The position numbers were made by a program, and so were the translations under genes. From a virus (Duplodnaviria > Heunggongvirae > Uroviricota > Caudoviricetes): a stretch of DNA of 18,748 nt. How positions within the stretch are numbered: position 1 is the stretch's first letter; each line of letters starts with the position of its first letter. The notes below the pieces were generated by a model. The model was not told the origin of the DNA and did not search any database. It saw nothing but the letters and a program-made list of their open reading frames with translations. Shown piece after piece: positions 1 through 18,748 of the stretch. The DNA lies in the IMG/VR virus record IMGVR_UViG_2565956607_000001, positions 1 through 18,748 of that record; one strand, given 5' to 3'.

Positions 1-83
1 TTATCACCACCGACTATTTGCAACAGTGCCTTATCGAGCAGCACAGCGGGAGACGTGCTCCCCAACTCCGGGTTAAAGGCCAT
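1..83 (-). CDS. Partial CDS, 5' end only (ATG at 81-83, open to the window edge; reads MAFNPELGSTSPAVLLDKALLQIVGGD...); unknown product downstream of the large tail protein gene
   Basis: Hand translation of the reverse complement of 1..83; open frame to position 1; not in the ORF track because it is truncated. No clear RBS seen. Confidence 0.3.
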   Translation of the reverse strand, partial: MAFNPELGSTSPAVLLDKALLQIVGGD

Positions 84-160
84 GTTTTTTGCTCCAAAAA
101 AGAGGCTTCGCCCAAACGAGGGTTTGAGCGAAAGAAAAGTTGAAAGGGATTTTTTTGGTA

Positions 161-3100
161 TTAAGCAGCGTCGCCGGGGTATGTGGCGTCGTCGTACTGG
201 TAGAAAATTTCTTTATATTCAGGTGCAGTAATCTGACAGTTGCTGTCACCTGATGGGGCAACCTCCTGGACTATCCCATGCCGCGCACCCTTTTCACTGT
301 CGCAGAACAATAACTTCGGTGGATCAATATCCGGGTCGTCCATAATCCAGTCTTCCGGATGCAGGTCGTCGTTGTACGGCACCGTCAGCGTGAAATCATC
401 CACCCGTTGCGGCGTGAGCATTCGCGATGATGGTCGACCGTCCTGAAACTGTATCCAGCAGCGAGGATTCGCGTAGCTCCAGTCCAGTGGCTCCGTGACG
501 TGCAGCGTAATTTCCTGGAAGTCGTAAATCATCGCGTCAATCAGGCAACTTTGGGTTTTCCCGGTTGGAGTATCGTCGGACAAAATGATGTGATCACCGA
601 AGTCATGACACCATCCCAGCATTGAAGTCGTAGCCGTATAGGTTCGACGTTGGTGGAGATATTTCATTAACCGACGCATCCCGATACGCCAGGCGCGATC
701 TGCAGTCATGGCAACATCAATGGTGTAGGCCTCCGTTTTGCGCGGAAAAGGATTTTCCGGCGTCCGACACTGTACGGTTTCCTCCGCCCAGGTCACAGGG
801 TTGATATATTTCACATCCACGCCATCAAAATCATCCTCCGACGGGACCCTGAATGACGTCTGCATTTCCTCCACGGTATCCTGAGGAGTAATGATCCCTG
901 TCCAGCTTTTGACGCCCTCTCTCCCGACAGAAAGCAACCCGTCAGACAGCAGAAAATACCCCATGCCAGCCTCGGCTATTTTGTCGAAAATATCCTTTGC
1001 TGACGTGCTGTCACTGCTTGCCTGGTGATCAAAATATTCTCCCCTTGGCGTCCAGTAGGTAGCCTCCAGCGTACTGAGCGCCGCAATGTCGATCTGGTCG
1101 TCGCGATATCCAAGACTGCGGGCAAGATGCAGGAACGCACCGCTGATTGTCCTGTCACCACCGCCATCATAATTTCGTGTGGCGACAACACTCACACGCT
1201 TGTCTGACTGGGCCGCCAGCTGGCCGCCGGTTTCAACCGTGATCCCTATTGTTGATATCCCTGCGTAGGAGGTCGGACGGGAAAGCAAACGACCTCTGAG
1301 CGCCTGCCAGAACATGTTGTCTCTCGCGTTGTTGCTCCCCTGCTCGTTACGGCGGCGGCATCGAACCTCCACCAGCCCAGGAGAGGACAGATCAAAACGC
1401 TCTGTAAAACCGAGGCCATTAATGTTTTTAAGCGCGTAAACCCCTGGCTTACTCGTCCACCCTGATCCGGAACCATAAACGCGATACTGGATTTCATACT
1501 CGACATGGCGGACCCGCTTATTCCCGTTGTTCTGGAACCCGCAAATTCCGTTTGGGAAAGCAAAGTTGACCTCGAAGGCATCCACAACTTCATTTTGCGG
1601 GCAGGCCAGAAAGGGGCCGAGCCAGGTTTCATTATCGTTAATACCAGACGCGGCAAAATCCACGACGGTACGGGTCATAAAGCCTGACCAGGTGCTGTCA
1701 ACGACACCGTTAACCACACGCTGTACGGTCGCAGAGGGACCATCAGTAGACGCTATATGGTATTCGTTGCCACGGTGCGCCAGGGAAATCCGCTGAGTGC
1801 CTTCCGGCAATCCGGAAAAGGCAGTGCCAGAATCGTATGCCAGCGTCACGCTGGCTGTTACCGCAGGGCTTCCGCCGCTGGATGCTGTACCAGCTGTAAA
1901 TACCGGGCTGTCGCCAAATACTGACGCAGGCAGGAATGATGACGTAATGGAACCGCCACGCCAGGGGCTGGAGATCTCCACGATACGTATCACGCCGCCA
2001 TCATCCTGAGCAATGAGCCCAGAACCATTCAACCCGCCGTTAATCGCTGCGAGCAAGCCAGACATTGTGCCGTAGTTGGCGACCAGAGATATGGTATAGG
2101 TGATACCCTGCCAGGTCAGAGCAAAGGTCTGGCTGGTTGTCGTAAAGTCATACGTTGACGGCGAGGCACTGGCGCGTAATACCGCAGTCGCTCCCCCTGT
2201 TCCCGGAACGGCGTCCTGGTGAGGGGTATACGTGGCGATCTGCAGGTCATAGTCAGTACCGTTAAACGTTAGGGTGACAGGCATTCCGCTGAATGGCGCA
2301 ATCTCTGACACGACGTCGCCTGTCAGCACGTTAAAACCGCCCTCGATGGATACCTGATAATTCACTGGCGCTTTCAGGGTGACAATTGCACCGGCGATCC
2401 AGCCAGGAGGAAGTTTGTTCTCATCCTCGTCTTCATCATTATCATCATCGACATCGAGGCCAGAAAACGAGACAGAGGCACCGCTGACGGTCATGGCATC
2501 AGCAACGATATCACTGGCTTCAGGGGCAGTCTGAGCCATATCGAGGCCGCTGCCGCTCGACGTTCCCCCAACTTCCGTTGAGTTGAACCATATCTCACTG
2601 CGACGATCCCCGGCCACATTATCGCCGGGCCCATAGCTGGTATATGAAAAGCCCTCGCCTAAGGTCAGCGCCGGAGTTTCTCCTACCAGAAAATCCCCAC
2701 CGGTATAGGAGAAACGCCCATATCCAAGGCAGACAAACATTTCGACCGTCATTCTGGTTGGATCAGCGGGGTCGAATCGCGTTACCGGCTGTACCAGGTA
2801 ATCCGGGTAGATCCGGTTTCGCCCGAAAGCCTCCCTAACGGGATCGCCAAGCTTCGCTGTGTTGGCTTTTGCCGGATTCAGATCCAGCGATGAAGCGTTA
2901 CTGGATGAAAAGCCGCCCAGCTCTGGTTTAGGGGAAAAGAATAATGCATAGGCCGTAGACGCAATGGATACGGCCACCGAAACCCACGCGGCAATTTCAA
3001 GACCCGTGCCATACGGAATGGGATATATCCGCACGTCACTGTCTGGCCGCAACAAACATAACGGCCATTCCGCCGGGGGGACTGCCTGGCCGTTCAGCTC

Positions 3101-3238
3101 GATCACGACAGGATGAGTTTTATCCTGTGAATAGCTCGGGACATTTCTGCTCATCCACTCATGCAGCGTCAGCACACCATGCTCGTGCGTTTCAAGGGGT
3201 TCACCCGGTAGCCGGGACGGGTAAAACTTTATCGTCAT
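161..3238 (-). CDS. Large distal tail / host-specificity-type protein (1025 aa), last big gene of the tail module
   Basis: Long ORF directly after the three small post-tape-measure genes; Gly/Ser/Thr-rich, acidic low-complexity stretch (DVDDDNDEDEDE); position matches gpJ-like or GTA orfg15-like tail proteins. Product by context only. Confidence 0.6.
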   Translation of the reverse strand: MTIKFYPSRLPGEPLETHEHGVLTLHEWMSRNVPSYSQDKTHPVVIELNGQAVPPAEWPLCLLRPDSDVRIYPIPYGTGLEIAAWVSVAVSIASTAYALFFSPKPELGGFSSSNASSLDLNPAKANTAKLGDPVREAFGRNRIYPDYLVQPVTRFDPADPTRMTVEMFVCLGYGRFSYTGGDFLVGETPALTLGEGFSYTSYGPGDNVAGDRRSEIWFNSTEVGGTSSGSGLDMAQTAPEASDIVADAMTVSGASVSFSGLDVDDDNDEDEDENKLPPGWIAGAIVTLKAPVNYQVSIEGGFNVLTGDVVSEIAPFSGMPVTLTFNGTDYDLQIATYTPHQDAVPGTGGATAVLRASASPSTYDFTTTSQTFALTWQGITYTISLVANYGTMSGLLAAINGGLNGSGLIAQDDGGVIRIVEISSPWRGGSITSSFLPASVFGDSPVFTAGTASSGGSPAVTASVTLAYDSGTAFSGLPEGTQRISLAHRGNEYHIASTDGPSATVQRVVNGVVDSTWSGFMTRTVVDFAASGINDNETWLGPFLACPQNEVVDAFEVNFAFPNGICGFQNNGNKRVRHVEYEIQYRVYGSGSGWTSKPGVYALKNINGLGFTERFDLSSPGLVEVRCRRRNEQGSNNARDNMFWQALRGRLLSRPTSYAGISTIGITVETGGQLAAQSDKRVSVVATRNYDGGGDRTISGAFLHLARSLGYRDDQIDIAALSTLEATYWTPRGEYFDHQASSDSTSAKDIFDKIAEAGMGYFLLSDGLLSVGREGVKSWTGIITPQDTVEEMQTSFRVPSEDDFDGVDVKYINPVTWAEETVQCRTPENPFPRKTEAYTIDVAMTADRAWRIGMRRLMKYLHQRRTYTATTSMLGWCHDFGDHIILSDDTPTGKTQSCLIDAMIYDFQEITLHVTEPLDWSYANPRCWIQFQDGRPSSRMLTPQRVDDFTLTVPYNDDLHPEDWIMDDPDIDPPKLLFCDSEKGARHGIVQEVAPSGDSNCQITAPEYKEIFYQYDDATYPGDAA

Positions 3239-3615
3239 TGCCAGAACTCCACGCGGTTAAAGCGGCGGATAAATCGCGACAGAGGCAGAAACGTAACCCC
3301 CGAGCCTGGATTACATTCCGCGACCTGCAGCTGGTTATCGAGCATCACAACAATCCCAACATGGGAAACCGTTGAACCCGAATAGCAAGCAACTCCGGCG
3401 CCTTCGCCCGGGGCACAACGTTTCAGCGAAAGCATCAGCTTTCTCGCTTCCCGGTCGAGGCCCCCGCCGTCTTTGGTCACACCTGCAAAATCCGGCCATT
3501 CAGGTAGCCCCAGGTCGCTGCGTATTTCATTCACAATGCCGAAGCAGTCGAGTAGCGGGTAGGCTCTACCGCCCTTCTGCCATTTAACAGAACGGTATTT
3601 ATCAGGATTAAACAT
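3235..3615 (-). CDS. Small tail protein, possibly NlpC/P60-like peptidase (126 aa)
   Basis: 4-bp overlap with the next gene; conserved-looking Cys (LLDCFG) and His (SHVGIV) as expected for a papain-like NlpC/P60 fold; sits where GTA-like tail modules carry one. Confidence 0.45.
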   Translation of the reverse strand: MFNPDKYRSVKWQKGGRAYPLLDCFGIVNEIRSDLGLPEWPDFAGVTKDGGGLDREARKLMLSLKRCAPGEGAGVACYSGSTVSHVGIVVMLDNQLQVAECNPGSGVTFLPLSRFIRRFNRVEFWQ

Positions 3616-3627
3616 ATTTGCCTCAGG

Positions 3628-4104
3628 TTAGTAACGTAAGCCCGGATGTTCGGCGAGGTTGTAACGTTTACGGGGCCAGGCTGTTTTGAGGACATTCATA
3701 TAGCCTGCCGTGACCTGAACTGCTGTCGGGGTCCAGGAGCCGGATTTGATATCGAGCGTATACGGTGATGATGCCGGAGCAGACAGATCGGATGAAATGT
3801 ACCGCCGGAATGTCAGCGTGGCTGATTTCATTTCATCCAGAATTTTATCGATCGCCTCTGAAACCCGTCCGTCAATATTGCTGATAGCAAACTTTAAATC
3901 CTGTGTCCCATCGGCGTTCCTGGCTGGTAAGGCGATATCTATCGCGCTGGCATCAAACGTCACCGGCTGACCATTTTCCAGCGTCACTGAAACGTCATCC
4001 CAGCCACTGGTTAGCCAGTAGTTATCATCGCCTGCTGATATCTGCAGCGTATCGTGAATAACCTCCGATCCGCTGCTGGCATATAGTCGCTCAAGAATTG
4101 TCAT
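3628..4104 (-). CDS. Minor/distal tail protein (158 aa)
   Basis: Overlaps the upstream gene by 14 bp (translational coupling); second gene after the tape measure protein. Confidence 0.5.
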   Translation of the reverse strand: MTILERLYASSGSEVIHDTLQISAGDDNYWLTSGWDDVSVTLENGQPVTFDASAIDIALPARNADGTQDLKFAISNIDGRVSEAIDKILDEMKSATLTFRRYISSDLSAPASSPYTLDIKSGSWTPTAVQVTAGYMNVLKTAWPRKRYNLAEHPGLRY

Positions 4105-4564
4105 GCTTCGGCCACTCTCTGTTTAGCGCAATATCCAGTAACGACTGGCCAGCCAGCCATTCCGGGTAATTCCCCCAGCCAGAAGGCGGTAAAGGGCGTT
4201 CCCATAATTCCAGCGTTGCGCTGTACTGCCAGTATTTTGGCGCGACCAGCGTCGGCCCTTCGTAAATATCCACGAACCTGGCTTTATAGGGCTTTACCCC
4301 GACTGGAGTCTGGAGTTTCAGATAGAACCAGGACTGGCCATCTTTAAGCGCATCCCTGAAAAACGCCTCAAACACCTGCGCCAGAGCATCAGTTTTAAAA
4401 ATCCATTTAACTGATGCCTGGGTGGGTGTTGAGGTATATCGCCTTCGTTGTTGAGCGCGACCGGACGTCATCTCCGTTCGCAGTAAAGGTGATATGGGCT
4501 TAAACCCGTACCCGTCCATAAGCGGCATGGGCAGGTATTCATCCGGGTAGAAAATATCTGCCAT
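4091..4564 (-). CDS. Minor/distal tail protein (157 aa), first gene after the tape measure protein
   Basis: ORF with start 21 bp downstream of the tape measure stop; product by position only. Confidence 0.5.
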   Translation of the reverse strand: MADIFYPDEYLPMPLMDGYGFKPISPLLRTEMTSGRAQQRRRYTSTPTQASVKWIFKTDALAQVFEAFFRDALKDGQSWFYLKLQTPVGVKPYKARFVDIYEGPTLVAPKYWQYSATLELWERPLPPSGWGNYPEWLAGQSLLDIALNREWPKHDNS

Positions 4565-4585
4565 GAATATTCCCTCCGGGCAGGT

Positions 4586-7500
4586 CTATCTTGGTTTTTT
4601 AGATTGGAGATTTGAATAAATAGCCCGACCGAATTTCTTCTGGGGGTTATTTACTTCGGCGGTTAAGGTGTTAACTATCCGCTGTTCCAGAGCGTCATTC
4701 CTTCGCTCAATTGCCTGCATCGTTATGTCATCCGGTTTACCGGTGAACGTACTTCTGGCATCTACGCTGACAGCAATTCGTGGCTGTGCCTGGATCTGGT
4801 TAGCAGCGTTCTGTACCGCCGGCGATTCCCGCCCAACAGCTTTGACCCCCAGCGAACCATCAGCGCCACGGGTAAGCGGCATGATGGCTTCCGGCCCGGC
4901 CTCGCCGAATACACCCGCCCCTTTCGCAAACGCAAAATATTGGGGAGTGCTGTAAACACCATTGCTGTAGGCAGAAAGTGACGGAGAATCGTAAACGCCT
5001 CCGAGAGCGTTGAATGAAAAATTAGCTCCCGCGCTTTGAATAGCGGTACCACTACTTACCGCACCGCTGGCACCGCCAAAAAGACTACCGAACAACCCAC
5101 CCGCTCCGCCGCCAAATGACGCCATAATCGCTTTGGTGATCAACGCCTGTGTTGCCATCTGGATCAGCGTCTTAATCACCGTTTCACCCAGAGAGCTGAA
5201 GATATTCGACATACCATCTTTAAACGAAGTGGCGCCCGTCAGGACGCTAGTCAGGTTGTTCGAGATCGAGTTAGTGGTGGCATCCAGAATTTCGCTGGTT
5301 GCAGTAGCAGCCATTGAACTCAGATCAGAAGCCTGATCGGCATAGTTCATCAGGGAATCGCTGATCCCTGCCCGCCAGTCTGACTGCTGTTCATCGGTTT
5401 TTTTGTAATACTCCTCCTGAATATCCAGGCGTTCGGCAAGCGCTGCTTTAAGCGCTTCCGTTTGCTTTTTATACAGGTCTTCGGAAATCTGCCCACGACT
5501 GAAATCACGTTGTAAATCCCGCTGCTGCCTGAGAAAATCAGCGCGAATATCCGCCATTTCCTTCATTCGGTCACGGGCTTTATCCCCCTGTCCCGCGCCG
5601 AGGAAATCGATATTCCCCCTTTCCCGGGCGGCAGTATTACTGTCGGCCAGACCTTCGCGGAATGTTTTTAACTGTTCAGCGATATTTTTCTGATCAATAA
5701 GCGCCGCATTGTGCAGCAACGTTTCCTTTTTGGATTTTTCAAGCGAAGATAATTCCCCCTGAGTAACCTGATATTTCATCTTTGCCAGCTCAGTGTTTTG
5801 GCTGGAAAGAGCAATTTGCTCCCGTTGCTGTTTAATCAGCCGGGTATAGGTATCTTCGGTTTTCTCCGCCTCGGTTTTCCCATGCCTTCCTTTTGGCTTG
5901 GGTTTATTTTCCTGGTTGTTTCTCCATTCATTCAGGCCGTTATTAATCAACTCCTGCCGTCCGGTCTGAAACTGTGGGTCGTTAGTTAACCCCAGGTCAT
6001 CCGCAGCATAACCCAGTCGTGCGCGCTCCTTGTCCTCACCTTTGAGTTTTGAAAGCGCCAGATCACGACGGCTTTTTTCAAGTGCAGCCGTTTGCTGGGT
6101 TGTCAGGTCTACCTGTGGTAAGCGTACTGGTGCGTTTACCAGCCCCTGTCGGGCCATGAGAAGATTATTTCCGAGACCCAGCAAACGGTTAAATTCAGTA
6201 TGCTCACCGTTCATCATTAATAACGATTGATATGCTGAATTCTGTTCTGCAGCCTGCTGCCGGATTAATGCTATTCGCCTGTTCTCTATCCCTTCCAGTA
6301 CCGACTGGATCGACTCAGACTTAGCCTGCATCTGAGCTAACCTCTCCTGTTCAACGGCCAGAGCGGAAGTCGCTTCTTCCAGACCACGGGTGACCGTTTC
6401 GACCGAAGTCAGGTGGTTTATCATGAAACCGCCACTGGTTGTTGGTCCGGGGTTAGACAGGACATACTGATAGCCAGCGATCTCTTCCTTCAGGCTTTTT
6501 ACTTTAGATGCCTGGGCATCAACAAGACGGTTTTGCTCCTCCAGCGCCTGACGGGTTTTGGTCTCATTATCAGAAACTTCGGGCAGGGACATTGATTTTG
6601 TCTTTTCACGGACAGCATCAATGGTGTTTGCATATTCCTGAGCGGATAATCTGGCCTGCTCCTGATTCTGGTACATCGTGTACCAGGCACCGGCACCAAG
6701 CAAAACCAGCCCAGGAATACCGCCAACGAGGCCTAATGCTCCCCCCATGAGCCGGGAACCTACAGCAGTAACCGAGTTCAGTGCAGTCTGAGCGGATACT
6801 CTGGCCTGAATATTACGGTTAAGTGACTCCTGCGCCAGTGAGAGCCGTTTTTCTGCGGCGGCCTGCGCGTCTGTACCCCGCGCCGCTGCCAGTGCCTGCT
6901 GGGCACGATAAACTGCAGCACGCGCACGAGCTGTCGAAACCTGCGTCCCTCTGACCTGGGCTTCAGCTAAAGCTACTTCGCTTTTTGCGGCGTTAATAAT
7001 CCCAGCCGTTGCAGAGCTGGCACCAAGAGCCATATTTCCCAAATATCGGGCAGCACCAACGGCAACAAGCGCTCCGGCAGCAGTGGCGACCTGATCAATA
7101 TTGTTGGCTACGCCATCAAGTAATCCGGTCAGGGTATTTGTCGCGCCACTCGCTTCATTAGCTCCACCGACCCATTGCATAAAAGCGTTTTCAACTTTTG
7201 TTGCCGACGATGAAACGGTCTGCGGCAACTCACCATATTCATTCCGGAGCTTACCAAGCTGGCTGATGAGGGCCGGAACTACTTTATCAATGGTTAACTG
7301 CCCCTGATCCGCCATAGATTTAAGGTCTTTACGCGCAACCCCCATCCCTGCCGCAAGCGCCCGTATAACCCTGTCGCCGCTCTCGTTGACGGCATTGAAT
7401 TCTTCGCCTCTCAGCACGCCCTGCGCCAGAGCCTGGCTAAACTGAGTGATGACCGAACTGGACTCCTGAGCATTCGCGCCAGAAAGTTTTAAACCAGTAG

Positions 7501-7972
7501 AAATAGCCTCAGTAATATCCAGCACCTGGCTGGAGCTGTAACCATATTCCCGCATTGAGGCTGCTGAACGGGAAAATAAATTAGCGTTGTCAGAAAAAGA
7601 TGTGCCCGTTTTCTGGCTGATATCCATCAGCTGTTTTTGAGAGCTGGTAAAATCATCAGTTGATTGAGATGCCTGTTTTAGCCGGGCGTTTACTGAATTC
7701 CATTCATCAGCCAGGGATATTAAATGTCCCGTAGCAAAAGCACCAGCAAATGCCCCGGTTAATCCCAGTGCGGTAGCCTTTGCTGACTCCATCTGGTCAG
7801 TAAGCTCAGCAACAGAACGGCGAGTTTCCCGAACTGAAGCCGCAGCCTGCCTGCCGCCATTCTGCATTGTTTTATAATAATCAGCCCCCATACGTGACGC
7901 GCGGGCTATCTCGGTCTGAAATGACTGAGAGTTAGCAGAAACTTTAATGATAAGTTCACGCAGGGTTGCCAT
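4586..7972 (-). CDS. Tail tape measure protein (1128 aa)
   Basis: Very long Ala/Gln/Leu-rich, coiled-coil-like sequence with a Gly-rich C-terminal segment (GGGAGGLFGSLFGGASG); lies between the chaperone pair and the distal tail genes; GAGGA Shine-Dalgarno about 6 nt upstream of the ATG. Confidence 0.85.
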   Translation of the reverse strand: MATLRELIIKVSANSQSFQTEIARASRMGADYYKTMQNGGRQAAASVRETRRSVAELTDQMESAKATALGLTGAFAGAFATGHLISLADEWNSVNARLKQASQSTDDFTSSQKQLMDISQKTGTSFSDNANLFSRSAASMREYGYSSSQVLDITEAISTGLKLSGANAQESSSVITQFSQALAQGVLRGEEFNAVNESGDRVIRALAAGMGVARKDLKSMADQGQLTIDKVVPALISQLGKLRNEYGELPQTVSSSATKVENAFMQWVGGANEASGATNTLTGLLDGVANNIDQVATAAGALVAVGAARYLGNMALGASSATAGIINAAKSEVALAEAQVRGTQVSTARARAAVYRAQQALAAARGTDAQAAAEKRLSLAQESLNRNIQARVSAQTALNSVTAVGSRLMGGALGLVGGIPGLVLLGAGAWYTMYQNQEQARLSAQEYANTIDAVREKTKSMSLPEVSDNETKTRQALEEQNRLVDAQASKVKSLKEEIAGYQYVLSNPGPTTSGGFMINHLTSVETVTRGLEEATSALAVEQERLAQMQAKSESIQSVLEGIENRRIALIRQQAAEQNSAYQSLLMMNGEHTEFNRLLGLGNNLLMARQGLVNAPVRLPQVDLTTQQTAALEKSRRDLALSKLKGEDKERARLGYAADDLGLTNDPQFQTGRQELINNGLNEWRNNQENKPKPKGRHGKTEAEKTEDTYTRLIKQQREQIALSSQNTELAKMKYQVTQGELSSLEKSKKETLLHNAALIDQKNIAEQLKTFREGLADSNTAARERGNIDFLGAGQGDKARDRMKEMADIRADFLRQQRDLQRDFSRGQISEDLYKKQTEALKAALAERLDIQEEYYKKTDEQQSDWRAGISDSLMNYADQASDLSSMAATATSEILDATTNSISNNLTSVLTGATSFKDGMSNIFSSLGETVIKTLIQMATQALITKAIMASFGGGAGGLFGSLFGGASGAVSSGTAIQSAGANFSFNALGGVYDSPSLSAYSNGVYSTPQYFAFAKGAGVFGEAGPEAIMPLTRGADGSLGVKAVGRESPAVQNAANQIQAQPRIAVSVDARSTFTGKPDDITMQAIERRNDALEQRIVNTLTAEVNNPQKKFGRAIYSNLQSKKPR

Positions 7973-7990
7973 TTCATTTCCTCAGAAACA

Positions 7991-8017
7991 AAAAACCCCA
8001 CATTGTGGGGCTTTTTT
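7991..8017. terminator. Bidirectional rho-independent terminator (stem CCCCAC/GTGGGG flanked by A5 and T6)
   Basis: Read directly: aaaaaCCCCACattGTGGGGcttttt; the hairpin is followed by a U-run on either strand. On the minus strand it closes the 8033..8266 gene just upstream of the tape measure RBS. Confidence 0.6.
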
Positions 8018-8032
8018 ATGATTTCAATATTA

Positions 8033-8266
8033 TTAAATTAAACCAGCTTTTTTCCTTGCTTCTTCCAGATAATCTTTTTCTGGTTCCTCTTTTTTATGAG
8101 CAAGTGCAATCAGAAGATCAATTTGAGCACTTTGCTTTTCAGAGATTTCTTTAAGCATAGCGATCTGATCATTAGCTCTTACGCTTCCTCTGTTCAGGAA
8201 ATACCAGATAACAAGATCAATAAGGCGAGCAAAAACAAATAATAATATCCAGCCAGTAGTAGTCAT
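8033..8266 (-). CDS. Moron-like small protein (77 aa) with an N-terminal hydrophobic helix and a charged, helical C-terminal half; function unknown
   Basis: ATG preceded by GGAGTG about 6 nt upstream; clearly AT-richer than its flanks; N-terminus GWILLFVFARLIDLVIWYFL looks transmembrane; followed by the terminator at 7991..8017; sits between tail chaperone and tape measure genes, which are normally adjacent. Confidence 0.6.
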   Translation of the reverse strand: MTTTGWILLFVFARLIDLVIWYFLNRGSVRANDQIAMLKEISEKQSAQIDLLIALAHKKEEPEKDYLEEARKKAGLI

Positions 8267-8296
8267 TTAAAGCACTCCGTGTGTCAAAAAAACAAC

Positions 8297-8312
8297 ATAA
8301 CACCTGTTATGA
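8297..8312. promoter_or_regulatory. Perfect 7-bp-arm palindrome CATAACA-cc-TGTTATG upstream of the moron; candidate operator
   Basis: Read directly in the 72-bp gap between the T-like ORF stop (8339) and the moron start (8266). A TTGACA hexamer lies just downstream on the minus strand but has no well-spaced -10, so promoter status is unproven. Confidence 0.3.
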
Positions 8313-8338
8313 GTGGCATCCACACGAATTATTACTGG

Positions 8339-8644
8339 CTATGCTGACGCAGCCAGCAGCGCCGCTTCCAGCCCTGCAAAGGGATCGCCACCGTCGTTTA
8401 CCTCAACCTCTTCTGCGCTCCACTGAAGCTGAGCATCTTCAATGGTGACTTTACCGCCCTGCGCTCCGTAAACCGCAGATACCAGCTGAGCATTGAGAAT
8501 ATCGCCGCGAATATCGCCGATTGGGCTGATACGGTCGTATTCAGCCCACATCCTGAATTCGCCGACCGTCAGGGTTTGTCGCAGTTCGCCCAGCGTGCGG
8601 CCCATCCGGAGCGCCAGCGCCATCAGGAACTGCATGCCAGGCAT
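8339..8644 (-). CDS. Tail assembly chaperone, T-like downstream part (101 aa as a free-standing ORF; possibly made as a G-T fusion)
   Basis: Starts 2 nt after the upstream gene's stop, in the -1 frame relative to it (TAAAAATG); no Shine-Dalgarno of its own; sits between major tail and tape measure genes like lambda G/GT. Confidence 0.55.
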   Translation of the reverse strand: MPGMQFLMALALRMGRTLGELRQTLTVGEFRMWAEYDRISPIGDIRGDILNAQLVSAVYGAQGGKVTIEDAQLQWSAEEVEVNDGGDPFAGLEAALLAASA

Positions 8645-8656
8645 TTTTACTTTGCT
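8645..8656 (-). other. Candidate programmed -1 frameshift window at the end of the G-like gene (minus strand AGC AAA GTA AAA then ATG)
   Basis: The -1 frame is open for only 3 codons before the G stop (in-frame TAA at 8657-8659), so any shift must occur on GCA-AAG at 8650-8655. That is not a canonical X_XXY_YYZ heptamer; independent initiation at ATG 8644 is the alternative. Confidence 0.3.
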
Positions 8657-9051
8657 TTAGCATCATCCGCGTCACGAATGAGATCAAGTGCCTGCTTCAA
8701 CAGCCGGGAATGCACTGGGCCATAGATCGCTTCAACCTGTTCGGTGTCATCGACAGTAAAGACGGGCTGCAGGTCGGTATCCAGCAAAATATCGATGAAA
8801 AGCGTGACGTCGGCCCGCATCGTGCGGAAGGCTCGTTCTGAAGGGGTCAGTTCTGGTGCCTCATGGGGCTCCTGCCCTTCCGGTAGTTTGGGTGGTTCCG
8901 GGCTGGCAATGCCCTGCCAGCGAATCCAGGCTTCTGCTGATGGCTCACGAATGATGACTTTGGCGTTATCCCACTCCGGAACGGAGACTTCTTTTTTACG
9001 AAAGCCCGCCATCGGTGCCAGTGCCAGTGCTTTAAGACTCGGTTTTGACAT
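8647..9051 (-). CDS. Tail assembly chaperone, G-like (134 aa)
   Basis: Small acidic protein directly after the major tail protein gene, followed by a -1-frame overlapping ORF; classic siphovirus arrangement. Confidence 0.6.
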   Translation of the reverse strand: MSKPSLKALALAPMAGFRKKEVSVPEWDNAKVIIREPSAEAWIRWQGIASPEPPKLPEGQEPHEAPELTPSERAFRTMRADVTLFIDILLDTDLQPVFTVDDTEQVEAIYGPVHSRLLKQALDLIRDADDAKAK

Positions 9052-9081
9052 TAATTTTATCGCCGGTCTCCCGGCGCTCCG

Positions 9082-9798
9082 TTAATTGATGGTGACGGTG
9101 CAATCAGAAGAAGTGATCACAGTGCCATCGGCATCAGTAACCACGCAGGAATAAACCCCGGCATCACCGGATACAGCGCTGGCTTTCGTAAACGTTGCGC
9201 TGGTCTGGCCGCTGACCGTCGAGGTGCCCTTTTTCCAGGCGTAGGTATAAGGTGCCGTACCGCCCTGGACGACCACGCCCATGGTCAGGGCGCTTCCTGC
9301 CGAGACCGTTTGGGACGCCGGAAGGTCAGTAGCAAACGACAGAACTCCTGGGGCGTTAATATTGGTGGGTTTACCTTTCAGACGCAGCGAGAACGTTGCA
9401 GCAACCACGCCATTGGTTTGAGAATCCCAGGTGTGCTGACGTACCTCAGCGCGCATCAGGAATCCATTACCAGACGGGAAAATAACCTTAAACCCATAAA
9501 CCCCGTCGTTATCATATGCTTCACGAAGTGCATCCTGCGCCGGGTTGCGGTAGAAGTTACCGGAAAGTGACATTTCAGACGGAGCAGGAAGGCCGTTGAT
9601 ATTTTCCGTTTCATCCGAACAGAGCGTTGTCACGTCAATATCGTTTTTCTGACCAGCGGTAAAGCTTGCCTGTTTGATAGTGCAACTCAGGTTTAACCAG
9701 GTTGCGGTATCCAGCTCTGCCGCGGTGACCGGCACAGAGGTAATCATTACTACCGTTTTTTGGGCACGTTCAAATAGTGCTGACATCGCAGCCTCCAT
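9082..9798 (-). CDS. Major tail protein with C-terminal Ig-like domain (238 aa from the first ATG; a start at the second ATG, 9786, is more likely)
   Basis: C-terminal roughly 90 aa (TDLPASQTVSAGSALTMG...YSCVVTDADGTVITSSDCTVTIN) has the look of a bacterial Ig-like domain, common on major tail proteins; the first ATG itself contains GGAGG placed 5 nt before the second ATG. Confidence 0.7.
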   Translation of the reverse strand: MEAAMSALFERAQKTVVMITSVPVTAAELDTATWLNLSCTIKQASFTAGQKNDIDVTTLCSDETENINGLPAPSEMSLSGNFYRNPAQDALREAYDNDGVYGFKVIFPSGNGFLMRAEVRQHTWDSQTNGVVAATFSLRLKGKPTNINAPGVLSFATDLPASQTVSAGSALTMGVVVQGGTAPYTYAWKKGTSTVSGQTSATFTKASAVSGDAGVYSCVVTDADGTVITSSDCTVTIN

Positions 9799-9803
9799 AA
9801 ATG

Positions 9804-9823
9804 AAAAAACCGCCAGCGGCGGT
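9804..9823 (-). terminator. Terminator-like hairpin (ACCGCC-gct-GGCGGT then U6) between the tail-completion and major tail genes
   Basis: Read directly on the minus strand: GC-rich 6-bp stem followed by TTTTTT that runs into the major tail start region; could be an attenuator or a transcript 3'-end stabiliser. Confidence 0.4.
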
Positions 9824-9842
9824 CGGATTGGATTGGTTTTTG

Positions 9843-10190
9843 TCAGGCAATGACCGTTATTTCGAGGGTTGCCCGATGAAGATGGGTTGTCGTGTCGTAG
9901 CCAGGAATTTTTGTCACCTCGACAGGTGAAAGAACCTGCAGGCGAGCCAGGGCGTCCAGGCGTAACGCTCTGGCTTCGTCATTCGTTTCAGCCCATACAT
10001 CAACCTGAATGCGCAGTGTCGACTCTGCCTGGCCGCAGAAAACATCCCCGGCAACATCAGTCGGTATCGAGAAAATGACATAGGGAGTGGAAACTGCAGG
10101 AAGTCCGTCGCTGCCTAGCGGCACTACATACGGATAAACCCGCCCGTCTGCCAGCGTCGACAGCAGGTCATAGAGATCATCCTCTGTCAT
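9843..10190 (-). CDS. Tail completion / head-tail joining protein (115 aa)
   Basis: Position immediately upstream of the major tail gene; 4-bp overlap with the preceding gene. Confidence 0.5.
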   Translation of the reverse strand: MTEDDLYDLLSTLADGRVYPYVVPLGSDGLPAVSTPYVIFSIPTDVAGDVFCGQAESTLRIQVDVWAETNDEARALRLDALARLQVLSPVEVTKIPGYDTTTHLHRATLEITVIA

Positions 10191-10636
10191 TTTGATAACA
10201 CCTCATCGATAGCCTGATTCATCCGCTGCATCGCCACCTGCGTAGCTTCTTCCATGCGGGTATCAAAAGCTGGGCGAACAAACGGATGTGCAGGCGCTGT
10301 AGATGTTCCCAACTCCACGAAGCGCCAGTAAAACGCATTCCGCTTGTTGCTGGCCTTCATTGTATTGTCGCTGTTCCCCGTTCGCGGGTTAACGCCACGA
10401 ATATGCACCCCAGATGAAATTTCACCGCGACGGCGACTTTTCTGGGTGACGACAACAACGTTTTTCTTCAGTTTTCCGGATTTCTCAGGAGCGCGATCAA
10501 TCACCTCCTCGCGGAGCAATTCGGCACCAGCACGGGTCGACTCCCGGAGAACTTTGTTATTTTCGGCCTTGCTGAGCGTTTGCAGATCGCGGGCAATATC
10601 CTGCAACCCGGAAAAATCCAGATTCACATCAATCAT
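10187..10636 (-). CDS. HK97 gp10-like tail component (149 aa)
   Basis: Position and size in the connector-to-tail block; 4-bp overlaps on both sides. Confidence 0.55.
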   Translation of the reverse strand: MIDVNLDFSGLQDIARDLQTLSKAENNKVLRESTRAGAELLREEVIDRAPEKSGKLKKNVVVVTQKSRRRGEISSGVHIRGVNPRTGNSDNTMKASNKRNAFYWRFVELGTSTAPAHPFVRPAFDTRMEEATQVAMQRMNQAIDEVLSK

Positions 10637-10971
10637 TTTTCGGTCCCCTGTTTGCAGAGAATTTCCAGCCGGGTGCCTTTGATATCCGGAACCGGAGGCC
10701 CGGTAACGTTAAGAACGGCACCTTTAAACGGGCCGGTGCGTACCTTCAGGCGGGAAGAAGCTGAGATATCTGTACGAAAACGCACCCAGACTCGAATGGT
10801 GGCATCGGCACGCTCAGCGTCAGCGGCTAAAAGTTCACGACCGCTTATACCCTTAACCTCGGCCCAGATGGTTTTCCCATCTTCCCATTTTTCAACCGGC
10901 TGACCTGAAGGCGTTCTGGAGGTGGTGAAGTTTTGGATGGTGACCCGGTGCCGTAATCGTCCTGCCTGCAT
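10633..10971 (-). CDS. Head closure / head-tail adaptor protein (112 aa)
   Basis: Second small gene after the capsid block, ahead of the gp10-like gene; typical order. Confidence 0.55.
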   Translation of the reverse strand: MQAGRLRHRVTIQNFTTSRTPSGQPVEKWEDGKTIWAEVKGISGRELLAADAERADATIRVWVRFRTDISASSRLKVRTGPFKGAVLNVTGPPVPDIKGTRLEILCKQGTEK

Positions 10972-10982
10972 AATTCCCCCGC

Positions 10983-11309
10983 TTAAATACCATAAATCTT
11001 GTAAGGCTGGAGAAGTGCCTCGACAGTAAACGGAATATCTGTAGCAGCCTGACCAACAGAGACCGTTTCACGGTTTTCGTACCAGTGACCGATAAGCAGA
11101 AGCATCGCTGCTTTCACATCATCGCCAGGGAGAATTGAATCAGGATCATCTGCATACCCCTCGCTGGTTTCGGACTCATACATTTTGCGACGAGTCCATG
11201 TTTCGACGTAACGAGAAGCAGCTCCGATGTAGAGGGACAATAGTGAGTCGTCATCGGTAAAGTCAGGCTCAATGCGACAGTGCTCTTTAACCACTTCAAG
11301 TTCTAACAT
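10983..11309 (-). CDS. Head-tail connector protein, gp6-like (108 aa)
   Basis: Acidic protein of typical size, first of the connector genes after the capsid block. Confidence 0.6.
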   Translation of the reverse strand: MLELEVVKEHCRIEPDFTDDDSLLSLYIGAASRYVETWTRRKMYESETSEGYADDPDSILPGDDVKAAMLLLIGHWYENRETVSVGQAATDIPFTVEALLQPYKIYGI

Positions 11310-11515
11310 TATTTTTTAGCCTTCTTCTCTGTCACAGTTTCCGGCTGTTCCGGCTGTTCCGGCTGTTCCGGCTGCGCAGAATTATCAACATCGACCAGCC
11401 GTGCATAGCCCTTTTTGACCAGTTCGCGGCCATGCTGTTCCAGGGTCTCCAGTGGCTCGCCTTCCGTTACCACTACCCCGCCATAGTAAATCGGTTTCAC
11501 CGCGATAAGTTTCAT
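11309..11515 (-). CDS. Small protein (68 aa) with a C-terminal (PEQ)n repeat and a Lys-rich tail; unknown function, possibly head-associated
   Basis: GAGG Shine-Dalgarno before the ATG; directly follows the capsid gene and its hairpin; carries the in-frame 9-bp tandem repeat. Confidence 0.55.
   Translation of the reverse strand: MKLIAVKPIYYGGVVVTEGEPLETLEQHGRELVKKGYARLVDVDNSAQPEQPEQPEQPETVTEKKAKK
11338..11375. repeat. Perfect tandem repeat, 9-bp unit GTTCCGGCT x4 (minus-strand CAG CCG GAA = Q-P-E), inside the 68-aa ORF
   Basis: Read directly; four exact copies plus a partial one. Confidence 0.9.
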
Positions 11516-11524
11516 GGTATTACC

Positions 11525-11549
11525 TCGAAAAGTGCGGCCCGTAGGCCGC
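11525..11549 (-). terminator. Hairpin GCGGCC-tacg-GGCCGC followed by a short U-tract, just after the major capsid gene; possible partial terminator or attenuator
   Basis: Perfect 6-bp GC stem read directly; the downstream U-run is weak (ACUUUUC). Confidence 0.35.
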
Positions 11550-11557
11550 CAGAGAAA

Positions 11558-12775
11558 TTACTGACCGCCAGCAACCGGTACAGTGAAGGAGCCGTAAATA
11601 AATGCCTCCGGCCGTTTTACTGCCAATGCCAATCGCTCTTCACAGCGGATCGAGATCATGTTCTTCTCGAAGTCGTCGGCGTTCTCAGTAGAAATAACAA
11701 CGTTGGCATCTTCACGGTCGAAGAGCTGCGCCGCTGCGTTGAATGCACCGGTCAGGAACTTACCCTGGAATGCCGGCGCTTCGGTCGCCACCACCGGCAG
11801 CCCCCACAGGGTGGGCCCGGTCAGCGCCGCCGGGTTTGCCAGGATATAGCGGCCCAGCGTGTCCTTTGTAAGCTCAATCTTCGCCCAGTCGATAAAGTGC
11901 AGAACGTGACCGGACGCCGGGAAGCGCGCCAGTTGCGCCTGAAGCATAGCGAGACGCAGATCATCAATGCCGTTCTGCTGCTCGACTTCAAAAGCAGCAG
12001 CAAAGGCAGTTGCCTGTGGAACAATGCCGTGAAGATGAACGCCGGTACCGTCTCCGAACAGAATTTCCTGTTCCTCCACATACTTCAGGCCGTAGCGCAT
12101 TTCCGCGTCGACCGTCGACTGCAACTGGGCAAAGTCATCCAGGATCTGTTTGGACGCCTTGAACATGTGTGCGATGGTGGTGACCGGGGTGATTTTGGTT
12201 GCAAACTCAATGTCGCTGTACGGCTTGGTGGTACCCTCTGCGACAACTTTTGCCGCATTAGTAAACCCAGTTTGCTGCACCCAGAAAATTGCAGGCGCGC
12301 CGGTACGACCTGGAGCAATCAGATCACGGATAAACAGTCGCTGTTTTGGCGTGGTATCGATGCCCGGCAAACGCTGGGGTTCAACAACCCCATCAGCAAC
12401 ACCTGTTGAAAGCAGGGCTGCATTAACCGGAATACTCAGGCGCTTGCCACCTTCTACGCTCGCCGCAAAGGTTTTCAATGCTTCGGAGTTAATCACCACC
12501 TGGCCCACGGTTTCGACCACTTTTGCAGCATTTGACAGCGGCATCTGGGCTACGTGCTGCTCCAGTTCGCCGAGCGCGGCTTTGAGGGCCTTTTCTGCCT
12601 CGCGCATGGCGTTAAGTTCAGTCGCCATCTTATCCACTGAAGCCTTTGTCTCTTCAGAAAGCCTGCCGGACTTCTGCGCCTCCTTAAGAGCATCCTCAGC
12701 CTTGGCGTTGAATTTGCTGGTCGCCTCTTCAATTGAGGCGGTTACTTTTTTCAGAATATCGTTTACGTCAGACAT
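11558..12775 (-). CDS. Major capsid protein, HK97-fold (405 aa)
   Basis: Roughly 400-aa protein directly after the prohead protease gene; Ala/Gly-rich, typical of HK97-family capsid proteins. Confidence 0.8.
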   Translation of the reverse strand: MSDVNDILKKVTASIEEATSKFNAKAEDALKEAQKSGRLSEETKASVDKMATELNAMREAEKALKAALGELEQHVAQMPLSNAAKVVETVGQVVINSEALKTFAASVEGGKRLSIPVNAALLSTGVADGVVEPQRLPGIDTTPKQRLFIRDLIAPGRTGAPAIFWVQQTGFTNAAKVVAEGTTKPYSDIEFATKITPVTTIAHMFKASKQILDDFAQLQSTVDAEMRYGLKYVEEQEILFGDGTGVHLHGIVPQATAFAAAFEVEQQNGIDDLRLAMLQAQLARFPASGHVLHFIDWAKIELTKDTLGRYILANPAALTGPTLWGLPVVATEAPAFQGKFLTGAFNAAAQLFDREDANVVISTENADDFEKNMISIRCEERLALAVKRPEAFIYGSFTVPVAGGQ

Positions 12776-12785
12776 ACGTTCTCCG

Positions 12786-13640
12786 TTACTGGCATGCGTT
12801 AGCCAGGCCGCTTAATGCGACATCCAGCTCAGCTAAAATTTCAGGGTTGGGTTGGGTAGCGCGCGGCATACCATCGGGATCGGTAACAGCGCCCGGCGTG
12901 TTACCAGTTAAAGCTTTGATTAATTTCCGGCGTTCAGACCGGGGGGTATTTGTTTTCGCCAGCAGAGCATCAAGTTTGCGAAGCGCAGCTGCAGGTGATT
13001 CGTCGCCGTCGCTGACCGCATCAGCAGAAAGCAGGCTGTCTGCCAGTCCCTTCGCCACAGCATCGCTGCCACCGATATAACTTTCGGCGTCCATCAGTTT
13101 CTGAACGGCGGCAATATCAAGGCCGGATCGCGCCGCGTAGATATCAGCCATTGCGGTATCGAATGGTTCCAGTGACTGTGCCAGTTCAGCAAAGTCAAGG
13201 CGGTTTCCCATCGCGTACACCCAGCAGTTGTGGATCATCAGGAATGCACCGCGGCCAATCTGAATATCATCCCCGGCCATCGCAATTATTGAAGCGGCAC
13301 TGGCGGCAATGCCCAGCACCTTCACCGTTACACGGCCTTCGTATTCACGGAGGAGGTTATAAATAGCCAGACCTTCGAACATGTCGCCGCCCGGCGAGTT
13401 GATATTCACCGTAACATCGGCGCCGTTCATCGCCCGAAGCGCACCGGCAATACGTTTAGCTGTTATCCCTTCCCCCCAGTAGTCCTGCCCTATAACATCA
13501 AAAACAGAAATACTGTTATCGTCGGTGGCCGCCGCCTTGATTCCACCGTCCCAGCGGTCCAGTGCGGACGGTAATGTTTCACAGGTAACGCGCGCGCAGG
13601 GGCGACCCGCCGGCGCCACCGGAAGTTGTTTTTTGCTCAT
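12786..13640 (-). CDS. Prohead maturation protease, ClpP/S14-like (284 aa)
   Basis: ClpP-type motifs (NSPGGDMFEGLAIYN; GIAASAASIIAMAGD) and position between portal and capsid genes. Confidence 0.8.
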   Translation of the reverse strand: MSKKQLPVAPAGRPCARVTCETLPSALDRWDGGIKAAATDDNSISVFDVIGQDYWGEGITAKRIAGALRAMNGADVTVNINSPGGDMFEGLAIYNLLREYEGRVTVKVLGIAASAASIIAMAGDDIQIGRGAFLMIHNCWVYAMGNRLDFAELAQSLEPFDTAMADIYAARSGLDIAAVQKLMDAESYIGGSDAVAKGLADSLLSADAVSDGDESPAAALRKLDALLAKTNTPRSERRKLIKALTGNTPGAVTDPDGMPRATQPNPEILAELDVALSGLANACQ

Positions 13641-13653
13641 CAGGAAAGTGCTC

Positions 13654-14961
13654 CTAAGCGGCCTGTTTCAGCGGAGATTGTTCAAAGGAAATGTCGGGGA
13701 ATACGTGGTTATGCAGCTCTCGCAAAGCCAGAGCCTGAACAGCAGGGTTGCTGCTTTCGAGATTTTTCAGTTGCGTCAGGTTGAGCTGAACGGTGTAAAT
13801 ATCGCCCCCTTCAATCGGCGGCATGTTTTCAAGACGGCGAACGTCATTGCGAGACATCCAGCCATTCTGCAGGGCGCTGGTATAGTAAGCAGCACGACCC
13901 GCACTATCGGCGCGCAGAAGCCCTTCAACGGAGAACTCAGCAAACAAGTCCTCATCACTGTTAAGAAGACAACGCGATATTTCCTGCTCAATATTGACCA
14001 GGAGAGGACGCAGGGTATGAGTCAGGAACAGCATGTTCATCCCTTCAAGACTCGAAGCCCAGCTGGATTGTTTTGTCGTATGGCCGACCATAAATGGCGG
14101 TACGCGAAACCAGCGACAAATTTCCTCAATACTGAATGAACGGCTTTCAAGGAGCTGAGCGGCCTCCGGGTTCATAGTGACATTCTGGTAAGTCAGTTCA
14201 TTTTCGAGAACCATCAGTTTCCCGGCGTTTTTAGAACCAATAAAAGACTGAAGGTTTTGACGCAATCTTTCTCGCTGTTCCTTATTAAGCGCCGTTTTTG
14301 AAGACAGGAAACCAGTACTTTGCAGGCCATTTTCGAAGATTTTTGCCGCGGCTTCATCAACCGACATAGCAGCGCCGAAAACGTCAACCCCGGCCATTGT
14401 CGGCATCATGCCGCACACGCCATCGAGACCAAACCCACGAATATGCATCATCCTGTCTACAGGAATGATCCGCGGAACGCCATTTTCCGTGTAGGTGTAC
14501 TGTAATTTTCCGCTATCGAGTCGCTTTACAACCATTTTCTGAGGAAGAAGCGGAACCATTGATACCAGCTTGTTACCAATGAAAAACTTTTCGACAAAAG
14601 CATTACCACGCAGACAAATGCTGGCCACAATCATCAGCATGAAACGGGAAGGTGTCATTTCCGGGTTAGGGCGCCTGCATAATATCTGGTATGCAAGATT
14701 ATTCTGGGCCAGTTTTCTAGATCCATCTGACTGTCTCTCGTAAATTTTTAGCGGAAGCGTGGATACCGACTCACTCAAGAGCCTCACGCACGCCCAGACG
14801 GTAGAAAGCCTGATAATTTTGTCAGCGGTGACAACTTTTCCGCTACTGCTGGTCCCGAACCACTCCTGCCAGAATTCACCGGTAGTCAGGCCTATGGGAA
14901 CACCAAGCCAGTTTAAAAGGGCGCTCTTAACGCGCCCTGGTTGCTGTTTATTCTTAGCCAT
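13654..14961 (-). CDS. Portal protein (435 aa)
   Basis: Size and position immediately after the large terminase gene; portal stop and TerL start abut at 14961. Confidence 0.8.
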   Translation of the reverse strand: MAKNKQQPGRVKSALLNWLGVPIGLTTGEFWQEWFGTSSSGKVVTADKIIRLSTVWACVRLLSESVSTLPLKIYERQSDGSRKLAQNNLAYQILCRRPNPEMTPSRFMLMIVASICLRGNAFVEKFFIGNKLVSMVPLLPQKMVVKRLDSGKLQYTYTENGVPRIIPVDRMMHIRGFGLDGVCGMMPTMAGVDVFGAAMSVDEAAAKIFENGLQSTGFLSSKTALNKEQRERLRQNLQSFIGSKNAGKLMVLENELTYQNVTMNPEAAQLLESRSFSIEEICRWFRVPPFMVGHTTKQSSWASSLEGMNMLFLTHTLRPLLVNIEQEISRCLLNSDEDLFAEFSVEGLLRADSAGRAAYYTSALQNGWMSRNDVRRLENMPPIEGGDIYTVQLNLTQLKNLESSNPAVQALALRELHNHVFPDISFEQSPLKQAA

Positions 14962-16703
14962 CAGATACCCACTATGATCGGATCGTCAAAAAAGCCCTCA
15001 ATATCACCATCATCAGGCTCGTAACCTTCCGCAGCACCAATTGCCATCGCTGACGCAACCACACCATCTATTCGACCAGTACTCTTTTTCTTGGCGAATA
15101 TGCGGTTTTCTTTTTGGTCGGCTTCGGTTACGGCGGAAGCAGCGTTCCATCGGAGGCAGGGGTTAGTTTTAATAATGATTACGCCATCATCCAGCATCTG
15201 TTCAAAGAGTTCGATGGAATGAGGCATCCACAGTCCTGAATCCTGCGCCTTGTAGTATCCCTGCCCGTGAGGAATAAGCGGTACTGATACAGAAGCGTTT
15301 TCCAGTTCTGGTTCAAGATATTTGATGCGGTACTGGTCGAAGGCGATCGCCTTGATATCGAACAACATGGAAAGATCAGCAATACGTTCAGCAACAAAAC
15401 CATATTTCACCGCCTTTCCTGGCGTAGTATGAATATGGCCTCCCCGTTCCCATGCGTCATAAGGTACGCGGTCTGTTTTCGCTCTATCCAGCAAAGTATC
15501 TTTTGGTGTCCAGAACTCCACCAGCAGCTTTCTTTTTTTAGGGAAAAAGAGCGCCAGAGACGTAAGGTCGCGAGTTCCTGAAAGGTCCAGGCCGCCATAA
15601 CATTCTTCTCCCTGCAGCTCCTGCAGGTCAAAGTCCTCTTCGCACCCCATCCACACATCGCTACTCATCCAGGGGTTATCGGCATCCACCCACTGACAGA
15701 AGTTTAACCGCCGAACAATGCTTTCCTTCGACGGCATCCCCCGAGCCTGAGTAACCTGCTCACGCAGGTAGCGATCGGTAAAAGTATGACCAAGAGAGGG
15801 GTTTGCTTTTTTCCAGCAGGACTCGTCCTTGAATGGGTCTTCTCCTTCGTCCAGGGAGCAAATGAAAGAAAAGAAACTGTCATCCTCAATCGAGCCTTCG
15901 GCAACTTTCCGCCCATACTCGTGATAGTCGTAGCAGACGCTGGTTTTGTCGTGGCCGCTGTTAGTGATCATAAAAATCAACGCCTGGCGACGACCTTTCG
16001 TCCCGGCGCGCATCATTTCCACAACCTGGTTGTTTTTGTGCTCGTGAATTTCGTCAATCAGAGCACAGTGTGGGCGTGGCCCTGACTGCCCATCATCCGA
16101 ACTGATAGGCCGGAAAAATGAGCCGGTCTGAAGAAACGCAAGGTTCCACTCTTTCCCGGCGCCGCCTGATTTATTTATTCGCTGTGCTAACGCAGGGGAC
16201 TGATCCACCATCGCGACAGCATCACGAAAAAGGATCATGGCCTGGTCTTTTTTCGTCGCCGCTGCGTAGACTTCTGCGCGAGGTTCTTTATCGGCAACCA
16301 AACAGTAAAGAGCAATGCCCGCTGCAAGTGGAGATTTGCCAGAACCTTTGCCTGACTCGACGTAAGCCATGCGGTACCGGCGATAGTCGTCTGAGTTTTT
16401 CCAGCCGAATATCGAACCTACAATAAAGCACTGCCACGGCAGCAGGTTAAAGGGTTTTCCCTCATGCTCACCGCCGTTGAGCTTCAGTATTTTTGCAAAA
16501 AAGTCGATGGCACGCTGCGCCGCTGCAACATCCCATACCAACCCGCGAGCATGGCAGGATTCCAAATCCCTGAGATGTCGTTTACAGGAGTTTCTAATAT
16601 CAGGACCGGCGATTTCTTTGCCGGAGTCTACATCCCGCGCATATTGCGTGGCGGGATCAACCGAAGAACTGGTTGAGCGGGTCTTCTTCTTTTTCTCCAC
16701 CAT
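14961..16703 (-). CDS. Terminase large subunit (580 aa)
   Basis: Walker A-like P-loop (VESGKGSGKSPLAAG) near the N-terminus; size; position between small terminase and portal; start overlaps the TerS end by 47 bp in another frame. Confidence 0.85.
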   Translation of the reverse strand: MVEKKKKTRSTSSSVDPATQYARDVDSGKEIAGPDIRNSCKRHLRDLESCHARGLVWDVAAAQRAIDFFAKILKLNGGEHEGKPFNLLPWQCFIVGSIFGWKNSDDYRRYRMAYVESGKGSGKSPLAAGIALYCLVADKEPRAEVYAAATKKDQAMILFRDAVAMVDQSPALAQRINKSGGAGKEWNLAFLQTGSFFRPISSDDGQSGPRPHCALIDEIHEHKNNQVVEMMRAGTKGRRQALIFMITNSGHDKTSVCYDYHEYGRKVAEGSIEDDSFFSFICSLDEGEDPFKDESCWKKANPSLGHTFTDRYLREQVTQARGMPSKESIVRRLNFCQWVDADNPWMSSDVWMGCEEDFDLQELQGEECYGGLDLSGTRDLTSLALFFPKKRKLLVEFWTPKDTLLDRAKTDRVPYDAWERGGHIHTTPGKAVKYGFVAERIADLSMLFDIKAIAFDQYRIKYLEPELENASVSVPLIPHGQGYYKAQDSGLWMPHSIELFEQMLDDGVIIIKTNPCLRWNAASAVTEADQKENRIFAKKKSTGRIDGVVASAMAIGAAEGYEPDDGDIEGFFDDPIIVGI

Positions 16704-17121
16704 CCACTTTCACCTTCGTTCTGGCGGCCGGAGTCAGACCGAATTCAACCAGGTAACTTTTGAAACGGCGATCAGCGTCGGCAAGCATGGCTACCGCCGG
16801 GTTAGCCTTAATCAAAAACCCGCCCTCTGTCTGCACGGTGTAAGTTCGCCCCTCGTCAGCAATAGTCAGGCGAAGCTGCAGAATGTCGGCGTAAATATCG
16901 CAGAGTCGTTCGAGCGCCAGCGTATCGGCAATGGTTAAAATGCCCATGCCATCCAGCAGCACGGTCAGCTTCCCCCACGCCACCTTTCCCCAGTCAGTGA
17001 GGTGCTCTGGAGGGCTTGGGATTTCTCGCGCTGGCGATGGTTCTTTGTCGTTAAGTTTGCGTTTGCCCGGGTTGCCGGTAACCACTTTGAGGTGGGTCGG
17101 TTTCGGGCGTCGTCCTGCCAT
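16657..17121 (-). CDS. Terminase small subunit, P27-type (154 aa)
   Basis: Basic N-terminus (MAGRRPKPTHLKVVTGNPGKRKL), typical size, directly upstream of the large terminase and downstream of the HNH gene. Confidence 0.75.
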   Translation of the reverse strand: MAGRRPKPTHLKVVTGNPGKRKLNDKEPSPAREIPSPPEHLTDWGKVAWGKLTVLLDGMGILTIADTLALERLCDIYADILQLRLTIADEGRTYTVQTEGGFLIKANPAVAMLADADRRFKSYLVEFGLTPAARTKVKVDGGEKEEDPLNQFFG

Positions 17122-17303
17122 CGGAACCTCCCGGAAAAAAACTTTTCATTTCGCGGTTGTGCACAAAAAGGACTGGCGGCGGTCATTTGGGTTCGAGGTT
17201 CTGAACTTTTGACCCGCCCCTCCCCCTCAGATGAGAATTGATATCATTTGATTCAAAATGATTTCATTTACAATCATTCCCCCGCAAAAAATGAGATTAA
17301 ATA
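17122..17303. promoter_or_regulatory. Candidate cos / terminase recognition region: GC-rich tract plus an array of ATCATTT-type repeats
   Basis: A 19-bp imperfect direct repeat (17231-17249 and 17291-17309, 16/19 identical); ATCATTT/AAATGAT in both orientations at about 17243, 17256, 17272 and 17303; GC-rich GACCCGCCCCTCCCCCTCAG at 17211-17230; location between the HNH and TerS genes, where HK97-like phages carry cos. Confidence 0.35.
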
Positions 17304-17645
17304 TCATTTAAACCAATGTGAGTTAGGATCCAGGGGCATTCCGCTCTCATCACAACCGATGACGGTGCCACGCTTCTCCATTCGCTGCTTCGTTGAGTCG
17401 TGGTGCTGCTTGCACAGCCCTTGCCAGTTCTTCCGGCTCCAGAAAAGCTTTTGCGCCTTCGCTATTTCCTGGCTGTCACCAGAGCGCAGAGCCTCTTTCA
17501 GTTTGTGCGGGATGATGTGGTCAACCACCGTTGCCGCTGTCACCCTGCCTTGCTCCTGGCACATGACGCACAAGGGGTGCGCACGTAGGAAGATAAGACG
17601 CTCTCGGTCCCACTTGCTGCCGTAGATACGGGGCTCTTTGTTCAC
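17304..17645 (-). CDS. HNH endonuclease, packaging-associated (113 aa)
   Basis: Two Cys pairs with conserved His (CVMCQ...VDHIIPH...CKQHH); position immediately upstream of TerS; start is GTG with AGGAG 7 nt upstream. Confidence 0.85.
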   Translation of the reverse strand: MNKEPRIYGSKWDRERLIFLRAHPLCVMCQEQGRVTAATVVDHIIPHKLKEALRSGDSQEIAKAQKLFWSRKNWQGLCKQHHDSTKQRMEKRGTVIGCDESGMPLDPNSHWFK

Positions 17646-17700
17646 GTAATCGCTCCTTGAGCATTATCACAGGCGCTCAGCGAGTGCCTGCTGTAATGCC

Positions 17701-17946
17701 TTAGCTCGCCTGTTCTGCGATGGTATCAAACAGCGCCAGCGCCTCGGTCGACTCCTGAACTGCTTTGATGGTCCGCGCCACCACTTCGGATTCAGTTGTC
17801 ACGCGACTGTACTGCTGGATGAACAGCTGATATTTGAGCTGGCTATCCTGGACGAACTCAATCGCCTTAGCAGCGGCCGCGGTGTCGTAGTTCAGGGTGG
17901 AAAGCAGATTCAGTCGAATCTGTTCTGCCGGTGTGATCTCTGCCAT
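17701..17946 (-). CDS. Hypothetical small acidic protein (81 aa)
   Basis: GAGGT Shine-Dalgarno about 6 nt before the ATG; GC and codon usage resemble the structural genes. No recognisable motif. Confidence 0.5.
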   Translation of the reverse strand: MAEITPAEQIRLNLLSTLNYDTAAAAKAIEFVQDSQLKYQLFIQQYSRVTTESEVVARTIKAVQESTEALALFDTIAEQAS

Positions 17947-18123
17947 GTTTTACCTCTGTGCGATGTGGGGAGCCACTCTTATGCTCTTGATTTGCTGTCA
18001 ACCGTCATTGCAGTGCTTATCACAGCAGCCTGAGCGGTCGGTAATTATGCTTGCACATCCGCGCTTACGACATGTGGGGGAATTAACGGTGGCATCGGTT
18101 ACTGCTTAGCATTCGAGGTGCAA

Positions 18124-18148
18124 TAAAAAGCCCCGCATAAACGGGGCT
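18124..18148 (-). terminator. Rho-independent terminator (stem AGCCCCG / CGGGGCT, 6-nt loop, then UUUUUAUUG on the minus strand)
   Basis: Read directly, 24 bp downstream of the stop of the 18172..18396 gene. Confidence 0.6.
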
Positions 18149-18171
18149 GTAGATTCAGATAAATGGTTTGG

Positions 18172-18396
18172 CTACTGATAGCTATCTGCAAAATGCCCTT
18201 CGATCTGAGATCTGACATCAACAGCTTCGTCTAACTTTAAGGAATCATAGCCCTTAATATGGAAATGAGGTTCATATGCATAAATAGTAATAAACGCATA
18301 TGACCCTTCATCTCCTGAGAAAATCTCATATTTGACGCGTGAAAGACCGGCACCAACTAACATGTATGCATCCAGAAGCTTATGGGTGTTCATCAT
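18172..18396 (-). CDS. Hypothetical protein (74 aa) in an AT-rich accessory cassette
   Basis: ATGATG start with an AAGGAAAAGGAA purine-rich RBS region; AT-rich compared with the structural module; followed by the terminator above. Confidence 0.5.
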   Translation of the reverse strand: MMNTHKLLDAYMLVGAGLSRVKYEIFSGDEGSYAFITIYAYEPHFHIKGYDSLKLDEAVDVRSQIEGHFADSYQ

Positions 18397-18501
18397 CCAT
18401 TCCTTTTCCTTTAAAAATCCTTACCAGCATACATGCATTCGATGGATAACGGCAGCAATACATCCTTGAAGACTTCGAAAAGAAACCTCAGCGTCAGTGA
18501 G

Positions 18502-18693
18502 TTAATACCCACACAGCCATCCAATAATTCCAAAAAATAAAGCGGCAAGTAGCCAGCCAAGTGCAGTTTTCTTCATTAACACTCCGTAAAATGCTATAGA
18601 CATCCCTAGACAGAGCGTTATAAAAACTGGCCACATAGTCAATAACAAAAACAAATAACTGACTAACCCACTATTAATAGTTACATTCACCAC
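18502..18693 (-). CDS. Possible small hydrophobic membrane protein (63 aa; start assigned to a GTG with poor RBS, true start uncertain)
   Basis: Two or three hydrophobic segments (LVSYLFLLLTMWPVFITLCLGMSIAFYGVL; LGWLLAALFFGIIGWL); AT-rich; within 55 bp of the window edge, so context is incomplete. Confidence 0.35.
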   Translation of the reverse strand: MVNVTINSGLVSYLFLLLTMWPVFITLCLGMSIAFYGVLMKKTALGWLLAALFFGIIGWLCGY

Positions 18694-18748
18694 TAACTTA
18701 ACCCTGACGTTCTAAATAGACTGGCCCCCTGAATCTCCAGACAACCAA

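What the first reader, a model, noticed from the sequence alone, without database searches (positions are those of the whole stretch)
7991..8338. AT-rich single-gene moron between the tail chaperone and tape measure genes
Chaperone and tape measure genes are normally adjacent in siphovirus tail operons. Here they are split by a self-contained unit: an operator-like palindrome, a 77-aa ORF with a good Shine-Dalgarno, and a bidirectional terminator. The ORF is visibly AT-richer than its flanks, the signature of a horizontally acquired moron. The protein has one N-terminal transmembrane-like helix and a charged, probably helical C-terminal half. Prophage morons of this shape often encode superinfection-exclusion, anti-phage or host-modulating functions, but the sequence gives no functional motif, so the role is open.
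Basis: partly seen in the sequence, partly recalled or inferred. Interest (0 to 1): 0.6.

Follow-up and report, generated by a model that had tools for sequence, protein, structure and literature searches.

The report
HK97 gp15-type YebO-like prophage moron
The small AT-rich gene between the tail chaperone and tape measure genes is real, but it is a relative of gene 15 of phage HK97, the original "moron", whose product blocks DNA injection by rival phages; so it is a common, already annotated Klebsiella-prophage member of a known kind.

Summary
On the minus strand, a 77-aa ORF (8033-8266) lies between tail assembly gene T (8339-8644) and the tape measure gene (4586-7972). It has a GGAG ribosome site and is followed by a strong intrinsic terminator (7990-8017). 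It sits in the lowest-GC stretch of the window: 35% against 52%, GC3 24%.

The claim of no functional motif is wrong. The protein matches Pfam YebO (PF13974, 60 bits, cut-off 27). RefSeq already names it "YebO family protein", and the exact sequence occurs on at least 1000 public contigs, mostly Klebsiella. It is 49% identical to HK97 gp15, which occupies the same slot and is a published inner-membrane superinfection-exclusion protein. The adjacent tape measure protein is 52% identical to HK97's.

In 85 close relatives the slot is never empty. It holds at least seven interchangeable AT-rich cassettes, almost all encoding predicted membrane or exported proteins.

The most likely function is gp15-like exclusion at DNA entry. 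This is inferred, not shown. The promoter and the "operator" palindrome are unsupported.

Verdict: a new member of a known kind, of low to moderate interest.

The parts
8339..8644 (-). Tail assembly protein T gene, the upstream boundary of the slot. It is in the -1 frame relative to chaperone G (8647-9051).
   Evidence: Pfam Phage_tail_T 63.7 bits and Phage_TAC_1 151 bits. Similarity to relatives with other cargo ends at the T stop codon.
8267..8338 (-). 72-nt AT-rich leader of the cassette (38.9% GC). It contains the palindrome, a weak candidate promoter and the ribosome binding site.
   Evidence: It varies among copies about as much as the ORF does.
8296..8311 (.). Function unsupported.
   Evidence: It is unique in the window and absent from the prophage immunity region. 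In ST147-VIM1phi7.2 an IS21-family element is inserted in it, and the site there reads ATAACGAGTGCTAT.
8294..8322 (-). Candidate sigma-70 promoter: TGGATG, 17 nt, then TGtTATGTT (extended -10). Weak and not significant.
   Evidence: My own scan: score 9.0, reached by 12% of shuffles. The stricter tool scan found nothing upstream of the ORF.
8275..8278 (-). Shine-Dalgarno GGAG, 8 nt before the ATG.
8033..8266 (-). 77-aa YebO-family, HK97 gp15-type protein. It has an N-terminal transmembrane helix (about residues 6-24, with R14 and D17 inside), the NRGSVRAN juxtamembrane motif, a gp15-type helix (KQSAQIDLLIALAH) and a gp20-type tail (DYLEEARKKAGLI).
   Evidence: Pfam PF13974 at 60 bits against a cut-off of 27. 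phrog_5031 E=6.7e-38, the same PHROG as gp15 and gp20. BLASTP to gp15 49% over 51 aa, E=8e-18. BLASTP to HK022 gp20 47% over 72 aa. BLASTP to K-12 YebO 43% over 49 aa. Alignment and tree. Hydropathy. AF2.
7990..8017 (-). Rho-independent terminator of the cassette (A6-GCCCCAC-AAU-GUGGGGU-U6), symmetric and so able to act in both directions. It ends 18 nt before the tape measure start codon.
   Evidence: Each alternative cassette in relatives, and HK97 gene 15, carries its own different hairpin at the same place.
4586..7972 (-). HK97-type tape measure protein gene, the downstream boundary of the slot and the presumed class of target of gp15-type exclusion.
   Evidence: Pfam Phage_HK97_TLTM 325 bits, TMP_3 and Tape_meas_lam_C. 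It is 52% identical over 1070 aa to HK97 gp16. Only the C-terminal third matches the HK022 protein.

Best explanation
This is a gp15-type moron. It is a horizontally acquired, AT-rich, single-gene cassette with its own terminator, inserted between tail assembly gene T and the tape measure gene of an HK97-like lambdoid prophage of Klebsiella type. An identical copy lies in E. coli p10A.

Proposed mechanism, by analogy with HK97 gp15:
1. In the lysogen the gene is transcribed on its own, and the transcript stops at the hairpin at 7990-8017.
2. During lytic growth, Q-antiterminated late transcription reads through that hairpin.
3. The 77-aa product inserts in the inner membrane through its N-terminal helix. 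The positive-inside rule predicts N-terminus out and C-terminus in.
4. There it stops incoming siphoviruses with an HK97-type tape measure protein from delivering DNA across the inner membrane. Surface receptors are not touched.

Shown here: the anatomy, the composition, the homology to gp15, the shared position, the exchangeability of the cassette, the HK97-type tape measure neighbour, and purifying selection. Inferred: expression in the lysogen, membrane topology, and the exclusion activity and its target.
For: - Family and homology: Pfam YebO is above its cut-off. The protein falls in the same PHROG as gp15. It is 49% identical to gp15 overall and 15/24 identical in the soluble helix, against 6/24 for gp20 and 7/24 for chromosomal YebO. 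It clusters with the gp15 clade in an NJ tree.
- Position and architecture: same slot as HK97 gene 15, with a short leader, ORF, hairpin and then the TMP start.
- Published function of gp15: expressed from the prophage, located in the inner membrane, blocks genome injection of HK97 and HK75 without blocking receptors. Swapping in the HK022 tail region relieves the block (PMC3594210; PMC10883804).
- Neighbouring target: the TMP is HK97-type, 52% identical over its full length.
- Slot behaviour: empty in HK022. In 85 close relatives it holds at least 7 alternative AT-rich cassettes, six of which encode predicted membrane, lipoprotein or secreted products.
- Wider linkage to TMP genes: a 75%-identical homologue in another genus sits in the same slot. 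A further gp15-clade member sits upstream of a different tape measure family.
- Late transcription: the prophage has a Q-family antiterminator.
- Selection: 9 synonymous to 4 non-synonymous changes.
Against: - No activity has been tested for this protein or any 77-aa member.
- Overexpression or deletion of chromosomal E. coli YebO had no effect on HK97, so family membership alone does not predict exclusion.
- The protein differs from gp15. It has an extra 15-residue tail shared with HK022 gp20, whose function is unknown. Its transmembrane helix carries R14 and D17 and is less hydrophobic by the simple scales used.
- No significant promoter was found.
- The predicted C-in topology puts the conserved helix in the cytoplasm. 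That is not obviously where a tape measure protein would be met.
- PADLOC has no model matching it.
Confidence: 0.6

Rival explanations
1. It is a lysogenic-conversion gene that changes host envelope or stress physiology in the way chromosomal YebO does (function unknown), and not a phage-exclusion factor.
For: The best Pfam match is YebO. The juxtamembrane motif NR(A/G)SVRAN is shared with chromosomal YebO. The tail DYLEEARKKAGL is shared with HK022 gp20, which has no known exclusion role. The gene is extremely common in clinical Klebsiella, on at least 1000 contigs.
Against: The soluble helix is gp15-like (15/24 identical), not YebO-like (7/24). The C-terminal ..IPER/VAER motif of the chromosomal clade is absent. 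The gene is linked to tape measure genes in at least two phage types. Neighbouring cassettes in the same slot are also envelope proteins, which fits a defence hotspot.
Confidence: 0.2
2. The gene serves the phage's own lytic cycle, for example as a membrane helper for tail assembly, lysis timing or DNA ejection. On this reading it is a late gene, not an independently expressed moron.
For: The slot is never empty in the 85 closest relatives. No significant promoter was detected. The gene lies inside the late operon, which a Q antiterminator would read through.
Against: The occupants of the slot are unrelated to one another: a 77-aa single-pass protein, a 173-aa multi-pass protein, lipoproteins and secreted proteins. 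No common virion or assembly role is therefore plausible. HK022 does without any gene here. IS elements sit in the cassette in some relatives. A strong terminator directly in front of the TMP gene makes sense only for a separate transcript.
Confidence: 0.05
3. The ORF is a chance reading frame in an AT-rich spacer whose real role is regulatory, as a terminator or attenuator in front of the tape measure gene.
For: The ORF is short and AT-rich. Rfam hits under the terminator are all far below their thresholds.
Against: The Pfam and PHROG matches have E-values of 1e-16 to 1e-38. Homologues at 40-75% identity occur in other genera. Substitutions are mostly synonymous.
Confidence: 0.01

Closest known systems
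HK97 gp15 (62 aa), the first described moron; a superinfection-exclusion protein (Juhala et al. 2000; Cumby et al. 2012, J Bacteriol 194:5012; summarised in PMC3594210)
   Same: Same slot between GT and an HK97-type tape measure gene, with the same layout of AT-rich leader, ORF and private terminator. Same Pfam and PHROG families. N-terminal TM helix. 49% identity overall and 63% in the helix KQ.AQIDLLI..AH.
   Different: 15 residues longer, with a C-terminal tail (DYLEEARKKAGLI) that gp15 lacks. The TM helix carries R14 and D17. The hosts are Klebsiella-type prophages. No functional test exists. DNA identity to gene 15 is only about 51%.
HK022 gp20 (74 aa) and its amber-interrupted copy in HK97; a moron between tail genes K and I, function unknown
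   Same: Same Pfam and PHROG families. 47% identity over 72 aa, an identical C-terminal YLEEARKKAGL, and a 23-nt exact DNA match at the 3' end.
   Different: It lies in a different slot (K-I), as does its Serratia homologue. Its central helix is unrelated (6/24 identical).
Chromosomal YebO of E. coli K-12 (b1825, 95 aa, next to mgrB), function unknown
   Same: TM helix followed by NRASxR(A/T)NEQI. Pfam PF13974. 43% identity over 49 aa.
   Different: Chromosomal, not in a prophage. It has a different central helix and a conserved C-terminal ..VAER/IPER motif that is absent here. Overexpression or deletion of YebO had no effect on HK97.
Other injection-blocking exclusion proteins of temperate phages: P22 SieA, TP-J34 Ltp, Tuc2009 Sie2009 (analogues, not homologues)
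   Same: Small membrane-anchored prophage products that block DNA entry after adsorption. For Ltp and gp15, escape maps to the tape measure or tail region.
   Different: No sequence relation. They have different anchors (Ltp is a lipoprotein; SieA is multi-pass) and different genome positions.

Membership tests
Pfam PF13974 YebO-like | Score above the curated gathering cut-off | tested here: met
   60 bits against a cut-off of 27, E=2.7e-16, residues 13-70. RefSeq names the identical protein 'YebO family protein'.
Pfam PF13974 YebO-like | N-terminal hydrophobic helix followed by the NR(A/G)SVRAN.Q motif | tested here: met
   Residues 6-24 have mean KD 2.11. R26 is invariant, and R30, N32 and Q34 are at least 90% conserved in a 31-sequence alignment.
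Chromosomal YebO orthologue group | Chromosomal locus and the C-terminal ..(I/V)(P/A)ER motif with an LLEALL.QQKRQ helix | tested here: not met
   The gene is in a prophage tail operon. The C-terminal motif is absent and the helix is 7/24 identical. It falls in a separate clade.
HK97 gp15-type exclusion moron | Sequence homology to gp15, including its diverged soluble helix | tested here: met
   49% over 51 aa, E=8e-18. Helix 15/24 identical. Same NJ clade. Same phrog_5031.
HK97 gp15-type exclusion moron | Located between the tail assembly chaperone G/T genes and an HK97-type tape measure gene | tested here: met
HK97 gp15-type exclusion moron | Expressed from the repressed prophage | tested here: inconclusive
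   The terminator is present and strong. Only a weak candidate promoter was found, and 12% of shuffles score as well. There are no expression data.
HK97 gp15-type exclusion moron | Inner-membrane protein | not testable with these tools
   Prediction only: one hydrophobic helix, no K/R in the N-flank and 3 K/R in the C-flank, and a single long helix in AF2.
HK97 gp15-type exclusion moron | Blocks genome injection of phages in a way that depends on the tail tube or tape measure | not testable with these tools
   Needs plating, adsorption and injection assays.
Moron in the sense of Juhala et al. 2000 | Extra DNA between two genes that are adjacent in related phages | tested here: met
   In HK022, gp14 ends at 8458 and the TMP starts at 8478. 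Relatives carry unrelated cassettes between the same two genes.
Moron in the sense of Juhala et al. 2000 | Nucleotide composition different from the flanks | tested here: met
   35% against 51-59% GC, GC3 24% against 50-63%, and the lowest-GC stretch of the window.
Moron in the sense of Juhala et al. 2000 | Own promoter and own terminator | tested here: inconclusive
   The terminator criterion is met. The promoter is not established.
HK022 gp20-type moron | Located between tail genes K and I, with the ELLESI..KLSKI central segment | tested here: not met
   The slot is different and the central helix is 6/24 identical. Only the C-terminal tail is shared.

The most novel reading that the evidence does not exclude
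The T-to-TMP junction of this HK97-like Klebsiella prophage lineage may be an always-occupied, fast-exchanging hotspot for envelope-targeted exclusion genes, each travelling next to the tape measure gene it discriminates against. The 77-aa form combines a gp15-type helix, a gp20-type tail and a charged R14/D17 pair inside the membrane helix. It might act on a different inner-membrane entry factor than HK97 gp15 does. That would give a handle on the still unknown inner-membrane step of DNA entry for Klebsiella siphoviruses, and on prophage-borne resistance relevant to phage therapy.
Probability: 0.25. Interest if true: 0.45.

Novelty: new member of a known kind. Interest (0 to 1): 0.22.

Why it matters
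The finding mainly shows that this is the classic HK97 gene 15 moron in Klebsiella form.

It has some practical weight. The exact protein is on at least 1000 public contigs, mostly K. pneumoniae. If it excludes phages as gp15 does, it is a very common prophage-borne barrier to siphoviruses with HK97-type tape measure proteins, which matters for choosing therapeutic phages.

The survey also shows that this junction always carries a cassette, and six of the seven cassette types encode predicted envelope proteins. That makes the junction a convenient place to look for new exclusion genes.

PHROGs still lists the family (phrog_5031) as 'unknown function', and PADLOC has no model for it. Annotation pipelines therefore miss a published defence function.

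Tried and rejected
- Rfam scan of 7700-8700: only sub-threshold hits under the terminator hairpin. No known RNA element.
- PADLOC and NCBIfam: no model matches the protein or gp15.
- Promoter scans: the tool scan found only sites inside the ORF. My looser scan found TGGATG-17-TGtTATGTT, which is no better than 12% of shuffles. I do not claim a promoter.
- Palindrome as an operator: it occurs once in the window. There is no copy in the CI/Cro region of the identical p10A prophage, whose repeats look like CTAAATTTAG instead. Its frequency is close to background. I found no support for an operator role.
- Differential conservation of the leader: among 22 distinct copies the leader varies about as much as the ORF, so this is uninformative.
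- AlphaFold: one long helix. I ran no fold search, because a single helix gives meaningless matches.
- Cumby et al. 2012 (PMC3430355): not held in the library. I relied on the same authors' addendum (PMC3594210) and on PMC10883804. I saw Cumby et al. [quoted passage not shown] That these are PtsG and FkpA is from my own memory.
- Recent capture from the host chromosome: rejected. Identity to chromosomal YebO-type proteins is only about 30-40%.

Full report
**1. What is in the sequence**

All genes of this part of the window run on the minus strand.
- The order is major tail protein (9082-9798), chaperone G (8647-9051, Pfam Phage_TAC_1), T (8339-8644, Pfam Phage_tail_T, in the -1 frame relative to G), a 77-aa ORF (8033-8266), and a 1128-aa tape measure protein (4586-7972) with the Phage_HK97_TLTM, TMP_3 and Tape_meas_lam_C domains.
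- The ORF has GGAG 8 nt before its ATG.
- 15 nt after its stop codon comes A6-GCCCCAC-AAU-GUGGGGU-U6 at 7990-8017. It folds at -17.7 kcal/mol on the gene strand (z -3.6) and -13.2 on the opposite strand.
- The tape measure start codon follows 18 nt later.

**2. Composition**
- The ORF is 35.0% GC (GC3 24.4%) and the whole unit 7973-8338 is 35.2%.
- T is 59.2%, G 54.6%, TMP 51.3% and the window 52.0%.
- The lowest-GC 234-nt stretch of the entire 18.7 kb begins at 8012.

**3. The ORF is a real gene of a known family**
- It matches Pfam PF13974 (YebO-like) with 60 bits against a cut-off of 27, and phrog_5031 with E=6.7e-38.
- The window is 100% identical over 1 kb to a prophage in E. coli p10A and p10B and 98-99% identical to many Klebsiella phage and prophage records. 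RefSeq calls the protein 'YebO family protein' (WP_016530182.1).
- The exact 77-aa sequence is on at least 1000 contigs (the counter's limit), almost all Klebsiella.
- Among nine alleles, codon changes are 9 synonymous to 4 non-synonymous, where 21% synonymous would be expected at random.

**4. The key comparison**

A translated search of phage genomes found the next-best relatives in HK97, HK022 and their kin. HK97 carries two such genes.
- Gene 15 (62 aa) lies between the G/GT chaperone genes and the tape measure gene 16. It is followed by its own terminator and is annotated 'moron product'.
- The second gene lies between K and I. It is intact in HK022 as gp20, also annotated as a moron gene product, but is interrupted by an in-frame TAG in HK97.
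- The window protein is 49% identical to gp15 over 51 aa (E=8e-18) and 47% identical to gp20 over 72 aa. It is 43% identical to E. coli K-12 YebO over 49 aa.
- Region by region: its soluble helix (residues 35-58) is 15/24 identical to gp15, 6/24 to gp20 and 7/24 to YebO. Its last 14 residues are 11/14 identical to gp20, and gp15 has no counterpart.
- An exhaustive search found only 36 representatives at 50% clustering. A rough neighbour-joining tree sorts them into a chromosomal YebO clade (C-terminal ..IPER/VAER), a gp20 clade, and a gp15 clade that contains the window protein.

**5. What is known about gp15**

Gene 15 of HK97 is the element for which the term 'moron' was first used. According to the authors' own summary, gp15 has these properties (PMC3594210; PMC10883804):
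- It is expressed from the prophage and inserts in the inner membrane.
- It prevents genome injection by HK97 and HK75 without blocking outer-membrane receptors and independently of repressor immunity.
- The block is relieved when the HK97 tail region is replaced by that of HK022.
- gp15 belongs to the YebO family, but overexpression or deletion of E. coli YebO has no effect on HK97.

The primary paper was not available in the library.

**6. Context fits the same model**
- The neighbouring tape measure protein is 52% identical to HK97 gp16 along its whole length. It matches HK022's only in the C-terminal third.
- The identical prophage in E. coli p10A is lambdoid. It has an integrase next to a tRNA-Arg gene, a LexA-type repressor, Cro, and a Q-family antiterminator upstream of the lysis and late genes.
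- A terminator placed directly in front of the tape measure gene would therefore be read through in lytic growth. In the lysogen it would end a private transcript. This step is inference.

**7. Is the slot a cargo site?**

I fetched 80 viral contigs encoding a T protein at least 90% identical to the window's and added the annotated relatives and the window itself. I then extracted the DNA between the T stop codon and the tape measure start codon. Of 85 loci, none is empty.

| Cargo in the slot | Loci |
|---|---|
| 77-aa YebO-like gene | 52 (one with an IS element) |
| 173-aa multi-pass membrane protein | 21 (two with an IS5-like element) |
| 94-aa protein with a signal peptide | 5 |
| 148-aa lipoprotein | 4 |
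| 134-aa lipoprotein | 1 |
| 98-aa secreted protein | 1 |
| true gp15-like 61-aa protein | 1 |
| larger insertion | 1 |

- The seven single-gene cassettes are 32-40% GC. In every cassette type whose DNA I read (the window, L002, L003 and HK97 gene 15), the ORF is followed by its own, different hairpin.
- Similarity between loci with different cargo stops at the T stop codon and resumes at the tape measure ribosome site.
- In HK022 the two genes are 19 nt apart.
- A 75%-identical homologue in a Symbiopectobacterium-type prophage sits in the same slot behind a second small gene.
- A gp20-type homologue in Serratia sits in the K-I slot.
- Another gp15-clade member sits among small ORFs upstream of a tape measure gene of a different family.

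**8. The protein**
- The most hydrophobic 19 residues are 6-24 (mean Kyte-Doolittle 2.11). Unlike gp15, gp20 and YebO, this segment contains R14 and D17.
- The N-flank has no K/R and the C-flank has three. This predicts N-out, C-in topology.
- AlphaFold with a 34-sequence alignment gives one continuous helix over residues 3-73. Mean pLDDT is 84, above 90 to about residue 50 and 62-77 in the tail.

**9. What is not supported**
- *Palindrome.* CATAACA-GG-TGTTATG (8296-8311) exists. Palindromes with six-bp arms occur at about 0.16 per 72 nt in this window. This one occurs once and has no counterpart in the immunity region of the same prophage. In phage ST147-VIM1phi7.2 an IS21-family element sits within it, and the reconstructed site is not a perfect palindrome.
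- *Promoter.* No convincing promoter was found. The best candidate, TGGATG-17-TGtTATGTT (8322-8294), overlaps the palindrome but is matched by 12% of shuffles.
- *Databases.* Rfam, PADLOC and NCBIfam add nothing.

**10. Verdict**

It is a Klebsiella-prophage member of the HK97 gp15 / YebO family, at the position of the founding moron, and public databases already name it.
- That it is a gp15-family moron is near certain.
- That it excludes superinfecting phages at DNA entry is the best-supported mechanism. I put this at about 0.6 because no member of the 77-aa form has been tested, family membership alone does not predict the activity, and the form has a distinct tail and a charged membrane helix.
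- The modestly new points are that the slot is always filled in this lineage, mostly with predicted envelope proteins, and that the 77-aa form combines gp15-type and gp20-type segments.

Noticed in passing
L007:7562-7786 (HK97, record coordinates about 13561-13785): HK97 carries a second YebO-like moron between tail genes K and I. It is homologous to HK022 gp20 but interrupted by an in-frame TAG, and it is unannotated in NC_002167. It keeps its own terminator.
   Followed up: partly
window 8043-8065: A 23-nt exact DNA match (GAAGAAGCAAGGAAAAAAGCTGG, encoding EEARKKAG) to the 3' end of HK97/HK022 gene 20. The genes are otherwise only about 57% identical at the DNA level. This suggests recombination or constraint at the nucleotide level.
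   Followed up: partly
window 8644-8660: T is in the -1 frame relative to chaperone G, but the canonical slippery heptamer of HK97 (GGGAAAG) is absent. The junction reads GCA AAG TAA AAATG. T may therefore be made by a slip on A-AAG at the stop codon or by re-initiation at its own ATG 2 nt after the G stop. RefSeq annotates the two separately.
   Followed up: partly
L006:58-2500 (Klebsiella phage ST147-VIM1phi7.2); also L029, L043, L045: Insertion sequences sit inside the cassette or slot in several relatives: an IS21-family element between T and the YebO-like gene, and an IS5-like transposase in others. This DNA therefore tolerates disruption.
   Followed up: partly
L002:3437-3958, L003:2917-3201, L070, L036, L081 (slot between T and TMP): Alternative cargo in the same slot comprises a 173-aa multi-pass membrane protein, 148-aa and 134-aa lipoproteins, and 98-aa and 94-aa secreted proteins. 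None has a Pfam family. The 173-aa and 134-aa proteins share a C-terminal domain (phrog_2320, phrog_16400; motif G(Y/F)VCG..N(A/S)KNS(F/Y)GAYAG). All are untested candidate exclusion factors.
   Followed up: partly
L002 and L036; L003 and L083 (first ~45 nt after the T stop): Cassettes with different cargo share the same 5' junction sequence. In L002 and L036 it contains TGGTAGGAT. In L003 and L083 it reads (G)TGACA-17-TAGGAT and overlaps the T stop codon. The leader looks like a separately exchangeable, promoter-like module.
   Followed up: partly
L091:3601-4237: In a Symbiopectobacterium-type prophage the slot holds two genes in tandem: a 113-aa protein (phrog_914, unknown function) and a 78-aa YebO-like protein 75% identical to the window's.
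   Followed up: partly
window 8216-8227 (residues R14 and D17 of the 77-aa protein): The predicted membrane helix carries an Arg and an Asp three residues apart. They are conserved in the Klebsiella, Raoultella and Symbiopectobacterium forms but absent from gp15, gp20 and YebO. This may be an intrahelical salt bridge or a partner-binding site.
   Followed up: no
window 18097-18514: This is the only other stretch of the window with GC at or below 40%. It holds small minus-strand ORFs (18172-18396 at 74 aa, 18502-18693 at 63 aa), annotated as hypothetical proteins in E. coli p10A, between the lysis genes and the terminase. It may be more accessory cargo.
   Followed up: no
window 9082-9798: The major tail protein has a C-terminal Ig-like domain (Ig_2 and Ig_3 hits just around threshold). 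This is a common decoration of siphovirus tail tubes.
   Followed up: no
phrog_5031; PADLOC-DB v2: PHROGs lists the family containing HK97 gp15 as 'unknown function' and PADLOC has no model for it, although gp15 has a published exclusion function. This is an annotation gap.
   Followed up: yes

Follow-up and report, generated by a model that had tools for sequence, protein, structure and literature searches.

Where is the chromosome of this Klebsiella prophage cut when it is packaged, and which DNA elements direct the cut? The stretch of DNA analyzed here (the window, 18,748 nucleotides) contains a noncoding gap of 182 bp (17122–17303) between a gene for an HNH endonuclease and the gene for the small terminase (TerS). 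A previous sequence-only reading had tentatively placed the cos site of an HK97-like phage in this gap, with its GC-rich tract and AT-rich repeats as the nick site and the binding elements for TerS or IHF. The analysis described below indicates that the gap is most probably the cos site of the prophage and that it belongs to the type known from phage HK97, in which cleavage is assisted by an HNH protein and leaves 3' overhangs; on sequence grounds, the virion ends can be predicted. In kind, this is an ordinary HK97-type cos site that is already understood. The assignment of functions to the elements within the gap needs revision.

Positions 16900–17700 of the window are 99.5% identical to Klebsiella phage ST13-OXA48phi12.2. 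The minus strand is the coding strand for every gene around the gap (hereafter, the gene strand), and the gene order on this strand is HNH, gap, TerS, large terminase (TerL), portal, ClpP-like protease, and HK97-fold capsid protein. The gap is bounded by the HNH stop codon (17304–17306) and the TerS ATG (17121–17119). Over 102 aa, the HNH protein and HK97 gp74 share 72% identity (E = 1e-59); the best PHROG match of the HNH protein is phrog_2323 (HNH endonuclease), and its match to the Pfam HNH family is weak. In the region 17643–17660, the HNH ORF starts from the GTG at 17645 behind an AAGGAG ribosome-binding site, and the alignment to gp74 starts at residue 1. In the near-identical GenBank record MK422452, this protein is annotated in a truncated form of 79 aa. 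TerL and the portal protein are 31 to 32% identical to HK97 gp2 and gp3, in agreement with the earlier description of the prophage as an HK97-like cos phage with a packaging HNH. The gap thus has the gene context of an HK97-type site, with a gp74-family HNH gene on one side and the TerS–TerL–portal–protease–HK97-fold capsid series on the other. TerL is 79% identical over 241 aa to TerL of Pantoea phage AH07. The latter aligns only from residue 24 of the window protein, which means that the true TerL start may be an internal codon; as annotated, the ORFs of TerS and TerL have 47 nt in common (16657–16703).

The HK97 cleavage site has been mapped experimentally, and the HK97 ends carry 10-nt 3' overhangs (PMC9410871). 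We compared the gap, read on the gene strand, with both ends of the HK97 record and found it to be collinear with the right-end/left-end junction over about −100 to −1. In this numbering, which we use throughout, +1 is base 1 of the HK97 record; with this choice, the numbering used in the papers (T16, C:G at 21, and A:T at 24–29) fits the GenBank record. The gap and HK97 have 17 exact bases in common, CCAAATGACCGCCGCCA; this shared run stops 2 nt short of the HK97 cut. In the alignment, with a caret marking the cut, the HK97 junction reads ...ATCAAATGAGAATGAATCGCATCAGGGCAGGGGGGGGGATCAAATCTTCAAAACCTTTGCCCCAAATGACCGCCGCCAAA ^ GTTTGAATTT... and the window junction reads ...ATCAAATGATATCAATTCTCATCTGAGGGGGAGGGGCGGGTCAAAAGTTCAGAACCTCGAACCCAAATGACCGCCGCCAGT ^ CCTTTTTGTG..., and window positions 17172 and 17171 correspond to the last and the first base of HK97, respectively.

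Pantoea phage AH07 provides a second reference, its ends having been mapped by applying PAUSE and PhageTerm to virion reads (PMC8567787). The AH07 record (MZ501270) begins at the base homologous to 17171, and its last bases are ...GCGACCTCCTGAC (i.e., ...CCTGAC). An uninterrupted metagenomic contig from IMG/VR (L069) matches the final 300 nt of AH07 exactly and continues with CGCCCGCCCC and then with the AH07 start. Compared with this contig, the AH07 record is exactly 10 nt short. Because 3' overhangs are removed by end repair (PMC5557969), this shortage places the nicks after ...TGAC and 10 nt later. For the window, the gene-strand (−) nick is predicted at 17172^17171, and the nick in the + strand is predicted at 17181^17182 (5'-GGCG^GTCA-3'). 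Hence, the proposal that cos lies in the HNH–TerS gap stands, being backed by the gp74-family HNH, the homology to the HK97 junction, and the AH07 virion ends, whereas the highlighted features, including the GC-rich tract, do not contain the nick site: by homology, the cut is at 17172–17181, 30 to 40 bp to the TerS side of the tract.

Genomes with 3' cos ends that are assembled from end-repaired reads can come out 10 nt short. Other records were considered as evidence on the ends. The start of Klebsiella phage P7641 (PQ133623; L001/L005) was rejected as a mapped end, the record having been cut at CDS borders. This “complete genome” opens with the HNH stop, closes with the TerS ATG, and is without the whole cos-containing intergenic region. 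Two IMG/VR contigs with ends near cos (L079 and L137) were also set aside, as they end at uninformative positions. The features of the locus are collected in Table 1.

Table 1. Features of the HNH–TerS region, with positions in the window and relative to the gene-strand cut, and mean nucleotide diversity among relatives
Feature	Window position	Position relative to cut	Strand	Diversity	Remarks
DUF2560 protein gene	17701-17946		-		
Packaging HNH endonuclease gene, gp74 family	17304..17645		-		113 aa, GTG start, AAGGAG ribosome-binding site
AT-rich array, ATCATTT/AAATGA units	17231..17310		.		
Distal ATGA-N9-TCAT palindrome, ATGATATTTAATCTCAT (gene strand)	17291..17307		.		Its TGA is the HNH stop codon; second copy of the direct repeat with 60-nt spacing
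Proximal ATGA-N9-TCAT palindrome, ATGATATCAATTCTCAT	17231..17247	-76..-60	.		
Upstream of G tract		-62..-56		0.65	
G tract, GGGGGAGGGGCGGG	17213..17226	-55..-42	-	0.20	The GC-rich tract of the sequence-only reading
Conserved TCAAAAGTTCA	17202..17212	-41..-31	-	0.13	HK97 has TCAAATCTTCA at the same place
Variable 13-nt spacer	17189..17201	-30..-18	-	0.44	Diversity above third-codon level; in many relatives, an inverted copy of the left-hand GTTCAG
Conserved flank of + strand nick, AAATGAC	17182..17188	-17..-11	-	0.16	
Predicted 10-nt 3' cohesive end, CGCCGCCAGT	17181..17172	-10..-1	-	0.22	Aligned counterpart in the HK97 record (final 10 nt): CGCCGCCAAA
Immediately past the cut		+1..+10		0.10	
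Candidate TerS-binding site, CACAACCGCGAAATGAAAAGTTTTTTT	17135..17161	+11..+37	-	0.016	GC core, then A/T tract; from conservation and HK97 analogy
TerS ribosome-binding site, GGGAGG	17127..17132		-		Read from the sequence
TerS gene, P27 family (PF05119, phrog_83)	16657..17121		-	0.05 / 0.025 / 0.32	Diversity at codon positions 1 / 2 / 3
TerL gene, HK97-like	14961..16703		-		31% identical to HK97 gp2, E = 4e-65

The diversity values in Table 1 are based on 160 IMG/VR loci with TerS or HNH at least 92% identical to the window proteins. The loci were anchored without gaps on the cos core by best-match search, and diversity was calculated over the 104 distinct sequences. In these relatives, almost no variation occurs in TGACCGCC, the sequence spanning the + strand nick, whereas the last six bases of the overhang vary. 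The segment from +11 to +37 is the most conserved noncoding DNA at the locus; its diversity (0.016) is below that at the second codon positions of TerS (0.025) and at the third positions (0.323).

In HK97, the minimal TerS site is at +15 to +29, between the cut and the TerS gene, and includes the C:G pair at 21 and an adjacent A-tract (PMC11331095). The conserved block in the window could likewise be the site bound by TerS. In Serratia phage OS31 (L171), the block keeps its distance to the cut and not to the ATG, despite an insertion of ~90 nt before the TerS ribosome-binding site, which indicates that the block belongs to cos and not to translation initiation, although its conservation might partly reflect a function in the mRNA leader. 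Phages phi467 and mEp235 (TerS 36–41% identical) and Kp4882-1 (32%) have GC-core plus A/T-tract blocks of their own in the same place, and they keep the G tract, its 31-nt spacing, and (G/T)AC^CGCCGCC. Based on conservation and on the analogy with HK97, we regard 17135–17161 as the best candidate for the TerS site. The predicted cut and this candidate TerS site both lie in the portion of the gap that the sequence-only reading did not highlight. The OS31 overhang, CTATCACCGT, departs from the CGCC consensus.

The analogy has to be made with care since TerS of the window is not a homologue of HK97 gp1 by sequence. Neither BLASTP nor profile comparison revealed sequence similarity between the two proteins, and their PHROGs differ (phrog_83 and phrog_5601). 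Searching the PDB with the single TerS sequence and with a profile yielded no terminase match. An AlphaFold (AF2) model of TerS had a mean pLDDT of 67, with values above 90 in much of the core. The top fold match of this model in the PDB was the HK97 TerS–DNA complex, 8POP; the match is weak and not significant (E = 0.38, TM 0.43–0.58), and we treat it as suggestive only. The N-terminal arm of TerS contains an arginine, R5, that is invariant across 38 homologues, and R4 is nearly so. In the HK97 protein, Lys4, Arg5, and Arg7 of the arm touch DNA (PMC11331095). The two arms, MAGRRPKP in the window and MADKRIRS in HK97, resemble each other despite the lack of detectable sequence homology between the proteins. 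The HK97 binding geometry is hence transferred here as an analogy backed by conservation and not as homology.

On the HNH side of the cut, the G tract and AGTTCA were found in all relatives examined. The distance from the G tract to the + strand nick is always 31 nt, in the window type as well as in HK97, phi467, mEp235, and Kp4882-1. As judged from these sequences, the GC-rich tract is a conserved cos element located 31 nt from the nick and not the nick itself. At 17182–17206 (−35 to −11), relatives combine the conserved GTTCAG with an inverted partner, CTGAA(C), that occurs in shifting registers in the otherwise variable spacer. The mean longest stem of this dyad in relatives is 4.3, compared with 3.3 ± 0.12 in shuffles; in the window itself, the dyad within −35 to −11 is just GTTC..GAAC, 4 bp.

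Farther upstream, the composition changes sharply, from 80% GC at 17211–17230 to 25% at 17231–17310, in a window with 52% GC overall. The repeats described in the sequence-only reading are real. Three of the six exact copies of ATCATTT in 18.7 kb, in both orientations, fall within the 67 bp from 17243 to 17309, and TCATTT (either strand) occurs five times in the array, compared with 0.14 times in shuffles of the array itself (~35-fold; none of 5000 shuffles reached five). The 19-bp imperfect direct repeat (17231–17249 and 17291–17309) matches at 16 of 19 positions, a score that no shuffle reached, and can be extended to 26 nt at 77% with a spacing of 60; its second copy overruns the gap by 6 nt and includes the HNH stop codon. 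On the gene strand, ATGA starts at −136, −106, −96, and −76 from the cut, i.e., in a phase of about 10 bp. The array of HK97 is comparable: its ATCA units start at −110, −100, −80, and −60, also in a phase of about 10 bp.

The array has as its core unit the palindrome ATGA-N9-TCAT, for which the two copies listed in Table 1 are the only exact occurrences in the whole window. In 57 of the 104 distinct relatives, an exact copy starts at −78 to −72, compared with a background of 0.025 per kb; in 18 of the 104 (about 17%), the palindrome is absent even when one mismatch is allowed. The array would thus be an accessory element, in contrast to the G tract and AGTTCA. The family logo, TTCAAATGA[T/G]A[T/A]C[G/A]ATT[C/A]TCAT, equals the 7-1-7 core of the Fur box, TGATAATnATTATCA, except for one arm position. 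Thirteen of 46 distinct instances match the Fur consensus at 15 or more of 19 positions, the composition-matched chance of at least 14 being 0.0016. The window copies match the 19-bp Fur box, GATAATGATAATCATTATC, at 12 to 13 of 19 positions and the core at 11 of 14. Several of the relatives with a palindrome at about −76 (L049, L063, L068, L084, and others) match the Fur consensus at 16 of 19 positions.

One tentative interpretation is that the array serves as a docking or bending module for HNH, TerL, or a host protein (e.g., a Fur-like dimer) and, in a cosQ-like manner, enhances cutting upon arrival of the motor from upstream. The fixed location of the palindrome at −76/−77 in more than half of the relatives, the 10-bp phase of the ATGA units, and the similarity of the logo to the Fur core are consistent with such a role, as is the presence of an array in HK97, which has the same type of HNH and not the same TerS. 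On the other hand, the module is missing from about 17% of relatives, the window copies reach only 11/14 of the Fur core, the HK97 match is weaker still, and AT-rich palindromes easily resemble Fur boxes. Scans of the gap for other functions gave little: the sole Rfam match (E = 0.49) was under the gathering score, the only promoter-like site was on the noncoding strand, and terminator-like sites occurred at chance level. A literature search on the function of the upstream HK97 cos region or on an IHF requirement returned nothing usable.

It is rather doubtful, although conceivable, that the array has no function of its own and represents recombination or duplication debris at the 3' end of the HNH gene. 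Relatives with a short gap have a single palindrome with the HNH stop codon inside (TGG TTC AAA TGA TAT...). In the window, the palindrome occurs twice at a spacing of 60 nt, and a G run comes after each copy (TGCGGGGGA and TGAGGGGGA); judging by sequence, these two palindrome plus G-run units look like a degenerate duplication. The content upstream of −60 is also very variable, as reflected in the diversity of 0.65. What speaks against debris is that both the motif and the location of the noncoding proximal copy are retained in the window and the Pantoea type and, more loosely, in HK97, which exceeds the expectation for drift.

The comparison with HK97 and AH07 bears on how the site is assembled. 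The cos site of HK97 and HK022 (10-nt 3' ends; gp1, gp2, and gp74) occupies the same position between HNH and TerS, and the homologous DNA from about −100 to −1 comprises an AT-rich ATCA/ATGA array, the G tract, TCAAA(A/T)(G/C)TTCA, and AAATGAC^CGCCGCCA. In addition to the spacing of the G tract, the distance from the cut to the TerS ATG (49–50 nt) is the same. Homology ends at the cut, with no sequence relationship in +1 to +50 or in TerS. Differences are also seen in the last three overhang bases (AGT versus AAA) and in the distance from HNH to the cut (132 nt in the window versus 319 nt in HK97). AH07, in turn, resembles the window in TerS (93% identical), TerL (79%), HNH (73%), and +1 to +50 (90%), and has two ATGA-N9-TCAT palindromes and a G tract upstream; it differs in its overhang, CGCCCGCCCC, which its GenBank record omits, and in the −30 to −11 spacer. 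The window thus has the HNH-side half of cos in common with HK97, and not the TerS-side half or TerS, whereas it shares the TerS-side half and TerS with AH07, the HNH-side halves having diverged. This pattern suggests that the two halves of cos are exchanged independently of each other and meet at, or right beside, the cut. The 80 closest HNH relatives in IMG/VR (at least 92% identical) all have the same TerS block and provide no test of module shuffling; the module comparison instead used phage records with HNH at 35 to 74% identity.

A more specific version of this idea, which we put forward as a speculative and rather unlikely proposal, is that the HNH-side half (palindromes, G tract, GTTCAG dyad, and TGAC^CGCC) is a portable cos subsite that recombines independently of TerS and its site, with the joint at the cut. 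This half would dock HNH and/or a host factor, and HNH, with CG^GT specificity, would nick the + strand, while TerL would nick the other strand 10 nt away. For HK97, it has been suggested that TerL and gp74 may each cut one of the two strands (PMC11331095). N.phiGamma, a packaging-linked HNH nickase, nicks CG^GT, and the specificities of other such nickases are closely similar (PMC3592412). The HNH genes of these Gram-positive cos phages (Xu and Gupta 2012) also adjoin cos and the terminase genes, and the specificity of N.phiGamma-type enzymes, CG^GT (AC^CG), fits the predicted + strand nick, GGCG^GTCA. By analogy, the HNH of the window is a candidate for making this nick, although N.phiGamma-type nickases fall into another HNH subgroup, which has zinc ribbons, and OS31 has AG^GT.

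A layout modeled on phage lambda, in which the nick would lie in or adjoin the GC tract at 17211–17230 and the ATCATTT repeats would be cosB-like sites for TerS and/or IHF, appears very unlikely. In its favor, the repeats are real, nonrandom, phased at ~10 bp, and partly conserved in position, and early mapping in HK97 located TerS recognition no more precisely than between −80 and +472 (PMC11331095). The lambda site (cosQ–cosN–cosB) is also similar in outline, with a nick site flanked by a TerS site on the terminase side and an auxiliary element upstream. However, the ends of HK97 and AH07 correspond to positions 30 to 40 bp away from the tract, and the minimal TerS site of HK97 is downstream of the cut, on the other side from the array. 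The upstream array is shared with HK97, whose TerS is unrelated, and the palindrome is absent in 18 of 104 relatives with TerS at least 93% identical. In OS31, the ~90-nt insertion between the TerS-site block and the ribosome-binding site has a similar array, with AATCATTT or GAAATGG-type motifs, across the cut on the TerS side. An array in HK97 together with an unrelated TerS, and one in OS31 on the other side of the cut, make a role of the repeats as a TerS site unlikely. Lambda, moreover, has 12-nt 5' ends (versus 10-nt 3' ends) and gpNu1 (versus a P27-family TerS), with R sites and the IHF site I1; the window has an HNH, its repeats are on the HNH side, and it is without triple R repeats downstream of the cut. 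The IHF consensus, WATCAANNNNTTR, does not occur in the gap within one mismatch. That packaging is of the headful (pac) type, or that the prophage is defective and the gap is not a working cos, is extremely unlikely, as nothing positive counted for this reading, TerL is of the HK97 type, the relative AH07 has fixed ends, and the cos core and TerS block show little or no change across dozens of independent prophage and virome contigs, pointing to ongoing selection.

If the gap functions as an HK97-type cos site, packaging could proceed as follows. The concatemer would be cut with a 10-nt stagger, leaving the 3' cohesive end CGCCGCCAGT, such that the right end of the virion chromosome would carry the HNH gene, and the TerS start would be 50 nt from the left end. 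On the HK97 model, a TerS ring would bind at 17135–17161 and position or stall TerL, which would arrive from the HNH side or assemble there. Aided by HNH, the TerL nuclease would then cleave at the conserved TGAC^CGCC core. The HNH-side elements, i.e., the G tract at its fixed 31 nt, TCAAAAGTTCA, and the phased ATGA-N9-TCAT array (with the palindromes being optional), would be auxiliary cos subsites that the incoming motor meets just before the cut and that modulate the reaction. We infer both the pairing of proteins with elements and that of nucleases with strands.

For a prophage family that is common in Klebsiella, Enterobacter-like, and Pantoea hosts, these results provide predictions of the cohesive ends at the level of single bases. 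They also provide a 27-bp candidate recognition site for a P27-family TerS, a family without a structure or a mapped site. Such information may be used for the correct linearization of phage genomes, for the design of cos-based packaging vectors, and for reading transduction data. Finally, comparing these phages separates the parts of an HK97-type cos site that accompany TerS from those that do not, and suggests a division of labor between HNH and TerL that can be tested.

Follow-up and report, generated by a model that had tools for sequence, protein, structure and literature searches.

The open reading frame at 17304-17645 most probably encodes an HNH nuclease that assists packaging in a temperate HK97-like siphophage, present as a prophage in an enterobacterial chromosome, a reading to which we assign a probability of about 0.9. 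The gene lies on the minus strand of an 18,748-nucleotide stretch of a Caudoviricetes record (hereafter the window), is the orthologue of HK97 gp74, and is followed by a spacer with a predicted cos site and then by the terminase genes. The interpretation offered in the earlier note is supported. The biology holds no novelty: this gene family has been known since 2012-2014, along with where it lies and what it does, and the feature already carries an annotation. The gain is one of annotation: packaging of this prophage can be predicted to be cos-type with fixed ends, and the virion ends can be predicted to the base (17172-17181), which is useful for orienting and delimiting the phage genome. 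Considerations of transduction should likewise assume fixed cos ends and not headful packaging.

The ORF described in the earlier note is present exactly as given, on the minus strand and 113 aa long, with the stop codon included in its coordinates. Translation starts with the GTG at 17645, 7 nt downstream of a Shine-Dalgarno sequence, AAGGAG (17653-17658, minus strand), and this is the same codon as the ATG that opens HK97 gp74 and many of its relatives. The N-termini of the relatives that were compared all read M/V-N-K-E-P-R-I/V-Y-G-S, and the RefSeq entry for the same ORF in E. coli p10A (WP_004177164.1) is named ‘HNH endonuclease’. Two GenBank records, MK422452 and MK422450, give the protein as 79 aa from the internal Met28 (4704-4943 in locus L001), so that the part at 17562-17645 of the window is cut off. 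This shorter annotation is wrong, because it would lose Y8, W12 and C26, which are invariant in the family, C26 being the first zinc cysteine.

Homology to gp74 (NP_037756) extends over 102 aa without gaps at 72% identity (BLASTP, E=1e-59), and residue numbers therefore transfer directly from one protein to the other; by tblastn, the HK97-group phages HK022, HK544, HK633 and mEpX2 match at 72-73%. The best profile match, far beyond chance, is to PHROG 2323, ‘HNH endonuclease’, over the full length, with the PHROG HNH families that match spanning E-values from 4e-52 (PHROG 2323) to 8e-5; a search of NCBIfam with the protein gave no model match. The Pfam HNH model (PF01844) falls 0.3 bits short of its gathering score (21.1 against 21.4 bits) and covers only profile positions 1-24, the first half of the motif, and HK97 gp74 itself scores only 25.6 bits with the same model. 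These scores are low because a helical insertion of ~25 residues splits the motif between its two strands. In a search of 5.8 billion proteins, 187 relatives were recovered at E≤1e-5; those with an organism name come almost all from Enterobacterales, and the ones that carry a protein name are mostly called HNH endonuclease.

The HNH motifs were called clear when the sequence was first read. An alignment of 33 sequences shows no variation at C26, C29, D42, H43, H47, C78, H81 or H82, and at least 90% of the sequences keep N73. The zinc site consists of two Cys/His pairs, C26-x2-C29 and C78-x2-H81, all invariant, which flank the HNH motif proper. Within the H43/N73/H82 triad, D42-H43 falls in a predicted strand (40-43) and H82 in a helix (79-85), and gp74 has been described with the same CxxC...CxxH zinc site and H-N-H triad. 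The AlphaFold2 model (pLDDT 83) consists of strand 40-43, helices 49-55 and 58-68, strand 74-77 and helix 79-85, with pLDDT falling to 60-70 over the C-terminal 25 residues. As modelled, the protein is thus a beta-beta-alpha fold with a helical insertion (~47-72), matching the published description of gp74, for which an alpha-helical insertion in a beta-beta-alpha fold is given by Weiditch 2020, as cited in PMC13595911. Four distant homologues in the 33-sequence alignment are missing the insertion, and relatives of this kind occur among the metagenomic homologues.

Among solved structures, the top match to the model is the packaging HNH protein of Geobacillus phage GVE2 (5H0M; Foldseek probability 1.00, E=2.5e-4; sequence E=0.0014), followed by other HNH domains, Cas5-HNH and Cap5. 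A sequence search of the PDB with the window protein found the GVE2 HNH only, and no gp74 structure. Beyond the motif, the C-terminal tail GCDxxGxPxDxxxHW (residues 89-113, window 17307-17381) carries the invariant residues C98, D106 and H110, and H47 is invariant within the insertion; together, this tail and H47 could form a second metal site or a surface in contact with TerL.

The genes around the HNH gene are those of a packaging and head module, all on the minus strand. Immediately upstream is a DUF2560 gene (17701-17946), found beside the HNH gene only in its closest relatives. Downstream, a 182-bp spacer containing cos (17303-17122) leads to a small terminase gene of the P27 family (TerS; 16657-17121; Terminase_4, TIGR01558 sm_term_P27), with a ribosome-binding site GGGAGG at 17127-17132 and its ATG at +51 from the predicted cut, and then to the large terminase gene (TerL; 14961-16703), which encodes ATPase and nuclease domains and is 31% identical to HK97 gp2 and 78% identical to the TerL of Pantoea phage AH07. 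The HNH gene is therefore directly upstream of TerS across cos, as the earlier note had it. Further along lie genes for an HK97-type portal protein (13654-14961; TIGR01537 portal_HK97), a ClpP-related head maturation protease (12786-13640) and an HK97-type major capsid protein (11558-12775; TIGR01554 major_cap_HK97), with the models for all three above their cut-offs. The description of the phage as HK97-type thus stands for the HNH protein, the portal and the capsid, and distantly for TerL, whereas TerS falls outside it, being a member of the unrelated P27/Terminase_4 family with no detectable similarity to HK97 gp1. TerS overlaps the TerL ORF by 47 nt (16657-16703) when the longest TerL ORF (580 aa) is taken; the TerL of AH07 is annotated with 559 aa and starts 20 nt past the TerS stop, and the true TerL start in the window may lie further downstream.

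In gene orientation, the last part of the spacer is ...GGGGGAGGGGCGGGTCAAAAGTTCAGAACCTCGAACCCAAATGAC CGCCGCCAGT CCTTTTTGTGCACAACCGCGAAATGAAAAGTTTTTTTCCGGGAGGTTCCG ATG, and in this sequence we place the predicted 10-nt cohesive end CGCCGCCAGT at 17172-17181 (minus strand), with nicks expected at 17172/17171 on the minus strand and at 17181/17182 on the plus strand. On the HNH side of the cut, the predicted cos comprises a G-tract, GGGGGAGGGGCGGG (17226-17213), then TCAAAAGTTCAGAACCT (17212-17196) and a stretch running to the cut as ...CCCAAATGAC, the whole covering 17182-17226; on the TerS side, positions +1 to +37 read CCTTTTTGTGCACAACCGCGAAATGAAAAGTTTTTTT (17135-17171, minus strand).

Two independent comparisons with phage termini support this placement. 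First, the right end of HK97, ...GGGGGGGGGATCAAATCTTCAAAACCTTTGCCCCAAATGACCGCCGCCAAA, aligns with the spacer at 75% identity over 79 nt (pairwise E=6e-11), an alignment that stops 2 nt from the HK97 terminus, and the final 10 nt of the HK97 record, CGCCGCCAAA, align without gaps at 17172-17181. The numbering of that record matches the cleavage site published by Chechik et al., in which position 16 is a T, position 21 a C:G pair and positions 24-29 the A-tract of the TerS site. Second, the ends of AH07 were set with PAUSE and PhageTerm from sequenced lysate DNA, and its record (MZ501270) starts with CCTTTTTATGCAC..., 50 nt ahead of the TerS ATG, and finishes with ...CCTCCTGAC. Joining these two ends and setting them beside an IMG/VR contig (L055), which otherwise has the same sequence over the junction and departs from it by three substitutions only later, within TerS, shows the AH07 record to be short of exactly 10 nt, CGCCCGCCCC; the gap is homologous to window 17172-17181. 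This is what would be expected of a single-stranded overhang lost in end polishing. The HK97 and AH07 lines both place a 10-nt overhang at 17172-17181, with the TerS ATG at +51, a prediction drawn from sequence comparison. The claims of cos-type packaging and of an anchor for the genome ends are accordingly well founded, because the spacer is homologous to both the HK97 terminus and the read-mapped termini of AH07.

The polarity of the overhang (3') is carried over from HK97, the AH07 gap showing only that 10 nt are missing. For HK97, PMC9410871 gives 10-nt 3' overhangs in the legend of its Fig. 1 and ‘12-nt 3' overhangs’ in its discussion. A text search of the literature for the HK97 overhang CGCCGCCAAA and its variants returned unrelated primer matches only. 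As a side result, the true unit genome of AH07 is apparently 10 nt longer than the recorded 37,859 bp.

Three other observations were set aside: an IMG/VR contig (L038) that ends 17 nt short of an HK97-type terminus and was judged uninformative; the record of Klebsiella phage P7641 (PQ133623), which is arbitrary or trimmed, starting at the HNH stop codon and finishing at the TerS ATG; and a GAC...GTC palindrome around the overhang that came up in a terminator scan (17171-17184), which is asymmetric to the predicted nicks and not conserved in HK97. Between the HNH stop and the G-tract, an AT-rich block (17231-17307) holds direct and inverted repeats of the AAATGAT/ATCATTT type, including two copies of ~20 nt, AAATGATAT(T/C)..(C)TCAT. 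The repeats are partly common to HK97 (TGAAATCATTT, CAAATGA...CATC) and absent from some P27-class relatives with shorter spacers. An IHF-type consensus, sought by eye in these repeats, was not found, and that they serve as an accessory site for terminase or a host factor is no more than a guess.

The function proposed for the gene derives from work on HK97. The packaging role of gp74 is reportedly the subject of studies by Moodley in 2012, Kala in 2014 and Weiditch in 2020. The protein gp74 promotes cos cleavage in a reconstituted in vitro packaging system (PMC9410871), binds TerL, needs a metal-binding histidine and is named among the factors that packaging requires in vivo (PMC13595911), so that the claim that such HNH proteins are needed alongside terminase in HK97-type phages agrees with these texts for a homologue at 72% identity. 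On its own, gp74 has a non-specific nicking activity. The mutated metal-binding histidine is one that we take to be H82 (H82A); a literature search for ‘gp74 H82A’ gave no match. Chechik et al. present a model for HK97 in which one strand is cut by TerL and the other by gp74.

By analogy, nuclease function, interaction with TerL, stimulation of cleavage and a requirement in vivo would be expected of the window protein as well. In the circular or concatemeric genome, the HNH gene would be the last late gene before cos. The P27-type TerS would bind the conserved block past the cut (~+1 to +37, 17171-17135) and so set TerL on cos, and the small HNH protein would bind TerL. Its beta-beta-alpha-metal site, with H43 as putative general base, N73, H82 as putative metal ligand and zinc held by C26, C29, C78 and H81, would then either stimulate the staggered cut or make one of the two nicks. 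The predicted product is a 10-nt 3' overhang, CGCCGCCAGT, after which the virion DNA would have the HNH gene on its right end and TerS on its left. Since TerS is unrelated to gp1, and TerL is only distantly related to gp2, the protein-protein contacts in this scheme are extrapolated across a large distance.

Whether such a role is still played depends on the state of the prophage. Klebsiella phage ST13-OXA48phi12.2 matches the region at 99% identity, and a prophage in E. coli p10A does so at 99.8%; in p10A, lysis genes and an antiterminator Q gene lie further upstream. Upstream of DUF2560 in the window are two small minus-strand ORFs, one of 74 aa (18172-18396; PHROG 38275, of unknown function) and one of 63 aa that encodes a hydrophobic protein (18502-18693); among complete E. 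coli genomes they occur together only in p10A/p10B, and they may be morons. Between the 74-aa ORF and the DUF2560-HNH-terminase genes, a strong intrinsic-terminator hairpin, AGCCCCGTTTATGCGGGGCT, followed by TTTTTATT, is found at 18129-18148 (minus strand), and late transcription presumably has to be antiterminated to reach the packaging genes, the Q gene lying upstream in E. coli p10A. The ~33 nt at 18716-18748 recur at 97-100% match in 1,680 of the 5,426 E. coli genomes, in at most 8 copies each, and at 551 places in plasmids. Such recurrence suggests the terminal repeat of an insertion sequence present in multiple copies, presumably similar to the end of IS2, and the prophage may be interrupted here.

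An intact orthologue of gp74 could thus sit idle in a cryptic or defective prophage, its packaging role being historical only. The insertion-element-like end at the window edge, ~1.1 kb upstream, would fit such an interruption, and the window covers the late region only, with integrase, repressor and replication genes outside it. We nevertheless regard an idle gene as very improbable, as every ORF for head, packaging or tail functions in the window is full length, a phage record of 99% identity exists (itself derived from a prophage prediction), and the HNH, TerS and cos blocks carry no disabling change relative to the plaque-forming AH07. A working packaging accessory remains our preferred reading.

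A second question is whether the gene serves packaging at all. Many phage HNH ORFs are homing endonucleases, and a free-standing, selfish element of this kind could have come to lie near the terminase genes by chance, spreading through repair after cutting HNH-less relatives. Xu and Gupta raised gene conversion as a possible role of cos-adjacent HNH nickases, and the HNH protein is far closer to its HK97 counterpart (72%) than are TerL (31%) and TerS (no similarity), which indicates that the HNH end of the genome has had an evolutionary history unlike that of the terminase. Against this stands a position that is fixed and not sporadic. In a survey of IMG/VR, 80 loci encode relatives of the HNH protein, and in 76 of the 77 with enough downstream sequence a same-strand TerL follows directly; the sole exception (L022) has a partial TerS and no TerL. 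Most of the loci have a recognisable TerS between the HNH gene and TerL, seven distant ones being without a TerS match to either query. Two unrelated TerS families, the P27 type of the window and the HK97 gp1 type, pair with one HNH family, and in linear phage records the two genes are parted, HNH at the right end, TerS at the left. Moreover, the protein is a single 113-aa domain without a separate DNA-binding module and is the orthologue of gp74, whose packaging role has been shown experimentally, and the mosaicism is accounted for by the cos junction as a module boundary. We therefore consider homing highly improbable.

A restriction-like or defence nuclease of the McrA type, carried as a prophage moron, is barely credible: some cluster relatives are annotated as ‘5-methylcytosine-specific restriction endonuclease McrA’, and Cap5 and Cas5-HNH contain HNH domains that give weak fold matches, but those matches have E-values of at least 0.04 and cover the HNH core only, the protein is only 113 aa long and the N-terminal domain that recognises 5mC is absent, the gene sits at a conserved position in the late operon, and PADLOC defence models gave no match to the protein at E≤0.01, in line with the earlier note, which held that it was not a defence nuclease.

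The pairing of one HNH family with two terminase lineages is mirrored in the sequence of the spacer itself. We aligned 66 non-redundant spacers, 44 from loci with a P27-type TerS and 22 from loci with an HK97-gp1-type TerS. The HNH-side half of cos is common to both classes, consisting of the G-tract, AAAnnTTCA and TGACCGCC at the cut. The TerS-side half (+1 to ~+45) is at least 90% invariant in the 44 P27-class loci and entirely different in the 22 of the HK97 class. The HK97 TerS site was placed at +15 to +29, on the terminase-gene side of the cut (Chechik et al.), and because that published site lies on this side, the binding region of the P27-type TerS would by analogy fall within 17171-17135.

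The cos of these phages appears modular, and it is conceivable, though in our view unlikely, that recognition of the cut site does not rest on TerS alone. The HNH-side half travels with the gp74-type HNH, perhaps because the conserved pair of HNH protein and TerL reads it, perhaps through simple co-inheritance with the HNH gene. If the pair does read it, proteins of the gp74 type would add sequence specificity beyond stimulating the cut, and, if true, such reading would explain how one HNH family can serve two terminase lineages. The division of cos into a TerS-specific and a shared half could guide work on which protein reads the cut site, and is of modest wider interest.

Among known systems, HK97 is close to the window module in its HNH protein and its HNH-side cos. 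The two nucleases belong to the same length class (113 aa in the window vs 119 aa for gp74) and share the zinc site, the D-H/N/H-H residues at identical numbering, the helical insertion and a conserved C-terminal tail, GCDxxGxPLDPxSHW; in both phages the HNH gene is the last before cos, followed by TerS and TerL, and homology between the two covers the HNH side of cos, with TGACCGCCGCC at the cut included. The differences begin with the partner, which is a TerS of the gp1 type in HK97 and of the P27/Terminase_4 type in the window, with a TerL of only 31% identity. Furthermore, the spacer to TerS measures 368 bp in HK97 as against 182 bp, and includes a stretch of its own that starts with an unannotated ATG overlapping the gp74 stop codon and is absent from the window. 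The start codon of gp74 is ATG and that of the window gene is GTG, and the overhangs diverge in their final 2-3 nt, CAGT in the window as against CAAA in HK97.

The HNH proteins of GVE2 (PDB 5H0M/5H0O) and of staphylococcal phages of the phiSLT/phi12 type are likewise small, are encoded next to cos and work with terminase. The GVE2 protein is more distant, with ~28% identity in the core and TM scores of 0.42-0.50 over 77 aligned columns, within which a helical insertion or C-terminal tail is not evident. Phage lambda has a bipartite layout of cosQ-cosN-cosB, in which conserved sequence flanks the cut on either side, much like the cos of the window, and its packaging is also cos-type, terminase cutting at a fixed site to give cohesive ends. 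The lambda system (gpNu1/gpA, IHF) differs in that its overhangs are 5', no HNH protein is needed and gpA makes both nicks (PMC9410871, PMC13595911). For the terminase side, the nearest relative among these systems is Pantoea phage AH07, whose TerS, TerL and HNH proteins are 93%, 78% and 73% identical to those of the window, whose TerS-side cos block is the same but for one base, with the TerS ATG at +51 in both, and whose ends, mapped from virion reads, fall at the site homologous to the predicted window cos. Here the two phages differ in the overhang, CGCCCGCCCC in AH07 vs CGCCGCCAGT in the window, and in the flank on the HNH side, GGGGCTAGCGACCTCCTGAC vs GAACCTCGAACCCAAATGAC.

Follow-up and report, generated by a model that had tools for sequence, protein, structure and literature searches.

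The right end of a stretch of viral DNA of 18,748 nucleotides (the window, by which we mean this whole stretch) carries two small open reading frames (ORFs) and a terminator in an AT-rich block next to the packaging genes. The question that this locus raises is what such a block represents: a toxin and immunity pair or other two-part system, an accessory part of the lysis module, a pair of reading frames without function, or an independent unit of cargo, and whether it ends within the window at all. The features that bear on the answer are as follows.

14961-16703, minus strand: large terminase gene
16657-17121, minus strand: P27-family small terminase gene
17304-17645, minus strand: HNH endonuclease gene
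17701-17946, minus strand: gene of a DUF2560 protein
18121-18148, minus strand: intrinsic terminator (stem 18129-18148, T-run as far as about 18121), at which the portable unit ends downstream
18172-18396, minus strand: ORF of 74 aa (73 aa from the second ATG) for an acidic soluble protein, from the ORF and its homologues
18397-18501, minus strand: intergenic spacer of 105 nt, with AAGGAA as the ribosome-binding site of the 74-aa ORF, read from the sequence
18502-18693, minus strand: membrane ORF, 63 aa from the first GTG or 62 aa from the second, from the ORF and its homologues
18691-18716, minus strand: residual 5' leader that includes a Shine-Dalgarno-like AGGG (18702-18705), the same sequence as in p10A as far as the IS2 junction
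18717-18748, plus strand: left terminal inverted repeat of IS2, TAGACTGGCCCCCTGAATCTCCAGACAACCAA, 100% match

The cassette, its control elements and IS2

The late genes at the right end of the window all lie on the minus strand, and the cassette stands upstream, in transcription order, of the DUF2560, HNH and terminase genes. Its GC content is 0.40-0.43 (over 18050-18649) against 0.52-0.57 over 16700-18049. The AT-rich block, the two small ORFs and the terminator were all found on the minus strand where the first-pass annotation had placed them, and the terminator, which it described as clean, has an 8-bp stem with 6 G-C pairs followed by TTTTTATT (fold -15.7 kcal/mol, z-score -3.05); each independent version of the unit ends in its own terminator. 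The host element is a Klebsiella-type, HK97-like lambdoid prophage, whose bacterial host in this case is most likely E. coli.

The first-pass annotation had also allowed for the cassette to continue past the window edge. Instead, the last 32 nt of the window (18717-18748) are the terminal inverted repeat of IS2: they match 100% to hundreds of E. coli IS copies and likewise to a feature that U82084 (a record of Shigella phage SfX) annotates as 'insertion sequence:IS2', and in one such copy (L090) the identical 32 nt are followed, after about 60 nt, by an IS3-family transposase that has a programmed frameshift and reads away from this end. Two IS-free relatives, E. coli p10A and p10B, match the window up to the junction except for a single-base gap, and their packaging genes are 100% identical to those of the window; Klebsiella phage Kp4865-4 provides a second IS-free record, about 90% identical. 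A three-way alignment with p10A and Kp4865-4 breaks exactly at 18717-18719, the junction being ambiguous by 2 nt (TA is common to both sides). The transposase genes of IS2 would read rightwards, out of the window. The insertion lies about 27 nt upstream of the conserved start of the membrane gene, between the putative promoter and the ribosome-binding site, and only the Shine-Dalgarno-like AGGG and a short leader are left between IS2 and the gene; no promoter-like site was found within positions 17600-18748 of the window. IS2 separates this copy from its putative promoter, and because of the place of the insertion the lysogen probably does not express the cassette of this window, or does so only by transcription that passes through IS2. 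The insertion is a natural promoter-disconnection allele, for which the undisturbed cassette of E. coli p10A offers a comparison, and the annotation of the window edge should be corrected to IS2, with no further cassette.

The putative promoter itself is visible in the IS-free copies, in which TTCACT-18-TGcTATAGT precedes the membrane start by about 70-100 nt. The most conserved non-coding stretch, GATAATGCTATAGTTC (0.97), is retained where upstream homology is lost, and the single-gene version of K. oxytoca is preceded by a near-identical motif, GATAATGCTAATAAT. TTCACT-18-TGcTATAGT matches the consensus and is plausible as a promoter, but only plausible, because the motif is embedded in a repeated element: it forms the 3' part of an intergenic hairpin of about 45 nt (GGCATTACAG, a variable stem and GATAATGCT) that occurs in 2-5 copies per phage in the interval from the lysis genes to the terminase, always in the orientation of the late genes, with compensatory double changes at 6 of 14 pairs. 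The window contains one full copy (17656-17700), which separates the DUF2560 stop codon from the ribosome-binding site of HNH, and the copy of the cassette itself (in IS-free loci) is degenerate (24 bits). The hairpin also occurs where a promoter is unexpected, e.g., before HNH. The conservation of the motif could thus reflect the repeated hairpin and not promoter function, and the hairpin may instead, or also, serve as a recombination linker or RNA processing site. A search against Rfam yielded nothing at the gathering threshold in the window, and only sub-threshold matches near the cassette in one relative.

A type I toxin with a divergent antisense sRNA was considered on account of the 374-nt block upstream of the cassette, which has face-to-face promoter-like matches and an opposite-strand hairpin with a T-run. 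We dropped this candidate, because the block is absent from a group of copies (the L054 group), the matches are at chance level, and the membrane protein has two helices, not one.

The two encoded proteins

Cross-locus comparison places the conserved start of the membrane protein at the second GTG (18690), which gives 62 aa: in many copies the first codon of the ORF is GCG or GTA, and it is this variation that moves the conserved start one codon in. RefSeq WP_075211538.1 likewise has 62 aa, and the annotation should be corrected accordingly, the gene most likely starting at the second GTG. The protein is very hydrophobic (GRAVY 1.48) and contains no acidic residues; the only charged residues, K40 and K41, lie in the turn of a helix-turn-helix hairpin predicted by AF2 (H2-38 and H41-62, pLDDT 74). 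The C-terminus falls inside the second helix, and the protein therefore has no holin-like charged tail. It matches PHROG 36556, a family without known function; a word-indexed search of 5.8 billion proteins returned 20 relatives, and its homologues were found in Klebsiella-type prophages only.

The soluble protein is acidic (pI 5.1). The first codon of its ORF is ATA in some relatives, and the gene may start at the second ATG (18393), giving 73 aa. The AF2 model consists of four antiparallel strands and a C-terminal helix (pLDDT 81), and the sequence matches PHROG 38275, again a family without known function. The word-indexed search returned 30 relatives, and those of both proteins came from Klebsiella species wherever the source was named. 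An exhaustive HMM profile search recovered 12 cluster representatives at E<=1e-3 among 1.84 billion proteins, all of them small proteins of the same kind, and distant homologues with 31-42% identity are present in Serratia, Yokenella and other prophages; alignments of such homologues contain no segment conserved well enough for a scan of GTDB genomes. Several databases label this family "DNA gyrase subunit B"; the name is unfounded, there being no similarity to GyrB in domain or structure, and it should be corrected.

Neither protein had been recognisable to the first-pass annotation, which had expected one of them to be membrane-embedded, and both statements held. Searches against Pfam, NCBIfam and PADLOC gave no family match for either protein at permissive E-values, and neither could be matched to a PDB family or to a known fold. 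The 74-aa protein had no meaningful match in the PDB by sequence profile, and its predicted fold found nothing in BFVD by Foldseek at E<=0.001 and no significant structural match in the PDB. Remote-homology and structure searches on both proteins thus matched only two small PHROG families without known function, which agrees with their being unrecognisable and added no identity.

Cargo in the slot between lysis and packaging genes

A scan of IMG/VR yielded 71 loci; when those retrieved elsewhere are counted in, both ORFs are intact in 76. Mapped against p10A, homology stops 51 nt past the 74-aa stop codon, just beyond the T-run, in 50 of the 76 loci, and conservation falls from 0.96 to 0.65 at this terminator boundary. 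On the other side, it extends to 374 nt before the membrane gene in most loci, and to only about 96 nt before it in the L054 group. Many of the cassette-bearing phages otherwise have no flank similarity to p10A, and the backbones that carry the cassette differ in their holin, lysozyme and HNH families. From the conserved extended -10 motif, about 96 nt upstream, to the T-run of the terminator, the IS-free cassette measures about 670 bp.

The slot in which this unit resides, flanked by the lysis genes on one side and by the DUF2560-HNH-terminase packaging genes on the other, is a cargo hotspot. Two segments of the prophages p10A and SCU-308 are collinear, with about 90% identity: one reaches from the capsid gene to DUF2560, the other from the spanin-like genes to the endolysin. 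Between them, p10A has 1.75 kb including the cassette, SCU-308 only 378 bp that encode a protein with an Acb2/Tad1 domain. An Acb2/Tad1 gene is also found directly upstream of the cassette in another group of loci (the L055 group). In phage ST13-OXA48phi12.2, whose packaging genes are 99% identical, the slot holds other cargo, as it does in ST147-VIM1phi7.2, and the cassette occurs in only 2 of 5426 complete E. coli genomes. The suggestion of an accessory cassette in a variable prophage region is therefore borne out by a collinear relative with an Acb2/Tad1 gene at this place, and presence of the block across related prophages is indeed variable (p10A with it, SCU-308 without). Slot polymorphism among collinear prophages, together with recurrence in unrelated backbones, shows that the cassette is dispensable cargo and no fixed part of the lysis module.

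Whether the two genes belong together is a separate matter. In an obligate two-component system, the membrane hairpin would be a toxin, effector or exclusion factor and the 74-aa protein its neutraliser, sensor or regulator. The two genes keep a constant spacing of 105-110 nt in 70 of the 71 IMG/VR loci and share the promoter-like motif and the terminator; the membrane protein is small and extremely hydrophobic, as are many membrane-depolarising toxins; and downstream of its paralogue (60% identical) comes the gene of a small cytoplasmic DUF2513 protein, which can be read as a partner in a scheme of one effector with interchangeable partners. Such near-constant co-occurrence at a fixed spacing could mean that the two proteins cooperate. 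However, 74-like genes are found without the membrane gene: K. oxytoca prophages have two of them each, the first behind Q, the second behind the lysis genes, with no membrane gene next to either, and in Serratia, Yokenella and other prophages a solitary 74-like gene adjoins the lysis genes. Variants of the two genes also recombine freely relative to each other, as their identities are uncoupled (74-aa and 63-aa proteins, respectively: 86% and 98% in L079, 96% and 82.5% in L017), and searches of Pfam, PADLOC and NCBIfam with permissive E-values matched neither protein to a family of toxins, antitoxins or defence proteins. The proposal of a toxin and immunity pair or a two-part exclusion system is not supported by these observations, and we consider an obligate pair unlikely. 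Because each gene is found without the other and the variants are shuffled between loci, we conclude that the two are separable cargo in one transcription unit. The 74-aa family is a rare one whose members usually occur alone, beside the lysis cassettes of lambdoid prophages across Enterobacterales, and the membrane gene is a Klebsiella-specific addition.

The position of the 74-aa family is the main argument for a second explanation, in which both genes are accessories of the lysis cassette expressed from the late operon, the hairpin being a holin, antiholin or timing factor and the 74-aa protein a lysis regulator. Every family member examined adjoins a lysis cassette: the gene comes after the spanin genes in Klebsiella, Serratia and Yokenella, before the holin in one further prophage (L095), and between Q and the holin in K. 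oxytoca. The Serratia gene, for which no clear terminator is seen, overlaps with the final gene of the lysis cassette. The membrane protein, with two transmembrane helices, is of the size of a holin. Holins typically have a charged cytoplasmic C-terminal tail, however, and the membrane protein has no such tail and no match to a holin family in Pfam. The Klebsiella unit stands 0.4-1.3 kb away from the lysis genes, with other cargo and terminators between, and SCU-308, with genes about 90% identical on the endolysin side and in packaging, manages without the cassette. The 74-aa family is also very rare (the 12 cluster representatives among 1.84 billion proteins), and from this rarity we conclude that it is not needed for lysis. 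The absence of the block from SCU-308 speaks against the idea that it is the conserved tail end of the lysis cassette; the constant place of the 74-aa family beside that cassette is equally compatible with a lysis-related role. Taken for both genes, the lysis explanation seems to us quite unlikely.

Both ORFs are real genes under purifying selection. In the 76 loci the intact ORFs occur in 28 and 33 distinct nucleotide versions; both have a pooled pN/pS of 0.26 and a median pairwise dN/dS of about 0.20; the 3' 60 nt of the spacer are more conserved than much of the coding sequence (column conservation 0.95-0.98). The ORFs are short and without family assignment, this copy is cut from its putative promoter by IS2, and one relative carries frameshifts, but that they should be chance frames or decaying remnants without function is very improbable, and for the family as a whole effectively refuted, given the 76 intact loci and the pN/pS, which also contradict the earlier concern about unconserved reading-frame artefacts, the conserved start codons, ribosome-binding sites and terminator, AF2 models that are confident for proteins so small, and distant homologues, down to about 31% identity, kept in other genera.

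A candidate moron and its relation to known systems

We consider it probable, with moderate confidence, that the cassette is a moron, i.e., a self-contained accessory transcription unit, here with two separable cargo genes and severed from its putative promoter by IS2. The bor gene of lambda and gp15 of HK97 are examples of morons. For the definition we follow Juhala et al. (2000) and Cumby et al. (2012), as quoted in a passage of the preprint bioRxiv 10.1101/2024.10.15.618418.

As seen in IS-free copies, the intact unit starts with an extended -10 promoter-like motif (TGcTATAGT, in most cases preceded by TTCACT at a distance of 18 nt), after which come a leader of about 65 nt, the 62-aa gene, the 105-nt spacer, the 73/74-aa gene and the strong intrinsic terminator. 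In the lysogen, its own putative promoter would drive both genes and the terminator would block read-through into the head genes; during lytic growth, a Q-modified RNA polymerase would pass the terminator. Both genes may have accessory functions of the conflict type. The membrane hairpin might act at the inner membrane, in the exclusion of superinfecting phages or in modulating the envelope or lysis, and the soluble protein might be a small binder or inhibitor, like its slot-mate Acb2/Tad1. These suggestions come from position, size and physical properties, homology and fold having given no match, and are put forward tentatively. It is fairly unlikely, in our estimate, that one or both proteins found a new phage-conflict family, in which either the 73/74-aa protein would be an anti-defence inhibitor or sponge, or the 62-aa hairpin with interchangeable partners (the 74-aa protein, DUF2513) a minimal exclusion or abortive-infection module. 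Literature searches on the accessions of the proteins, their PHROG ids, DUF2513/DUF2560 and exclusion by small membrane proteins in Klebsiella found nothing specific.

Two uncharacterised small proteins on a textbook moron are of modest general value. The compact unit of about 670 bp that is widespread in Klebsiella prophages is now delimited, and can be cloned as such. The slot also carries the anti-CBASS/Thoeris sponge Acb2/Tad1, and because it is common to both, the 74-aa protein is a reasonable candidate for anti-defence and defence screens in K. pneumoniae, a species in which phage therapy is pursued.

To turn to known systems, the last 32 nt of the window are identical to the terminal inverted repeat of IS2 (IS3 family) on the side of the transposase start, although only this end of the element lies within the window, its body and the 5-bp target duplication being outside. 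The membrane protein resembles the small inner-membrane proteins of superinfection exclusion in being small, prophage-encoded, very hydrophobic and located in an accessory slot. T4 Imm, HK97 gp15 and P22 SieA are such exclusion proteins, with one or two transmembrane helices. The likeness is one of size, topology and location only, whereas sequence similarity is absent. The 74-aa protein shares with the Acb2/Tad1 sponge that it is a small soluble protein in exactly the same slot of a collinear prophage (SCU-308), but differs from it in that its sequence does not match the Pfam family Acb2/Tad1, nor any other Pfam family, and in having no significant structural match in BFVD or the PDB. Phage morons offer a parallel to the cassette as a whole. 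Although its proteins belong to no characterised moron family, its autonomous expression is putative, and this copy is separated by IS2 from the promoter-like motif, the cassette resembles morons in being a block between two core late-operon genes, of distinct base composition, that comes with a promoter-like motif and an intrinsic terminator of its own and that only some of a set of otherwise collinear phages possess.

Naming of the 74-aa family

Many NCBI and UniRef entries homologous to the soluble-protein gene of the cassette (window 18172-18396) carry the name 'DNA gyrase subunit B'; they form a family of 73-79 aa from Klebsiella, Serratia and Yokenella. The name looks like a propagated misannotation, because it is unsupported by any sequence or structure comparison.

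Non-coding elements around the cassette

An intergenic hairpin of about 45 nt, built from GGCATTACAG, a variable stem of 5-8 bp with a ..TGAG.. loop, and GATAATGCT, is repeated in the lysis-to-terminase interval, with two to five copies per phage, always oriented in the direction of the late genes.

Copies of the hairpin element
Window 17656-17700, minus strand: one copy
L001 (E. coli p10A prophage) 5707-5751, 6815-6854 and 7143-7188: three copies
L055 (related prophage locus) 3591-3635, 5142-5186 and 5496-5540: three copies
L094 (related prophage locus) 4327-4371: one copy

Copies turned up in Klebsiella-type and Yokenella prophages, compensatory changes occur at six of the 14 pairs, and Rfam holds no family for the element. 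The copies lie where the breakpoints of exchanged cargo fall, and a degenerate copy contains the promoter-like motif of the cassette. The element may act as a recombination linker or as an RNA processing site, or it may represent a family of promoters.

Most loci also share a conserved non-coding block of 374 nt upstream of the cassette (L001 6772-7118; relative to the window, past the IS2), which is missing from some cassette copies and matches no Rfam family. Within the block, promoter-like matches face each other around L001 6896-6951, and the opposite strand carries a CCCCGT..ACGGGG hairpin with a T-run after it; these features might represent an antisense or divergent small RNA.

Cargo units and the lysis-to-DUF2560 slot

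A second version of the cassette's membrane protein, a paralogue with 60% identity, is located after DUF2560 in L055; the arrangement is also present in two further related loci, L075 and L076.

Paralogue unit in L055
5264-5455: membrane-protein paralogue, after DUF2560
5526-5972: DUF2513 protein of 148 aa, followed by a terminator

Paralogue, DUF2513 gene and terminator make up a small cargo unit parallel to the cassette, in which the membrane protein is paired with another partner. Several related prophages carry HicA/HicB toxin-antitoxin pairs directly upstream of their holin genes (L005-L008 5279-5917; L009 1472-2110; L091 467-1098), a position that is a further cargo site flanking the lysis cassette. 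Outside the window, the p10A prophage has an Rfam STnc100 sRNA match (76 bits, exceeding the gathering score; L001 9666-9858, minus strand) in the interval that separates its divergent cargo genes from the gene for the holin.

Genes with an Acb2/Tad1 domain, an anti-CBASS/Thoeris sponge, were found at two loci.

Acb2/Tad1-domain genes
L013 (E. coli SCU-308, collinear prophage without the cassette) 5902-6186: in the same lysis-to-DUF2560 slot
L055 3228-3551 (Pfam PF24729, E 2e-17): next to the cassette, on its upstream side

The presence of such genes in the SCU-308 slot and beside the L055 cassette therefore identifies the lysis-to-DUF2560 slot as a hotspot for counter-defence cargo.
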